From positions 4,224 through 68,223 of the forward strand of contig JAGATW010000074.1 of NCBI GenBank assembly GCA_017621085.1: a stretch of DNA of 64,000 nt. The letters run 5' to 3'. The notes beneath the pieces were generated by a model. It had not been told where the DNA came from. It made no database searches and saw only the letters and a program-made list of their open reading frames with translations. This stretch comes from Clostridia bacterium (GTDB lineage Bacteria; Bacillota; Clostridia; Oscillospirales; CAG-272). The position numbers were made by a program, and so were the translations under genes. Within the stretch, counting starts at the first letter, position 1, and each line of letters opens with the position of its first letter. Of this stretch, positions 1-64,000 are shown in pieces.

Positions 1-336
1 AAATGGCTTCATAATGCACATAGACGCACCTGCATTTGTTGCATCAACAAAAACATTCTGGCTTGACACCATAGATGCCATAATAAATGATGGTGGCATA
101 TCAGGGGAAAAGTTAATGCCCTTACAGTTTCTTATAAGACCAATTCCGTCAAGCTTGGAAAGCCAAATATCAGCTATAACAATATCAGGGTGATTTCTGC
201 TGATTTTAATTAGTGCCTCCTCTCCATTTAATGCCTCGTCAATGTAACGATAGCCCTTTCTTGCAAGAGCTTCCTTTGTGGAATGACGAGTTTGCGAGTT
301 TTCGTCTGCAATTAAAATCTTTGCATTAATTTCCAT
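1..336 (-). CDS. response regulator receiver (REC) domain protein; only the N-terminal 112 aa lie in the window (possibly Spo0A-like)
   Basis: Absent from the ORF track because it leaves the window. My reverse-strand translation from the ATG at 336 is MEINAKILIADENSQTRHSTKEALARKGYRYIDEALNGEEALIKISRNHPDIVIADIWLSKLDGIGLIRN...GASMCIMKPF. This is a CheY-type pattern (acidic N-terminus, DIVIADIWL aspartate, KPF). AAAGGAGAT RBS at 341-350. Confidence 0.6.
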   Translation of the reverse strand, partial: MEINAKILIADENSQTRHSTKEALARKGYRYIDEALNGEEALIKISRNHPDIVIADIWLSKLDGIGLIRNCKGINFSPDMPPSFIMASMVSSQNVFVDATNAGASMCIMKPF

Positions 337-571
337 TTTTATCTCCTTTTATACTAATTATTTGGTATATCTGTAAAATTTTACCAAATACATTTTACCA
401 TATTATTCCATTTAATTCAACAATTACTTGTCTGTCATTTTTTACAAAATTTTCCATTTATAATTGTTAAATTTATACAAATATGTAAAATAATGGAAAA
501 ACAAAAAGCAAAAAATCTAAAAAAGGGGAGAAAAATTCAGCAAAAAATAATTTTAAGCAACATATTATTGG

Positions 572-600
572 AAAAATAAAAAAGTGGGAATAATCCCACT
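572..600 (-). terminator. rho-independent terminator downstream of the 648-1205 gene
   Basis: Stem AGTGGGA/TCCCACT (583-589/594-600), followed on the minus strand by a T-run (complement of 572-582). Confidence 0.55.
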
Positions 601-647
601 TTCGTAATATATTAAATTTCATAGATTCATTATTAGATTAATTTTTG

Positions 648-1205
648 TCAATTTCTTGTTAATGATGAGTGCCATTTTTTATATATTTTTCGTCTATACA
701 GGGCGAGAAATAGGTAATATACAAACAAAGTAATTATAGACGATAAAATATGAGCTATTATGTTATTGCCAATAACTGTTTTAAAGAAAAACATAGGTGA
801 CCAAAGCATAAGAATGTCAGCTTTATTAAAAATAATTGCTAATGCATTTATCAGTAATACTAAAACAGAGGTTACATAATCGCCATTGACAAAGCTGATT
901 TTTATATCGTTCCATAGTCCCTTGTAGCTTTCCCCTTTGTAATCCTCTGATACTTCATTTTCGCATGTTCTTTTTGATTTCTTTTTAAAGAAAAGCATAA
1001 CAAAGGAGAAAATGATGGTTAATAAAACAGAAATGGCAATTAAATATAGCTTTTCATAAGCAGTTCCTTCAAGCTTTAATATAACGCCCCTTAAGGGCAG
1101 TGTAACTAATCCATATATAATTAAGGAAATAAAACAGGATATAGTTATAAAAAGTAGCTCTAACAGAAGTGCTTTGACAATTTTTATAATGTTATCGCGT
1201 TTCAT
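648..1205 (-). CDS. hypothetical multi-pass membrane protein
   Basis: 185 aa ORF with several long hydrophobic segments. I recognise no family motif. Confidence 0.55.
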   Translation of the reverse strand: MKRDNIIKIVKALLLELLFITISCFISLIIYGLVTLPLRGVILKLEGTAYEKLYLIAISVLLTIIFSFVMLFFKKKSKRTCENEVSEDYKGESYKGLWNDIKISFVNGDYVTSVLVLLINALAIIFNKADILMLWSPMFFFKTVIGNNIIAHILSSIITLFVYYLFLALYRRKIYKKWHSSLTRN

Positions 1206-1227
1206 AAAAACTCCAAATTAAAATTTA

Positions 1228-1617
1228 TTATAGGCTAAGTCCCTCAATAGCTTCAGCAGCTGTTCCGTAAATAACAACATTTTCTTTTATTCTTGCATTT
1301 CCCCAGTTGATTGCGTACTGCTCTTTAAAGGTGATAGCATCCTCTTCATTTTCAAACTCATAAACATAAACCCAAGTGTTTTTTGGGTAGCTTGCCTTTA
1401 CATAGTGGGCAATGCCCTTTACTTCCCCTGTTAGCTCAATTCCTGCTTGACCTATGCTTTCTTCAACTTGGCTGATTTCAGCCTTAGTATAAAGCATAGA
1501 GCTGTACCAGCTTAATTCATCGAGCTGTGAAACAATATCATCAAAAGCATCTGACCCACAAGAAATAAGACAGAGCATAAGAGCAGTGGCTAATAAAATT
1601 GCAAATAATTTTTTCAT
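1228..1617 (-). CDS. small lipoprotein (hypothetical)
   Basis: 129 aa. The N-terminus MKKLFAILLATALMLCLISCGS is a signal peptide plus lipobox Cys. GGAGAG RBS lies just upstream. Confidence 0.6.
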   Translation of the reverse strand: MKKLFAILLATALMLCLISCGSDAFDDIVSQLDELSWYSSMLYTKAEISQVEESIGQAGIELTGEVKGIAHYVKASYPKNTWVYVYEFENEEDAITFKEQYAINWGNARIKENVVIYGTAAEAIEGLSL

Positions 1618-1729
1618 TTTAATCTCTCCTTTCTGATTTAATTATACAATGCCAAAGCTTCAAAAGCCATATATTAACAGTTGATGCTTGCAACTATTAG
1701 TTGCTAATGACATTAATTTTGAAAGAGAA

Positions 1730-1772
1730 TAAAATTAAAACAAGTGCCACAGGCTTTCCTGTGGCACTTTTA
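1730..1772 (-). terminator. rho-independent terminator after pnp
   Basis: 11 bp stem AGTGCCACAGG/CCTGTGGCACT (1743-1753/1758-1768), followed on the minus strand by TGTTTTAATTTTATT. Confidence 0.65.
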
Positions 1773-1781
1773 TGTTAGTTA

Positions 1782-3893
1782 TTAAAGAGCGTCTTTTCTT
1801 GAAAGATTTGCACGGCCCTTTTCGTCAATTCCTAAGAACTTAACTAAGAACTCGTCGCCTTCCTTGCAAACGTCCTCAACCTTTTCGGTTCTTTCCTTTG
1901 CAAGCTTGGAGATGTGAACAAGACCCTCTCTGCCCGGAGCATATTCAACAAATGCACCGATAGGAATAATTCTTGTTACCTTAGCATTGTAAACTGCACC
2001 AACCTCCGGCTCAAATACAATACCTGCGATAATTTCACGTGCAGCCTCAATAGCCTTCTTGTCAACAGCAGAGATAAATACGCTTCCGTCGTCATCAATG
2101 TCAACCTTAGCACCTGTGTCAGCAACAATCTTTTGAATTACCTTACCACCTGTACCAATAACCTCACGAATCTTGTCAGGCTTAATCTTCATTGAAATCA
2201 TCTTAGGAGCATATTCGGAAACCTCAGCTCTTGGAGCTTCAATAGTCTTCAAAATAACCTCATCAATGATTTGGTCACGACCTGCGTGTGTCTGCTCAAA
2301 GGCTCTCTTAATGATTTCAGGTGTAAGACCGTCAATCTTTAAGTCCATCTGAATAGATGTAATACCCTTATGTGTACCTGCAACCTTAAAGTCCATATCG
2401 CCGTAGAAGTCCTCAAGACCCTGAATATCAATCATAGTATCCCAAGAGCCGTCCTCAGCTGTGATAAGACCGCAGGAGATACCTGCAACAGGAGCCTTAA
2501 TTGGAACACCTGCGTCCATAAGAGCAAGAGTAGAGCCACAAACGGAAGCCTGTGATGTAGAGCCGTTAGAGGAAATAACCTCAGATACAAGACGAATAGC
2601 ATATGGGAATTCCTCAACTGAAGGAAGAACAGGAACAAGTGATCTTTCAGCTAAAGCACCGTGACCGATTTCACGTCTGCCCGGAGTACGAGATGCCTTT
2701 GCTTCACCTGTGGAGTAGCCGGGCATATTGTAGTGGTGCATATATCTCTTTTCTGTTTCCTCGTCAAGACCATCAAGCATTTGGCTCTCGGAAATAGGGC
2801 CAAGTGTTGCAAGAGTCATAACCTGAGTTTGTCCACGTGTGAACATACCGCTACCGTGAACTCTCTTGAACATACCAACCTCAGCAGTCAAAGGACGAAT
2901 CTCGTTCATACCACGTCCGTCAACACGCTTTTTGTCGTTGAGCAACCATCTTCTGACAATCTTCTTTTGAATTTTGTAGATAAGCTCACCGATAATAGTT
3001 TTAATGTCCTCATACTTTTCTTCAAATGTAGCTACGATATTTTCAATAATTGGTTGCATCTTAGCATCACGAACATTCTTGTCGTCGGTGTCAAGAGCTT
3101 CCATAACGTCCTTTTCGCAGAAAGCGAAGATTTCGTCAAACATATCGTGGTCAAGCTCACAGGAAGGATAGTCAAACTTTGGCTTACCAACCTCAGCTAC
3201 AATTTGATTAATAAACTTAATAAGCTTCTTGATTTCCTCGTGAGCAAGCATAATAGCATTGAACATATCGTCATCGCTAACCTCTTTAGCGCCTGCCTCA
3301 ATCATTACAACCTTCTTTTCAGATGCTGCAACTGTAAGCTCAAGAATAGAGTTCTTTCTTTCCTCAAGTGTTGGGTTAAGAACAATCTTACCGTCAACCA
3401 TACCAACGAAAAGACCACCAATTGGGCCATTCCAAGGAATGTCAGAGATAGAAAGAGCAATAGATGCACCAATCATAGCAGTAATTTCAGGTGAACAGTC
3501 CGGGTCAACTGAAAGAACGGTTAATGAAAGGTTAACGTCATTTCTTAGGTCCTTAGGGAATAAAGGACGGATAGGACGGTCGATAACACGACCTGTAAGA
3601 ACAGCCTTTTCGCTTGGCTTACCCTCTCTCTTAAGGTAACCACCCGGGATTCTGCCAACTGCATACATTCTTTCCTCATAGTCAACGGAAAGTGGTAAGA
3701 AGTCAATACCCTCACGAGGAGCAGCTGAAGCTGTAGCACAGCAGAGAATAACTGTTTCACCATAACGAACTAAAACGCTACCGTTAGCAAGGCCAGCCAT
3801 TTTGCCGTTTTCAACTACAAGCTTACGACCACAAAGGTCATACTCATAAACCTTGTAATTGTCAAAAACTTTTTCTGTAAACATTTTTGCCAT
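1782..3893 (-). CDS. pnp: polyribonucleotide nucleotidyltransferase (PNPase)
   Basis: 703 aa with two RNase PH-like halves. The C-terminus has KH (IREVIGTGGKVIQKI) and S1 (GAVYNAKVTRIIPIGAFVEY) patterns. It sits downstream of rpsO, as is typical. Confidence 0.95.
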   Translation of the reverse strand: MAKMFTEKVFDNYKVYEYDLCGRKLVVENGKMAGLANGSVLVRYGETVILCCATASAAPREGIDFLPLSVDYEERMYAVGRIPGGYLKREGKPSEKAVLTGRVIDRPIRPLFPKDLRNDVNLSLTVLSVDPDCSPEITAMIGASIALSISDIPWNGPIGGLFVGMVDGKIVLNPTLEERKNSILELTVAASEKKVVMIEAGAKEVSDDDMFNAIMLAHEEIKKLIKFINQIVAEVGKPKFDYPSCELDHDMFDEIFAFCEKDVMEALDTDDKNVRDAKMQPIIENIVATFEEKYEDIKTIIGELIYKIQKKIVRRWLLNDKKRVDGRGMNEIRPLTAEVGMFKRVHGSGMFTRGQTQVMTLATLGPISESQMLDGLDEETEKRYMHHYNMPGYSTGEAKASRTPGRREIGHGALAERSLVPVLPSVEEFPYAIRLVSEVISSNGSTSQASVCGSTLALMDAGVPIKAPVAGISCGLITAEDGSWDTMIDIQGLEDFYGDMDFKVAGTHKGITSIQMDLKIDGLTPEIIKRAFEQTHAGRDQIIDEVILKTIEAPRAEVSEYAPKMISMKIKPDKIREVIGTGGKVIQKIVADTGAKVDIDDDGSVFISAVDKKAIEAAREIIAGIVFEPEVGAVYNAKVTRIIPIGAFVEYAPGREGLVHISKLAKERTEKVEDVCKEGDEFLVKFLGIDEKGRANLSRKDAL

Positions 3894-4263
3894 TTTAAAA
3901 TTCCTCCATTTTTTAACGGCTGTTTTCCATAACGAGATTGATTTTTGATGGAAACCTGCTTTGAAAATCCTCGCAAAGCACTCAGTTACAGACGCTAAAG
4001 AGTATGCGCCCTCGTGCTTTACTTAATTTTCCTTGCATCTTTCTCATCAAAAAACAGCTCTTATATGTGAAATAGCCTCAAGTAAAATATTTTCAGCGTG
4101 AGAGGACATAGCATTTAACGAAAAGCCGAAGATATTCGGCTCTTTGTTAACTGCTATCTCGTCACGCAATTGAACTAACTACTAAAGAAATAGTGGCTGT
4201 GCAAGGTTTTTGCACAGCCGGAGTTTACCCTGCGGGTTTATTTCTTTGTTTAAAAAGCCTATC
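3894..4263 (-). promoter_or_regulatory. structured rpsO-pnp intergenic leader (370 nt) with attenuator-like hairpins
   Basis: Hairpin GGCTGTGCAAGG..TGCACAGCC at 4195-4219, then a T-rich tract on the minus strand. A long interrupted stem spans 4096-4167 (GCGTGAGAGGACATAGCATTTAAC ... GTTAACTGCTATCTCGTCACGC) and encloses the GAGCCGAATATCTTCGGCTC hairpin. Confidence 0.4.
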
Positions 4264-4518
4264 TTACTTTCTAAGACCGAGCTTTTCAATGATTGCACGA
4301 TATCTTTCGATATCAACCTTTGCAAGATAGCCAAGAAGGTTACGTCTGTGACCAACCATCTTTAAAAGACCTCTTCTGCTGTGGTGGTCGTTTGCGTTCT
4401 TCTTAAGATGCTCGTTAAGATTGTTGATACGGTCTGTAAGAAGAGCGATTTGTACCTCAGGAGAACCTGTGTCACCCTCATGTGTTGCGTACTGTGCAAT
4501 AATTTCCTGCTTGTTCAT
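4264..4518 (-). CDS. rpsO: 30S ribosomal protein S15
   Basis: Contains [52 protein letters not shown] prefer the ATG at 4518 (GAGGTG RBS 6 nt upstream) over the GTG at 4527 used by the ORF track. Confidence 0.9.
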
Positions 4519-4639
4519 TTTTTTCACCTCTAAATTTTATTTAGCCCAAATACTGAGCAAACGGCTGGTGAATGTCCTATTGGACGGTATCCGCAAGCTC
4601 GGTATTGGTACTACGTGGGCTATTATAACATAAACATTT

Positions 4640-5026
4640 CTATTTGTAAAGAGTTTTTTTGAATTTTTTTACCAATTCTCTTATTAAATTATTATATAAG
4701 GTAATAAGTCCACTGATTATAAGCAGCGCACCTAAAGAATATCTTGCATATTTTGGGTCAAGGCTATTAACTAAGGAAGAAGAAAGAATAGCACCTAAGC
4801 AACCAAGAGTTATCATTATTAAAACTTGCTTTAGCTTGATTTTTCTCCTTTTAATGTGAATAAAGAGAGAAAACGCTCCCGCAATTATAAAAAGGAAAAG
4901 ATTAGTTCCTTGGGAAATAAGCTGAGGGAAATTTAAACACAGGGTCAAGTAAATTACAAAAAGTCCCCCACCGCCAACGCCCATTCCCATAAGAGTTGAT
5001 ATTAAAAACACAATTAAAAAGCTCAT
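4640..5026 (-). CDS. half-size TSUP (TauE/SafE, DUF81) family membrane protein
   Basis: 128 aa with about 4 TM segments and a Gly-rich first helix (GMGVGGGGLFVIYL) typical of TauE/SafE. GAGGT RBS lies inside the end of the upstream gene. Confidence 0.6.
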   Translation of the reverse strand: MSFLIVFLISTLMGMGVGGGGLFVIYLTLCLNFPQLISQGTNLFLFIIAGAFSLFIHIKRRKIKLKQVLIMITLGCLGAILSSSLVNSLDPKYARYSLGALLIISGLITLYNNLIRELVKKFKKTLYK

Positions 5027-5029
5027 ATT

Positions 5030-5413
5030 TTACCTCAAAATCATACACGTCCCCGAGTAAATTACAAGAAGGGCGAAAATTGTATTAAGCCACTTGACCT
5101 TTAGCTTATCTACTAAAATAGCACCTAATAAGCCACCTAATGCGCAAGGGACAATAAGTCCTTTGGAAAAATCAAAATCAACATTTCCGTTTCTTGCATA
5201 GCTGATAAGCGCAATTAAGGAAATGGGAATTGTTGCACAAAGAGTTGTGGGAAAATTGTCCTTTTGTTCGTTTTTAGTAAGGTTAGATAGGGTATAGATA
5301 AATATAATTCCCCCACCTGTACCAAGAAAGCCGTTTATTCCCCCTGCAAGAAAGGAAAGTGTGCAAAACAGCACTAAATTGAAGGTTTTGTTAGATAGTA
5401 GTTTTTTAACCAT
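5030..5413 (-). CDS. half-size TSUP (TauE/SafE, DUF81) family membrane protein
   Basis: 127 aa with about 4 TM segments and the GINGFLGTGGGIIFIY motif. A 3 nt gap separates it from the next half-gene. Confidence 0.6.
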   Translation of the reverse strand: MVKKLLSNKTFNLVLFCTLSFLAGGINGFLGTGGGIIFIYTLSNLTKNEQKDNFPTTLCATIPISLIALISYARNGNVDFDFSKGLIVPCALGGLLGAILVDKLKVKWLNTIFALLVIYSGTCMILR

Positions 5414-5569
5414 TTTTTAGCTCCAAAAAATTTTTTACTTTTGCCAAAAATCTATTGTTTTTTTAAAATATTTCTGTTATGATATAATTATACATACTAA
5501 TAGTATTATTAAGTAGGTTATGATTTAACGATGAAATCATTGGAATTTAAAATGTAGAAAGGACACATA

Positions 5570-8281
5570 ATGAGAGAGAATAAAAACAAAAATGACGCTT
5601 TAGTAAACAAATCAGATTCTAAAAATATAAACAAAAAGCCTCCCGAAAAGAAGCTTTTAAATATATTAATGCCATACATTTTAGCTGTGCTTGGCGCAGT
5701 AGCTTTGTTTTCAATACTTGGCTTAGCGGGGGATTTTGATAACCCCTTACGCAAGATATTGTTTGGCGTGTTTGCAAATTTTGCCACATATTTTATACCA
5801 ATTCTTTTGGTTTACCACGCAATTATGTGGAATTACGACATTAAAAGAGGTATTTGCATAAGACGTGTCGTTTGCTCTGTAATTACCCTTATGTGCTTTT
5901 CCACAATGCAATATTTAATTCAAGTAGGTGATTTTGAGGAGCTTAATTCTTATAGCATATCTGCCTTTTATATTCATGGTATGCAGTCACAGGGTGGTGG
6001 CGTTGTCGGTGGTATGATTGGTAAGCTTTTGTTAGGGCTTGGCAGTATTATCGGTGCTATTATAATTACCATAGTCTTGATATTTATGATTTTGCAAATG
6101 GTAAATATAACTCCTGCATATATGATACGCTCTATGCTTAAAAACAGAAAATCAAAGAGCAAAAAGGAGCAAAAGCCACAAGCAGTTAAGCAACCAAAGC
6201 CAATTAAACCAAGAAAAATTAAGGTTTATGAGGAGGATGACAGCTTAGATGCAGATGAGGACGAGGAAATTCCCGCTTACCTTGACACAACTAAAAAGCT
6301 TTTAGTTGACGATGAGGATGATGAGATTGACACAAGCGAGTACGACGACCTTGACATAAATAAAATTCAGTCCGAGAATGAGCATATTCCCGGTCAGCTC
6401 CAGCCATATGATGAGGATGATGAGGGTGACGAGGGTGATGATGTGCCCGAGTTTGAAATTTCTACATCCAAATATGGTGATGTTCCGTTTGAGCCAAATG
6501 ATGAGCCGATATTTGAGCCAAGTGATGAAGAAATACCGTTTGAGCCGACGGATGAAGAAGAGCCATTTGAGCCAACCGAGGAAATTGAGCCTATAAGTGA
6601 CGAATATGAAATTACAGAGGAAAACGATACCATCACCGATGAAAACGAGGAAACAGAAGAGGACAAGAGCTATATTTCCGATGATATATTAGACAAGGCA
6701 TCTAAAAAGCAAGAGGACAAGCCTCAAAGTAAAGAGCCTATTTCATATGAGCCCGAGATAAAGCCTGTGCCAAAGCCCGAGCCTAAAAAGACTCCTAAGA
6801 TTAGCTACAATCTACCACCTCTTTATTTCTTAAAAACACAACCGGATAATTCTAACTCCGATGAGGTAAGACAGGAGCTACAGGAAAACGCAAAAATAAT
6901 TGTAGATACTCTGAATGACTTTAAAGCGCCTACAAGAATTATTGACGTTACAAGAGGACCTACAATTACAAGATACGAGCTTCAGCCTGAAAAGGGCGTA
7001 CGTGTTCGTACAATTGAGGGCTTAGTTGACGATATTGCACTTAACTTAGCCGCAAAGGGAATAAGAATTGAAAGCCCAATCCCGGGCAAAAACGCAATCG
7101 GTATAGAGGTTCCTAACAGAAAGGTAAGCTTTGTTTACTTACGTGACCTGCTTGACGACCCAAGATTTATTCGCGCACAAAGTAAGCTAACCTGTGGTCT
7201 TGGCAAGAGCATTGCAGGAGAAAATATTTATGTAGATATTGAAAGCACACCACACCTTTTAGTAGCAGGTGCTACGGGTATGGGTAAGTCTGTTTGTATT
7301 AACTCTCTGCTTATAAGCCTTCTTTACAAGGCAAAGCCTGACGAGGTAAGATTAATACTTATTGACCCTAAGCGTGTTGAGCTTTCCAACTATAACGGTA
7401 TTCCACACCTTTTAGTCCCTGTTGTTTGCGAGCCTAAAAAATCCTTAGGCGCTTTACAGTGGGCTGTTACCGAAATGGAAAATCGCTTTATGACAATTGA
7501 GGAGGCAGGAGTTCGTAACATTACAGAATTTAACCAAAGAGTGGATAATGGCTATAATGCTGAAAAGATGTCACGCATTGTTATTGTAATTGACGAGCTT
7601 GCCGACTTGAAAATGGCTGTTCCCGACATTGAGGGACACATAACAAGACTTACACAAAAGGCACGTGCCGCAGGTATTCATATTATTATCGGTACTCAGC
7701 GTCCGTCTGTTGATGTGTTAACAGGTCTTATTAAAAACAACATACCATCACGTATTGCCTTTAGAGTTCCCTCACAGGTTGACTCAAGAACAATACTTGA
7801 CGAGGTAGGCGCTGAAAAGCTTGTTTCCAAGGGAGATATGCTTGTTAAGCTTGTTGGCGCCCTTGCCCCTGTGCGTGTACAGGGCGCTTATGTAAGCGTT
7901 GACGAAATACAGGACGTAATTGATTATTGGAAGGAATGTGGTCCTGCCAATTATGATGAAAGCGTAATGCAACAAATTGAAAACAACGCTGCAAAGCTTG
8001 CTAAGAATGAAAAAGATGTAGGAGAGGGCGACGAGGACTCAGAGGACTCTGAATTTGACCCTGAATTTTACAATGCTCTTGGCTTGGCAGTTGAGCTTGG
8101 CAAGATTTCCTCATCCTTATTAATGAGAAAGCTTAGCTTAGGCTTCCAGCGTGCTTCAAGAGTAATTGACCAAATGGAGGAATGTGGCTATATCGGTGAG
8201 GCAAACGGACCTAAGCCACGTGACGTTTTGATAACCAAAGAGGATTATCAAGAGCTTATGATGAGAAGGAATGACGAATAA
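5570..8281 (+). CDS. ftsK: DNA translocase FtsK/SpoIIIE
   Basis: 903 aa. N-terminal TM helices, a long acidic linker, a motor domain with Walker A (VAGATGMGKSV) and Walker B (VIVIDELADL), and a C-terminal gamma winged helix (LMRKLSLGFQRASRVIDQME). Confidence 0.9.
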   Translation: MRENKNKNDALVNKSDSKNINKKPPEKKLLNILMPYILAVLGAVALFSILGLAGDFDNPLRKILFGVFANFATYFIPILLVYHAIMWNYDIKRGICIRRVVCSVITLMCFSTMQYLIQVGDFEELNSYSISAFYIHGMQSQGGGVVGGMIGKLLLGLGSIIGAIIITIVLIFMILQMVNITPAYMIRSMLKNRKSKSKKEQKPQAVKQPKPIKPRKIKVYEEDDSLDADEDEEIPAYLDTTKKLLVDDEDDEIDTSEYDDLDINKIQSENEHIPGQLQPYDEDDEGDEGDDVPEFEISTSKYGDVPFEPNDEPIFEPSDEEIPFEPTDEEEPFEPTEEIEPISDEYEITEENDTITDENEETEEDKSYISDDILDKASKKQEDKPQSKEPISYEPEIKPVPKPEPKKTPKISYNLPPLYFLKTQPDNSNSDEVRQELQENAKIIVDTLNDFKAPTRIIDVTRGPTITRYELQPEKGVRVRTIEGLVDDIALNLAAKGIRIESPIPGKNAIGIEVPNRKVSFVYLRDLLDDPRFIRAQSKLTCGLGKSIAGENIYVDIESTPHLLVAGATGMGKSVCINSLLISLLYKAKPDEVRLILIDPKRVELSNYNGIPHLLVPVVCEPKKSLGALQWAVTEMENRFMTIEEAGVRNITEFNQRVDNGYNAEKMSRIVIVIDELADLKMAVPDIEGHITRLTQKARAAGIHIIIGTQRPSVDVLTGLIKNNIPSRIAFRVPSQVDSRTILDEVGAEKLVSKGDMLVKLVGALAPVRVQGAYVSVDEIQDVIDYWKECGPANYDESVMQQIENNAAKLAKNEKDVGEGDEDSEDSEFDPEFYNALGLAVELGKISSSLLMRKLSLGFQRASRVIDQMEECGYIGEANGPKPRDVLITKEDYQELMMRRNDE

Positions 8282-8943
8282 TGGGAAAATTTATAGCAAT
8301 TGACGGACTTGACGGAAGCGGAAAGGGCACTCAAAGTGAAAAGCTTGTAGAAAAGCTAAGAAGTGAAGGCAAAAGGGTGCGTGTGCTTTCCTTTCCAATG
8401 TATGAAAGCGATAGCTCTATTTTTGTAAGAATGTATCTTGAGGGTAAGCTTGGAGACAAGCCCTCAGATACAAACGCATATGCTGCGTCTATGTTTTTTG
8501 CAACAGACAGATATATAAGCTACGCAACCGACTGGAAAAAGGATATTGAGGATGGGGACACTTATGTAGTAGCAAACAGATACACAACTGCCAATGCTGT
8601 GCATCAGCTATCTAAGCTACCTGAAAATGAGTGGGAGGACTTTTTAAAGTGGCTATGGGATTTTGAGTTTACAAAGCTTGGCTTACCAAAGCCTGACCTT
8701 GTTTTGTATCTTGAATTGCCACCACGTCTTTCACTTTCCTTAGTTAAGAGCAGAAGCGATACAACAGGACAAAAAATGGACATACACGAAAAGGATACAG
8801 CCTATATGGACAAGTGCTACGAGGCAGCACTTTACTCCTGTAAAAGACTTGGCTGGAAACAGATAAAATGCTACGAAAACGACCAAATTCGTACACGTGA
8901 GGACATTTTTGAGGAAATTTATAAGGAAGTGGGTAAGCTATAA
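8281..8943 (+). CDS. tmk: thymidylate kinase family protein
   Basis: 220 aa with the P-loop FIAIDGLDGSGKGTQ and an ATDRY-type motif. Its start overlaps the ftsK stop (TAATG). Confidence 0.7.
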   Translation: MGKFIAIDGLDGSGKGTQSEKLVEKLRSEGKRVRVLSFPMYESDSSIFVRMYLEGKLGDKPSDTNAYAASMFFATDRYISYATDWKKDIEDGDTYVVANRYTTANAVHQLSKLPENEWEDFLKWLWDFEFTKLGLPKPDLVLYLELPPRLSLSLVKSRSDTTGQKMDIHEKDTAYMDKCYEAALYSCKRLGWKQIKCYENDQIRTREDIFEEIYKEVGKL

Positions 8944-9488
8944 TGGTATATTTGTTTTTAGCTAACGGCTTTGAGGAAATAGAGGCACTTTGTACTCTTG
9001 ACTTTTTAAGACGTGCAGGTGTTGATGTAAAAACAGTAGGCGTTAGTGGCAAAATTGCAAATGGCTCACACGGTATTCCTGTGGTATGTGATATTACAGA
9101 AGACGAGCTTGATAAGGACGCATGCTTTGATATGATAATTTTACCGGGAGGTATGCCCGGGTCAACTAATCTTGACAACAGTGGGGTAGTTGACTATATG
9201 GTTAAAAGAGCTGTGTTAGAGGATAAGTATATTTGCGCAATTTGTGCAGCTCCCTTTATTCTTGGTAAAAGAGGAATACTAAAGGGCAAGAGGGCTACCT
9301 GCTATCCGGGCTTTGAAAATCAATTAGAGGGTGCTAAGCTTGTAAATGAGGGCTGCGTGCGTGACGGAAAAATTATTACAGGACGTGCAATGGGCTCATC
9401 TCACGATTTTGCTCTTGAAATTATTGAGGTATTAAGGGGCAAGGACGAGCGCAAAAGATTATCGGACGCTGTGCTTTATTTTAAATAA
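8943..9488 (+). CDS. DJ-1/PfpI (ThiJ) family protein
   Basis: 181 aa with the nucleophile-elbow motif ICAICAAP and the overall DJ-1 pattern (ILPGG...). TAATG overlap with tmk. Confidence 0.8.
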   Translation: MVYLFLANGFEEIEALCTLDFLRRAGVDVKTVGVSGKIANGSHGIPVVCDITEDELDKDACFDMIILPGGMPGSTNLDNSGVVDYMVKRAVLEDKYICAICAAPFILGKRGILKGKRATCYPGFENQLEGAKLVNEGCVRDGKIITGRAMGSSHDFALEIIEVLRGKDERKRLSDAVLYFK

Positions 9489-9527
9489 ACTACAATATAC
9501 AAGGGTATATTGAGAAAAGGGGTATTT

Positions 9528-10121
9528 ATGACACCTATCAAAAGGGAAAAGGACGTTATAAGAAAGGACTGCTCAGAAAAAAGAGATGCCATAGATAAAA
9601 ACACACGCAAGGCTATGGATGAAAAAATTTGCAGTATAGCCACGTCACTTGTAAGCTTTAGACATGCAGATATAATCCTTCTATATGCTCCAATAAAATC
9701 GGAGATAGATGTTATGCCAATTTTTGAGGAGGCTATAAAAAGGGGCAAAAAAGTTGCCTTCCCTCGCTGTAACGTTGAGGAAAGGACAATGAAATTTCAT
9801 TTTGTAGAAAGCTTAGAGGAGCTTTCTGTTTGCGCATATGGCATAAGAGAGCCAAGTGAAAATGCTCCAGTATATGACCCACAAAATGCAAAGGGAAGCG
9901 TTGTTTGCTATGCACCCGGACTTGCCTTTGATGTATATGGCTATCGCCTTGGCTACGGTAAGGGCTATTATGACAAGTTTATGCACATTTATAATGGCTG
10001 TACAATAGGAGTAGCTTATTCCGATTTTATACTTAATTCCTTGCCTAAGGGTCGCTTTGATAAGCATTGTGATGTAATTCTTACGGAAAAGGGCGTTAAG
10101 CCAATTAAAAAGGAAAAATAG
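9528..10121 (+). CDS. 5-formyltetrahydrofolate cyclo-ligase
   Basis: Contains YGIREP ... PGLAFDVYGYRLGYGKGYYDKF, the family signature. I prefer the ATG at 9528 (GAAAAGGGG RBS) over the TTG at 9510. Confidence 0.8.
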   Translation: MTPIKREKDVIRKDCSEKRDAIDKNTRKAMDEKICSIATSLVSFRHADIILLYAPIKSEIDVMPIFEEAIKRGKKVAFPRCNVEERTMKFHFVESLEELSVCAYGIREPSENAPVYDPQNAKGSVVCYAPGLAFDVYGYRLGYGKGYYDKFMHIYNGCTIGVAYSDFILNSLPKGRFDKHCDVILTEKGVKPIKKEK

Positions 10122-10156
10122 GACGTTTAAATATAATCAGCACAAAGGAGATTTTT

Positions 10157-11935
10157 ATGAAAAAAAGATTTATAGCATTAGCTGCTTGTATGTTAATATC
10201 ACTTCTTTTTGTATTTACATCCTGTACAGTAGAGGAAGCAAGCGTTGTTTCCGTATTTGATATGTATGATACAATAGAAAAAATGCTTGACCTTGATAAA
10301 AACAGCTTAAATTCAAAAAATGAATATGTTAACAGTGTAAGATATTTAGACGCATCTGAAAACTTTTTGCTAATCAGTGAAAAAGTCACAGTAGATAATG
10401 TGGAAATGAAAAAGCTTTCCGTAAAAAGCATAAAGACAAATGATGAAATTTATTCTATAACCTTTAACGAAGGGACTATTGAGCCATCTAAAATATATGA
10501 TGTAGAAATAGTGCTTGGCAAGGATGAGTATTCCATTAATGATATAGGCAAGGACTATTTTATAGTTACCACCTTGGAAAATCCTAAGGAAAGCCATTTG
10601 GAAAAAATAATAACTGCTGAAATACACAATGTAAGAAATGAAAAGCTTTGCTCATATAAGGGAAGTCTTAGTAGCTTTGAAAAGGTAAACTATGTTCCAA
10701 AAATTAAAAATATGCATTTTGATGCGACGCTTGAGCAAGAAAGACCCTGCGTTTTCCAGAAGAATGACCATGTTTTCTTTATGAACAAGCTTTACAGACA
10801 CGATGAGGCAGGGCTTGTTCTTGTTACGGAAATAGAAAGCGAAAGACTATTTGATTTAGATATTTCAAGCTTTGACTACATTAACGAAAGATATGTTTCC
10901 GCATCAAGCGATGGCGAGCTTTATGTGTTTGACAAGGAGTTTAATTTTGTAAGACACGATAAGGTTGATATTCCCTTTGGCTATGATTATAAGGTTATAG
11001 GTAATTTAAGCCTTGATAAAATCGTTTATGTTCTTGATAAAAGAGTAAATAAGGACGACCTTGTTGACGGGGAAGATTACGATTTCATTTTTGACGGAGT
11101 TGCATATACACGTGAATTCTATACATACAACTTTGCAACAGGCAACACAGGTGCAATAGACGATATTTTATACAAGGACAGAATAGATATTATTTGTAAG
11201 GACTATATAGATTTCAAGTATAAGGATGAAGGAGTGGAGCTTGGGGCAGAAATTCTTTTAACCACCGACCTTGAAATGATAGACGATAAATACTACGAAA
11301 GAGAATCCATTACCTATACAACCACCGCCTCATTTTATGAGCTTGTAAGAATTGATAATGAAATTTATGGCTGTGGGGCAATCGTACTTGGTAAGCTGTC
11401 AACAGGCAACTATGTTGTTTCCCTCCCATTTGAGATTGGAGTTTTTAGTAAAAACAAGGAAGAAATGGGAAGAATTTCCGGTGAGGTTTTAAAAATAACC
11501 GATAAATACATAGTAACGGATAAGGGAATTTACGACCACGAGCTTAAGGAAAAATACTTGTTTGCTGTAAACGAGGAGCTTTATGGAGCTGTTGGTAATA
11601 CCTTAATTATTCTTTCAACCACTAAGGACAGCGCATTTAATTCGATTAAAACCTACTATTCCTTTGGAGATAATGGCAAGAAGGAAATTATAAGCATGGA
11701 CGGCTATTCCTTTGGTGGAGTTACCTGTTATGATACCTTCTATCGTGTAGAAAAAAGAGTTGACAACAAATACATAACAACCTTCCTTTTTGAAAACGGC
11801 GAGGTAATAGCAGAAATTGAAACAATAACAGCTTATACAGATAACTTGATTTTCTTTACTCAGCTTGATGATGCATTAATCATCACATACGAAAAGGATA
11901 ACGAATACCAATACGTTTACGCATACGTTAAATAA
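10157..11935 (+). CDS. hypothetical lipoprotein (592 aa)
   Basis: Signal peptide plus lipobox (LLFVFTSC), AAAGGAG RBS, no recognisable domain. Confidence 0.6.
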   Translation: MKKRFIALAACMLISLLFVFTSCTVEEASVVSVFDMYDTIEKMLDLDKNSLNSKNEYVNSVRYLDASENFLLISEKVTVDNVEMKKLSVKSIKTNDEIYSITFNEGTIEPSKIYDVEIVLGKDEYSINDIGKDYFIVTTLENPKESHLEKIITAEIHNVRNEKLCSYKGSLSSFEKVNYVPKIKNMHFDATLEQERPCVFQKNDHVFFMNKLYRHDEAGLVLVTEIESERLFDLDISSFDYINERYVSASSDGELYVFDKEFNFVRHDKVDIPFGYDYKVIGNLSLDKIVYVLDKRVNKDDLVDGEDYDFIFDGVAYTREFYTYNFATGNTGAIDDILYKDRIDIICKDYIDFKYKDEGVELGAEILLTTDLEMIDDKYYERESITYTTTASFYELVRIDNEIYGCGAIVLGKLSTGNYVVSLPFEIGVFSKNKEEMGRISGEVLKITDKYIVTDKGIYDHELKEKYLFAVNEELYGAVGNTLIILSTTKDSAFNSIKTYYSFGDNGKKEIISMDGYSFGGVTCYDTFYRVEKRVDNKYITTFLFENGEVIAEIETITAYTDNLIFFTQLDDALIITYEKDNEYQYVYAYVK

Positions 11936-11957
11936 CTAAAAAAGAACCGACTCGGCT

Positions 11958-11995
11958 TGCCCAACTTCTCATAAGGAAGTTGGGCAGTTTTATTC
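11958..11995 (+). terminator. rho-independent terminator
   Basis: Stem TGCCCAACTTC/GAAGTTGGGCA (11958-11968/11977-11987), then GTTTTATT. Confidence 0.7.
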
Positions 11996-12162
11996 GCCTG
12001 CGGCGAGTGATATTGCTTCGCAGTGCTATTTGGCTTACGCCGAGTGGTATTCGCTTCGCGAGTTTTTGGAGGCGAATAAAATATCACTGTGAGGCGAAGC
12101 CGAACAATATCACTACACGGCGCAGCCGTATAATATCACTCCGACGAAGTCGGAATATCACT
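11994..12162. repeat. mini-hairpin / 9-mer word array 1 (inverted halves)
   Basis: Right half: AATATCACT four times (12080, 12106, 12132, 12154), separated by GNA mini-hairpins GGCGAAGCC, CGGCGCAGCCG and CCGACGAAGTCGG. Left half: the complementary word AGTG(A/C/G)TATT three times (12006, 12022, 12043), separated by the complementary-type hairpins CGCCTGCGGCG, GCTTCGC, GGCTTACGCC and CGCTTCGCG. Confidence 0.75.
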
Positions 12163-12163
12163 C

Positions 12164-12192
12164 TTGTTTTCTCTGCCGATTTGTGTTATAAT
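12164..12192 (+). promoter_or_regulatory. putative sigma-A promoter with extended -10
   Basis: TTGTTT, 17 nt spacer, TGtTATAAT (12184-12192). It directly abuts the last repeat word. Confidence 0.4.
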
Positions 12193-12296
12193 CGGGTTAG
12201 CAAAAAGCCTCCCTCCGAGAGGCACCCTTTAGGGCGTGGGCTTTGCCCAAAGCATTTGTAATACAAAGGCGAAACTGGCGATAAAAGGAGATTCTT

Positions 12297-12668
12297 ATGG
12301 ATTTGATTTTTGAATATGTTACATCGGTTATCAAAATGGATGAAACAGATTATGCAGATAAAAAAAGCGTAAGACAACACAATCGGTTGGCAGATAGGAT
12401 CAGAGCAATAGCATGTGAAATAGATCATATGAATCCAACAATAAAACGGAGTTTCTATGAGCTGTTATCTCATGAAAATGAAACGGTTCGCATTTGGGTT
12501 GCGCACCATATTTTGGAGGTAATGAATTATGATAATATGTGCAGAGGAAAGGCATTAAAAATTATATCATGTGTCGCCGATAAAAATGATGGGATAAACA
12601 GCTTGGGAAACAAAATGTGGCTTGAAAAGTGGCTGCAAGAGCATCCGTTAGATAGAGAGTTATTATAA
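12297..12668 (+). CDS. DUF2019-like helical-repeat protein (immunity-protein-like)
   Basis: 123 aa. The pattern ...HNRLADRIRAIACEI...LLSHENETVRIWVAHHIL...ALKII...GNKMWLEKW fits my memory of DUF2019. AAAGGAG RBS. Confidence 0.5.
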   Translation: MDLIFEYVTSVIKMDETDYADKKSVRQHNRLADRIRAIACEIDHMNPTIKRSFYELLSHENETVRIWVAHHILEVMNYDNMCRGKALKIISCVADKNDGINSLGNKMWLEKWLQEHPLDRELL

Positions 12669-12673
12669 TTTTA

Positions 12674-12716
12674 GAGTAACCCCGACAGACTAAAAATCTG
12701 TCGGGGTTACTCTTTG
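12674..12716 (+). terminator. rho-independent terminator
   Basis: 16 bp perfect stem GAGTAACCCCGACAGA/TCTGTCGGGGTTACTC, followed by TTTG. Confidence 0.75.
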
Positions 12717-12943
12717 CCTTCTGCGGTGTAAATATATCTTAATGAACCGTCGGGGACACCGGTCCCTACAAGAGAAAATAAACTTCCTTATGAGAACTGG
12801 CCTTTCGAACTGCACTTGTTTTGGAAATATTCCGTTTCCGCCCCCGGAACGCAGTTATTTAGACCGCGAGGAATATTTCATAACGGCGCAAATTGGAATC
12901 CAATTTGCCGCTAACTGTGCACACCGTTGAGTCAGTTCTTTTT

Positions 12944-15856
12944 TTATTCGATTGGATTTTCCAAAATGCCCCAGCTAACACAGGAATGATTTGTGATTCC
13001 GTTTACAAGCCATAAAAAGCTCCACTCAGAAGGCTGACCTTCAACCTGACAGTAAATGTTTTTAAGATTATCGCATCCGTCAAATACGGCAGCTCCCATT
13101 GCTGCCACTGCGCTTGGAATATAAATGCTTTCAATAGCTGTTTCGGAAAATGCTTCGTTGCCTATATATTCTGCACCCGAACCAATAACTACGCTTTTTA
13201 AATCAGAGCATTTATCAAAGGCGTATTCTCCGATTTTAATAACTGTTGACGGTATAATTACCTTTTCAAGAATGGTGTTTTCGTAAAATGCATAAGGCAA
13301 GATTTGTGTGATTTCTATATCGTTAACCGATGATGGAACAGTAACCTCTGCTACATCACCGTAATAACCGGCAATACAGAATTCATCCTTTGGACTTTGT
13401 ACCCATAAAAAGCCGTCGTCCGTATACCCGGTTGATTTATAGCCCCAATTTATGCAGTAGTGATGGTCATTACCGTTTGCCGTCCATGCCATGTGCCAGC
13501 CTGTAAGAGCTACATTGTCCATAGGAGGCTGACTGCTTAACTGACAAAAAATATTATTTAAGCTGTTACATCCGTCAAATACAGCAGCTCCCATTGTTGC
13601 CACCGTGCTTGGAATAAAAATGCTTTGGATAGATGTATTAGCAAATGCACGTGTCATAATTATCTCAACCCCTGTGTCTATTTCCACCCTTTTCAAGCTT
13701 GTACAACCATCAAAAGCAGATGTATCAATTTTTTTAATTGTGCCCGGTATAAACACTTCTTCAATGACAGTATTCTCATAAAACGCATAGGGTAAAATTA
13801 TTGTAACAGGCAAGCCCTTGTATTCACTTGGAATTTCCAAACGGGTTGTATTTTTAAAATTACTGCTTGCTGTAACACTGTATGAAGCTTCATCATCATT
13901 TAAAACAAATTTAAATGTACCGTCCTCTTCATATGAATTCTTTCCCGTTATGTCATTTTCCGAATTTACATAAACAAGAGTATGCTTAAGATAAACAGGA
14001 TTTTCCGAGGTGGAATCAACATGCTCATATGTATTCCAATTGCTTGACCAATTTGTTGTATCAACACCGTTTTGGCAGTAAATAATCAGCTTTTCCATAG
14101 AGTTTCCGCTATAACGCTCTGTTCCTGCAATGCTTGAGCCCATATATAAAACGCTATTTGGAATGTACAAATACACAAGGGAAGAGCAGCCACAAAAGGC
14201 AGATGAACCAATGCTTACAACACTGTTTGGAATATTAATGTGCTTAATAGAGCTTTCAAATAAAAATGCAGACTCATCAATATGAGTAATTGTATTTGGA
14301 ATAATAACATTTGTTACACTGTTTGCCTCATCAACCCTTTCAATGTGAGTAACGGGCAAGCCGTTATAGGTGCTTGGAATAATAAGCTCTGTATCGCTTT
14401 TTCCACCACCGTAGTAAACAACGCTGTAAGAAGAATTGTCCTCATTTAGATTGAAGGTGAAATCATTTAAATTAGCCTCGTAATTCTGACAAACGGTACA
14501 TTTTTTGTCAACATAGCTGTGGTCCTTCACCTTTATAAGCTCACCCGGGCTTATAACATAGCTACAAGCAGAGCATACAATTTTGTCACCTAAGCCTGTT
14601 TTTGTGCAGGTGGAATCGTAGCCGGGGGTAATGCTTTCTGTATGAGGAGCAAGCGCTAAATCCTTTTGCTCAGTTAATATTTCATTACATTCGGTACATC
14701 TTACCCCATCGGATTTTCCTGCGGTTGTACAGGTTGAAGCATAGCCTTTAATTGTTTCTTTTATATGCTGTCCGTTTGATTCTATTATTTGTTGCTTTAA
14801 TAAAATAATCTTACAGTAAGAGCATCGCTTACCCTCGGTTAGTCCGTCCCTTAAGCAGGTAGCATCGTATCCCTCTATTATTTCTACTGTATGCTCAATA
14901 AAATCAATTTCCACTTGCCCCTGTAAAATTTTATTACATTCGGAGCATTTAACCCCGTCAGTTTGTCCTTTTTCTACACAAGTAGCTGCTTTTCCTTCAA
15001 TAGCTACACGTGTGTGTGCCTCGGGGTCAACGTCAATTACAGCTTGAGGAGTCAATGCTTTTTTGCAATCAGAGCAGATAACTCCATTTGTTAAGCCTGT
15101 TTTCGTACAGGAGGATGCATAACCGTTAATTATTTGCTCTGTATGATTGTCCTTGTTAATGCTAATAGGCATTTGCTCCTTTAGAATTGTATTACAGTTA
15201 GAGCATTTTATTCCATCGGTAAGACCGCCCTTTGAACAGGTTGACTCATATCCGTTTATAATTACCTCAGAGTGTGGCACAGTGGGAATAGCACGTGACT
15301 CGGTAGCATCGCATTTTTCACAGTATCTTCTTTCTAAGCCTGCCTTATTGCAGCTTGGCTCAATTTCTACCTCGTATGCACCAAAAACACAGATATGGCT
15401 TGTTTTTGAGGAGCTTGTAGGCGGTGTGGATGGCTCATCCCTGTTAAGCGCAAGTGCTAATGCTATTCCAAGAGCAATAGCAATTAAGGAAACGGATAAT
15501 AAAAGACAAATCAAAAAAACATTTTTCTTTTTACCCTTTTCTTCCTTATTTGGAGCTTTAGCATCATTTAAAGATTCATCCCAAGCTTCCTTGTCAACAA
15601 ATTCCTGTGGTTCGTCCTCCTCATTATTAGTAATGACAATAGGCACCTCGGCAATATCTACATTATCATTAAGTAAATCGCTAAGAGATACATTAAATAT
15701 ATCAGATAGCCTTTTTACCTTTTCTATTTCAGGTGTTGTTTGTCCCGTTTCCCATTTATAAATAGCTTGTCTTGAAACATCAAGCTCGTTTGCGAGCTGC
15801 TCTTGGCTAAGACCACGCCTTTTTCTTAATAGCACTATTTTTTCGGATAGCTGCAT
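12944..15856 (-). CDS. membrane-tethered XRE-family HTH protein with extracellular His/Cys-rich repeats and BspA-type leucine-rich repeats
   Basis: 970 aa. N-terminal HTH_3 (LLRKRRGLSQEQLANELDVSRQAIYKWETGQ). One TM helix (VFLICLLLSVSLIAIALGIALALAL). Seven and a half copies of an approximately 43 aa H-x9/10-C-x8/9-C-x2-C repeat. C-terminal repeats of the IP.SV..IG..AF..C..L type (LRR_5/BspA). Confidence 0.8.
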   Translation of the reverse strand: MQLSEKIVLLRKRRGLSQEQLANELDVSRQAIYKWETGQTTPEIEKVKRLSDIFNVSLSDLLNDNVDIAEVPIVITNNEEDEPQEFVDKEAWDESLNDAKAPNKEEKGKKKNVFLICLLLSVSLIAIALGIALALALNRDEPSTPPTSSSKTSHICVFGAYEVEIEPSCNKAGLERRYCEKCDATESRAIPTVPHSEVIINGYESTCSKGGLTDGIKCSNCNTILKEQMPISINKDNHTEQIINGYASSCTKTGLTNGVICSDCKKALTPQAVIDVDPEAHTRVAIEGKAATCVEKGQTDGVKCSECNKILQGQVEIDFIEHTVEIIEGYDATCLRDGLTEGKRCSYCKIILLKQQIIESNGQHIKETIKGYASTCTTAGKSDGVRCTECNEILTEQKDLALAPHTESITPGYDSTCTKTGLGDKIVCSACSYVISPGELIKVKDHSYVDKKCTVCQNYEANLNDFTFNLNEDNSSYSVVYYGGGKSDTELIIPSTYNGLPVTHIERVDEANSVTNVIIPNTITHIDESAFLFESSIKHINIPNSVVSIGSSAFCGCSSLVYLYIPNSVLYMGSSIAGTERYSGNSMEKLIIYCQNGVDTTNWSSNWNTYEHVDSTSENPVYLKHTLVYVNSENDITGKNSYEEDGTFKFVLNDDEASYSVTASSNFKNTTRLEIPSEYKGLPVTIILPYAFYENTVIEEVFIPGTIKKIDTSAFDGCTSLKRVEIDTGVEIIMTRAFANTSIQSIFIPSTVATMGAAVFDGCNSLNNIFCQLSSQPPMDNVALTGWHMAWTANGNDHHYCINWGYKSTGYTDDGFLWVQSPKDEFCIAGYYGDVAEVTVPSSVNDIEITQILPYAFYENTILEKVIIPSTVIKIGEYAFDKCSDLKSVVIGSGAEYIGNEAFSETAIESIYIPSAVAAMGAAVFDGCDNLKNIYCQVEGQPSEWSFLWLVNGITNHSCVSWGILENPIE

Positions 15857-15898
15857 TAAATTTTCCTCCTTGTTTTTTCAACGATTTCGTATGGTCAT

Positions 15899-15927
15899 AT
15901 TCTAACACAGCAAGCCAAATTTGGCAA
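15899..15927 (-). promoter_or_regulatory. putative sigma-A promoter of the HTH-LRR gene
   Basis: Minus strand TTGCCA, 17 nt spacer, TGtTAGAAT. AAGGAGG RBS further downstream. Confidence 0.5.
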
Positions 15928-16025
15928 GAAATAAGAGCTTACATTTTGTTAATTTGAGGTTTACATTTTGTTACCTTTGATAAAAAGTGCTTGAAAATGC
16001 TGGATTTTGCCATTGTTACAAAACA

Positions 16026-16101
16026 AAACACAGGGCTGCCCCTGTGTTTTAAATGCTGCTTGCATATAGGTGTGCCACAATGGGCTTAATCCCATTGTGG
16101 C
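16026..16101 (-). terminator. two tandem hairpin terminators after the heparinase-like gene
   Basis: GTGCCACAATGGG..CCCATTGTGGCAC (16072-16101), and ACACAGGGCTGCCCCTGTGT (16029-16048) followed on the minus strand by TTTGTTTTG. Confidence 0.55.
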
Positions 16102-16110
16102 ACAATAGGT

Positions 16111-17814
16111 TTAGTTCATAAAATCAATGGTTAAGCTGAATTCTGTTAGGTCGCCGTTTAGAGTGTAGTCTATAAGATAGCAAATCTTGTTATAGCTACC
16201 GTTTTCGTCAGGTAATTGGTCAACGTAAGGTTGTTCAACAATATTTAGTGTTGCATCACAGTTGCAGGTTACACGCACATCATCAACATAAACAAAGTTA
16301 CCCTCTATACGTGGCTTATATGTTGTTACAAATCTTTCTGTAATAACTGCAGGCTCTGTAAATGTGAATTTATCAAACAAATCAATACGGTCATCAGCCA
16401 TCTTGAAGGTACGCTCCGCCTTTTCAAGAGTTGTATGAACATTTTTAACGTCATAGCCGTGGGTAAAGTCCATATAAACCGTTTGAGTGTCCTCGTTATA
16501 AACAGCTCTTGCCTTACCGGTCCAGTCACCACCCTGACCCTTTCCGTTAAAGTACGGTAGGTTATGTGAGAATGAGGATGGCTGGAAATATTCGTTTCTG
16601 CGTGAGCCTTGGTAGCCCGGCCAGTTACCGGGACCTATATAGCCAAAGTCGCAGAATACCTGCTTATTATGTCTTGCAAGAATAAATGAGCCTACGTCTT
16701 GATGGTTGTGGCTTTCCCATTGGTTACCACCCTTAAATGCAAAGCCATAATTGTCTGTACGCTTTGTAAAGTAGTTAGTAACAGGGGCAGAATATGTTGC
16801 ATTTTTAAGCTCTGTTCCTACAAAATCAGGGTTAAAGTAAACACAGGAGCGAACAGCAAATGCCCAGTGGTGATAGGTAATAATTGTAGCCTGGTCGCTT
16901 GGTAGATTTTCAATAGCGTCACCATAAACGGTTTTAAGCATATGTGGAAGACCAACCCAATAGCCCTCGTGAATATTAACGTCACTAAACAGAGCAAGAA
17001 CGTTTGGCTGTAAAAACATCTTTTGAACAAATTGAGAAATAGCCTTTACCTTTGGATTTGCAAGCCAGTCATACTCTCCATTTGAAAACTCACGAAGAAG
17101 CATTGCGTAAACTGCAAAAAATCCAAAGCCAAAGCCCCAATAAGCAGTACCCTCAACGCACATTCCGTCATCATCATAGCTATTAAGATAGCATTCCATT
17201 GATGATTGAAGACGTGGAAGCTGACGCATAAACTCCTCCGGGTCCTCGTACATTAAAGCACCACCGACAGCGCCTGTACAAACTGCTGTCCAGTTGTTGT
17301 TGTGTGTTTCCCAAAAGAACTTTCTTGTAAGATAAGGCTCAATTGTGTGACGTCTTATTTCATAAGTCATTCTGTCAACAAGAAGCTTAGGAAATCTATC
17401 CTTAAATAAGTGCTTTATCTCAGCCATTGAAAAGCCAAGGGAAGCACCGTAAATATCAATAAGACCGGGGTCAAAGTCCTTAGGAGTTCTATTATAGTAG
17501 TCATTGTAGTGACCAAGAGGCGCCCAAGTGTATTCGTTACAAATTTCCCAAACGGTTTCAATTAAGCTTCTAAAATACTCATCGTTATCAGGGTAAATTA
17601 ATGATAAAAGAGCAGAGGATTGAAGCTGATTGAAGCTATCAGGCTTACCGGTGTTGGCATTTGGATAATCCAAAACATCCCAAGCGTTTGAAGCTCTCGG
17701 ACGGATTTTAAACACCTTATCGTATTTAGCCTTGATTTCTTTTCTGTGACGGGCAAAAGCCTCGTCATTTCTTACTCGTTCCCATACCTTGGGGTCTTTT
17801 GCAATATCAAACAT
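16111..17814 (-). CDS. heparinase II/III-like (polysaccharide lyase fold) protein
   Basis: 567 aa with no signal peptide. It carries the H-x-H-x-D..SF motif (WESHNHQDVGSFIL) that I associate with the heparinase II/III C-terminal domain. Confidence 0.55.
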   Translation of the reverse strand: MFDIAKDPKVWERVRNDEAFARHRKEIKAKYDKVFKIRPRASNAWDVLDYPNANTGKPDSFNQLQSSALLSLIYPDNDEYFRSLIETVWEICNEYTWAPLGHYNDYYNRTPKDFDPGLIDIYGASLGFSMAEIKHLFKDRFPKLLVDRMTYEIRRHTIEPYLTRKFFWETHNNNWTAVCTGAVGGALMYEDPEEFMRQLPRLQSSMECYLNSYDDDGMCVEGTAYWGFGFGFFAVYAMLLREFSNGEYDWLANPKVKAISQFVQKMFLQPNVLALFSDVNIHEGYWVGLPHMLKTVYGDAIENLPSDQATIITYHHWAFAVRSCVYFNPDFVGTELKNATYSAPVTNYFTKRTDNYGFAFKGGNQWESHNHQDVGSFILARHNKQVFCDFGYIGPGNWPGYQGSRRNEYFQPSSFSHNLPYFNGKGQGGDWTGKARAVYNEDTQTVYMDFTHGYDVKNVHTTLEKAERTFKMADDRIDLFDKFTFTEPAVITERFVTTYKPRIEGNFVYVDDVRVTCNCDATLNIVEQPYVDQLPDENGSYNKICYLIDYTLNGDLTEFSLTIDFMN

Positions 17815-17955
17815 AATTAGTCTCCTTGTGAAAAATTGCTATTTTTATACTATCATAAAAATCCATATTTTTCAATGCTTTTTCAAAAGTTTTATTTACT
17901 TTACGTAAATAATGTGTTATACTTGACTTATAACATTTCCGAAAGGACAAGCATT

Positions 17956-20334
17956 ATGGAAAAAAAGCTTATTAACTCATATCCCGCAACAATTTGGAGT
18001 GACTGTACACCTGTTGGTAATGGTACGCTTGGCGCAAGTGTTTATGGCTGTGTTTACGATGAAAGAATACTTATAAATCACGAGGCTTTATATAACTGGA
18101 CCTGTGATGTTGGCTACCCTGATATCTCCTATGCCTTAAAAGAGGTAAGGGCATTAATGGATGAGGGTAAATATAAAGAGGCAAACACTTATTATACCGA
18201 CATAATAAGTAAAACAGGCTTTAGGTCAAATAAGGGCAAGTTTTTTCCTGCCTTTGATATTCACCTGATTTTTGAAACTAACGCATCCCCTGAAAATTAC
18301 AAGCGTGAGCTTGATATGGAAGGTGGCATTTGCACCGTTTCCTATACAGAAAACGACAACAAATGCATACGTACAATTTTTGCATCCCAAAGAGATAGAG
18401 TAGTTGTTGTAAATCTGAAAAAGGAAGCACCTTTTTCGGTTAAGGTGTCCCTTGAAAGACACGATATGTCCGACTACGTGGATAATTTTTACTGTGATGA
18501 GTTTAAAAGCTTTGCTAAGGACGGTTATGTTTACTCCGAGAGTAAAACAGGCGGTAAGCTTCATTTTTCAGGCGTTGTTAAGGTGCTGAATACTGATGGC
18601 ACAATTGTATCGGGAGGAAATGATAAGGCTCTTAAAATTGATATGACGGGAGAGGCAAGTCTGAAGGACTACATTAAAATTGAAAACGCAAAAGAGGTAA
18701 CTCTTGTTTTCAATATGAGCAAGGAGCCACTACCCTTTGAGGAAATGAAGCTTGTTGTTGATAAGTGTCAAAAGGGCTATGAAACACTTTTAGATGAACA
18801 AAAAGAGGACTTTTCTAAGCTATTCAATTCAACACGTCTAACCTTGACAGATGGTGAAAACCAATCTAACGAGCAACTGTTTATAAACAGCTATGCAGGT
18901 GTGGTCGATGCAAGAATTATAGAAAAAATGGCAGACTACGGAAGATACCTGCTTATTTCATCATCCGTTGGCTGTGAATATCCTGCTAACCTTCAAGGCT
19001 TATGGAACGGAGCATATTCTCCTGCTTGGGCTTGCACCTTCTTTAACAATGAAAATATTCAAATGGCATATTGGCAAGCGTATGCAGGCGGACTTGATAT
19101 GGCAACATTGCCACTTTTCAACCTATATGATAAATTTAAGGATGATTATAGGGAAAATGCTAAAAACCTATTTGGCTGTCGTGGTCTTCTTTTGCCCTTG
19201 TTTATGGACAATTCCAATGGCAAAAAGGAAAATACTCAGCCACACGTTCTTTATTGGACAGGAAGCTCCGCTTGGATAAGCGCCATTTACTATGATTACT
19301 ACCTATACACAGGGGACGAAGTCTTTTTAAGAGAAAGAGCATATCCGTTTATGAAGGAGTCTGCACAATTCTATGAGGACTTTATGGTGTATGATAAAAA
19401 CGGTAAGCTAAAGTCCTACCCGTCAAATTCACCTGAAAACCATCCAAACGGTGATTTTGAGGGAGCAGGAGAAATTTCCGTTTCCATTAACTCAACAATG
19501 GATTTTGCGCTATTAAAGGAGCTTTTGACTAACCTTATTTCTTCAGCTAATCAATTGGGAATTGATAAGGAAAAATGCGAGGAATGGTCAAAAATGCTAA
19601 GCGCTATTCCAGAGTATGAAATTAACGAGGATGGCGCTATCAAGGAATGGCTGCACCCTGATTTTAAGGACAATTATCACCATAGACACCAATCACACAT
19701 TTACCCGCTTTTCCCCGGCTTTGAGATAAACGAGGAGAATAATAAGGAGCTATATGAGGCTTCAAGGGTAGCAGTTCAAAAGCGACTTGTAATAGGCTTA
19801 AAATCCCAAACAGGCTGGAGCCTTGCCCATATGGCAAACATCTTTGCAAGGCTAAATGACGGAAAAGGGGCGAAGGAGTGTTTAGATTTGCTTATTCGCT
19901 TCTGCACAGGACCAAACCTATATACCTATCATAACGACTGGCGTAATATGGGCGTTACACTAAAATATTTACACGCAGGACATCCACCGTATCAAATTGA
20001 TGCAAATATGGGCTTTACCTCTGCAATTTATGAAATGCTACTTTATTCCGATAGAGATAAAATTAAGCTTTTACCGGCGTTACCACAGGAATTCAAACAG
20101 GGCAAAATCGAGAACATTCACGCTCGCGGCGGCTTTGTTGTAACAATTGAATGGAACGAAAAAGCTGTTAAGGCAACAATAAAATCTATTCTCGGTAAAA
20201 GCATAAATGTAGGTATTAAGGGCTATACATTAAAAACTAATTCGCCAAAAATTGCACCAAGCCAATATGGTGAAAATTACAGACTTATTACCCTTGATAA
20301 AAATGAGGAAATCACCCTTGAATTTGCAAAATAA
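17956..20334 (+). CDS. glycoside hydrolase family 95-like protein (alpha-L-fucosidase type)
   Basis: 792 aa from the ATG at 17956 (GAAAGGA RBS). The N-terminus has W..CTPVGNGTLGASVYG. The central NLQGLWNG...NNENIQMAYWQAY block resembles the GH95 signature. Confidence 0.65.
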   Translation: MEKKLINSYPATIWSDCTPVGNGTLGASVYGCVYDERILINHEALYNWTCDVGYPDISYALKEVRALMDEGKYKEANTYYTDIISKTGFRSNKGKFFPAFDIHLIFETNASPENYKRELDMEGGICTVSYTENDNKCIRTIFASQRDRVVVVNLKKEAPFSVKVSLERHDMSDYVDNFYCDEFKSFAKDGYVYSESKTGGKLHFSGVVKVLNTDGTIVSGGNDKALKIDMTGEASLKDYIKIENAKEVTLVFNMSKEPLPFEEMKLVVDKCQKGYETLLDEQKEDFSKLFNSTRLTLTDGENQSNEQLFINSYAGVVDARIIEKMADYGRYLLISSSVGCEYPANLQGLWNGAYSPAWACTFFNNENIQMAYWQAYAGGLDMATLPLFNLYDKFKDDYRENAKNLFGCRGLLLPLFMDNSNGKKENTQPHVLYWTGSSAWISAIYYDYYLYTGDEVFLRERAYPFMKESAQFYEDFMVYDKNGKLKSYPSNSPENHPNGDFEGAGEISVSINSTMDFALLKELLTNLISSANQLGIDKEKCEEWSKMLSAIPEYEINEDGAIKEWLHPDFKDNYHHRHQSHIYPLFPGFEINEENNKELYEASRVAVQKRLVIGLKSQTGWSLAHMANIFARLNDGKGAKECLDLLIRFCTGPNLYTYHNDWRNMGVTLKYLHAGHPPYQIDANMGFTSAIYEMLLYSDRDKIKLLPALPQEFKQGKIENIHARGGFVVTIEWNEKAVKATIKSILGKSINVGIKGYTLKTNSPKIAPSQYGENYRLITLDKNEEITLEFAK

Positions 20335-20387
20335 TTCACACGTGGTGGCACATAAACGCAAAACGCAAGAAAAATCAACTACAAAAT

Positions 20388-20430
20388 AAAAACGGCAGAG
20401 AACAAAAATTCTCTGCCGTTTTATTTCTTT
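20388..20430 (+). terminator. rho-independent terminator (usable in both directions)
   Basis: Stem ACGGCAGAG/CTCTGCCGT, followed by TTTATTTCTTT. An A-run precedes the stem. Confidence 0.75.
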
Positions 20431-20496
20431 CAAAAAGCATCGGCACACTGCCAATAACTACGCAAATTTATGCTTTTGCGGGGGGACGTGTCTAAA

Positions 20497-20934
20497 TTAG
20501 AGAAATTTTTTTAATTCCTTCATAAAGCTTTCAACGTCGTTAAACTCTCTGTAAACGGAAACAAAACGAATGTACGCAACTGCGTCAGCCTTAATAAGCT
20601 CGCTCATTATCATTTCGCCAATTTCAACAGATGTAATTTCACTCTTTAGGGAGTTTAGAATATTATTTTCAACCGAGGTCGCAATTGCAAATGGGTCAAC
20701 AGGTCGCTTTTGACAAGCCTTTACAATACCTGCCTGCACCTTGCTTTTATCAAAAAATTCACGGCTGCCGTCCTTTTTAATTACCATAGGCAAGGTAGTT
20801 TCTATTGTTTCATAGGTTGTAAATCTTGCTTGACAGCCAAGGCACTCTCTACGTCTTTTAATGCTTGAGTTTTCCTCAATGGGTCTTGAGTCAATTACCT
20901 TGGACTCCTCACAGCCACAATGCGGACATTTCAT
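20497..20934 (-). CDS. nrdR: transcriptional repressor NrdR
   Basis: MKCPHCGCEESKVIDSRP...RRRECLGCQARFTTYE zinc ribbon plus an ATP-cone. I prefer the ATG at 20934 (GGAGGTG RBS). Confidence 0.9.
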   Translation of the reverse strand: MKCPHCGCEESKVIDSRPIEENSSIKRRRECLGCQARFTTYETIETTLPMVIKKDGSREFFDKSKVQAGIVKACQKRPVDPFAIATSVENNILNSLKSEITSVEIGEMIMSELIKADAVAYIRFVSVYREFNDVESFMKELKKFL

Positions 20935-21091
20935 AATATTCACCTCCAAAAAAATTGGCAAAGTTTGTTATTCGGTCATACAATAATACTATATGTTGGG
21001 GAAATAACCGAAAAACACTCAATATATTGTACCACAAACTTTCATGCTTTGCAATAGTTTTTAGTAATATTAGCAGTATTTAAATATTTAC

Positions 21092-21120
21092 TTGACAAAA
21101 GGTGATAAAAAGAGTATAAT
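21092..21120 (+). promoter_or_regulatory. consensus sigma-A promoter for glnA
   Basis: TTGACA (21092-21097), 17 nt spacer, TATAAT (21115-21120). AAGGAG RBS precedes the ATG at 21157. Confidence 0.6.
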
Positions 21121-21156
21121 TTTTGCAACGGAATTTTTTCAAGGAGAATTTTTACA

Positions 21157-23241
21157 ATGATGGTATCTGAAATGTTTGGTTCAATGGTGTTTAATGATGA
21201 GGTAATGAAGGAAAGGCTTCCCGAGGATGTATATAAGTCCCTTCAAAACACTATTCAAAACGGTAAGCACCTCGATTTATCTCTTGCCAATGTAGTGGCA
21301 AGCGCTATGAAGGATTGGGCTATTGAAAAGGGAGCTACCCATTATACACACTGGTTCCAGCCAATGACCGGTATTACTGCCGAAAAGCACGATAGCTTTA
21401 TTTCTCCTAAGGACAATTCCACAGTTATTATGGAATTTAAGGGCAAGGAGCTTGTTCGTGGTGAGCCTGATGCCTCATCATTTCCATCCGGTGGCTTAAG
21501 AGCAACCTTTGAGGCAAGAGGCTATACTGCTTGGGACCCAACCTCTTATGCATTTATTAAGGGCAAAACCCTTTGTATTCCAACTGCCTTTTGCTCATAC
21601 GGTGGCGAGGCTCTTGATAAGAAAACTCCATTACTTCGCTCAATGGAGGTTTTAGGCAAGGCGGCTATAAAAATCGTACACCTATTTGGTAATGAGGATG
21701 TAACACAGGTTAGAACAACAGTCGGACCTGAGCAGGAGTACTTCCTGATTGATAAGGACTTATACTATAAGCGCCCTGACCTTGTATATACAGGCAGAAC
21801 ACTTTTCGGTGCTATGCCACCTAAGGGACAGGAGCTTGATGACCACTATTTCGGCTCAATTAAGCCAAGAGTAAAGGCTTATATGTTAGAGCTTGACGAG
21901 GAGCTTTGGAAGCTTGGCGTTTTTGCAAAGACCGAGCATAACGAGGTTGCTCCGTCTCAGCACGAGCTTGCCCCTGTTTTTACAACAACTAACTTAGCAA
22001 CCGACCATAACCAGCTTACAATGGAGCTAATGCAAAGAGTAGCTAAAAAGCACGGCTTTGTATGTCTTTTACACGAAAAGCCCTTTGACGGCGTTAACGG
22101 AAGCGGTAAGCACAACAACTGGTCACTATCTACAAATACAGGCATTAACCTTTTAGAGCCCGGTGAAACACCAAGCGAAAATGCTCAATTCCTTTTATTC
22201 CTTTGCGCTGTTATTAAGGCAGTTGATGAATATCAGGATTTATTAAGAATTTCCGTTGCAAGTGCAGGAAACGACCATCGTTTAGGAGCAAATGAAGCTC
22301 CGCCGGCAGTTGTATCTATGTTCTTGGGTGATGAATTAAGCGCTGTGCTTGATGCTCTTGAAAAGGACGAAAAGTACGAGGGTAAGGAAAAGGAGCAAAT
22401 GCGTGTAGGCGTACACATTTTGCCAAAATTCCCTAAGGACACAACCGATAGAAACAGAACCTCCCCCTTTGCCTTTACAGGTAATAAGTTTGAGTTCCGT
22501 ATGCTTGGCTCAAGCGCTTCAATTGCCGATACAAACACTGTAATCAATACAGCGGTAACACAGGTGCTTAACGAGTTTTATGAAATTCTTTCAAATGCAA
22601 GCGATTTTAACTCTGCCCTTCACAATCTTATAAGAGAGACCATAAGAAATCACAAGAGAATTTTGTTCAATGGCAATGGCTATGACGATAAATGGCTTGA
22701 GGAGGCAGAAAAGAGAGGACTTTCTAACCTTAAGTCAACTCCTGACGCAATTGAGCACCTGATTGATGAAAAGAATGTTCAGCTCTTTGTACAAAACAAG
22801 GTGTTCAGCGAAAAGGAAATTAAGGCTCGCTTTGATATTATGCTTGAAAACTATACAAAGGTTATCAATATCGAAGCCCTTACAATGATTGATATGGCAA
22901 AAAAATCAATTATTCCCGCTGTTGCTAAATATACAAGAAAGTTAGCAGAGGGTATTACCCTTAAAAAGAACCTTAACATTGATGCAACCTATGAAACAAA
23001 GGTAGCAGCAAAGCTTTCAAGCCTTAACTCCGAGGCTTACGAAATCACAGTAAGACTTGAAAACGAGGTTCAAAACGCAAATCTTGAAAAGAATGTAGTT
23101 AAAAACGCAAAGCTACACGAGGAAAGAGTGCTTTCCACAATGAACGCCTTAAGAATGGTAGTTGACGAAATGGAAACTCTGACCGCCAAGGAATATTGGC
23201 CAATGCCAAACTATAGTGAGCTCCTTTTTGGAGTAAAATAA
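21157..23241 (+). CDS. glnA: glutamine synthetase, type III
   Basis: 694 aa. The length and N-terminal block ([21 protein letters not shown]) are typical of GSIII. The catalytic region has [10 protein letters not shown] and [10 protein letters not shown]. Confidence 0.9.
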
Positions 23242-23249
23242 AAAATTTA

Positions 23250-23279
23250 CAGACCGTTCACAAACGGTCTGTTTTTTTG
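23250..23279 (+). terminator. rho-independent terminator
   Basis: Stem CAGACCGTT/AACGGTCTG followed by T7. Confidence 0.8.
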
Positions 23280-23361
23280 TCCTAAAAGAGATTAGAAGTA
23301 AAAAAATGTTTGTAGCTTATGATGAAAATATATATATAATAATATATTTTTCTTAAAAATA

Positions 23362-23390
23362 TTGATTTTGAATAAATAATGTGCTATCAT
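23362..23390 (+). promoter_or_regulatory. putative promoter of the polysaccharide locus
   Basis: TTGATT, 17 nt spacer, TGcTATCAT. It is followed by the palindrome CATTTAT-N9-ATAAATG (23401-23423). Confidence 0.4.
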
Positions 23391-23449
23391 ATAAGCTGAA
23401 CATTTATGAAAGATTTATAAATGTAATCTTATTTATGAAGGATTTAAAA

Positions 23450-24592
23450 ATGAAAAGAGCAGAGAAAAGAATTAGCTTGCCAACCCCTACCATGCACGGA
23501 GAGGAAATGAAATTTGTTCAAGAGGCGTTTGATAGAAACTGGATTGCTCCTCTTGGATTTAACTGTGATAACTTTGAAAAGGAAATGGATGCATACTTAA
23601 ATGTGGGTATTGACAGTCCATATTATACCTTGGCGCTATGCTCAGGCACATCAGCACTTCACTTGGCTATGAAGTTAGCAGGTATGAAGCGTGGGGACAG
23701 AGTTTTTTGCTCTGATATGACCTTTGCAGCAACAGTTAACCCTGTATCATATGAGGGTGGAGTTCAGGTTTTTATTGACTCTGAGCCTGACTCTTGGAAT
23801 ATGGACCCTGTTGCGCTTGAAAAGGCATTTGAAAAATACCCTGATACAAAATTTGTAGTTATCGCTCACCTGTACGGTACTCCAAGTAAAATGGATGAGA
23901 TAATGGCTATATGCGAAAAGCATAATGCAATTCTTATTGAGGATGCTGCCGAATCTCTTTCCGCTACATATAAGGGCAGACAAACAGGTACATTCGGTAA
24001 GTACAACGCAATCAGCTTTAACGGAAATAAGATTATTACAACATCAGGTGGTGGTATGCTTATTACCGATACTGAGGAAGCAAGAAAAAAGGCATTTTTC
24101 TGGGCTACCCAATCAAGAGAGCCGTTCCCATGGTATCAGCACGAGGAAATAGGCTATAATTACCGTATGTCAAATGTGGTTGCAGGTATTGGTAGAGGTC
24201 AGCTTTTACACCTTGATGAGCATAGAGAGAAGAAGGAAGCAATATACAGAAGATATGTTGAGGGCTTAAAGGACGTGCCTGTTAAGATGAACCCATATCT
24301 TGAAGACACCGTGCCAAACTTCTGGCTATCCTGCTTAACCATTAATGAGGGTGTGAATATGGGTCCGTTGGAGCTTGCTGAAAAGCTTAATGAAGCTAAT
24401 ATTGAAACAAGACCGATTTGGAAGCCTATGCATATGCAGCCTGTATTCAAGGACCACGACTTTATAAGCGCATATGATAAGCCTGTGGATGAGGACATTT
24501 TTGCAAGAGGCATTTGCTTGCCCTCTGACATTAAAATGACAGTAGAGGAACAGAATTTTGTAATCGAAGTGATAAAGGACTGCTTTAGATAA
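23450..24592 (+). CDS. DegT/DnrJ/EryC1/StrS-family sugar aminotransferase
   Basis: About 380 aa from the ATG at 23450 (AAGGA RBS). It has the PLP-lysine context ISFNGNKIITTSGGGML and the YNYRMSN motif typical of PglE/WecE-like enzymes. Confidence 0.85.
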   Translation: MKRAEKRISLPTPTMHGEEMKFVQEAFDRNWIAPLGFNCDNFEKEMDAYLNVGIDSPYYTLALCSGTSALHLAMKLAGMKRGDRVFCSDMTFAATVNPVSYEGGVQVFIDSEPDSWNMDPVALEKAFEKYPDTKFVVIAHLYGTPSKMDEIMAICEKHNAILIEDAAESLSATYKGRQTGTFGKYNAISFNGNKIITTSGGGMLITDTEEARKKAFFWATQSREPFPWYQHEEIGYNYRMSNVVAGIGRGQLLHLDEHREKKEAIYRRYVEGLKDVPVKMNPYLEDTVPNFWLSCLTINEGVNMGPLELAEKLNEANIETRPIWKPMHMQPVFKDHDFISAYDKPVDEDIFARGICLPSDIKMTVEEQNFVIEVIKDCFR

Positions 24593-25329
24593 TGGAAAAA
24601 ATTTTACATACTTTAATTTCTAATTGGTGGGGCATTGTTATTATTTGCGTAGTTGCCCTTGCCTTGCTTGTGCTTATATCTGCACTTTTGTACAGACAAT
24701 TTTTTAAGCGCTTTTACGATATTGTATTAAGTGGCATGGCACTTTTGGTGCTTTCACCGATTTTGCTGATTTTAATTATTGTAGGTGCAATCAATATGAA
24801 GGGCAATCCCTTCTTCACCCAGCTTCGTCCGGGTAGAAAAGAAAAAATATTTAAGCTTATTAAGTTTCGCACAATGACCAACGAGAAGGACGAAAACGGA
24901 AATCCGTTGCCTGACGATGTTCGTTTGACAAAATATGGTAAGCTTTTGCGTGCAACATCACTTGATGAACTACCTGAGCTTATCAACATTTTTATTGGCA
25001 ATATGTCTATAATCGGTCCAAGACCGTTGCTTGTGGAATATTTGCCATATTACAACGAGGTTGAAAAGCATCGTCATGACGTTCGTCCGGGTCTTACAGG
25101 CTGGGCGCAGGTTAATGGCAGAAATTCCTTAGATTGGGAAAGTCGCTTTGCCTGTGACGTTGATTATGTACATAAAATTTCCTTGTGGCTTGATATAAAA
25201 ATCTTATTTATGACTGTTATGAAGGTATTAAAGCATAGCGACGTAGCAGAGGACACAAGTAAGACAGAGGGCAATTTTGCAAAAATAAGACAACAACAGC
25301 TACAAGAGGCTGAAAAAGAAAGAGTTTAA
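24592..25329 (+). CDS. small (PglC-type) polyprenyl-phosphate sugar-phosphate transferase
   Basis: 245 aa Bac_transf pattern: KRFYDIVLS...NPFF.Q.RPG...F...KFRTM...DELPQL-like ELPELINIF.GNMS.IGPRP. Confidence 0.85.
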   Translation: MEKILHTLISNWWGIVIICVVALALLVLISALLYRQFFKRFYDIVLSGMALLVLSPILLILIIVGAINMKGNPFFTQLRPGRKEKIFKLIKFRTMTNEKDENGNPLPDDVRLTKYGKLLRATSLDELPELINIFIGNMSIIGPRPLLVEYLPYYNEVEKHRHDVRPGLTGWAQVNGRNSLDWESRFACDVDYVHKISLWLDIKILFMTVMKVLKHSDVAEDTSKTEGNFAKIRQQQLQEAEKERV

Positions 25330-25343
25330 TGTGAGGTAAGCAA

Positions 25344-26306
25344 ATGAATATATTAATTTTGAGTGCAGGCACAAGAAACAAGATAGTTCAATATTTTAAA
25401 AGAGAGCTATCAAACGAAGGAACAGTTGTTGCAACCGATATGAGTGATATTGCTCCTGCTGTTTACGAGGCTGACAAGTTTTATAAGGTGCCAAGAATGA
25501 CAGATGAGGGATATATTGACGTAATATTCGATATTTGCAAGAAGGAAAAAATAAATGCTGTATTAACACTTATCGACCCTGAATTGTCTCTCCTTTCTGA
25601 AAACTACGAAAAATTTGCAGAGCTTGGAGTTAAGGTTATTGGCTCCACATATGATTTGTGTGAGCTTTGCTTAGACAAGTGGAAGATGTATAGCTGGTTA
25701 ACCGAGCATGGCTATAACTGTGCTAAGAGCTATACCGACAAGGAGGAGTTCTACAAGGACGTAGAAATGGGTAAAATCAGCTATCCGGTATTTGTTAAGC
25801 CAATTTGTGGCAGTGCAAGTATTTCCATTTCAAAGGTTTACGATAAGGAAACGGTTGAAACGCTTTTTGCTCATACCGAGGGCTTGATGATACAGGAATT
25901 TTTAAACGGTCAGGAAATCGGAGCTGATTGCTACATAGATATGGTATCGGGTGAGCTTGTTTCTGTATTTACAAAGAAAAAGCTTATTATGAGAGCAGGA
26001 GAAACAGATAAGGCAGTAAGCTTCAAGGATGAAAAGCTGTTCGAATTAATAGAAAAATTTGTTTGTGAAGCAGGCTTTTCCGGTCAGATAGATATCGATA
26101 TATTCAATATTAACGGTGAGTACTACATATCAGAGGTTAACCCACGCTTCGGTGGTGGCTATCCACACGCATACGAATGTGGCTGTAACCATATGAAGCT
26201 CATCAATAACAACCTCAAGGGCATTGCCAATGAAAAGAACATCGGCGCTTACGAGGAAGGCATTTATATGATGAAATACAACGAGGTTATGATTAGAAAA
26301 ATATAA
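25344..26306 (+). CDS. ATP-grasp domain protein (CPSase-large-subunit-like)
   Basis: 320 aa. N-terminal ILILSAG Rossmann-like pre-ATP-grasp region. The C-terminus has EVNPRFGGGYP, a typical ATP-grasp signature. Confidence 0.7.
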   Translation: MNILILSAGTRNKIVQYFKRELSNEGTVVATDMSDIAPAVYEADKFYKVPRMTDEGYIDVIFDICKKEKINAVLTLIDPELSLLSENYEKFAELGVKVIGSTYDLCELCLDKWKMYSWLTEHGYNCAKSYTDKEEFYKDVEMGKISYPVFVKPICGSASISISKVYDKETVETLFAHTEGLMIQEFLNGQEIGADCYIDMVSGELVSVFTKKKLIMRAGETDKAVSFKDEKLFELIEKFVCEAGFSGQIDIDIFNINGEYYISEVNPRFGGGYPHAYECGCNHMKLINNNLKGIANEKNIGAYEEGIYMMKYNEVMIRKI

Positions 26307-26325
26307 TCATTTAAGAGGACGTGAA

Positions 26326-27534
26326 ATGAAAAAAATACTTATTATCGACCATTTTAGTCAAACTCCGGATGAGCCGGGAAATAACAGATTTATATACATA
26401 GCATCACTTTTGTGTGATTTAGGCTATTGTGTTGAGATAGTAACAACAGATTTTTCTCATAAGGCAAAATGCACAAGAAAGCCTATGGATGAGGAGCTTA
26501 GCAAGCTTCCCTATGACTTTACTATGCTTAAGGAGCCGGGCTACAAGAAGAATGTAAGTGTTAAAAGGTTTTACAGTCACGGCGTTTTTGGTAAGAATTT
26601 AAAGAAATATTTGAAGGGTATAGATAAGCCTGATTTGGTATATGTGGCAGTTCCATCCTTGGATGTAGGAGCAACAGCATCAGATTACTGTAAGAAAAAC
26701 AACATTCCGTTTATAGTTGACATACAGGATTTGTGGCCTGAGGCATTTAAGCTTGTTTTAAAGCTTCCTGTTGTCAGCGACATTATGTTTGCTCCCCTAA
26801 CCCTTATGGCAAACAAAACATATAAGCAGGCTGACAGAATAATTGCTGTATCAGAAACCTATAAAAACAGAGGACTACGCTCCTGCCAAAAGGACAGAGA
26901 GGGCTTGTGCGTTTATTTAGGCACTGATTTAGGTACATTTGACAAGGCAGCTGCCGAGTCAAGCGTCGAAAAGCCACAGGATGAAATATGGGTAACATAC
27001 GTAGGAACATTAGGACATAGCTACAATATCGAAATTATAATAGAAGCTCTTTCTTGCATTGACAAGGAGCTTAGAAAAAATGTTGTGTTCAAGGTGCTTG
27101 GCGACGGACCGTATCTTGAACGCTTTAAGGAATTTGCAGCCACAAGGGATGTAAGAGTTGAATTTCTTGGCAGAAGAAGCTACGGCGATATGGTTGGCTA
27201 TCTTGCGCAGTCTGATATTGCGGTAAACCCAATTGTAAAGGGTGCGGCACAGAGTATAATTAACAAGCATGGTGATTATGCCGCAGCAGGCTTGCCTGTT
27301 GTAAACACACAGGAGTGTGAGGAATATAGGTCACTTATGACAGATTTTAATTGTGGAATAAACTGTAAGGTAGATAGCGTGGAAGAGGTTGCAGGCGCAC
27401 TTGAAATGCTTATTAAGGATAAGAGCCTAAGAGAGGAAATGGGCAAAAACTCAAGAAGGCTTGCAGAGGAACGCTTTGATAGAAGATACACAAACAAGCA
27501 AATAGTTGCAGAAATAGAAAAATTGTTAAAATAA
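26326..27534 (+). CDS. glycosyltransferase family 4 (GT-B)
   Basis: 402 aa. The C-terminal half shows a GT1/GT4 EX7E-like region (...AAGLPVVNTQECEEYRSL...). Confidence 0.75.
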   Translation: MKKILIIDHFSQTPDEPGNNRFIYIASLLCDLGYCVEIVTTDFSHKAKCTRKPMDEELSKLPYDFTMLKEPGYKKNVSVKRFYSHGVFGKNLKKYLKGIDKPDLVYVAVPSLDVGATASDYCKKNNIPFIVDIQDLWPEAFKLVLKLPVVSDIMFAPLTLMANKTYKQADRIIAVSETYKNRGLRSCQKDREGLCVYLGTDLGTFDKAAAESSVEKPQDEIWVTYVGTLGHSYNIEIIIEALSCIDKELRKNVVFKVLGDGPYLERFKEFAATRDVRVEFLGRRSYGDMVGYLAQSDIAVNPIVKGAAQSIINKHGDYAAAGLPVVNTQECEEYRSLMTDFNCGINCKVDSVEEVAGALEMLIKDKSLREEMGKNSRRLAEERFDRRYTNKQIVAEIEKLLK

Positions 27535-27543
27535 GAGGTAAAG

Positions 27544-28677
27544 ATGAAAAAGCTATTGATAATGGCATCGCTGTTTTGGCCACAAAAAAATAGTGGTGGT
27601 CCGCCTATTAGCATAATGAATTTGGTACAAGCAATAAAGGATGAATTCCAAATTTACATAATATCAAACAACCACGAAATAAATGAAACCGAGCCATTGC
27701 CCGAGGTTAAAAGCGGTTGGAACGAGTTCGATTTTGGTAAGGTGTATTATGTTGATAGTGGAGAACATACAATCGGCAATGTTTTTAAGCTCATTAAGGA
27801 AATAGAGCCTGATGTTATTTATCAAAACAGCTTTTTCAGCCATAACGACTTAATACCTGTATTAAGGTACAAAAAGAGTGTTAATAAAAGCGTCAAGGTA
27901 ATTGTAGCTCCAAGAGGAGAGTTTTACCCGGAAAGAATAAAGGTTGGTGGCTTTAAGAAAAAGCTGTACGGTAGCTTAATAAAGCTAAGTGGCTTATTAA
28001 AGGACGTATATTTTCACGGCACAGGCAAGGATGAGTGCGACGGTGAAAAATCATTCTTAGGAATAAAGGATGAGTATTTAATTAACATTCAAAACCTTTC
28101 CGTAATGCCAAATAATTCAAGTGATATTATAGAAAAGAACAGTGGAGAATTGCGCCTTGTATATATTGCACGTGTGCATCCTACCAAAAATACCTTAGGT
28201 GGTATAAAAATGCTTAAGGGAGCTTGTGGTAATGTGGTTTATGACATTTACGGTTCACTTGAAAATGAGGAATATTGGAAGGAATGTCAAGAGGCAATAA
28301 AGGAGCTTCCGTCAAATGTAAGCGTTAATTACTGTGGCACAATCCCACACGATTGCGTTTCTGAAACGGTAAGCAAATATCACGCATATTATATGCCAAC
28401 AAACGGAGAAAATTTTGGTCACTCTATTGTTGAGTCAATGCTATCTCAAAGACCGGTGGTTATAAGCGACCAAACACCGTGGACAGATATTAACGGTGTT
28501 TGTGGCTATGCTTTGCCATTAAAGGACGAAGGTGGCTTTGTATCTGCAATAAACGACCTTGTAAATATGAATCAGGATGAATACAACATCCTTTGTAAAA
28601 AATCTAAGGAATACATTAATAGCAAGCTTGATACAGAAAAAATTGTCAAGCAATATATAGAGGCTTTCGGTGGTTAA
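27544..28677 (+). CDS. glycosyltransferase (GT-B, GT4-like)
   Basis: 377 aa with the NGENFGHSIVESMLSQRPVVISD motif (E-x7-E region). Confidence 0.7.
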   Translation: MKKLLIMASLFWPQKNSGGPPISIMNLVQAIKDEFQIYIISNNHEINETEPLPEVKSGWNEFDFGKVYYVDSGEHTIGNVFKLIKEIEPDVIYQNSFFSHNDLIPVLRYKKSVNKSVKVIVAPRGEFYPERIKVGGFKKKLYGSLIKLSGLLKDVYFHGTGKDECDGEKSFLGIKDEYLINIQNLSVMPNNSSDIIEKNSGELRLVYIARVHPTKNTLGGIKMLKGACGNVVYDIYGSLENEEYWKECQEAIKELPSNVSVNYCGTIPHDCVSETVSKYHAYYMPTNGENFGHSIVESMLSQRPVVISDQTPWTDINGVCGYALPLKDEGGFVSAINDLVNMNQDEYNILCKKSKEYINSKLDTEKIVKQYIEAFGG

Positions 28678-28679
28678 AA

Positions 28680-29213
28680 ATGATTAAAAAGCTTTTTACT
28701 GTACTGTATAACGGAGTACGATTTATTGGTTGCAGGTGCTACAAAAGGATTTTAAGTGTTAGCGCTTCCACTAAAATGGAAGTATCAAAATCTGCAAGGG
28801 TGAAAATTGGCAAGGGCTTTAGAACACGTAAGGGTGTTGAGATAAATGTCCGTAGTGGTGCTGTGCTTAATATTGGAAAAAATGTGTTTATGAATTCCGG
28901 CTGTATTATTACGGCAAGAGAGCAGGTTGAAATCGGTTCAAATACCATATTCGGCCCTAATGTTATGATATTTGATAATGACCACGCTATTAAAGATGGT
29001 GTAGTGTGTCATAATGAATTTGAAACAAAGCCTGTTACAATAGGTGAAAATGTATGGATTGGAGCAGGAGCAATTATATTAAAGGGCGCAACCATCGGCA
29101 ATAATGCCATAATAGCTGCGGGAAGTGTTGTTAAGGGACACGTGGAAAATGGCACTATTTTCGTTCAAAAGCGCGAAAGCACGATGATCCCTGTAATAAA
29201 GGAGGAGGCTTAA
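28680..29213 (+). CDS. hexapeptide-repeat (LbH) acyl/acetyltransferase
   Basis: 177 aa with repeated [LIV]G.N hexapeptides (IGENVWIGAGAIILKGATIGNNAIIAAGSVV). Confidence 0.8.
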   Translation: MIKKLFTVLYNGVRFIGCRCYKRILSVSASTKMEVSKSARVKIGKGFRTRKGVEINVRSGAVLNIGKNVFMNSGCIITAREQVEIGSNTIFGPNVMIFDNDHAIKDGVVCHNEFETKPVTIGENVWIGAGAIILKGATIGNNAIIAAGSVVKGHVENGTIFVQKRESTMIPVIKEEA

Positions 29214-30101
29214 ATGAAAATAAGAGTAGCATTAAAAGTGCTTGCAACTAAGTTTTATTGTAAATTTCCAAGACTTATATCTGATAAAGCTCACTCGAAG
29301 CTTTTATATTTCATTATGTTTGGAAAAAAGCCGGATTTAGATAATCCAAAGACAATGAATGAATACATATGCTCATCTAAAATATCTGATGAAAAGCTTG
29401 CATATGATAAATACACTGACAAATACGAGGTAAGAAAATATGTTGAGTCAGTTATCGGTAAGGAATATTTAAATGAGGTTTTAGGTATATACGACAGTTT
29501 TGACGAAATTGATTTTGATACCTTGCCAAATTCCTTTGCAATGAAAGCAACACATGGCTCATCATACAACATAGTTGTTAAGGACAAAAGCACACTTGAC
29601 AAAAAGGAAGCAAAGGCTAAGTTTGACAAGTGGCTCAAAGAAAACTTTTATTACAAGGACAGAGAGAAAAATTACTTTAACATAAAGCCAAGAATAATGT
29701 GCGATGCCTTCTTAAATCCGAAGGACGGACAGTTAGAGGAATATAAGCTTTTCTGCTTTAACGGTAAGGTGGGCTTTATTCAGCACAATAAGCAGATAGA
29801 TGGAAAAAGATACGACAATATTTTTGACCCACAATGGAATATATTGCCTGTAAAGTATGGTTATAATGGCTTTGAGGGCGACCATGCTCCGCAAAACGGA
29901 CAAGAGCTTATAGATGTGGCAGAAAAGCTTGCAGCACCATTTAAGCTTGTACGTGTTGATTTATACAATGTAGATGGAAGAATTGTGTTTAGCGAGCTTA
30001 CATTCCACTCAGGCGGTGGCTTAATTCCGTTTAAGCCGGCAGAGTACGATAGAAAATTTGGCGATTTGTTAAATTCGGACAATCAAACAGGAAAGAATTA
30101 A
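29214..30101 (+). CDS. TupA-like ATP-grasp protein
   Basis: 295 aa. KYEVRKYVESVIGKEYLNEVLGIYDSFDEIDFDTLPNSFAMKATHGS ... YKLFCFNGK ... VRVDLYNVDGRIVFSELTF matches my memory of the ATPgrasp_TupA family found in teichuronic-acid and CPS loci. Confidence 0.7.
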   Translation: MKIRVALKVLATKFYCKFPRLISDKAHSKLLYFIMFGKKPDLDNPKTMNEYICSSKISDEKLAYDKYTDKYEVRKYVESVIGKEYLNEVLGIYDSFDEIDFDTLPNSFAMKATHGSSYNIVVKDKSTLDKKEAKAKFDKWLKENFYYKDREKNYFNIKPRIMCDAFLNPKDGQLEEYKLFCFNGKVGFIQHNKQIDGKRYDNIFDPQWNILPVKYGYNGFEGDHAPQNGQELIDVAEKLAAPFKLVRVDLYNVDGRIVFSELTFHSGGGLIPFKPAEYDRKFGDLLNSDNQTGKN

Positions 30102-30108
30102 GGTAGTA

Positions 30109-31338
30109 ATGAAGGTTTTATTTTTAGGCTCATTGATAACACAAGAGTCAATGGAGCAATTTAATAATTTAAGCAAGGAAAAAGCATCGGTAGCGCCTGT
30201 TAATTATGAAACAATGCTTGTAAAGGGCCTTGTGGAAAACGGAATAGAGGTAGAGGCACTCAGTGTGCCTGCGGTTGCCGCATTTCCAAACAGCAAGGTT
30301 AAATTTGTCAAGAGGACAACACAGACCCTTGATAACGGTGTAGTGATAAATTGGGTGCCATTTATAAACGTTCAAGGCTTAAAGCAAATGAGCATTAAGC
30401 AAAGCTCCAAAAAAATGATAAAAAAATGGCTAAAGGACAACCGTGACGTTAAGGACAAGCTTGTTTTGATGTATTCGATTTATCCCCCTTACACAGCCCC
30501 TGCGGTTGAGCTATGCAAAAGGGAAGGATGCCATTTAAGCACGATTATTACCGATCTTCCGGAATATATGTATAGCTGGAAGAGAAGTAAGGGCATAAAG
30601 GGAATGTTTGCCAATCATTTACAGGAGCAAATGCTTGAGCTTCAAGATAAAGAGGACAGCTACATTCTGTTTACCGAAAAAATGGCAAAGAGAATGGGTG
30701 TTGATAACAAGCCTTATATGGTGTCAGAGGGCTTTAGTGACGAAAGCGTATATAGTGGAATAGAGCCACAGGAAAAGTATGAAAAAAAGACAATAGTGTA
30801 CGGTGGCAACTTAAGTAAGCTATATGGAATACGCGCACTTTTAGATGGCTTTATGCAGACCAAGGGCGACTATGAATTACACCTATATGGCGCAGGAGCC
30901 GATTCGCAATATGCAAAGGAATGTGCAGAAAAGGATTCAAGAGTTAAGTTTTTTGGCAGAGTTTCAAGAAACGAAATGCTTGTCGCCTTAAAGAAAGCAC
31001 ACCTGTTAATCGTGAATAAGCCAACAAGCGATGATTACAGTAATTATTCCTTCTCCTCGAAGATACTTGAATATATGACATCAGGTACTCCTGTTTTAAC
31101 AACAAGAGTGGGAGGAATGAAAGCTGAATATTATGATTATTTCTATTTCATTGAGGATGAAACACCTGTCGGCATTTCAAAAGCGATTGAAGAAAACCTG
31201 TCAAGGTCCGAAAATGAGCTTAATGAAATGGGAAAAATGGCATATACATTTGCCACTCAACAAAAGAATTACAACCATCAATGTAAGAAAATTGTTGATT
31301 TTTTAAATGATGTTAACAGGAAAGGAGACGTGAGATGA
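30109..31338 (+). CDS. glycosyltransferase (GT-B, GT4-like)
   Basis: 409 aa. The C-terminal ...SSKILEYMTSGTPVLTTRVGG is a GT1/GT4-type sugar-donor region. Confidence 0.65.
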   Translation: MKVLFLGSLITQESMEQFNNLSKEKASVAPVNYETMLVKGLVENGIEVEALSVPAVAAFPNSKVKFVKRTTQTLDNGVVINWVPFINVQGLKQMSIKQSSKKMIKKWLKDNRDVKDKLVLMYSIYPPYTAPAVELCKREGCHLSTIITDLPEYMYSWKRSKGIKGMFANHLQEQMLELQDKEDSYILFTEKMAKRMGVDNKPYMVSEGFSDESVYSGIEPQEKYEKKTIVYGGNLSKLYGIRALLDGFMQTKGDYELHLYGAGADSQYAKECAEKDSRVKFFGRVSRNEMLVALKKAHLLIVNKPTSDDYSNYSFSSKILEYMTSGTPVLTTRVGGMKAEYYDYFYFIEDETPVGISKAIEENLSRSENELNEMGKMAYTFATQQKNYNHQCKKIVDFLNDVNRKGDVR

Positions 31339-32570
31339 AGCAGAGTACTTTTTTTAGTACAATACATTTGTTTTTAGGAATGTACATTGTTCTTTGGCTT
31401 AATGCCGGCAATTTTAGTTATATAGGCGACTACATTCCTACCGTGGTAAAGTTCGGATTGGTTGCAATATGGCTTATGTTATCATTTGTACAACATCCGG
31501 ATTTTATAGTTGAATATGTAAAACTTTCCTGGCCATTGCTATTTTTTACATTTATTATGATAGTTTCAATGTCGAGCTTTACACAGCAATTTCAAATGAA
31601 CTACATTTATTGTTTGATAATGTTGGCGGTGACTTGCTATTATTATAAATACGGAACGCCTAAGGACATAAAAGCTATAATTTTAATTTTTGCCTTGGAT
31701 GTACTTATAGTATCAATACACACATATGTGGTAGTTCTTGAAAATCCTATTGTTGCAAGAGCGATAAGTACAGGTGCTGCCTTAAGAGAGGATTTGCTTG
31801 AGGACGTTGTAGTGCCAAAGGGTGTTGGTGGATATGGACTGTGTTATCAGCTTTGTTGCTTGATACCAATCGTTTCATATTTCTTCAACAAGAAAAAGAT
31901 AAATATCATAGTTAAGCTTATAGCATATGCTTTTGTTTTGCTGTTGCTTTTCCAAGCTCAGTTTACTCTCGCCTTAATAACCTATGTAATATGCTTGATT
32001 ATTTCGTTTTCTTATGGTAAAAACGGAACTATTAACCTGTTAATTGCTAAGTTTGTTATGGTTGTAGTCGCAGTACTTTTGATTATTAATATTGAACCTA
32101 TTTTGGAATATGCTATTGAGCTTTCAAATGCGGAGCTTGCCACACGTCTTAATGAGATATTGAATTTTATTCGTGAAAGCGACACATCGGGTAGTGATAT
32201 TTCGTCACGACTGGATTTGTATCAAAAGTCTTTAAATTCATTTGGTAGCAACATTATAATTGGTTCGTTTGGAGCAAAAACATACGGTTCACACTCAACA
32301 TTTCTTGATTTGCTTGGAGCCTTCGGTATTATAGGTGGATTGGGATATGCAGGCTTAGTGCTTCCAATGTTCAAAGCAAGAAATTATATACAACGAGATA
32401 ATAACATAAGAAAGGTTGCAACCTTGAGCATATTGGTAATTATGGTTCTTTCAGTCATTAATGTTATTATCAGTGTTGAAATTATGCTTACTTCTATAGT
32501 GATACTTCCTCTTGGATTGAAGTATTTGTACGATAACGGAGGTGGCAAGCTTGAAAATAGTGCAAATTAA
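31335..32570 (+). CDS. O-antigen/EPS polymerase (Wzy-like) membrane protein
   Basis: 411 aa with about 10-11 TM segments and one larger loop, located inside a Wzx-containing locus. ATGA overlap with the upstream gene. Confidence 0.6.
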   Translation: MKQSTFFSTIHLFLGMYIVLWLNAGNFSYIGDYIPTVVKFGLVAIWLMLSFVQHPDFIVEYVKLSWPLLFFTFIMIVSMSSFTQQFQMNYIYCLIMLAVTCYYYKYGTPKDIKAIILIFALDVLIVSIHTYVVVLENPIVARAISTGAALREDLLEDVVVPKGVGGYGLCYQLCCLIPIVSYFFNKKKINIIVKLIAYAFVLLLLFQAQFTLALITYVICLIISFSYGKNGTINLLIAKFVMVVVAVLLIINIEPILEYAIELSNAELATRLNEILNFIRESDTSGSDISSRLDLYQKSLNSFGSNIIIGSFGAKTYGSHSTFLDLLGAFGIIGGLGYAGLVLPMFKARNYIQRDNNIRKVATLSILVIMVLSVINVIISVEIMLTSIVILPLGLKYLYDNGGGKLENSAN

Positions 32571-33759
32571 TGTGACATATAGTAGTGGCAGCACAGGGAA
32601 AATAGCATATCAAATTCATCAAAAGCTTGATAAAGAAAAGGTTGACAATAAAATTATTTTCGGCTATGGCAAGGGTGAAGAAGGTATTGGCTATTCAATG
32701 TACAGTAAGCTTGGCACACATTTGCACAGCTTTTTGTCAAGAAAAATGTGTATGCAGGGCTTATGCTCCTGGAAAAAAACCGCGGATATGATAGACTTTT
32801 TAAAGAAAGAAAAGCCGGACATTATTCACTTGCACAATATACACGGACATTACTTGAACTATCCTAAGCTATTTAAGTATTTGAAGGAAAGTGATATTCC
32901 TGTGGTTTGGACCTTTCATGATTGTTGGCCCTTTACGGGAAAATGCTCACACTATTTTAATGCAAAGTGTGATAAATGGAAATCGGGATGCTATGATTGT
33001 CCAAATCTTGCAACCTATCCGGACAGCACATACGACGGAACAAAAAAGGGATATTTGAAAAAGAAGAATAGCTTTACCTCTGTTGACAAGCTTAATATAG
33101 TATGCAACTCAAAATGGCTAAAGAGTCAGGTTGAGGAATCCTTCTTAAAGGATAAGCCGATTTATCAAATATATAATGGTGTAGATACAGAGGTTTTCAA
33201 GCCCGTGTACGACGAAAATATATTCAAAAAATATAACATCCCACAAAATAAGTTTATTGTTTTGGGCGTTTCAGGTGTGTGGAAGGAAGCAAAGGGTCTT
33301 AATACCTTTTTGGAGCTTTCCAAACGCATAGGAGAAGATGTAGCAATAGTTATGGTAGGCTTGACAGAAAAGCAAATAGAAGCTTTACCAAAGGGGATAA
33401 CAGGTATTACAAGAACAGAAAATATGGAGGAGCTTGCAAAGCTTTATACAATGTCTGATGTTCTTTTGAATCCCTCAATGGAGGAAACCTTTGGTATGGT
33501 TGCTGCTGAAAGCATGGCTTGTGGCACACCTGTAATAGTTTCAACTACAACCGCATGTCCGGAGGTGGCTGATGAAAAAACAGGAATTTGTATAGATATG
33601 TCGGATATAAGTAACGTTATGTCAGCCATTGATACTGTTAAGAAAAATAAAAAGCAGAGCTATACAAAGAACTGCGTAGAACGAATTGAAAAACTTTTTT
33701 CGTTGGAAAAAATGTGTGAAAAATATCTTTCACTATATGAACAATTAATGGCTGATTAG
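32542..33759 (+). CDS. glycosyltransferase family 4
   Basis: 405 aa with NPSMEETFGMVAAESMACGTPVIV (EX7E). The start is ambiguous (GTG at 32542 or TTG at 32551, after GGAGGTGG). Confidence 0.75.
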   Translation: MASLKIVQINVTYSSGSTGKIAYQIHQKLDKEKVDNKIIFGYGKGEEGIGYSMYSKLGTHLHSFLSRKMCMQGLCSWKKTADMIDFLKKEKPDIIHLHNIHGHYLNYPKLFKYLKESDIPVVWTFHDCWPFTGKCSHYFNAKCDKWKSGCYDCPNLATYPDSTYDGTKKGYLKKKNSFTSVDKLNIVCNSKWLKSQVEESFLKDKPIYQIYNGVDTEVFKPVYDENIFKKYNIPQNKFIVLGVSGVWKEAKGLNTFLELSKRIGEDVAIVMVGLTEKQIEALPKGITGITRTENMEELAKLYTMSDVLLNPSMEETFGMVAAESMACGTPVIVSTTTACPEVADEKTGICIDMSDISNVMSAIDTVKKNKKQSYTKNCVERIEKLFSLEKMCEKYLSLYEQLMAD

Positions 33760-33781
33760 AGCATATTGAGGAGACTTAGAA

Positions 33782-35311
33782 TTGAACAAATCTAAAAAAA
33801 TAGGAGCTATACTATCATATTTAGCTACAATATTGACTTCGGCTGTCTCTATATTTTTGACACCTTTCATATTGTCGCGCTTGGGAGATGCAGAATATGG
33901 AGTGTACAGAATAGTACAGTCGTTCACAGGACAGCTTGCACTGATTTCTATTGGATTAGGAACAATAGCATCAGTTTTTATTGCCAAATACAATGTGCGA
34001 AAAGATGAAAACGCACTGAAGGAAAAAGAGAATTTTGTAGCTATGGGCATAACTATTGCTACGGTATTGTCTGTTATATTGTTGATAATTGGCGGAATAC
34101 TATTCTTCTTTGTAGATGATTTGTATGCGAATACAATGACATCCGATCAATTACAGCTTGTAAACAAGATGTACGTAGTTTTGGTCATTAACGTTGCATT
34201 ATACTTATTTAGAGACATTTTTGTAGGAATAGTACATGGCTACGAAAGATTCGTATACTGCAATGGCTTGAAGGTTTTAAGAATTCTTTTAAGAGTGGCC
34301 TTGATTATTGTGTTGCTTGGAATAGGCATGAGATCATTAGCACTTGTTTTGTGCGATTTAGCACTTACTGTGTTTATGCTGCTTTGCGATGTATTCTATT
34401 GCTTTTTTGTACTCAAGCTTAAGGCAAAATTTCACTTTTTTGATAAAGCATTGTTTAGAAATATATTTTCATTTTCTCTTGCAATGTTTTTACAGACCTT
34501 TGTTAATCAGGTTAATCAAAATTTAGGTAGTGTTATACTTGGAGCTATGGTAGTGCCGGAGCTTGTAACTGTGTATGCTCTTGCATTAAGTCTATACTTG
34601 GCATTCAATAGTGTAGTATCGTCAATAGCAACCTTATATACACCTGAGGCGGCACAGCTTGTACAACGAGGTGCAACAGAGGATGAATTAAGTGATTTTA
34701 CTATAAAGGTGGGAAGAATACAGGCAATAACCTCAACTCTTATAGTAGGAGGCTTCCTTATTGTCGGTAGGCAGTTTGTAGAAATTTGGACTGGTGCAAG
34801 CAAGATGGATGTATATTACCTTGCATTGATTTTGATGGTACCTACTGTAATTTCCACAATGTTCACAGGAGCAAACAGCCTGCTTGATGCTTATATGAAG
34901 CGAATGGGTAGGTCAATAATCTTATTGATAACTGCAATTATAAATATTGTATTGAGCATTGTTCTGATAAGGTTTATCGGATACTGGGGAGCTGCCATCA
35001 GTACTGCTGTATCCGTAGTAGTCGGACAGATAATTGCAATGTGCATTTACTATAAGAAGGTATTTGGATTTAAGGTTATAAGATTTTTTATTGGTTCGTT
35101 CAAGGGAATACTGTTAAGCCTAATAATTGCATTAGCGGTAACATTCCCGTTTGGATATTTGAATTTAGGCAACTTAGTAATGCTTTTAGTTAAAGGTGTA
35201 GTATTTGTTGCTGTATATGGAGCTTGCATGCTTTTATTTGGTATGACTAAAAACGAAAAGCAGGCTCTGTTCGGAAAGCTTTTTACAAAGCGTAAAGCAA
35301 AGGAGAAATAA
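33782..35311 (+). CDS. Wzx-type polysaccharide flippase (MOP superfamily)
   Basis: 509 aa with about 12-14 TM helices. The N-terminal pattern (LSYLATILTSAVSIFLTPFILSRLGDAEYGVY) is typical of the Polysacc_synt family. Confidence 0.75.
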   Translation: MNKSKKIGAILSYLATILTSAVSIFLTPFILSRLGDAEYGVYRIVQSFTGQLALISIGLGTIASVFIAKYNVRKDENALKEKENFVAMGITIATVLSVILLIIGGILFFFVDDLYANTMTSDQLQLVNKMYVVLVINVALYLFRDIFVGIVHGYERFVYCNGLKVLRILLRVALIIVLLGIGMRSLALVLCDLALTVFMLLCDVFYCFFVLKLKAKFHFFDKALFRNIFSFSLAMFLQTFVNQVNQNLGSVILGAMVVPELVTVYALALSLYLAFNSVVSSIATLYTPEAAQLVQRGATEDELSDFTIKVGRIQAITSTLIVGGFLIVGRQFVEIWTGASKMDVYYLALILMVPTVISTMFTGANSLLDAYMKRMGRSIILLITAIINIVLSIVLIRFIGYWGAAISTAVSVVVGQIIAMCIYYKKVFGFKVIRFFIGSFKGILLSLIIALAVTFPFGYLNLGNLVMLLVKGVVFVAVYGACMLLFGMTKNEKQALFGKLFTKRKAKEK

Positions 35312-35312
35312 A

Positions 35313-36236
35313 ATGAAATTAGCCCCAATTGTACTATTTGTGTATAATAGACCCTATCAAACCAAGGAGGTTTTAAGCTCCTTGTCTGCGTGCGACTATG
35401 CAAGGGAAAGCGACCTATACATTTTCGCTGATGCAGCAAAAAAGGAAGCTGCTGTTCCCAATGTTCAAGAGGTGCGTAAAACAGTTAACGATTCTCAATG
35501 GAAGAACTTATTTAAAACCGTAAACGTAATAGAAGCGGAAAATAATAAGGGCTTGGCAAAATCTGTAATTTCCGGTGTAACTCAGGTTATTGGGGAGCAT
35601 GGCAGGGTAATTGTTGTTGAGGATGATAACAGGGTTGCTCCCGATTTCTTGGACTATATGAACAGAGCGCTTGATTTCTATGAGAATAATCCTAAGATAG
35701 GCTTTATAGGGGCATATAAGGCACCGATAAAAATCCCCGATGACTATAATCACGATGTTTTTACTATGGGCAGAGGCTCAAGCTATTCCTGGGCTACATG
35801 GAAAAGCACCTGGGATTTGGTGGATTGGGAGGTAAAGGACTACCCACAGTTTAAAAAGGACAAGAAGGCAAGAAAGCTATTTGATGAATATGGCGAGGAC
35901 CGTTCTCAAATGTTAGATGCTCAAATGAGTGGAAAAATAGACTCTTGGGCAATACGCTTTTCTTATTCAATGTTTAAAAATAACAAGTACGCAATTCTTC
36001 CTACAAAAACAAGAGTGGAAAATATTGGCTTTGATGGCTCGGGTGTACATAATGTTGCGGCAGACAAGCGATTTGCGGTAACAATAGAAAAGGACTTAAA
36101 GCCTGCAAAATTTGAAAATCTTGAAGTTGATGAAAGAATTAAAAGGGCGTACGTATCAAAGTTCAAAATTCCTTTTAAAATTAAGCTTAAAAGATTTGTA
36201 AGGGGAATAATTGGTAAAAAGGGAGCAAAGCATTAA
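35313..36236 (+). CDS. glycosyltransferase (GT-A fold, DxD-type)
   Basis: 307 aa with APIVLFVYNRP...LYIFADAAK...VIVVEDD (DxD-like). The family assignment is tentative. Confidence 0.5.
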   Translation: MKLAPIVLFVYNRPYQTKEVLSSLSACDYARESDLYIFADAAKKEAAVPNVQEVRKTVNDSQWKNLFKTVNVIEAENNKGLAKSVISGVTQVIGEHGRVIVVEDDNRVAPDFLDYMNRALDFYENNPKIGFIGAYKAPIKIPDDYNHDVFTMGRGSSYSWATWKSTWDLVDWEVKDYPQFKKDKKARKLFDEYGEDRSQMLDAQMSGKIDSWAIRFSYSMFKNNKYAILPTKTRVENIGFDGSGVHNVAADKRFAVTIEKDLKPAKFENLEVDERIKRAYVSKFKIPFKIKLKRFVRGIIGKKGAKH

Positions 36237-36237
36237 T

Positions 36238-37299
36238 ATGAAAATAGGAGTAATGACCTTTCATTGGGCTACTAATTATGGTGCTGTTCTTCAATCATAT
36301 GCCTTGGTAAAGCATTTAAACAATCTTGGCTATGATGCTGAGGATATAAATTATATTCCAAGAAGAATAATGCTAAGGCTGCGCTTTTTCGATTTGTACC
36401 TAAGAAGATTTAATAATATAAAGCGTGCATCCAAGTTTAAAAGCTTTAGAAAGAGCTTTTTAAGGGTATCGAAAAAAACGTATAAGAATAATAAAGCTTT
36501 GCACAAAATCACAAACGAATACGATGCAGTAATAACAGGAAGCGACCAAATATGGAACGAAAGCTTTTTGACAACTGCTGAAAAAACACCTACACGTAGC
36601 TACTTTTTAGACTTCGTTCCTAAAAATGTAATTAGAATGAGCTATGCTGCAAGCTTCGGTACAAATATTCTAACCGAGGCACACAAGGCTCTTGCCTTGG
36701 ATGAGCTTGAGCAATTTGACGCAATTAGCGTAAGAGAGCAAAATGCAGTAGATATGCTTAAGGAACAAGGGATAAATGCTGTAACAGTATGCGACCCAAC
36801 ATTATTAATTGATGTTGGGGAATATGAGTGTATTGCACAAAAGGCAAAGGATAAATCTAAGGTGGAGCTTTTTAACTTTATGCTAAGAATGGGAAGAGAA
36901 AGCACAGATAAAACCTTAGACTATGTTCTAAATGACGCACTCAAGGACAAAACTAACTTAGGACAGGGCATTGTACCTGTTGAGGATTGGGTTTGGAAAA
37001 TTAAGAATTCCGATTTTGTTGTTACCGATTCATTTCATTGTATGGTATTTGCGTTGCTTTATCATAAGCCGTTTATCGCAGTAAATGATAAAAATTGTTC
37101 AATGAACGCAAGAATTAATACATTGGCACAACGCTTAGGCGTTGCTAACAGAGTAATTGATTCCTTTGATAAGGAAAAAATAAATCAATTAATAGAAAAT
37201 AAAGATATAGATTGGGACTTCGTTGAAAAGGCTAAGGCTGAATGGGTTCGTGAATCAACTGAATTTATAAGGTCAAGCTTAAATATAAAAAATAATTAA
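36238..37299 (+). CDS. polysaccharide pyruvyl transferase family protein
   Basis: The N-terminus [23 protein letters not shown] and the later SDQIWN are hallmarks of PS_pyruv_trans. I prefer the ATG at 36238. Confidence 0.75.
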
Positions 37300-37316
37300 T
37301 TTACAAGGAGAGCATT

Positions 37317-38555
37317 ATGAAAATTGCAGTAGCGGGAACAGGCTATGTAGGACTATCAATAGCAGTATTATTGTCACAGCATCACGAGGTAAAGGCAGTA
37401 GATATTATACCTGAAAAGGTAGAAATGATTAACAATCGTAAATCTCCTATACAGGATAACGAAATAGAAGAATATCTTGCAACAAAGGAGTTAAATTTAG
37501 TAGCTACATTAAACGCAGAGGAAGCATACAAGGATGCTGATTTTGTTGTAATTGCAGCTCCTACAAACTATGATTCTGAAAAGAACTTTTTTGACACCTC
37601 CGCTGTTGAAAATGTAATTGAGCTTGTAATGAAGCACAATCCAAATGCCATTATGGTTATTAAATCAACAATTCCTGTAGGATACACTAAGTCCGTAAGA
37701 GAAAAGATGGGATGCAAGAATATTATATTCAGTCCGGAATTTTTAAGAGAGAGCAAGGCTCTTTATGATAACCTATATCCATCAAGAATAGTAGTAGGCA
37801 CAGATTTAGAGGATGAAAGGCTTGTATCTGCCGCTAACACCTTTGCAGGTCTTTTGAAAGAGGGCGCTATAAAGGAAAATATAGAAACCTTGATTATGGG
37901 CTTAACTGAGGCAGAGGCTGTTAAATTGTTTGCAAATACATATCTTGCACTTCGTGTTTCATACTTTAATGAGCTTGACACATACGCAGAAATGAAGGGC
38001 TTAGACACTAAGCAAATAATAAATGGTGTATGCCTTGACCCAAGAATAGGCGACCATTATAACAATCCCTCATTTGGCTATGGTGGATACTGCTTGCCTA
38101 AGGATACAAAGCAGCTCTTGGCAAACTATAAGGACGTGCCGGAAAACCTTATTGAAGCAATAGTTGAGTCTAACAGAACAAGAAAGGACTTTATTGCTGA
38201 CAGAGTTTTACAAATGGCAGGCTACTATGCTTACGGTGACTCCGTTGAATATGATAGCACTAAGGAAAAGAATGTAGTTGTCGGTGTATATCGCTTAACA
38301 ATGAAGTCAAATTCAGATAACTTCCGTCAGTCATCCATACAGGGCGTTATGAAGAGAGTAAAGGCAAAGGGCGCAAGTGTAATAATTTACGAGCCTACTC
38401 TAAAGAATGGCGAAACCTTCTTTGGCAATGAAATAGTAAACGATTTAGAGGAGTTTAAAAAGCGTACAAACGTAATTATTGCCAACAGATACAACTCTGA
38501 GCTTGACGATGTAAAGGAAAAAATTTACACAAGAGACTTGTACTTAAGAGACTAA
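37317..38555 (+). CDS. ugd: UDP-glucose 6-dehydrogenase (nucleotide-sugar dehydrogenase)
   Basis: 412 aa with [14 protein letters not shown] Rossmann motif, catalytic-Cys context [10 protein letters not shown], and the FSPEFLRE motif. Confidence 0.9.
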
Positions 38556-38558
38556 AAT

Positions 38559-39707
38559 ATGATAAAAATACTTGAAAAATCTAAGTGTAGTGGTTGTCAC
38601 GCCTGTGTAGGCGTATGTCCTTACGGCTGTATAACAATGCAAAGGGATGAGGATGGCTTTTTGTATCCTGTAATTGACGAATCCTCTTGCGTTGATTGTA
38701 AGCTGTGCGAAAGGGTATGCCCTATAATCAACAAAAAGGAAAGCTGCAAGCAAATAGAGGACATAAGCACTTATGCTGCCTATACAAAGGACAACAACCT
38801 ACGCTTTAATAGCTCATCCGGAGGAATTTTTACTGAAATTGCATCTGCTGTTATAGAAGATGGAGGAGTTGTTTTCGGTGCAGCGTTTACAGAGAATTTT
38901 GACGTAGCGCATAAGTGTATTGATAGGATTGAGGGCTTAAGAGAGCTTCGTGGCTCAAAATACGTTCAAAGCACCATAGGAAACACATATAGCCTTGCAA
39001 AGCAGTATTTGCAAGATGGCAGAAAAGTGTTATTTACAGGTACACCGTGCCAAATTGCAGGCTTATATAGCTATCTTGGCAAGGAATACGATAATTTGAT
39101 TACACAAGACATTATATGTCACGGTGTGCCATCTCCAATGCTATGGAGAAAATATATTGAGCTTCGTGAAAGCAAGGTGGGCGCAAGGACACAGGGCGTG
39201 TCCTTTAGGCATAAGAAAACGGGATGGAAAACATTTTCCATACATCTTGCCTTTGCAAACAATAAGGAGTATATAGCTTCTATCTCTAAAGACTATTATA
39301 TGCGTGGATTTCTTTCCAACCTTTGCTTAAGACCATCGTGCTATGATTGTAAATTCAAGGATAAAATAAGACAGAGTGATATAACTCTTGCTGACTTTTG
39401 GGGAATACAGCACGTTTTACCCGAAATGAACGATAACAAGGGTACATCCCTTGTAATTGTAAATTCCAAGACAGGAAGAGAATTAATTAAAAGAATTAGC
39501 GATAAAATAACCATTAAGTCTGCTAATTTAGATGAGGCAATTAAGCACAACACAGCAATGACTTGTTCCGCTTCTTGCCCTTCTGACAGAGAGGCTTATA
39601 TGGAAACAGTAAGGACGAAGGGAATTAAGAGGGCAACTAAAAAATATCTAAAGGTCAGCTTCGCTTTAAAGACTAAAAGATGGTTGCGTCGTTTCTTGAA
39701 AAAATAG
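38559..39707 (+). CDS. FrhB-like (coenzyme F420 hydrogenase beta-subunit family) 4Fe-4S protein
   Basis: 382 aa. Two ferredoxin-type motifs near the N-terminus (CSGCHACVGVCP, CVDCKLCERVCP), followed by an FrhB_N/C-like body. Confidence 0.7.
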   Translation: MIKILEKSKCSGCHACVGVCPYGCITMQRDEDGFLYPVIDESSCVDCKLCERVCPIINKKESCKQIEDISTYAAYTKDNNLRFNSSSGGIFTEIASAVIEDGGVVFGAAFTENFDVAHKCIDRIEGLRELRGSKYVQSTIGNTYSLAKQYLQDGRKVLFTGTPCQIAGLYSYLGKEYDNLITQDIICHGVPSPMLWRKYIELRESKVGARTQGVSFRHKKTGWKTFSIHLAFANNKEYIASISKDYYMRGFLSNLCLRPSCYDCKFKDKIRQSDITLADFWGIQHVLPEMNDNKGTSLVIVNSKTGRELIKRISDKITIKSANLDEAIKHNTAMTCSASCPSDREAYMETVRTKGIKRATKKYLKVSFALKTKRWLRRFLKK

Positions 39708-39714
39708 TTTAAAT

Positions 39715-40872
39715 ATGAATGTAAGGGATTTGCTGTTTTGCCTTTTGAGGCATACAATAAACGGTGAAGCGCTTGATAAGGGTGCAATAGTAGAGTCATT
39801 GAATTCTAAAAAAATGGCTACTCTTTTTAATATTTCCAAAAAGCACGATGTTGCTCATCTTGTAGCTGTTGCCTTAGACGATATAGGAATTTGCCTTGAT
39901 GATGACATAGGCAAGCTTTTTGAAAAGGAAAGAGAGCAAGCCCTTCTTCGTTATGAAATGATTAATGCTGATATTGAAGAAATATCAGACTTGTTTGAAA
40001 AAGAGGGTATAGATTATATACCCTTAAAGGGAGCTGTTTTACGCTCCTATTATCCAAAGCCCTGGATGAGAACAAGCTGTGATATTGATATTCTCGTAAA
40101 GGAGGAGGACTTAGATAAGGCAATTAATGCTCTTGTCGAAAAGCTTTCATATAAAACAGACTACGAAAGACAATATCACGATGTTTCCTTGTTTTCCCCA
40201 TTTGGTATGCATCTTGAGCTTCACTTTAATATAAAGGAAGACATAGAGAAATATGACGAATTATTGACACAGGTGTGGACTTTTTCAAGAAAAGCAGAGC
40301 CTTTCTTCCACAAGCATTTGCAATCGAATGAGTTTTTTATGCTTCATTTGCTTGCACATATGGCATATCATTTTATATCAGGTGGTTGCGGTGTGCGCTC
40401 GGTTCTTGACTTTTGGATTTTGTCAAAAAAGCTAAGTATAAATGAAAAAGAGCTTATTTCATTTCTGAAAAGAACAGAGCTTGAAAGCTTTTATTATGCA
40501 ATTAAGGAGCTTTCCGAATATTGGCTTGAAGGTAAAAGCAACCCGTGTCATACGGTTTTAGAGGCTGAAAAATATATACTTTTGGGTGGCGCATATGGTA
40601 ATGATAAAAATAATGCCACATCCAAGCAAATTAAAAAGGGTGGTAAGCTTAAGTATTTCCTGTCACGTGTTTTTATGCCATATGATAGCTTAGCCATCTT
40701 ATACCCAATAATAAAAAGACATAAAATATTAACACCGTTTTGCCAGCTTGCAAGGTGGCTAAGCGTAGTGTTTAAGGGTAAAAAAATAAAAAAAGAAATA
40801 AAGAGAATTACATCCGTAAGTCAAGCTCAGGTCGAAAAAACTAAGACACTTTTAAGGGACTTGGGATTGTAG
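39715..40872 (+). CDS. uncharacterised nucleotidyltransferase family protein (NTP_transf_5-like), paralogue 1
   Basis: 385 aa. PLKGAVLRSYYPKPWMRTSCDIDILVKEEDLDKAINAL is a pol-beta-type NTase motif as seen in PF14907. Confidence 0.6.
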   Translation: MNVRDLLFCLLRHTINGEALDKGAIVESLNSKKMATLFNISKKHDVAHLVAVALDDIGICLDDDIGKLFEKEREQALLRYEMINADIEEISDLFEKEGIDYIPLKGAVLRSYYPKPWMRTSCDIDILVKEEDLDKAINALVEKLSYKTDYERQYHDVSLFSPFGMHLELHFNIKEDIEKYDELLTQVWTFSRKAEPFFHKHLQSNEFFMLHLLAHMAYHFISGGCGVRSVLDFWILSKKLSINEKELISFLKRTELESFYYAIKELSEYWLEGKSNPCHTVLEAEKYILLGGAYGNDKNNATSKQIKKGGKLKYFLSRVFMPYDSLAILYPIIKRHKILTPFCQLARWLSVVFKGKKIKKEIKRITSVSQAQVEKTKTLLRDLGL

Positions 40873-40885
40873 AAAGGAAAAAATA

Positions 40886-42055
40886 GTGCTATCTGTGTTT
40901 GAAAAGGGCATAATAGAGCTTGTCAAATGCGCCCTGACGGGTGGCGTTCCTCAGCTTGAGGAGGGCTTTGATTTTGAAAAGGCATATGAGTATGCTCAAT
41001 CCCGGCAAATAACACCGCTTTTATTCTATGGTGCGTCTAATATCGAAGGCTTTATGGACACCCTGACAGGTAAAAAGTTTTTCAAATCTACTATGAATTT
41101 AAGCTTTTATTGTGCAGAGCAGAGTGAGGCTATTAAAAGCGTTAAGGATGAATTTAGAGCAAATAAAATTCAACATTTAGCAGTTAAGGGAACAATTCTT
41201 CGTGAGCTTTATCCTTACCCTGAAATGCGTCTTATGAGTGATGCCGATATTCTTATTAAGGAAGAGGAATACGAAAGAATAAAGCCGATAATGGTAGGCT
41301 TAGGCTTTGAGGAGCAATACGAAAGCGACCACGAGCTTGTATGGAAAAAGGGAGAAATTTCAATTGAGCTGCATAAACGCTTAGTCCCATCATACAATAA
41401 GGACTACTATAAGTATTTTGGCAACGGTTGGAAAATTGCCACAATTAAAAATGAAGAAACCTGTGAATACCTTATGACCCCTGAGGATAGCTTTATATAT
41501 ACATTTGTTCACTTTGCCAAGCATTATAGAGATGGTGGCATAGGAATTAAGCATATTGTTGATTTCTTTGTATATTTAGACAAATATCCAAATCTTGATT
41601 TTGAATACATAGACAAGGAGCTGGAAAAGCTACAGCTGCTAAGATTTTGGAAAAACACTAAAAAAGTCCTTGATGTGTGGTTCAATTCTGCCAAGAGCGA
41701 CGATTTAAGTGATTTCATTACTGCAAAAATTTTCGGCAGTGGAGCTTATGGCACATTTGAGGGCTCTATAAATGCTGAGGCTGTGCGATTATCAAAGGGT
41801 AACGAAAATGTGAAAAGAAAAAAAGCATTAAATATTATTTTTCCGCCGCTTCAAGGAATGAAAAAGAAATATAATGTTTTAAACAAAGCTCCTGTTTTAT
41901 TACCTGTTATGTGGGTTGTACGTTGGTTCGAGGCACTGTTTAATTTTAAAAAGGTCAAAAAGCAAAAGCAAATTCTTGATATGATGAGCGATGAAAATAT
42001 AAGCAAATACCAAAACGAGCTTAATTATGTGGGGTTGGATTTTAACTTTCAGTAA
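40886..42055 (+). CDS. uncharacterised nucleotidyltransferase family protein (NTP_transf_5-like), paralogue 2
   Basis: 389 aa with a GTG start. AVKGTILRELYPYPEMRLMSDADILIKEEEYERIKPIM is the same motif as in the preceding gene. Confidence 0.6.
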   Translation: MLSVFEKGIIELVKCALTGGVPQLEEGFDFEKAYEYAQSRQITPLLFYGASNIEGFMDTLTGKKFFKSTMNLSFYCAEQSEAIKSVKDEFRANKIQHLAVKGTILRELYPYPEMRLMSDADILIKEEEYERIKPIMVGLGFEEQYESDHELVWKKGEISIELHKRLVPSYNKDYYKYFGNGWKIATIKNEETCEYLMTPEDSFIYTFVHFAKHYRDGGIGIKHIVDFFVYLDKYPNLDFEYIDKELEKLQLLRFWKNTKKVLDVWFNSAKSDDLSDFITAKIFGSGAYGTFEGSINAEAVRLSKGNENVKRKKALNIIFPPLQGMKKKYNVLNKAPVLLPVMWVVRWFEALFNFKKVKKQKQILDMMSDENISKYQNELNYVGLDFNFQ

Positions 42056-42079
42056 ATAATAAGCATAGGGGGTGCTAAT

Positions 42080-42406
42080 ATGACAAAGAAAATAAAGACA
42101 TTAAAAATTGTAGGAGCAATAATTTATGCTATTGTAACAATAATTTTAGTATCAATTCTTATAGCCTCAATTCCCAAGGAAGGTGGCTTAGATGTGCTTG
42201 GATATGTTCTTGTTGTAATAGTTTACTGTCTTATTGCATTAGGCTTTTACCTTGCTCCTATGATAATTGGCATTGTTGGAATTGTGCTTTCAAAAAAGCA
42301 TTTGCCAAATGAGCTGCAAAAAAGCAATGTAACTTATTTTAGCTTTATGATTGCCTTGCCTATTTTTACAGATGCCTTGTGCTTTAGTACATTGTTTTTA
42401 CTTTGA
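42080..42406 (+). CDS. small membrane protein (hypothetical)
   Basis: 108 aa with 3 hydrophobic helices. GGGGGTG RBS. Confidence 0.5.
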   Translation: MTKKIKTLKIVGAIIYAIVTIILVSILIASIPKEGGLDVLGYVLVVIVYCLIALGFYLAPMIIGIVGIVLSKKHLPNELQKSNVTYFSFMIALPIFTDALCFSTLFLL

Positions 42407-42415
42407 GGAGCTATT

Positions 42416-43009
42416 ATGCCAAGAGAAAAGATAAAAAAAGAAAGAAAAAAGTTTTGGGGTGAATTTAAAGCCTTTATTTCAAAGGGAAGCGTTGTTGACT
42501 TAGCAGTTGCCCTTGTTATAGGTACAGCCTTTAATAAAATTGTATCTCAGCTTGTAGATAGCTTTATAACCCCACTTATAGGAATAGTTTTAGGCGGCTT
42601 TAGCTTAGACGATTGGAAATGGGTATATAAGGAGGCAGTGCTTGATGCTGAGGGCAATATTCTTGAAGCCGAAATTGCCTTTACCTATGGAACATTTTTA
42701 CAGGTGGTAATAGACTTTTTAATAATTGCCTTTACTGTATTTGTGGTAGTTAAGCTATACACAAGAGTTAAAAAGCACCTTGAGGAAGAGGCAAAGAGGC
42801 TAAGCGATGTCTTAAATCCCGAGGAGGTTGAGGCACGCAAGAAAGCTGAGGAGGAGGCTCGTCAAAGGGAGGAGCTTGCAAAGAAGCTTGAAAGCGAGCG
42901 CTTAGCCGAAATTGAAAGACTAAAGCAGGAAAAGGAAGAGGCGCAAAGGGAATACTTCAAGACCCAGCAGGAGCTTCTAACCCAAATCCGTGATGCACTA
43001 AATAAGTAA
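42416..43009 (+). CDS. mscL: large-conductance mechanosensitive channel MscL with a long charged C-terminal extension
   Basis: The first 120 aa or so (FKAFISKGSVVDLAVALVIGTAFNKIVSQLVDSFITPLIG...) match the MscL core. About 75 extra residues follow and are rich in E/K/R. Confidence 0.85.
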   Translation: MPREKIKKERKKFWGEFKAFISKGSVVDLAVALVIGTAFNKIVSQLVDSFITPLIGIVLGGFSLDDWKWVYKEAVLDAEGNILEAEIAFTYGTFLQVVIDFLIIAFTVFVVVKLYTRVKKHLEEEAKRLSDVLNPEEVEARKKAEEEARQREELAKKLESERLAEIERLKQEKEEAQREYFKTQQELLTQIRDALNK

Positions 43010-43024
43010 ACTAAGGAGAGAAAA

Positions 43025-45421
43025 ATGAAAAGATTTTTAGTTATTGTCACTGTTATTATTCTTGCTCTGATTATGCTTGTGGGCTGTCAGCAGGTTGAAT
43101 TTGAGCTAAGCTTTGTCTCCGACGGAGAAGTAATTCATTCAATAAAAACAACAGGAGCAGAAGCTATAAGAATGCCAAAGGACCCTACTAAAGAGGGCTA
43201 TACCTTTGATGGCTGGTATTGGGATAAGGACACATGGCAAAAGCCCTTTACTGCTTCATCACTTTTAAACGAACCCTTAAGAAGCGATATGTCAGTATAT
43301 GCAAAATGGACATCTGACGAGGTTGCTAATCAAAGCTACACTTTAAGCTTTAATACAATGGGTGGAAGCGCAATTGATGCTCAAAGCGTTGCATATAATA
43401 CCGTTGCACAAAAGCCAATTGACCCTATTAAGAATGGCTTTATATTTTCAGGCTGGTACACAGAGGCAGATTGTCAAACTAAATGGGACTTTTCAAAGGA
43501 CAAGGTTGTACAAAGCATTACTCTTTATGCTAAATGGGTAGAATCAGCCGACTCCTCTGCCTGTGAGATAATTGAGTTTGTAGGCGGTACAATAAATAAT
43601 AAGGAAATAACAATGGAAATTCCATATGAGCAAAAAACAGTAGTTATTTCCAATCTTATAACAGTATCTACAAATGCTACATATTCTGTTTACACAGATA
43701 TTTTCGGAATTGATCAAATAGTATCGGGCACAGTTGTACCAAGCGAGGGTGAAAATGTGTATTATATCCTTGTTGTTTCAAGCAATGGCTCTGCAAAAGC
43801 ACAGTACACATTAAAAATAAACAGAGCGTTAAGCCCTAAAATTTCCGTAACGGTATCAGTAAACAGAAAAGAGAACACATACGAAATAGACCGTGGCGAG
43901 GCATTTGAAGAGCCACAGGCTCCAAGCAAGGATGGATATTACTTTGTTGGTTGGTATGTAAACGGAGAGGAAATTTCCTTCCCTTATATTCCTTCTGATG
44001 ATGTTGTAATTACAGCTAAGTGGCTAAGTCATAATGAAGCGTCAAGCGTTACATTTGGAGTTGATGAAAATGCAATTTTCAACGGCAGCCAAAATTCATT
44101 TATTGTTATTAATGGCTCCCCACTTTCAAGTGTAATTGATAATTTACCGTCTGCAAGCAAGGAAAAGTATGATTTTAAGGGCTGGCAGGACGAAAACGGT
44201 AATGAAATAACATTAGATACAGTTATTAATCAAAATACTACATTTACTCCTGTTTGGGAAGAAATTATATATTGTATAGACTCAACAACAAATCATATTT
44301 GGCAGGAATATACACAGGATGCAACCTGTACAGAGCCGGGCAAGAGTGGTATAATTTGTACAAGATGTAATTATCAAATTTCAGAAGATACACAGGACGC
44401 ATTGGGACATATATGTGACGAAAATACAGCATATACCCTTGAAATCAGTAACAATATACCGCAAAAAGTCTATAATTGCCAAAGATGTGGAAATGATGCG
44501 CGTGAGGCATACAAGACAATTGGCGATATGTTTAATGAGCCTAAGTTAGAGTATGGCAAAATATACGGAAAAGACAATTTGACTAATTTAATAGATGGTA
44601 AATTTGATAATTCAATCCAAGGAAGTGTAGCTCCTATTGGCACAATAACAATTAAGGTAACTGCAAAGGAGCCTGTATTTGTTGATACTATTGTGGTTTC
44701 CGGTATAGGTAATATAGCTTATTACCTATATGTAACCTACGAGGGTGGACAAGACAAGGTGCTTATCGGTATGGGCAATACCGATATAGATACACTTTTT
44801 GATATTAACGGTGTAATTACCGAATATGAAATGACTACCTTAACTTCAAGCCAAGGCAGTGAATATATTAATGAAATTGCACCGTGCAAAAAAATTGCTC
44901 ACGAAAGCGGAGAGCATTTTATTATTAAGGAAGTAGGACTTGATAGCACCAAGAGTAAGCTTACTTTAACAAAAACCTGCTCCCTTTGCGACTATAAGGA
45001 AATGCAAATCTTGGACAATATAACCCTTAATAGCTTTGGAAATCTGACAAATCCAAGTGGTGGTGCTTTTGGTATGAGCAATGCTGCAAATGTAGTTGAT
45101 GGTGTTTTCTTGGCAGAAATAACCGGTTCAGTTGCTCCTAATGGTCAAGATTGCATCCTTGGACTTGAATCTAAGGAAAAACAAACCTATGTTGATTATT
45201 TCATTTTATATGGCTATGGCACCGGTTCATTCAGTGTAAGGGTAACATATGCTGACAAGTCAACGGAAGTAGTAGGTACCGAGGGCTTAATATACGACGC
45301 GCAGGGCAGCCTTTCTGTATTTGAAGTAGGTGCAGAGGTTAAAAAAATCGAGGTCATTTTCCCAAATTCAGATGGCTCAGATATAATTTATGAGCTTGCT
45401 GCTTGTACGGTAAAAGAATAA
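43025..45421 (+). CDS. surface lipoprotein with Listeria-Bacteroides (Flg_new) repeats, His/Cys modules and C-terminal beta-sandwich-like duplicated domains
   Basis: 798 aa. Lipobox LVGC. Four G(Y/F).F.GW motifs (GYTFDGWYWDKD, GFIFSGWYTEAD, GYYFVGWYVNGE, YDFKGWQDENG). H..C..C..C modules around aa 420-500 and 620-660. Two related segments share N(L/V)(I/V)DG.F...I.GSVAP.G. Confidence 0.7.
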   Translation: MKRFLVIVTVIILALIMLVGCQQVEFELSFVSDGEVIHSIKTTGAEAIRMPKDPTKEGYTFDGWYWDKDTWQKPFTASSLLNEPLRSDMSVYAKWTSDEVANQSYTLSFNTMGGSAIDAQSVAYNTVAQKPIDPIKNGFIFSGWYTEADCQTKWDFSKDKVVQSITLYAKWVESADSSACEIIEFVGGTINNKEITMEIPYEQKTVVISNLITVSTNATYSVYTDIFGIDQIVSGTVVPSEGENVYYILVVSSNGSAKAQYTLKINRALSPKISVTVSVNRKENTYEIDRGEAFEEPQAPSKDGYYFVGWYVNGEEISFPYIPSDDVVITAKWLSHNEASSVTFGVDENAIFNGSQNSFIVINGSPLSSVIDNLPSASKEKYDFKGWQDENGNEITLDTVINQNTTFTPVWEEIIYCIDSTTNHIWQEYTQDATCTEPGKSGIICTRCNYQISEDTQDALGHICDENTAYTLEISNNIPQKVYNCQRCGNDAREAYKTIGDMFNEPKLEYGKIYGKDNLTNLIDGKFDNSIQGSVAPIGTITIKVTAKEPVFVDTIVVSGIGNIAYYLYVTYEGGQDKVLIGMGNTDIDTLFDINGVITEYEMTTLTSSQGSEYINEIAPCKKIAHESGEHFIIKEVGLDSTKSKLTLTKTCSLCDYKEMQILDNITLNSFGNLTNPSGGAFGMSNAANVVDGVFLAEITGSVAPNGQDCILGLESKEKQTYVDYFILYGYGTGSFSVRVTYADKSTEVVGTEGLIYDAQGSLSVFEVGAEVKKIEVIFPNSDGSDIIYELAACTVKE

Positions 45422-45445
45422 TCGATACATAGCTAATACCAATAA

Positions 45446-45482
45446 AAACAAGGTCTTATCTTGGTAAGACCTTGTTTTTTGT
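45446..45482 (+). terminator. rho-independent terminator
   Basis: Stem ACAAGGTCTTA/TAAGACCTTGT followed by T6. Confidence 0.8.
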
Positions 45483-45612
45483 TTGTATAGATTATATGTG
45501 TTAATAATTTGTATCAACCTTTATGAAAATAATATTTGTTTCGATTCAGTTTAGAAATCAGTAATATAATTTTGTCGAAAAATAAATAATTATGTCAAGG
45601 AGAAAGAGCATT

Positions 45613-46506
45613 ATGAGAAATGTAAAAATCATTACCGATTCCTGTGCAGATTTAAATGCTGACCAGCTTAATAAATATGATATTGATTTTGCAAGAATGA
45701 CCACATCACTTGATGGTGTAGAGAGCGTAGCTTCGCTTTTGTGGACGGAGGTTGAAGCACATGAGCATTACAATAAAATGAGAAACGGAAAGCGTATCAT
45801 TACAGCACAGGCTTCAGTAGAAGAGCTTCAAAGAATTTTTGACAAATATTTAAAGCAGGGTATGGATGTTGTTTACATAGGATGCTCATCTAAGCAGTCA
45901 GGTTCTGTTAATACCGGTTATATTGTAGCACAAAAGCTAATGGCAGAGTATGAGAACTGTACTATTGTTTGCATTGACTCACTTAATGCAAGCATGGGAG
46001 AGGGAATGCTTGCAATTGAAGCATCAAAAATGGCAAAAAACGGGGCTTCTGCAAAGGAGATAGAAGAGCATATTCTTTCAATTAGAAAACGTGTAAATCA
46101 ATATGTAACAGTTCATTCCTTAGATGCTTTAAGGCGTGCAGGCAGAGTAAAAGGGCCCACAGCATTTTTTGGTAACTTGATGGGGGTTAAGCCAATTATT
46201 ATAGCAGATGCCAACGGAGAACAGGCAGCATATAAAAAGGTTAAGGGCAGGCAAAAATCCTTTGAGGAAATAGTAGCATTATTAAAGGCTACCATAATAG
46301 AGCCTGAAAACCAAACTATTTATTTAACGCACGCTGATTGTGAAACAGAAGAAATTGATGCACTTGTCAATTTAATTAAGAAGGAAATCCCTTGCAGGGG
46401 CATAGAGGTTGGACTGATAGGACCTATTATTGGCGCATCAATTGGTCCTGACGCAGTTGGTATTTGGGGCTTTGGAGAAGAGGTCACTTATAAAATAGGA
46501 GAATAG
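45613..46506 (+). CDS. DegV family fatty-acid-binding protein (FakB-like)
   Basis: Contains VKIITDSCADL... and ...HSLDALRRAGRV, a DegV pattern. ATG at 45613 follows an AAGGAG RBS. Confidence 0.8.
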   Translation: MRNVKIITDSCADLNADQLNKYDIDFARMTTSLDGVESVASLLWTEVEAHEHYNKMRNGKRIITAQASVEELQRIFDKYLKQGMDVVYIGCSSKQSGSVNTGYIVAQKLMAEYENCTIVCIDSLNASMGEGMLAIEASKMAKNGASAKEIEEHILSIRKRVNQYVTVHSLDALRRAGRVKGPTAFFGNLMGVKPIIIADANGEQAAYKKVKGRQKSFEEIVALLKATIIEPENQTIYLTHADCETEEIDALVNLIKKEIPCRGIEVGLIGPIIGASIGPDAVGIWGFGEEVTYKIGE

Positions 46507-46508
46507 TT

Positions 46509-48140
46509 ATGAAGACACTTGATGGTGTTTTATATGCTCATATGATAAATTCAGGGGCATCCAAATTGAAGACGCACGTAAAAGAAATAAATGACTTGAA
46601 TGTATTTCCAATTCCCGACGGTGACACAGGCGATAATATGCTGATGACTATGATGGGTGGAGTACATTACGAGAATGAAACGCAAGAATTTCTTGATGAA
46701 GCGGCAAATCGTGTATCAAAGGGAATGCTTCTTTCTGCCAGAGGAAATTCGGGAGTAATTCTTTCACAATTCTTTGAGGGAATTAAAAAGGGCTTTTCAG
46801 GGCTTGATAGGGCAGATGCAGAGCAAATGGGAAATGCATTTCGTCAAGGAGTGGCGCAAGCATATAGCTCTGTAATGACTCCTACAGAGGGAACAATTTT
46901 AACTGTTATGCGTGAAGCAACGGAATATGCCAATTTTTATAAGGACTCCGTTGAGGACTTTTTAAATGCCTTTATTGATGAGGCTAAAAGGTCCTTGGCA
47001 AGAACTACCGATTTGCTTCCCATATTAAAAAAAGCAGGCGTTGTTGATTCGGGAGCTAAGGGACTAATCTACATTGTTGAGGGAATGCTAAGCGCAGTGC
47101 TTGGAGAGAATATTACAGATTTTTCCCCTATTTATGAGGAAAATACTGAGCCGGATATTGATGCGTTTGGTGAGGACAGTGTGCTTGAATACGGATATTG
47201 CACAGAGCTTCTTCTTCGTTTGCAGAATGCTAAAACAAATATTCAAAAATTTGATATACGGGTAATTATTGATTATTTACAAGCAATAGGTGAGTCGGTA
47301 GTTGCGGTTAAGGATGGAAGCGTAGTTAAACTTCACGTACATACAAAAACACCACAAATGGTGCTTGATTTTTGTCAGCAGTACGGAGAATTTCTTAAGG
47401 TGAAAATAGAAAATATGTCCTTACAGCACAATAACATTATAGCCAATGAGCAAGAAACAGAGCAGCCTAAGGAGCACAAAAAATACGGAGTTGTTGCGGT
47501 AGCCTGTGGAGAGGGCTTAAAGCAAGCCTTTTATGAAAGAGGGGCTGATGTTATTGTTGATGGTGGACAAAGCATGAATCCGTCGGCAGAGGATTTTTTA
47601 AATGCCTTTGATGAGGTGAATGCTGATGTAATTTTCGTATTTCCAAACAACGGAAACATAATACTTACAGCCCATCAAGCAGCAAGGCTGTACCAAAAAT
47701 CAGATGTCCGTGTAATAGAAAGCTCAAATATTGGTAAAGGATACGTTTCTCTTGCAATGCTTGATATATGCTCCAATGATACGGACGCTATTGTCAGTGA
47801 GCTTGAAATGGCAATGGAGGGTGTTGACACTGTTGAAATTTCCCATAGTGTAAGAGATGCTGTTATTGATGGCAAAAAAATAATTAAGGGAGATTACATA
47901 GGCTTTGTAAAAAAGGAGCTTTTAGGCGTTGATAAGAATCGCTTTGAGGCAACAAGGCAATCTATTGATAAAATAAACCCTAAGGACCGCGATGCCTTTA
48001 TTTTGATTTATGGTAAGGATGCTAATAAGGCTGAAGCAGAGAAAATTGAACAATATATCAAGGCTCAATATAAAGGTAAAGAGGTTTATGTCATAAACGG
48101 TGGACAAGAGGTTTATGATTACATTTTGATTATAGAATGA
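46509..48140 (+). CDS. fakA: DAK2-domain protein YloV / fatty acid kinase subunit FakA
   Basis: 543 aa with the N-terminal Dak2 pattern (NVFPIPDGDTGDNM...ARGNSGVILSQ) and a C-terminal DegV-like half. Confidence 0.8.
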   Translation: MKTLDGVLYAHMINSGASKLKTHVKEINDLNVFPIPDGDTGDNMLMTMMGGVHYENETQEFLDEAANRVSKGMLLSARGNSGVILSQFFEGIKKGFSGLDRADAEQMGNAFRQGVAQAYSSVMTPTEGTILTVMREATEYANFYKDSVEDFLNAFIDEAKRSLARTTDLLPILKKAGVVDSGAKGLIYIVEGMLSAVLGENITDFSPIYEENTEPDIDAFGEDSVLEYGYCTELLLRLQNAKTNIQKFDIRVIIDYLQAIGESVVAVKDGSVVKLHVHTKTPQMVLDFCQQYGEFLKVKIENMSLQHNNIIANEQETEQPKEHKKYGVVAVACGEGLKQAFYERGADVIVDGGQSMNPSAEDFLNAFDEVNADVIFVFPNNGNIILTAHQAARLYQKSDVRVIESSNIGKGYVSLAMLDICSNDTDAIVSELEMAMEGVDTVEISHSVRDAVIDGKKIIKGDYIGFVKKELLGVDKNRFEATRQSIDKINPKDRDAFILIYGKDANKAEAEKIEQYIKAQYKGKEVYVINGGQEVYDYILIIE

Positions 48141-48152
48141 TAGGAGCAAACA

Positions 48153-48776
48153 ATGAAAATATTTCTTTACATACTTGCAGCCATATGTGGTTATGTAATT
48201 TCAGGTATAAATCCTGCAATTGCACTGTCAAAAGGAATATATAAAAAGGATGTAAGGGAGTGTGGAAGCGGAAACCCGGGCTTTACCAACTTTAAAAGAG
48301 CCTTTGGCAACAGATGGGCTTGGTGCGTTCTTATACTTGACCTTTCTAAGGCAGGCCTTGTAGTTGGACTTTTTGCATGGCTTTTATATCGTCAAGGAGC
48401 GGATTTTCAAATAGCCGCAGCTTATACGGGTATGTTTTGCATGCTTGGTCATGCCTTTCCATTTCAATATAATTTTAAGGGAGGCAAGGGCTTTTTGGTT
48501 TGCCTTTCCTCGGTTTATATTGTTGATTGGCGTGTGGGCTTAATAGCAACAGGTATAATGCTTGTTTTGCTTCTTACAACCAAATATATGTCACTTTCCA
48601 CTACATTAGCAATGCTTTCTTGCCCAATATTGATGATTCCCTTTGGTGCATCCGTGCGTTCCATTCTTATGGTGACAGTTTCTGTAATCTTTATGGCAAT
48701 AAGACACAAGGAAAATTTCAAACGGTTAATTCAAGGTAAGGAATCTAAATTTACTTTAAAAAGTAAAAAGCAATAA
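48153..48776 (+). CDS. plsY: acyl-phosphate:glycerol-3-phosphate acyltransferase PlsY
   Basis: 207 aa multi-TM protein with GSGNPGFTNFKRAFG and GHAFP.....GGKG motifs. Confidence 0.9.
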   Translation: MKIFLYILAAICGYVISGINPAIALSKGIYKKDVRECGSGNPGFTNFKRAFGNRWAWCVLILDLSKAGLVVGLFAWLLYRQGADFQIAAAYTGMFCMLGHAFPFQYNFKGGKGFLVCLSSVYIVDWRVGLIATGIMLVLLLTTKYMSLSTTLAMLSCPILMIPFGASVRSILMVTVSVIFMAIRHKENFKRLIQGKESKFTLKSKKQ

Positions 48777-48780
48777 ATAA

Positions 48781-48825
48781 TATGCACTCCTAAGGCTTAA
48801 TGCAATAGGAGTGCATACTGTTTTA
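48781..48825 (+). terminator. hairpin terminator after plsY
   Basis: Stem TATGCACTCCT/AGGAGTGCATA (48781-48791/48807-48817), then CTGTTTTAT. Confidence 0.6.
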
Positions 48826-48878
48826 TATATTTGTAGTAATAATGTTGAATTCAGCCTACCCTGTGTCTGTTTTTCATA

Positions 48879-49242
48879 GCCTGCCATTGTGGAGGGGAGG
48901 TGTCGCTGAATTAGACTTTAAATTCAGTTAAAACTAAAATAAGCGACACAGGGGTAGTCCAAGGCAGAGTTAAGGTCTTAGCCCCATTCCACCCTCTAAG
49001 GTAAGTGTTTCACCATTCATATATTTAAAGTCGGGAGATGCGAGTTGTACACAAACTCACCAAGCCTGCCCTTGTGAGGGGAGGTGTCGCTGAATTAGAC
49101 TTTAAATTCGGTTAAAACTAAAATAAGCGACGGAGGGGTAGTCCAAGGCAGAGTTAAGGTCTAAGCCCCATTCCACCCTCTAAGGTGAGTGTTTCACCAT
49201 TCATATATTTAAAGTCGGGAGATGCGAGTTGTACACAAACTC
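48879..49242. repeat. tandem direct duplication (2 x about 180 bp, period 184-185 bp)
   Basis: Copy 1 (48879-49058) and copy 2 (49064-49242) align end to end with about 7 differences. Each copy holds an approximately 90 bp imperfect palindromic element (GTGTCGC...GCGACAC enclosing CTGAATT..AATTCAG) plus the last 89 nt of the SDR gene. Confidence 0.85.
48970..49058 (-). pseudogene. duplicated 3'-terminal fragment of the SDR gene (28 codons plus stop)
   Basis: It reads VCVQLASPDFKYMNGETLTLEGGMGLRP*, identical to the C-terminus of the intact gene. Both nucleotide differences are synonymous. A TGA closes the frame immediately upstream. Confidence 0.7.
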
Positions 49243-49954
49243 TGCCAATTTCCGTTTCCGGGTCGCCAAAGTGACCTGCAGGTGGCATTTTAACATTTGC
49301 CTTAAATGCATCGGGATAAGCCTTTTCAAAGCCTTCAAGCTGTGCAGTCCACGCAAGAGGACAAATAACATTTGTGTTAATTCCGTCCTTTGCCCATTCG
49401 GTTGCCGCAACTCTTGAAAGACCGCGTATGCCCTCCTTAGCTGCTGCATAGGAGCATTGACCGTAGTTACCGAAAAGACCTGCACCGGAGGCAAAGTTAA
49501 TAATGCTTCCCTTTGTTTCCTTAAGGTATGGGTAGCACGCCTTCATATAATAAAATGCAGCATAAAGACCTGAATACATAGCAAGGTCAAATTGCTCCGT
49601 TGTATGGTCTTGAATTGTCACACCTGAGGCAGATGCCTGTGCGTTGTTAATAAGCACATCTATTCTGCCAAATTCGGAAATTGCCTTTTCCACAACGCCT
49701 TTTGAAATATCTTCATTGTCCTGCTCCTTTGATATATCAGCAGGAATAGCAAGAACCTTAATGCCATAAAGCTTTTCCAATTCTTCCTTAGCCTTTTCAA
49801 GCTTAGCCACATTTCTTCCTGTAATAACAAGGTTGCAGCCTTCCTTTGCGTATGCAGTTGCAATACCGTAGCCAATAGAGCCACACCTTCCGTCAGAAAG
49901 CACAGCATAGCCTGCTCCTGTAATAATTGCTGTTTTACCCTTTAAAAAGCTCAT
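49154..49954 (-). CDS. short-chain dehydrogenase/reductase (SDR) family oxidoreductase
   Basis: 266 aa with TGAG.....GSIG cofactor motif, NNAQ, and the catalytic YAAAK (Y-x3-K). Confidence 0.85.
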   Translation of the reverse strand: MSFLKGKTAIITGAGYAVLSDGRCGSIGYGIATAYAKEGCNLVITGRNVAKLEKAKEELEKLYGIKVLAIPADISKEQDNEDISKGVVEKAISEFGRIDVLINNAQASASGVTIQDHTTEQFDLAMYSGLYAAFYYMKACYPYLKETKGSIINFASGAGLFGNYGQCSYAAAKEGIRGLSRVAATEWAKDGINTNVICPLAWTAQLEGFEKAYPDAFKANVKMPPAGHFGDPETEIGRVCVQLASPDFKYMNGETLTLEGGMGLRP

Positions 49955-49968
49955 AATTTTATACTCCT

Positions 49969-51543
49969 TTATTTTATTCTTCTAAACCACAATAGCTCAT
50001 CAATTGGACATTTAAGCATTTTTTTGCTACGTCCCTCATAAATGTTGCCCTTTGCATCAGCCCACTTGCCATATGGGAATACTACCTCTTTTTCAAAAAC
50101 ACCCTTTTCAACAATAGGGCAAACCAAAATGTCATTACCTAACATAAATTGGTCCTTAATCATAGCATAGCCATTATGTGGGTCGTTATATTCAAGACAG
50201 CGCAATATAGGCTCTCCTGTTTTTTCGGCATTTTCAACTAATTTAGTTATTTCATCTGCCAAGCTTAAATGGTGCTTATACCATTTCATAACAATTGCAA
50301 GGGACTCCTTTGACAAGCATTTCCAAGGCGCTCTTGAAAATTGCATCATTGGAAACATTGAGGAAAGCTCTGCCCATCTAATAAATAGCTCCTCGTCAAT
50401 TTTAAAGTCCGGCTGATAGTCGTCAGTCCAAGAGCCACCACCAATCATATCGGGACAGATAAATGGATGACCGAACAAGCCTTGAAGAATAGAGGTTGGC
50501 ATAATAGACGTAATACCGGAGCTACCTAACCAAAGATGCTCCCTATCCCAAAGACGTTGAATTGTTGGCTTGCCACCACCCTTAAAGGTGTCCTTGTACT
50601 CGTGGTATTTATACCTTGCACCAAACTCGTTCCAAGCAATATTTAATTCAGCAGGGTCGTGGTCGGGTCTTGGTGCTCCATTTTTAATGCTTTCCTTTGC
50701 ATAAGAGTCATAGCCACCACCATCAAACTTAAAGCCATCAACATCATATTCTTTAATAAGAAAATCAAGTCTTTTGGAAAGATAGCGTCTGTCGCATTCC
50801 TTTCTTAAGTCAAGAATAGCAGAGTAGCCATTCCACCACTCAATAATAGCAACCTCGCCCTCGTTTGTACGTAAGAACATGTCGTTATATGTATCAGGAT
50901 TAAATAACTCACGTGTAGCCTTGCAAAAATCTACTCCCTCAGCTGAAACGTAAGGCGTTACCCATAGCATAACAATAAAGCCAAGGTCGTGTAGCTCTCT
51001 AACCATAGCTTTTGGGTCGGGAAACTTATGTAGGTCAAATTTCCATTGACCGTATCTTGTCTGCCAGCCCTCGTCTATCATAAATATACCGGGCTCAAAG
51101 CCATTATCTATAAGTGCGTGGGCATACTCCAAAATTCCCTTTTGGTTTTGGTCGTATGCAAACTCCACCCAGGTGTTAAATTGGGCACACCTAAAAAATT
51201 CACGGGGGAGTGTTTTTCCGTTCTTTCTTGTTTCCACAAATGGAAAATGCTTTTCCATTACGTTTATGTATGCTTCACGTAAAGATGTGCCTTCCTCGTT
51301 TAATTCAATTGTGTCATCACTCTCAAAGGTGATTTCACCGTCACAAATAGTAGCCTTTAATGCTTTTTCACTCCATACATATCTACCCTTAGTAGATAAG
51401 TACATAGGCATACATTGTGTCGTTGAATTGTACCTAAAGTCACGGTTATAAGACGAGTCCTTGGAAATGGGCATTTCCCAACCACATCCGGCATCGCCAC
51501 CCCAGAAATACTCGCCTTCCTTTAGTTTAATTGAAAGCTTCAT
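49969..51543 (-). CDS. glycoside hydrolase, GH31-like TIM-barrel alpha-glycosidase
   Basis: 524 aa. FMIDEGWQ...KFPDPKAMV..LH..GF.VMLWVTPYV...DVDGFKFDGG resembles the GH31 catalytic-nucleophile region. No signal peptide. Confidence 0.55.
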   Translation of the reverse strand: MKLSIKLKEGEYFWGGDAGCGWEMPISKDSSYNRDFRYNSTTQCMPMYLSTKGRYVWSEKALKATICDGEITFESDDTIELNEEGTSLREAYINVMEKHFPFVETRKNGKTLPREFFRCAQFNTWVEFAYDQNQKGILEYAHALIDNGFEPGIFMIDEGWQTRYGQWKFDLHKFPDPKAMVRELHDLGFIVMLWVTPYVSAEGVDFCKATRELFNPDTYNDMFLRTNEGEVAIIEWWNGYSAILDLRKECDRRYLSKRLDFLIKEYDVDGFKFDGGGYDSYAKESIKNGAPRPDHDPAELNIAWNEFGARYKYHEYKDTFKGGGKPTIQRLWDREHLWLGSSGITSIMPTSILQGLFGHPFICPDMIGGGSWTDDYQPDFKIDEELFIRWAELSSMFPMMQFSRAPWKCLSKESLAIVMKWYKHHLSLADEITKLVENAEKTGEPILRCLEYNDPHNGYAMIKDQFMLGNDILVCPIVEKGVFEKEVVFPYGKWADAKGNIYEGRSKKMLKCPIDELLWFRRIK

Positions 51544-51545
51544 TT

Positions 51546-51749
51546 CTAATCTCTTTTGGAAAAATGACCGCAGGCAGGTGAATTCTCACGCTTATCGTTT
51601 TTATCCGAAAATTTGCGACAGCTTCTGTATGTGTCGCTAAAATAATCACACTCACCACACTGTGGTAGCATATAACGTCCACAATGCGGGCAAGTAATTG
51701 CCCAAGTTGAAATGGATTTGTTGCAATCAGGGCAGTATTTAAGTCCCAT
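51546..51749 (-). CDS. zinc-ribbon protein (4 x CxxC), 67 aa
   Basis: Contains CPDC..(13)..CPHC, CGEC and a further C..C..CGH. AAAAGGAGA RBS lies 9 nt upstream. The gene starts 22 nt after the stop of the TIR-HD gene and ends 2 nt before the GH31 start. Confidence 0.55.
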   Translation of the reverse strand: MGLKYCPDCNKSISTWAITCPHCGRYMLPQCGECDYFSDTYRSCRKFSDKNDKRENSPACGHFSKRD

Positions 51750-51771
51750 AATTCTAAATCTCCTTTTTTAT

Positions 51772-54771
51772 TTATTCGCTTTTTTTGTCTATTTTAGATT
51801 CGGTTACAAGCTTATCAATGCATTTTCTGTATATTGGATTGCGTGTGATAATTCTGTCAAATAGCTCATAGCCGATATCAGTGCTTAGCTTGTTACCCTT
51901 AGCACGCCACTCGCCAACTGTTTCAAGGGTGAATTTTTCAGGATTTCTTACAAAATAGTCAAAGAATGTGTTTGTTGTCTGAATAAGATTAATGTCACGT
52001 GCAATTCTTGCATTAATATTTTGACCGTTATAATAGCCTGTCCAAATATTATAATAATAGGTCATATTAGAAACCTCAGGGTATGTACCCTTTAGGAAAA
52101 GCTTTTTGATTACATTGTTATGCTCCTTAAGCTCCTTTTTAGGCTCTGAAAGGCTTTCCTGCTGGTCGCCTATTATGGATTCAGCCATATCGTGAATAAG
52201 AAGCATATCAAGGATTTCTTGCTTATTATACTCAGGGTCATCCGATAGCATAGGTAAAAACAGCATTGCCATGGTCCAAGCATTCATAGTATGCTCAGCT
52301 AAGCTTTCAGGGTCGTCAATGCCGTAATTCAGCCATTGGGTGCGCTTAGCCTCCTTCATTCTTGAAAGCCTTGTGTAAAGAAAGAAGGCAGCATCAAATC
52401 TTGTATTGTCAATATAGCTTTCAAAATCCTCCTTTACAGATTGGAAATAGTAAAGAAGCTTGTCAGATACAACGCTGCGTGGGCGTTGCTGGTATTCATT
52501 TAAAAAGGCAACGGCTCTTTGTGCAAAGCTTGCAAGATTGTATTGAAGCCTTTCGGGAGTTGTGTGCATACGTGCCTGAATAAGAGTAAGCAGAGAAACA
52601 AGGTCTGTTTCCACATAGCCTGTTTTCTTAGCATTCAGCTTGCTTTCAACACCACTGCACAAAATTCTTATAGCCTGCTCACCGTAGCTTAAATCTGTAT
52701 CGGTATAAAAATCGTTATGTAAATTAATCTGGCAGTTATCGTCTAAGCTTTCAACAGTTGCACCTCTGTTAATTGCGTTTGCAACATCGTTTATTACAAT
52801 TAAGCAAAGATACTCATCAAGAATTTTCGTGTTGCCATAGGCTATTAAGCTTTGGCAAACGGAACGGAATAAGTAATGATTGCAACGGTTTATAAGAGTT
52901 TGACGGTTATCTGTTTTCACAAGTGGCTTAAGTCTTTGGTATTCACCTTGTAAAAAGGACTTTGCCTCCTCCTCAAGCTCAGCATAATCAAGGCAACCAA
53001 GCCAATAGGTTGCATTGGATTTTTGAGTAATATCAAAGGAGTCGTAATTTTCTAAAATAAGCTTAAGCAGCAGCTTTTGTAAATGATAGTTTCCGTTAAG
53101 GTGTGAAGCAATAAAGCGATTTTGCATAGAATTTGTAGGAATTTTCAAAAATTCCAAATTCTTAGTTTCGTCTGAGATTGTTACACGGTGACAGAAATAA
53201 TATGCAATCATAAAGTCAAGATATGTGTTATGCTTGTGTGGTAATGACCATAAAACGGCATTGTACTTGCTTGCCTTAGGGTTATGCTTGTGATTGAACA
53301 AATACTCATATAGCTCGTTGGCAATTTGAAGTATTTTTTCCTCGTTGCCGTTTAAATCGCTAACAGCTAAGCGCTCGTACATATCAACAAGAGAAATATC
53401 GTCAACAGAGTGACCCAATGAAAGCTCTGTTGCCACAAGACGAATTGTGAAGATATCAATAGTAGAAAAGCCCAAGCGTAGAAGTGCGTTATAAACAACA
53501 TTTTCCTCAATTCCCTCGTACTTGTCAATGTACATATCAAGTATTGTACGAATAGACTCAAGGCAAGAAACCTTATCTGTAATTGGAAGTGGGTTAAAGC
53601 AGAAGGTATAACCTGTTACATTACCGATAAGTGGAATTGTTCTTTTAAGACGTTGACGGTTTTTAATTAATTTTACGTCAATGGCTACAATACGGTTGAA
53701 TTTTTCAAATTTTTTCTCCTTCCACAGCTCAAGAACAACATCCTCAGGAGCAAAGGCGGAAACCATATGCTCACGTACAGCCTCAATCATTAAAACAGGC
53801 TGTGTTTCAGGATTCTTTTTGACAAAGCTAAAGAATTCCTTCATTTCCTCCCTTAAAACATTTGTCATATCGGTGCGTGGGTCCGTATCTGAATATTTTT
53901 TCTTTTCATAGAAGCTTGAGGAAATATAGCAGGGAAGATAGTTGCTTTCCCCATTTTTAAAGGACTCAAGCATTTTATAATATGCAAGCTGTAAAAGCAT
54001 ATTTTTAGCACAGCCAGGAAGACCGTTTACCTCAATGGAAACGCCCTGACCCTGTGAAAGAGTATCAACAATAATATCAACAAAGTCAATTCCCTTAGCA
54101 GTTGGGCGACCCTTAAAGTACATTGAAAGAGTATGGTCAAATAAGACCTTTGCTAATTTTTTAAATTCCTCGTGCTTTTCTCCGTAAGCCCTGTCACGCA
54201 GACAGTAGGGAAATTTTTCTATTTTGCTAAGCAAGGCATTAACAATTTCCTCCCTTGTCATATTGGGTAAATCGTCTATAACTTCCTTGCTTTCTTCTTT
54301 CGATGATGATTTTTTCTTTGATTTTTCGTTGATTTTCTTAACAGGCTCATCCTTAGCTGTGGGCTCGTTGCCAAAAATCTCATGCTGTATTATGCTCAGC
54401 GTACGCTTAAGAGCCAAATTCATATTATCAAAGGCGTCAATCCACTGTACTTGTTGAAAATAATAAGCTCTTCGCTTTGAAACCTCATAATTGGCAATTC
54501 GCAAGGGAATGATTTTTTTATCATTGCTGAAGGCAATATTCAATTCGGAGCCAACGTGTCGGGAATCGTCTGAGTTTTTTGAGAAAATCATTACAAAGAC
54601 GTCGCAATCAATAATAGCATCATAAATTTTCTCGGCAAAGCTCTCTCCACCCTCAATGTTTTGTGAGGCAATCCAGCAGGTAATACCATTTCCCTCTAAA
54701 TAACTATGTACAAGGTTTGCAACCTCTGCATCCTTTGTGGAATAGCTTATAAATACAAAAGGCTTTTTCAT
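51772..54771 (-). CDS. TIR / degenerate P-loop (STAND-like) / helical region / YfbR-type HD phosphohydrolase protein (999 aa)
   Basis: - aa 1-125: TIR (FVFISYSTKD...CWIA...SRHVGSELNIA, Glu76).
- aa 250-257: GLPGCAKN, at the position and context of a Walker A motif.
- aa 325-330: VLMIEA, Walker B-like.
- aa 820-870: LAEHTMNAW...(30)...LLIHDMAESIIGD, an H...HD...D metal-binding pattern of the HD_3/YfbR type. Confidence 0.8.
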   Translation of the reverse strand: MKKPFVFISYSTKDAEVANLVHSYLEGNGITCWIASQNIEGGESFAEKIYDAIIDCDVFVMIFSKNSDDSRHVGSELNIAFSNDKKIIPLRIANYEVSKRRAYYFQQVQWIDAFDNMNLALKRTLSIIQHEIFGNEPTAKDEPVKKINEKSKKKSSSKEESKEVIDDLPNMTREEIVNALLSKIEKFPYCLRDRAYGEKHEEFKKLAKVLFDHTLSMYFKGRPTAKGIDFVDIIVDTLSQGQGVSIEVNGLPGCAKNMLLQLAYYKMLESFKNGESNYLPCYISSSFYEKKKYSDTDPRTDMTNVLREEMKEFFSFVKKNPETQPVLMIEAVREHMVSAFAPEDVVLELWKEKKFEKFNRIVAIDVKLIKNRQRLKRTIPLIGNVTGYTFCFNPLPITDKVSCLESIRTILDMYIDKYEGIEENVVYNALLRLGFSTIDIFTIRLVATELSLGHSVDDISLVDMYERLAVSDLNGNEEKILQIANELYEYLFNHKHNPKASKYNAVLWSLPHKHNTYLDFMIAYYFCHRVTISDETKNLEFLKIPTNSMQNRFIASHLNGNYHLQKLLLKLILENYDSFDITQKSNATYWLGCLDYAELEEEAKSFLQGEYQRLKPLVKTDNRQTLINRCNHYLFRSVCQSLIAYGNTKILDEYLCLIVINDVANAINRGATVESLDDNCQINLHNDFYTDTDLSYGEQAIRILCSGVESKLNAKKTGYVETDLVSLLTLIQARMHTTPERLQYNLASFAQRAVAFLNEYQQRPRSVVSDKLLYYFQSVKEDFESYIDNTRFDAAFFLYTRLSRMKEAKRTQWLNYGIDDPESLAEHTMNAWTMAMLFLPMLSDDPEYNKQEILDMLLIHDMAESIIGDQQESLSEPKKELKEHNNVIKKLFLKGTYPEVSNMTYYYNIWTGYYNGQNINARIARDINLIQTTNTFFDYFVRNPEKFTLETVGEWRAKGNKLSTDIGYELFDRIITRNPIYRKCIDKLVTESKIDKKSE

Positions 54772-54800
54772 AAATGCTCCCTATCTTAAATCGAAATCTC

Positions 54801-54835
54801 ATTATAATTATAACATAGTATATGTGAAAATGCAA
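54801..54835 (-). promoter_or_regulatory. putative sigma-A promoter of the TIR-HD gene
   Basis: Minus strand TTGCAT (54835-54830), 17 nt spacer, TATAAT (54812-54807). A second overlapping TATAAT lies at 54806-54801. Confidence 0.55.
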
Positions 54836-54859
54836 CGACAAAAAGGGACATATATCAAA

Positions 54860-54888
54860 AGAAAAAGACAGGCGCTTGTCCTGTCTTT
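54860..54888 (-). terminator. rho-independent terminator after the free TIR gene
   Basis: Stem AAGACAGG/CCTGTCTT with a 7 nt loop, followed on the minus strand by TTTTTCTTTTG. Confidence 0.65.
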
Positions 54889-54894
54889 GAAATA

Positions 54895-55296
54895 TTAATC
54901 CTCAAAATTCTGTAATGTGTTCAGTAGGCTTTTAAGGGCTGTATCTATATCCTCTGAGCCATCAAACCATCGTGTCCGTTCTAAAAAGTATTTGTGGCTT
55001 TTTGAAAGCTCATAATCTGAAATGCGTAACGGAAGGATGATTTTCGCTTGGGAAAAAGCAAGTGATAATTCTGAATTAACATGCTCAGACTCACTTGAAT
55101 TTTTCGAGGCGATTAAGACGCAAGCAAAGCAATTGCTGATTGCATCAAAGATTTCCGCAGCAAAGCTATCTCCCCCCTTGATATTATGTGAGGCAATCCA
55201 GCAGGGAATACCATTTCCCTCCAAATAGTTGTAAACAAGGTTTGCAGCATCTGTGTCTTTTATGGAATAACTAATAAAAACGTAAGGCTTTTTCAT
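54895..55296 (-). CDS. stand-alone TIR domain protein (133 aa)
   Basis: MKKPYVFISYSIKD...GIPCWIASHNIKGGDSF...SEHVNSELSLA. By hand alignment, 65 of the first 100 residues are identical to the N-terminus of the 999 aa protein. I prefer the ATG at 55296 (AAGGAG RBS 7 nt upstream). Confidence 0.8.
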   Translation of the reverse strand: MKKPYVFISYSIKDTDAANLVYNYLEGNGIPCWIASHNIKGGDSFAAEIFDAISNCFACVLIASKNSSESEHVNSELSLAFSQAKIILPLRISDYELSKSHKYFLERTRWFDGSEDIDTALKSLLNTLQNFED

Positions 55297-55345
55297 AAAC
55301 ATTCTCCTTTTTATTGTTGTCAAGTATTTTGAAAATTGCTTGTAA

Positions 55346-57439
55346 TTAAACTATTTTTTTCAAATCTATGGTGTTCTTTGCCATGATTTTTTCTTTCATT
55401 TTAATGTACTCATGACATTTTTCAGGGTCATCTATACCCATTGCGTACTTTATATAGTCGTAAAGAACGTCGGCAATTAACTGAGATGGTACAGAATTAC
55501 AGGACAGCCGTTGAGGGGAAATGTTAAACCATAGTCCCGTAACAGGCATTTGATTAGCTGATAATGCAGGCTGAACATAGTCAAAGTCAAGGTGCCAAAA
55601 GTTATTCTTGTTCCAAAAATATAAGTACTTTTTAATGCCGGCTCTACTATGCTCAGGAGAGTCAATTTCACAACAAATATAGTCAAGAGGCTTTTTATTT
55701 GCTTGATATGCATCCTGTGATAAAATAGAGGTAACGTGCTTATATATCATTGTGCCGATTCCACTTGATTGCAAGTCGTTTTTAACAGCCAAAAATTCAA
55801 TAACACCGGCATTGCTCTTTTTGTAATAGTTGAATATACATCCACCGACAACACGGTCGTTTTCGTCCTTTGCTAAAATAATGTGATACTTATATTCCTT
55901 AGCATCAATACCCTGCCTTAGATAAAGCAAGAAATTATCAAAGCTCTCACGCTCATCATCATCGGGAAAGGCTTCCATATAAATATCGGTATAAAACTGT
56001 CCAAGGTCTGAAACTGTGCTTTGGTTCTTGTAGGATACCTCAACGTATTTTAGCGAATTGCTTGGAGTAAAGAATTCATCATAAGCTGCAAAAACATCAG
56101 CAGGAGAATGCTTAGGCTCCATATAAATATTATCCTTTAACATTTTTCCGAATGGAGTTTTAGAATTAAAAACCTCTTGATATTTTTTTGTGCATTCTGT
56201 GGCGATTTTGTCGTTCATAGCGCACACAAAACGATATTTACGCTCTGCATTTTCAGGATCGGAATAAATGCTCTCAAAATGCTTTAAGCTCTTGTCAATT
56301 AACGTGTCTATAAGAAATTCGTAGGTTGAATTGTTGGCAAGGTTAGCATGCTCGAAAAACGCAACGCTTTTTTCAGGCTTAAAGGAAAATTCATCAGCTT
56401 CAAGCTCGAACAAAATCCATACATATGCTGTGCTGTAATATTTTTTCGCCTTGTAGTTCAAGCAGGATGAAAAATCATTAATTTTTGTACCGAAGGACAA
56501 ATCTCCATGTTCAATCTTATCATAGAAATATGCGTTATCGGGATTAATATTTGTACGTAGAGCAGAGTAAAAGGGTTTTTTGTCATAAAGTGTTACATCA
56601 GCAGAAATCAAAGCACCGTATCGTCTGTCGGCGTTGTCCAAGAATCTGGCCCTTAATTTGTCGGCAACATCGCTTTCCGTATCTGCAATTGCAGGTATGG
56701 AGTTACTTTCGTCACCGTATGAAAGCTGACATAAGCCTGCCCAATATTTTTTATATTCCAATTCATAGCTTGGACCCCAAAGCAGCCAAGCAAAGGTGAA
56801 ATACAATTCGTTTGAAAGAACATTTTTGTTTTGTATATTATCGTTTTCGGTTATGTAAGCTGTTGAAACATATCGCTTAATAAACTCCTCCCAGCTTTCC
56901 TCGTATTGAGAAAGCAAGCCCGTTAACAAGCAGGTAGGTGTAGCATAAGCCTCCTCTATGTGTAGAGAAATAACAAAGGATAATTGCTCCCCTTGAATAC
57001 CAAAGGCGTGTCTTACCTTTTTTTGAGAGAAAAATTTAAAATATCTTTCAGTAGCAACAGAAAAATCTGTTTCAATTAAGGGTGTGCAGTTTGGAATTGT
57101 GTAGCTAAGTCTGTTTTGGTCACTATCGGAATAGAAGGCCTTGAAGCTGTTAAGAATGCTTTGCCACTCTGTGCTGATTACAGGGCGACCACCTGTTTCC
57201 AACATTGCATATTCAATAAAGGCTCTTTTTTTCACCTGTGATTTTCTGCAAATGAATAAAGCCTTCATACGTGCAAAAAAGCCCATACCACAGGGACCTA
57301 AAATCTTTTTAAGTGCCTTGGAAAACTTGTTAATCATAATAAAGAAAAACGTTACAACAGAAATTATAATTGCCATAAATTCCAAGACATTCAGAAAAAT
57401 TTCTATTGTTGAAAATAAATTGTCAAAAAAGCTTGCCAT
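55346..57439 (-). CDS. membrane-anchored protein with an unassigned central region and a C-terminal GNAT-like acetyltransferase domain (697 aa)
   Basis: One N-terminal TM helix (IFLNVLEFMAIIISVVTFFFIMI). About 440 aa carry no motif I recognise. In aa 478-650 or so, ...YHIILAKDENDRVVGGCIFNYY...VIEFLAVKNDLQSSGIGTMIYKHV is a GNAT motif-A-like (Q/R-x-x-G-x-G/A) pattern. Confidence 0.65.
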   Translation of the reverse strand: MASFFDNLFSTIEIFLNVLEFMAIIISVVTFFFIMINKFSKALKKILGPCGMGFFARMKALFICRKSQVKKRAFIEYAMLETGGRPVISTEWQSILNSFKAFYSDSDQNRLSYTIPNCTPLIETDFSVATERYFKFFSQKKVRHAFGIQGEQLSFVISLHIEEAYATPTCLLTGLLSQYEESWEEFIKRYVSTAYITENDNIQNKNVLSNELYFTFAWLLWGPSYELEYKKYWAGLCQLSYGDESNSIPAIADTESDVADKLRARFLDNADRRYGALISADVTLYDKKPFYSALRTNINPDNAYFYDKIEHGDLSFGTKINDFSSCLNYKAKKYYSTAYVWILFELEADEFSFKPEKSVAFFEHANLANNSTYEFLIDTLIDKSLKHFESIYSDPENAERKYRFVCAMNDKIATECTKKYQEVFNSKTPFGKMLKDNIYMEPKHSPADVFAAYDEFFTPSNSLKYVEVSYKNQSTVSDLGQFYTDIYMEAFPDDDERESFDNFLLYLRQGIDAKEYKYHIILAKDENDRVVGGCIFNYYKKSNAGVIEFLAVKNDLQSSGIGTMIYKHVTSILSQDAYQANKKPLDYICCEIDSPEHSRAGIKKYLYFWNKNNFWHLDFDYVQPALSANQMPVTGLWFNISPQRLSCNSVPSQLIADVLYDYIKYAMGIDDPEKCHEYIKMKEKIMAKNTIDLKKIV

Positions 57440-57470
57440 ACTGCCCCCATTAAATGAAAATTACAATTAA

Positions 57471-57499
57471 ATTATAGCAAATACAATCAACCCATTCAA
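57471..57499 (-). promoter_or_regulatory. putative sigma-A promoter of the GNAT-TIR operon
   Basis: Minus strand TTGAAT, 17 nt spacer, TGcTATAAT. GGGGG RBS lies 5 nt before the ATG at 57439. Confidence 0.55.
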
Positions 57500-57582
57500 G
57501 AGTTATTTCAAAATTTTATCAATAATTAAATTATAAAAAGCTTGCTTTATAAATATTTCTTGTAAGGGCTATATTCAGCAAA

Positions 57583-57621
57583 TAAAAAACAGGTATGTCA
57601 ATGAGCCTTTGCATACCTGTT
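57583..57621 (-). terminator. rho-independent terminator after the ECF-S::LarA gene
   Basis: Stem ACAGGTATG/CATACCTGT, followed on the minus strand by TTTTTTATTT. Confidence 0.7.
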
Positions 57622-57627
57622 TTTCGC

Positions 57628-59466
57628 TTATTTTTCTACAATTACAGACACTCCGTCGGGGATAGCAACAATTTTTAAATTGTTTTTGCCTAAAATTGAG
57701 CGTGCCTTTTTTAACGCCTCGTCGATGGAATGAGCAGGGATTAGGTGCATTTTTTCAATTACATCATCCGGCATTTGGGAAATGTAAATAACTCTTGCGT
57801 GTAAAAGCACTCTTAAAAGAATTTGGGTTTGCCATTGGTCAGGCACAGTTTCACTCCTTGCTCGTGAAAGGAACAAATCCATAGTTTTTGTAATGTCCGT
57901 TTCATCTGCTAATTGGTGATAAAAATGGTCCCCACCAATGCCGTCATTGGATTTTGCAAGCATAATAATTACGCCACCCTTTTTAACGGTTGCCTCACCT
58001 GCTGTCATACCCTTAACCGCTTGATATACATTTTGGTCAAGTGGGTAGCCACCGTTTGTGGTAATTACCACATCAGCCTCCTTGGCTTTAACACCGCAAA
58101 GAGAGGACAAAAATTCCGTACCCCTTTTGTGTGCCATTTCCATTTCACCTGCAACTGCATAAATAACCTGCTTTTCGCTATTTAATACTACATTGACAAT
58201 AAAATCAAGCCCTGCTGCTTTAGCACCCCATACCATATCCTTGTGTATTGGGTTGTTTTCTAAAATACCTGTTCTTGCATTTTCATTTGCAATAAACTCG
58301 GAGCAGTGGTTGGCAAGGACTGTTTTTCTTGCGCATACTCCCGGCAACACGCTTTTACGTCCGCCACTAAAGCCTGCAAAAAAGTGTGGCTCAATAAAGC
58401 CCTCGGAAACTAAAAGGTCGGCTTCATAGGCAATTTTGTTTATGACGCACTCACCACCTGAGGGAAGCGTGCCTATTGATACAAGCTTGTCCGTTTCATC
58501 ACAGTCGTGTATGTAAATATTTTCCTTTTCCACAATTTCACTGCCGAATTTAGAAATAAGCTCATCCTTAGTTGTACCACGGTGACAGCCTGTTGCAATT
58601 AAAATTGTAATTTTGGCATTTGGTGAGCCACGTCTTATTTCCTCAAGCATAATAGGCATAATAATTTTGCTTGGCACGGGACGTGTATGGTCACTTGCAA
58701 TAATAACTATATTTTTCTTGCCCTTGGCAAGCTCGCAAAGACGAGGTGAATTAACAGGATTTAAAATAGCATCCTTTACAAGGTCATATTCGTTTTGTGA
58801 TGGTACATAAGTATTAATTGATGATTCCAAAACACCTAAAAGCTCATTTTCATTAAAGCTATGCTCAAGAAAATCCTTGCCATATGGAAATTTAACATTA
58901 ATCATTTTTTCGCCTTTCCTTTTGTCTTCAAGATGTGTGTATATGCGTATAATATTAGGCACAAGTATTAGCTGTGCTATAATGCCGGGAAAAGCATCAA
59001 TAAAGCCACCTACCAAAAATGCCTGGAATGGAAATGGCTTGTCAGCCACGCCTAATAAAATTGCTTTGGAAAAACCCCAAACAACTCTGCCGATAAGCAT
59101 AGAGGAAATAAGGGATACATAAAGGGCAAGGTAGCCCTTTTTCTTAAACAGCCTATATACTAAGGCTATTACAAGACCGTAGGTGGCAAGCTCCAGGCTC
59201 ATCCAAACAGCATTTGGGTAAAGTGGTGGCATACCAAAAATAAAGCTGCGCATAAACGGTAAAATCAATCCAACGCACAAGCCATATTCCCACCCACATA
59301 TTAAGCCACATAGCATAACGGGTAAGTGCATTGGTAAAAGAGAATCGCCAATTTCTTTAATTTGCCCTGTAAGAAGTGGTAAAATAAGACCGAGAGCTAA
59401 AAAAAGAGCTGCAAAAACAAGGGATTTTAAATTCTTATTCATTCGTTTATTATTTTTACTTGACAT
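57628..59466 (-). CDS. fusion protein: ECF-transporter S-component-like membrane domain plus LarA-family (DUF2088) nickel-pincer racemase/epimerase domain
   Basis: A single open frame of 612 codons.
- aa 1-187: hydrophobic, with LLPMHLPVMLCGLICGWEYG... (ECF_trnsprt-like).
- aa 188-612: start MINVKFPYGKDF and carry IASDHTRP, EPHFFAGFSGGRKSVLPG and LANH, matching LarA catalytic and cofactor residues from memory.
- Alternative start: ATG at 59442, which forms an ATGA overlap with the upstream stop.
- Internal RBS-like AAAAGGAAAGG at 58913-58923. Confidence 0.7.
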   Translation of the reverse strand: MSSKNNKRMNKNLKSLVFAALFLALGLILPLLTGQIKEIGDSLLPMHLPVMLCGLICGWEYGLCVGLILPFMRSFIFGMPPLYPNAVWMSLELATYGLVIALVYRLFKKKGYLALYVSLISSMLIGRVVWGFSKAILLGVADKPFPFQAFLVGGFIDAFPGIIAQLILVPNIIRIYTHLEDKRKGEKMINVKFPYGKDFLEHSFNENELLGVLESSINTYVPSQNEYDLVKDAILNPVNSPRLCELAKGKKNIVIIASDHTRPVPSKIIMPIMLEEIRRGSPNAKITILIATGCHRGTTKDELISKFGSEIVEKENIYIHDCDETDKLVSIGTLPSGGECVINKIAYEADLLVSEGFIEPHFFAGFSGGRKSVLPGVCARKTVLANHCSEFIANENARTGILENNPIHKDMVWGAKAAGLDFIVNVVLNSEKQVIYAVAGEMEMAHKRGTEFLSSLCGVKAKEADVVITTNGGYPLDQNVYQAVKGMTAGEATVKKGGVIIMLAKSNDGIGGDHFYHQLADETDITKTMDLFLSRARSETVPDQWQTQILLRVLLHARVIYISQMPDDVIEKMHLIPAHSIDEALKKARSILGKNNLKIVAIPDGVSVIVEK

Positions 59467-59954
59467 ACTTTCATAGCCTCGAGCGCACGCTTGTGACTTT
59501 CGGGAGTTACCCCTGCACAGCCACGTGCATCAACAATTAATGGAATTTCGGGAAAGAATGCTTTTGTTACCATTACATTTGAAATTACGCAAATGTCTGT
59601 ACAAAGACCTAAAAAGGTAATGCTTTCAATTTCCCCCTGTGATTTTAAAACCTCAACCAAATCACTTGACCCAAAGGTAAGCTTATCAATTGGCTCAGTT
59701 GTGCGAAGAGTGTCAAGCTCCTTTCTTATTTTCCAGCCATATGTACCCTTTATACAATGAGGCACAGGAAGATTTTTACCCTCTTGACTTTCCATATAAT
59801 TTTCAAAATGGGTATCTCTTGTAAAGAACACCTTACCGTCAAAGCCTTCTATAACCTCTTTGACATATGGCACAATCTTTAATGCCTCGCTTGTACCAAG
59901 TGCGCCGTCAATAAAATCATTTTGCATATCTACAACAATTAAAATTTTTGACAT
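59439..59954 (-). CDS. isochorismatase-family cysteine hydrolase (nicotinamidase PncA-like)
   Basis: The N-terminus MSKILIVVDMQNDFIDGALG and the catalytic-Cys context FLGLCTDICV fit the family. I prefer the ATG at 59954 (AAGGAG RBS). Confidence 0.7.
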   Translation of the reverse strand: MSKILIVVDMQNDFIDGALGTSEALKIVPYVKEVIEGFDGKVFFTRDTHFENYMESQEGKNLPVPHCIKGTYGWKIRKELDTLRTTEPIDKLTFGSSDLVEVLKSQGEIESITFLGLCTDICVISNVMVTKAFFPEIPLIVDARGCAGVTPESHKRALEAMKVCQVKIINE

Positions 59955-60021
59955 AATACTACTCCTTAGGCTCAGTTTGTTTAATTGTAGCATAAAACTG
60001 TTAAAACTTCAACTGTTTACT

Positions 60022-60060
60022 CAATAAAAAATGCGAAGCACCTTTGTTGGTGCTTCGCAT
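60022..60060 (-). terminator. rho-independent terminator after the cvpA-like gene
   Basis: 12 bp stem ATGCGAAGCACC/GGTGCTTCGCAT, followed on the minus strand by TTTTTATTG. Confidence 0.75.
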
Positions 60061-60064
60061 AGCT

Positions 60065-60823
60065 TTATGCCATTACGTTTTGAATGGTAGTAGTTATGTT
60101 TTGAAAAATTGCTGTAATTGTGCCAATGGTGTCAAACTCAGCTAAGAATTTGAATACAAAGGAGCTTTCGTAAATCGGCATAACCTGAACGCTACTGTCA
60201 AAGGCAACAACAACCTGAAATGCTGTTCTTGTAAGAATGGAAAGACCGATAACCGCAGCATAACCAAGGGCTAAGCCTGTTAAAAATCCACCTATGTAGT
60301 CGAATACACGGAAGAAGGAGTGTCTTGAGTCCTTCTTCAATTCGTAGGAAATCCACTTCATAAATAACCAAGGAATAAGGAAACCGACTAAAAGACCGAG
60401 GATACTTGAAATTGTGTAAACACAAGGAGAAGCAATTCGCTCTGCCATTGTGCGGATAATTTCATCAGATGCCTCTGTATAAGCACCGAATTCTGCCTCA
60501 AGAGATGTTAAGCTTGCGCCAAGACCGTCAAGGAAGTTGACAAAATTATCAGGCATAGATTCAAAAAGCTCTGCAAGATTATAGCCGTTTGCGTTGTGCT
60601 CAATAAGCTCAATTAAGGATGCGTGAACCGCATTAGTTACAAAATCAGTAATAAACACATTTTCAAGGAAGGAGGTAATTAATGGACCGATAACAAGAGC
60701 GCAAGCAATTGCAAGCCACGTTTTACCAATCTTAAAAAGCGCACGGTCAAGACCGTACTTAGTAAAGAAAACAAGAATGCTCAAGAAAATAATAATTAAA
60801 AGAGCATCAATTAAAATCGACAT
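60065..60823 (-). CDS. CvpA-family membrane protein (tentative)
   Basis: The N-terminus MSILIDALLIIIFLSILVFFTKYG resembles CvpA, and the protein has 4-5 TM helices. ATG at 60823 follows a GGAGG RBS. Confidence 0.45.
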   Translation of the reverse strand: MSILIDALLIIIFLSILVFFTKYGLDRALFKIGKTWLAIACALVIGPLITSFLENVFITDFVTNAVHASLIELIEHNANGYNLAELFESMPDNFVNFLDGLGASLTSLEAEFGAYTEASDEIIRTMAERIASPCVYTISSILGLLVGFLIPWLFMKWISYELKKDSRHSFFRVFDYIGGFLTGLALGYAAVIGLSILTRTAFQVVVAFDSSVQVMPIYESSFVFKFLAEFDTIGTITAIFQNITTTIQNVMA

Positions 60824-61053
60824 AAAAATGTCCTCCGTCAAAATAATGAATACATTGTAACATAGTTAAAGCAGAAAATCAACACAAACGACAATTTTCT
60901 CAAATAATTGTGTGTACACACATTTATAGTAACGGCTTTAATCGGAAATTAACAAATCAACTATATAAATAACGCTCAAAATATTACCATCGCACGAATG
61001 TTGACAAAATGTGAATTTTATGTTATAATTGTTAAAAAACTTTAGGAGAAATT

Positions 61054-61797
61054 ATGACTTGGGGCTTTTTTAGTATTGGACATATTATATCATTAATATT
61101 GGCAATAGGAATTATAGCCAGTCTTTATTTTGCCTTAAAAAAGGCAAGTGAAAGAATAAAAATAACAGTATTAGGTATTCTTTCCTTTGCGGGAATAGGG
61201 GCTATAATATACAACTTAATTGTTTGGAATTCCCCTCTTGAATATTTGCCACTGCACTTATGCTCACTTAATGCTATGGTGTTACCCTTTGCAGTATTTA
61301 CAAGGAATAAAACACTAAATAATTTATTGCTTTTATGGTCTATCGGCGCACTTTTTGCCTTGGTAATAAACGTTTCCGTTTCATCGGTTGAAATATTTAG
61401 CTGGACCTTTGTTTTCTATTATTTCCCACACGTTTTAGAGCTTGGTATTCCAATTTTAATGTTCCTTTTGGGACTTGCTAAAAAGGATGTAAAATGTATT
61501 ATAAGTACTGTTGGAATTACAATTGGCGCATACACCGTAATTCACCTTATTAATTTATGGATTAACAGCTACGCAATAAAGAACAACATAGTTGACTGGG
61601 CAGGCAATGTAATTAAGGTAAATTATATGTATTCAATTTACCCTGACAACCCACTTTTAAACCTGTTTTACAGTATAATCCCACACCAATATTGGTATAT
61701 GTATTTAGCCGTTTTGGTGGTTATCTTGTACTTAGGCTTGATATATTTAAATGATATAATTGCGTTAATTAAAAATAAAAGAAATGCCACTGTTTAG
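61054..61797 (+). CDS. integral membrane protein (YwaF/TIGR02206-like, tentative)
   Basis: 247 aa with about 7 TM helices and the PLHLCSLN motif that I associate with the TIGR02206 family. AGGAG RBS. Confidence 0.4.
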   Translation: MTWGFFSIGHIISLILAIGIIASLYFALKKASERIKITVLGILSFAGIGAIIYNLIVWNSPLEYLPLHLCSLNAMVLPFAVFTRNKTLNNLLLLWSIGALFALVINVSVSSVEIFSWTFVFYYFPHVLELGIPILMFLLGLAKKDVKCIISTVGITIGAYTVIHLINLWINSYAIKNNIVDWAGNVIKVNYMYSIYPDNPLLNLFYSIIPHQYWYMYLAVLVVILYLGLIYLNDIIALIKNKRNATV

Positions 61798-61837
61798 GTG
61801 TACCTGCCACAGAGCAGTTTTATATCAAAGCATAAAA

Positions 61838-61858
61838 GGGACGAGATTTTCTCGTCCC
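61838..61858 (+). terminator. hairpin (weak terminator candidate)
   Basis: Stem GGGACGAG/CTCGTCCC with loop ATTTT. No clear T-run follows. Confidence 0.35.
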
Positions 61859-61900
61859 TATAGTCTGTTATACGATATTTTGTTTTTCAAAGGAATATAA

Positions 61901-62078
61901 GTGATGTTTTTGCTCACGCAAAAATGATGTTACTCACTTAGTTCGCAACGATGTGATGCTTGCCCACTGTACCGTAGGTACAACATCACAGCCGTAGGCT
62001 ACATCATTAGGCGAAGCCGACATCATTTGCCCGTGAGGGCAAACATCGTTCGGCGTCCTGCGATAAAGCGGGACGCCG
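61901..62078. repeat. mini-hairpin / word array 2 (inverted halves)
   Basis: Right half: ACATCA-type words four times (CAACATCACA 61981, TACATCATT 62000, GACATCATTT 62019, AAACATCGTT 62041), separated by GCCGTAGGC, GGCGAAGCC and GCCCGTGAGGGC. Left half: the complementary word GATGT three times (61901, 61921, 61947), with complementary-type hairpins such as GCTCACGC. The array ends with an 8 bp hairpin, CGGCGTCC..GGACGCCG. Confidence 0.7.
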
Positions 62079-62120
62079 TTTAGGTGGCATTTTTTATGCT
62101 CATAAATTTAATAAATTGTA

Positions 62121-62150
62121 TTGACATTGCTATCTTAATAATGTTAAAAT
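62121..62150 (+). promoter_or_regulatory. putative sigma-A promoter of the oxidoreductase gene
   Basis: TTGACA (62121-62126), 18 nt spacer, TGtTAAAAT (62142-62150). GGAGG RBS precedes the ATG at 62189. Confidence 0.5.
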
Positions 62151-62188
62151 AACAATAGCTATAAAACGTAAATTTTGGAGGATTTGTT

Positions 62189-63352
62189 ATGGCTAAAAAA
62201 GATAGCATGAGCATTATGAACGAATATAAAAATGCTCCGCAAAAGGAAAAGGTAGAGTCTGCAAGAAAATTAAAGGTTGGTATTATCGGTACAGGCTGGA
62301 TTGCAGACGCACACGCAAACAAGTATAAGGATATGAGCGACGTTGAGGTTGTAGCCCTTGCTGACTTAGTACCGGGTAAGGCAGAAAAGTTTGCAAAGAA
62401 ATGGGAATTTAACGACGCAAGATGTTATCTTTCCCACAAGGACTTGCTTGATGCAGAAAGCGACCTTGATGCAGTTTCCATTTGTACATACAACAGAACA
62501 CACGCAGAGTGTACAATTTACGCACTTAAAAAGGGTGTAAACGTTCTTTGTGAAAAGCCTATGTCCGTAACTCTTGAAGAGGCTATTGAAATGCGTAAGG
62601 CTGAAAAGGAAAGCGGTAAGCTTCTTTCAATCGGCTTCCAACCAAGAATGGACCCTAATATGAAGAAGATTAAGGAAATTGTAGAGTCAGGTGTTCTTGG
62701 TGAAATTTACTACATTCAAACAGGTGGTGGACGTAGAAGAGGTATTCCAACCCCATTTGGAACAACCTTTATTGAGGACAAAACAGCAGGAATTGGCGCA
62801 ATGGGTGACATTGGCTGTTATTCCTTAGATATGGTGCTTAACGCAATCGGCTATCCAAAGCCACTTACAGTAAGCGGTTATAAGTCCGATTTCTTCGGCA
62901 AGGACCCAAAGACCTATCCTTATCATCCCGAGTATGCTGACCTTTTCGGAGTAGAGGACTTTGCAGCAGGCTTTATTCGTCTTGAGGGTGGTATTATTCT
63001 TGACTTCCGTATTGCGTGGGCAATGAACCTTGACACCCCAGGTGATACAATTATTATGGGTAAAAAGGGCTCACTCCGTATTCCATCTACTGAATGCTGG
63101 AATGGCTCCGTTGGTGGACCTATGAAGGTTTATAGTGAAATGGCCGGCTCACAGGTATGCACAGAAATTCCAATTATCCCATCTCCGGACATTTTCCACG
63201 AAAAGCTTCGTTCCTTCCTTGACGCTATCATCACAGGTGGCAAATCCCCTGTTCCAAGCGAGCAAATTATTATTAACCAAGCAATTATCGACGGTATTAT
63301 CAAATCCGCTAATCTCGGCAAGGAAATCGAAATCCAAATCCCGGAGTTATAA
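62189..63352 (+). CDS. Gfo/Idh/MocA family oxidoreductase
   Basis: 387 aa with an N-terminal Rossmann motif (KVGIIGTGWIA) and the EKP motif (LCEKPMS). Confidence 0.85.
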   Translation: MAKKDSMSIMNEYKNAPQKEKVESARKLKVGIIGTGWIADAHANKYKDMSDVEVVALADLVPGKAEKFAKKWEFNDARCYLSHKDLLDAESDLDAVSICTYNRTHAECTIYALKKGVNVLCEKPMSVTLEEAIEMRKAEKESGKLLSIGFQPRMDPNMKKIKEIVESGVLGEIYYIQTGGGRRRGIPTPFGTTFIEDKTAGIGAMGDIGCYSLDMVLNAIGYPKPLTVSGYKSDFFGKDPKTYPYHPEYADLFGVEDFAAGFIRLEGGIILDFRIAWAMNLDTPGDTIIMGKKGSLRIPSTECWNGSVGGPMKVYSEMAGSQVCTEIPIIPSPDIFHEKLRSFLDAIITGGKSPVPSEQIIINQAIIDGIIKSANLGKEIEIQIPEL

Positions 63353-63356
63353 TTCA

Positions 63357-63386
63357 AAAGCGAGTGCAAACGCACTCGCTTTTTCA
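63357..63386 (+). terminator. rho-independent terminator
   Basis: Stem AGCGAGTGC/GCACTCGCT followed by TTTTT. Confidence 0.8.
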
Positions 63387-63451
63387 ATAATTTATTGAAA
63401 ATTATTGCTTACTGTGGTATAATGCTAATATAAAATAACGGCTGGTGCAAA

Positions 63452-64000
63452 ATGAAGACAAAATGTTATTACAATTTTAAATGGTCGCAAGATATAGAAA
63501 ACATACTTATAAAACACAAAGTTAATTATAAAAAGGTAGAGTGTAAGGGTATACAGGGCTCCGTAATATCGTACCCTGATATGTTGAATTTTACTATAAA
63601 TAAAGAGGACAAGGCATATAGCTTAATTAAAGAATATTTGCCAAAGCCTAACACCTGCTGGCTTGAATTTAGCGAAAAGGAGCTAAAGGAGGCAAAATGG
63701 TTGTATATGCGTTCAACAAATATGAAGATAAATGTTGAAAATGACGCAGTTAATTGGCTATGCCCAAATAATAGCTCAGCCGATAAAAAAAGTATGTTCC
63801 ATATGAAGCAAATAAAAGCCTTTGAAATTAAGCCGGTCAAATGGAACAGCAATAATCATTTCTATTCCTCATATGTGTGTGGGTATGATGTTATTTTTTG
63901 TGATAGCTTCGCTATGGATTTCATTAAACAGAACAATCTTACAGGAGTAGAATTCTGTAATGTAATATGGCACAAGAAAAATCAAATCTTACCAAGCACG
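63452..64000 (+). CDS. hypothetical protein, 3' end outside the window
   Basis: Absent from the ORF track. My translation from the ATG at 63452 stays open for 183 codons to the window edge (MKTKCYYNFKWSQDIENILIKHKVNYKKVECKGIQGSV...FCNVIWHKKNQILPST). No family recognised. Confidence 0.5.
   Translation, partial: MKTKCYYNFKWSQDIENILIKHKVNYKKVECKGIQGSVISYPDMLNFTINKEDKAYSLIKEYLPKPNTCWLEFSEKELKEAKWLYMRSTNMKINVENDAVNWLCPNNSSADKKSMFHMKQIKAFEIKPVKWNSNNHFYSSYVCGYDVIFCDSFAMDFIKQNNLTGVEFCNVIWHKKNQILPST

Follow-up and report, generated by a model that had tools for sequence, protein, structure and literature searches.

The question raised by this locus is whether four adjacent genes, including two for TIR domain proteins, form one new immune or NAD-signaling system, as a preliminary description proposed, or whether only some of them belong together. 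The DNA is from a Clostridia bacterium (GTDB lineage Bacteria; Bacillota; Clostridia; Oscillospirales; CAG-272), assembly GCA_017621085.1, contig JAGATW010000074.1, positions 4,224 to 68,223 of the forward strand; this whole stretch of 64,000 nt is referred to here as the window, and the locus under study occupies positions 51,546 to 57,499 within it. ORF calling bears out four consecutive minus-strand genes, which encode a 697-aa protein with a GNAT domain (GNAT697; 55346 to 57439), a free TIR protein (54895 to 55323 from a TTG codon, or 54895 to 55296, giving 133 aa, if the ATG at 55296 is the start), a 999-aa protein called the giant here (51772 to 54771), and a 67-aa zinc ribbon with four CxxC motifs (51546 to 51749). 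The idea that the locus is self-contained fails at its 3′ end, where the zinc-ribbon stop codon lies 2 nt before the ATG of a GH31 gene, without a terminator between them; the zinc ribbon is the first gene of a downstream unit composed of itself, GH31, and SDR. The locus probably consists of one immune candidate gene, the giant, plus a copied TIR fragment and two unrelated neighbor genes.

The giant (all coordinates on the minus strand) begins with a TIR domain (residues 1 to 133; 54373 to 54771), recognized by Pfam TIR_2 (E = 3e-24), by Foldseek structural matches to SPARTA TIR-APAZ, SARM1, and AbTir, and by conservation. Glu76, the candidate catalytic residue of a TIR NADase, is kept in 64 of 65 sequences. 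A disordered, variable linker follows (residues 134 to 170; 54262 to 54372), in which pLDDT is <50 at residues 136 to 165 and column entropy reaches 3.1 bits, the highest in the protein. The structural model, conservation, and relatives delimit a NACHT-like nucleotide-binding oligomerization module (residues 171 to 545; 53137 to 54261), which is joined by an all-helical region of about 12 modeled helices (residues 546 to 790; 52402 to 53136) to a YfbR/HDDC2-type HD domain (residues 791 to 999; 51772 to 52401). The AF2 model of the giant (pLDDT, 85.6; pTM, 0.75) finds its best PDB matches by Foldseek, over about 550 to 750 columns, in RPP1, NOD2, NLRP9/14/7, and NAIP5, with ORC/Cdc6 also among the fold matches.

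The middle of the giant had been described as "P-loop-like"; the P-loop is there, and the region appears to go further and make up an entire STAND NTPase module of the NACHT-like type, in which the Walker A and Walker B motifs are accompanied by a winged-helix extension. The Walker A motif, G250-L-P-G-C-A-K256-N (54001 to 54024), lies where the AF2 model has a strand-loop-helix around residues 245 to 272, and the Walker B motif, hhhh[E/D]330 followed by R333, is indicated by conservation within the module. Among the 65 aligned sequences, K256, R333, and H514 are invariant, and E/D330 is kept in 64. The Walker A is atypical (GxxGxAKN), with Ala for the second Gly and Asn for Ser/Thr, and therefore NTP hydrolysis could be impaired; one relative has Asp at a Walker A Gly position. 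A Pfam search of the giant itself gave no NACHT match, and a close-family mid-domain profile had no match among PDB sequences. The putative NACHT assignment rests on fold and transitive homology: Pfam NACHT matches 11 of 48 relatives sampled at a mid-domain profile E value of <1e-40, and a wider-family profile reaches the NACHT of NLRP14 at E = 1.5e-3.

The HD domain is recognized by Pfam HD_3 (E = 4e-18, residues 803 to 943). Its conserved residues are R810, W813, H827 (63/65), H860 (65/65), D861 (62/65), E864, D869, and D926 (65/65), and its RxxW and HDxxE(x4)D motifs align with those of HDDC2. By sequence, the close-family profile matches HDDC2 (1.7e-14) and YGL101W (2e-12), the match to HDDC2 improves to 1.6e-29 with the wider-family profile, and the structural TM score of HDDC2 to this domain is 0.62. 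The spacing of H860, D861, E864, and D869 equals that of H68, D69, E72, and D77 of YfbR. With an HD fold, the H...HD...D metal ligands, and the RxxW/E/D substrate residues, the domain keeps both the predicted metal-binding and the predicted deoxynucleotide-pocket residues of the YfbR/HDDC2 group. Unlike the 5′-deoxynucleotidases YfbR, HDDC2, and YGL101W, which are free-standing proteins of about 180 to 215 aa, it forms the C terminus of a STAND protein. Matches to DatZ, a phage dATP triphosphohydrolase, are weaker (PDB 6zpa, E = 0.011 and 2e-4; PHROG 7076, E = 3e-6).

About 98 clusters of full-length homologs of the giant were found, and the mid-domain profile matches 584 clusters at 50% identity, in which the NTPase is kept. 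HD_3 is present in 45 of 48 sampled distant members of this wider family, whereas the N termini vary: PNP, TIR, PRTase-CE, metallophosphatase, HD-CE, trypsin, CHAT/caspase, and EAD1 domains all occur, and these N termini match CBASS and retron effector models in PADLOC. In the loci L037 to L039, an unassigned domain of about 150 aa stands in place of the TIR. The HD domain is the constant, family-defining module, and the N-terminal effector is the part that is swapped.

In the bNACHT proteins described by Kibby et al. (10.1101/2022.07.19.500537), the N terminus is an effector, for which TIR is one option, the middle is a STAND NTPase extended by a winged helix, and a further module forms the C terminus. 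The giant family shares with bNACHT/Avs the single tripartite polypeptide, the exchanged N-terminal effector, and a fold that matches NOD2, NLRPs, and NAIP5. Its C terminus differs: a conserved set of helices leads into an HD_3 enzyme domain, in place of a repeat sensor (LRR, TPR, or HEAT), FGS, or a short variable module of the SNaCT type, and HD is absent from the domain list of the same study (10.1101/2022.07.19.500537). A search by column entropy for a hypervariable sensor region across the giant found none, which counts against a reading of the bNACHT/Avs kind; the mean entropy of the helical region is 1.53 bits, similar to that of the other domains. The GxxGxAKN Walker A of the close family is a further difference. 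In the Walker B of the giant family (E in 56 or D in 8 sequences; A in 60 or G in 5; a hydrophobic residue; R in 65 of 65; E in 62 or D in 2), Arg replaces the first trailing acidic residue of the NACHT signature quoted as D[GAS]hDE (10.1101/2022.07.19.500537). The novelty claimed for the locus is too great: the layout of effector, STAND NTPase, and C-terminal module was already known, but the constant YfbR-type HD is unusual, and no description of such a module in a STAND protein was found.

The best whole-model match is the plant TIR-NLR RPP1 (PDB 7dfv and 7crc; E = 6e-6, about 590 aligned columns), in which TIR is likewise followed by a STAND nucleotide-binding module. However, sequence identity is 11% and the full-length TM score is 0.17, and plant TNLs have an NB-ARC-flavored module and end in an effector-binding LRR and C-JID, whereas the giant ends in HD. 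The likeness is architectural and does not amount to membership. Thoeris resembles the locus in that a TIR domain gene adjoins one for a larger protein, and both TIR domains have weak matches to ThsB (PADLOC, E = 2e-7 to 4e-7; Pfam ThsB_TIR, 0.01 to 0.03, below the cutoff). It was rejected, as Pfam, PADLOC, and NCBIfam reveal no ThsA-type partner (SIR2, Macro, SLOG, or transmembrane effector) among the four proteins; moreover, the free TIR in the window is a duplicate of the TIR that the giant itself carries, and a terminator separates the two genes. The absence of SIR2, SLOG, Macro, CD-NTase, and STING had been noted before and is confirmed, and the locus is therefore neither Thoeris nor CBASS. 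The best PADLOC match of the giant is the SPARTA model Aga_TIR-PNTD1-PNTD2 (E = 1.4e-11), which covers the TIR part only (residues 1 to 164). SPARTA and short pAgo systems were also rejected, since the ORFs of the locus and its flanks encode neither an APAZ region nor an Argonaute. PADLOC models of known systems do not match the NTPase part of the giant, and PADLOC and NCBIfam have no defense model that matches beyond its TIR domain. As the preliminary description had it, the locus holds a TIR-based immune candidate. None of the profile libraries has a name for it; in PADLOC, NCBIfam, and PHROGs, the matches do not go beyond the level of a TIR or HD domain.

Our preferred reading is that the giant gene is the whole functional unit and probably encodes an immune protein of the STAND class, similar in kind to bNACHT/Avs and probably directed against phages. 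By analogy with bNACHT/Avs proteins and TIR-NLRs, a nucleotide-bound NTPase module would, at rest, hold the protein as a monomer. A cue linked to infection would then act on the helical/HD part at the C terminus and allow the NTPase module to oligomerize; this would bring the TIR domains together, so that NAD+ would be cleaved through Glu76, leading to growth arrest or abortive infection. The analysis directly shows the domain layout, the conserved residues, the exchange of effectors across the wider family, the failure of the four genes to occur together, and the separate promoters; the immune role, the NADase activity, the oligomerization, its trigger, and the role of the HD domain are what we infer. 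For the HD domain, sensing or regulation through a deoxynucleotide ligand seems the most likely role, by a small margin over even chances, while a second effector that would dephosphorylate dNMPs or dNTPs is a less likely, though sizable, possibility. A broader and rather speculative extension is that, throughout a large undescribed branch of bacterial NLR-like proteins, the YfbR-type HD serves as the ligand sensor. It would monitor the pool of deoxynucleotides (for example, dNMPs from phage-degraded host DNA, or phage-modified nucleotides) and switch on NACHT oligomerization together with the attached N-terminal effector, which is TIR in the window, and neighboring TIR-only or TIR-repeat proteins might plug into the same TIR assembly. 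If true, the sensor of such an NLR would be a pocket for small molecules, derived from an enzyme, and not a protein-binding repeat.

Promoter-like sites and a hairpin terminator are present where they had been placed before. On the minus strand, a consensus match, TTGAAT-17-TATAAT with TG, lies 5′ of GNAT697 (57471 to 57499), and a hairpin with a 9-bp stem, four G-C pairs, and a T-run follows the free TIR gene (54864 to 54888). The giant has a promoter of its own, TTGCAT-17-TGTTATAAT (54801 to 54836, minus strand), found by sequence and consensus scan; this block is conserved in L062, a relative of about 85% identity that lacks a free TIR gene ahead of the giant. The same promoter had been thought to drive both the giant and the zinc ribbon. 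However, a promoter-like site for the zinc ribbon/GH31/SDR unit, TTGATA-16-TAAAAT (51791 to 51818, minus strand), lies inside the 3′ coding end of the giant and aligns with a conserved promoter, TTGCAA-17-TGTTAAAAT, that precedes the zinc ribbon gene in the near relatives L062, L063, and L064. The giant and the zinc ribbon have separate promoters. Consensus scanning found 33 promoter-like sites, versus 22 ± 4.8 in shuffled sequences, and bare consensus matches are accordingly treated as weak evidence for promoters.

Some of the evidence would suit a housekeeping role, in which the giant would serve the nucleotide metabolism of these Clostridia as a regulated deoxynucleotidase or NAD turnover enzyme. 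Its genomic position is conserved among relatives of 85 to 93% identity and the window is, from the flanking genes examined, a housekeeping neighborhood and not a defense island, both of which count against an immune reading; in addition, conservation is even across domains, without a fast-evolving region, and the HD active site appears intact. We nevertheless consider this role improbable, given a patchy distribution (48 giant loci when 185,579 species, represented by one genome each, were scanned with a pattern-based method), unrelated neighborhoods (41 distinct loci in Clostridia MAGs, without a common neighbor), frequent TIR-rich surroundings, and, across the wider family, an N-terminal domain that changes from one toxin-type effector to another. 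At L064, the giant is 93% identical and the flanks are 72 to 81% identical, which hints at exchange. The TIR-rich surroundings also bear on whether the giant acts with a neighboring TIR protein (the free TIR here; TIR-LRR, TIR-Sel1, or TIR-WD40 in relatives), whose TIR would coassemble with that of the giant and either relay the signal of its own repeat sensor or cap or inhibit the assembly. Another TIR ORF lies within 7 kb of the giant at 12 of the 41 distinct loci, six of which (L005, L017, L027, L029, L031, and L032) have it abutting or overlapping the giant on the same strand, and a TIR-Sel1 gene directly follows the giant in the near relatives L062 and L063. The free TIR (Pfam TIR_2, E = 3e-21) is 56 to 62% identical to giant TIR domains and keeps the Glu in an SxHVxSEL motif, as in the giant. 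Such a two-component unit is unlikely, however, since 29 of the 41 loci have no second TIR within 7 kb, the position, strand, and C-terminal domain of the partner vary, the two TIR genes of the window are set apart by a terminator and a separate promoter, and clustering of TIR genes could merely mark defense gene hot spots. Judged from sequence, the free TIR gene was copied, in truncated form, from the 5′ end of a giant family gene and encodes a species-specific paralog of the giant's TIR: over nt 1 to 296, it has 71 to 73% DNA identity to giant genes at their 5′ ends, and the best 25 BLASTP matches listed are all giant N termini. The short form was found only in the window's species, where contigs L070 and L071 also carry it, and is absent from L062, in which the spacer between GNAT and giant is about 150 nt. 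It may modulate the assembly of the giant, or it may do nothing.

The original proposal, in which the membrane GNAT protein, free TIR, giant, and zinc ribbon make up one new immune or NAD-signaling system, is unsupported, as the four genes are not found together beyond close relatives. This co-occurrence test largely refutes it, and we regard it as very improbable. In its favor, the genes are contiguous on one strand in the window, and a GNAT697 homolog adjoins the giant, among the 41 distinct loci, in the window's lineage and in one other (L001/L028), where the flanks are different. Two giants (P0093 and P0086) also have a weak GNAT-like N-terminal extension (Acetyltransf_1, E = 1e-3), and a third (P0071) has a C-terminal zinc finger; from the adjacency and the extensions, a GNAT link is therefore possible. 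Against it, GNAT697 homologs stand without any TIR gene in all five other genomic contexts, the fused GNAT-like domain has no specific similarity to GNAT697, a fragment of an Rpn family transposase separates GNAT from giant in L001, and the GNAT gene of L062 seems to carry a terminator-like hairpin of its own when the alignment is inspected by eye. The zinc ribbon stays beside GH31, with its own conserved promoter, in L062, L063, and L064, despite 1.7 to 4.5 kb of other genes between it and the giant, and no homolog of it lies beside any other giant among the loci examined. It belongs with the downstream GH31 unit and not with the giant; Pfam zinc-ribbon models match it weakly, below their cutoffs. 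GNAT697 is probably a bystander, an independent neighbor of the TIR unit. It combines a hydrophobic helix at the N terminus with a GNAT domain at the C terminus (Pfam Acetyltransf_1, E = 3e-7, residues 484 to 575), and its model matches the folds of GCN5, RimI, and PaiA. The family is highly conserved (61% mean column identity), and the Q/RxxGxG/A acetyl-CoA motif is present, with Q557, G560, and G562 invariant in 57 sequences.

All four contiguous minus-strand ORFs of the preliminary description are real by ORF calling. They encode a 697-aa GNAT protein (55346-57439; GNAT697), a free TIR protein (54895-55323), a 999-aa protein (51772-54771; the giant), and a 67-aa zinc-ribbon protein (51546-51749). 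Translation of the free TIR gene probably starts from the ATG at 55296, which gives a 133-aa product with a giant-like N-terminus (MKKPYVFISYS). Pfam confirmed the domains named previously, with a GNAT domain at the C-terminal end of GNAT697, TIR_2 in both the free TIR protein (E = 3e-21) and the giant (E = 3e-24), and an HD_3/YfbR-like domain at giant residues 803 to 943; the zinc-ribbon matches of the 67-aa protein are all sub-threshold. For the four proteins, PADLOC, NCBIfam, and PHROGs returned no named system and only matches at domain level (TIR, HD, and GNAT). GC content at the locus is slightly below that of the flanks (0.36 to 0.39 versus 0.40 to 0.43), and the neighborhood is one of housekeeping genes (PNPase, FtsK, glutamine synthetase III, and GH95).

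The promoter-like and terminator-like motifs described for the locus are present, but as bare consensus matches they carry little weight (33 found versus 22 ± 4.8 expected in the AT-rich DNA of the window). Since such matches are common in AT-rich DNA, conservation in relatives was used instead of consensus.

The four genes had been proposed to form one new TIR-based immune or NAD-signalling system. Giant neighborhoods were retrieved from 48 loci, each from another species, ORFs were called, and neighbors were compared, with 41 loci entering the counts. No neighbor common to all giant-family loci was found among these species, and the four-gene system therefore does not survive the co-occurrence comparison. 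Three near relatives of the window locus (L062, L063, and L064), which were the most informative, and about 40 distant loci served to tell the unit from bystanders. The window order is LarA, GNAT, free TIR, giant, zinc ribbon, GH31, SDR. L062, whose proteins are 84 to 88% identical, has LarA, GNAT, giant, TIR-Sel1, LRR_5 (opposite strand), zinc ribbon, GH31, SDR; L063 has giant, TIR-Sel1, zinc ribbon, GH31, SDR; and L064 has giant, a 482-aa gene (opposite strand), zinc ribbon, GH31. The position of the giant gene is conserved among relatives of 85 to 93% identity, but across the wider loci its neighbors are unrelated. These comparisons resolve the four contiguous ORFs into the giant as the unit, two bystanders, and a fragment that arose by duplication. 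For annotation practice, same-strand contiguity by itself does not make a system.

An empty site (LarA-GNAT-zinc ribbon-GH31 lacking the giant) was not found in GH31 relatives, same-species contigs, or GNAT relatives, and these comparisons therefore do not establish that the giant was inserted. The same-species contigs have the identical arrangement, giant included; the GNAT relatives, at 74 to 77% identity, lie in other contexts; and the metagenomic GH31 relatives, at 43 to 50% identity, have no zinc ribbon and are too distant for this comparison. Between L064 and the window, the giants share 93% identity, versus 72% for the adjacent zinc ribbon and 81% for GH31, which suggests that the giant gene was recombined or horizontally exchanged between related strains. 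A tblastn search of phage and plasmid collections with the NTPase and HD part of the giant found no homologue of the STAND part, and carriage by a mobile element is not evident within those collections.

GNAT697 belongs to a family of more than 187 clusters with 61% mean column identity, and a homologue adjoins a giant in only two lineages: that of the window and one Lachnospiraceae lineage (L001/L028), where a 1.2-kb interval containing an Rpn-family transposase fragment separates the two genes. In all five other contexts examined, GNAT697 homologues have no TIR gene, and their neighbors differ each time. In two giant homologues of 1,233 and 1,213 aa (P0093 and P0086), the TIR is preceded by an additional, N-terminal GNAT-like domain (~200 aa; Acetyltransf_1, E = 1e-3, just below the cutoff). 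A Rosetta-stone link from these to GNAT697 was rejected, as BLASTP against GNAT697 gave no specific similarity. A giant-sized 997-aa gene near the GNAT gene in L074, another GNAT locus, encodes an unrelated secreted protein. The GNAT697 family has many invariant aromatic residues, yet its neighborhood differs in every lineage examined; the alpha/beta region of GNAT697 (residues 110 to 470) had no PDB fold among the matches listed. The neighboring LarA gene (57628-59466, minus strand) encodes a 612-aa protein in which an ECF-transporter S-component-like membrane domain is fused to a LarA-type lactate racemase (Lar_N, LarA_C), and this fusion is kept in L062 and in the same-species contig L070.

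The zinc-ribbon gene always abuts GH31, with a gap of 2 to 5 nt, regardless of the genes separating it from the giant. A promoter common to L062, L063, and L064 lies upstream of it (TTGCAA-17-TGTTAAAAT), and TTGATA-16-TAAAAT at 51818-51791 of the window, within the 3' end of the giant coding sequence, aligns with this promoter. Because of the constant abutment and the conserved upstream promoter, we assign the zinc ribbon as the first gene of the GH31-SDR unit. One giant homologue (P0071) has a C-terminal topoisomerase-type C4 zinc finger; as this is another zinc-finger family in a single cluster, it was given no weight as a Rosetta-stone link.

The window and L062 have a conserved promoter block of the giant in common (TTGCAT-17-TGTTATAAT). 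Between the GNAT stop codon and this promoter, only the species of the window has a stretch of ~470 nt with the free TIR gene and its terminator. From the ATG onward, the free TIR DNA matches the 5' ends of giant genes at 71 to 73% identity over 296 nt, and the best 25 listed protein matches are all giant N-termini; the gene is accordingly identified, from its sequence, as a truncated copy of the TIR module of a giant gene. A second TIR gene lies within 7 kb at 12 of 41 giant loci and abuts or overlaps the giant in 6 of those 12; in L062 and L063, a TIR-Sel1 gene directly follows it. In some lineages, therefore, TIR partners may be part of the giant's assembly, although such a partner is not universal. 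Further large genes of conflict type are grouped beside giants; they comprise three additional TIR ORFs, among them one for a second protein, of 996 aa (L006:1708-8758), and genes for a 1,264-aa TIR-WD40 protein (L017:12906-16700) and a 1,346-aa DUF4062 protein (L042:10432-14472 and L043).

In gut Clostridia, the giant family numbers about 98 clusters of full-length proteins. The AlphaFold2 model of the giant, for which 65 homologues were used, has high confidence (pLDDT 85.6, pTM 0.75), with disorder confined to a linker at residues 136 to 165. Among solved structures, RPP1, a plant TIR-NLR, matches best, followed by NOD2, NLRP9, NLRP14, NAIP5, NLRP7, and ORC/Cdc6; separately, the TIR matches SPARTA, SARM1, and AbTir, and the C-terminus matches HDDC2 and PH0347. 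Conserved residues include Glu76 of the TIR (64/65 family members), K256 of the Walker A motif G250-x-x-G253-x-A-K256-N (65/65), the Walker B motif hhhh[E/D]330 (64/65) with R333 (65/65), and H514 in the winged-helix region (65/65). R810, W813, H827, H860, D861, E864, D869, and D926 of the HD are conserved among the 65 members and line up with two motifs of human HDDC2, RTGW and HDMAECIVGD. The giant's Walker A is of an atypical form. The window giant has no Pfam NACHT match, and a sequence search of the PDB with a close-family mid-domain profile gave none; the NLR relationship was revealed only by the fold search and a wider-family profile.

In a search of 1.84 billion representatives, a profile of the middle 620 residues matched 584 clusters (50% identity level; E < 1e-3), mostly from gut Clostridia and metagenomes. 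HD_3 is kept in 45 of 48 distant members, and 11 of the 48 match Pfam NACHT. The N-terminal domains vary (purine-nucleoside-phosphorylase type, TIR, PRTase-CE, metallophosphatase, HD-CE, trypsin, CHAT, caspase, and EAD1), and PADLOC recognizes these N-termini as CBASS, retron, and DRT-type effectors. Matches of the wider-family profile include HDDC2 (2e-29), YGL101W, YfbR, the phage dATPase DatZ, and the NLRP14 NACHT (1.5e-3). Sequence and predicted structure thus identify the giant as a STAND protein of the NACHT-like type, in which the N-terminal effector is swappable and the C-terminal YfbR-type HD is constant. In L037:9456-12445, L038:9398-12436, and L039:9527-12517, a ~150-aa domain with no Pfam match replaces the TIR, and a conserved 445- to 472-aa protein with no confident Pfam match is encoded directly upstream; in L037, a frameshift or stop interrupts the gene for the giant.

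What is left of the proposed system is one gene: the giant is a good candidate NLR-like immune protein that would act as a single-gene unit, and its constant HD module is unusual. Weighing against this reading are the atypical Walker A, the missing Pfam NACHT match of the window giant, the housekeeping neighborhood, the position kept among near relatives with no empty site among the loci compared, the small GC difference, and the lack of NTPase homologues in the phage and plasmid collections. The most likely mechanism, by analogy with TIR-NLRs and with bNACHT/Avs proteins, is that a cue would relieve auto-inhibition, the NTPase module would oligomerize, and the clustered TIR domains would hydrolyze NAD+. 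In conflict systems, the effector is normally at the variable end and the sensor or regulator at the constant end. The HD occupies the constant end, its predicted active site is complete, and its deoxynucleotide-pocket residues are kept; per-column variability reveals no hypervariable part anywhere along the giant, a better fit to a conserved small-molecule ligand than to a fast-evolving phage protein. For these reasons, we favor the HD as a sensor or regulator that would bind deoxynucleotides. Next in order comes a role as an effector, with dNMPs or dNTPs as the substrates that it would dephosphorylate, since DatZ belongs to the same HD family. If the giant is immune, a sizeable unannotated branch (at least 584 clusters at 50% identity) joins the bacterial NLR-like (STAND) defense proteins, defined by a deoxynucleotidase-type HD, its active site predicted intact, where sensors usually sit. 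Two known anti-phage strategies, TIR NAD+ depletion and nucleotide-pool depletion, would then be joined in one polypeptide, raising the directly testable question of whether the deoxynucleotide pool can be sensed, or acted on, by NLR-like receptors. In the portions of the literature available to us, we found no description of a STAND/NACHT family with a C-terminal HD_3, and the tables of a 2026 STAND survey (PMC13581612) may list it. Given that survey, and at least 90 Avs families by now according to a preprint, the family may already be on record.

A conserved gene block precedes the giant in one subclade, whose members include Dorea, Lachnoclostridium, and Mediterraneibacter (L005:296-12949; also L017, L020, L022, L027, L029, L031, and L043, and partly L036 and L042). 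It encodes a 1,083- to 1,905-aa protein with no Pfam match, a ~380-aa protein with weak metallopeptidase-like matches, a ~440-aa transglutaminase-core protein, and a ~590- to 720-aa protein with a C-terminal RyR domain. In the same subclade, the stop codon of the giant often falls within an overlapping TIR-LRR gene. The block and the giant may constitute a larger multigene conflict system. Elsewhere in the window (12944-15856, minus strand), a 970-aa protein has the unusual architecture of an N-terminal XRE-type HTH and BspA-type LRR_5 repeats; LRR_5 proteins are also encoded near giants in L007 and L062.
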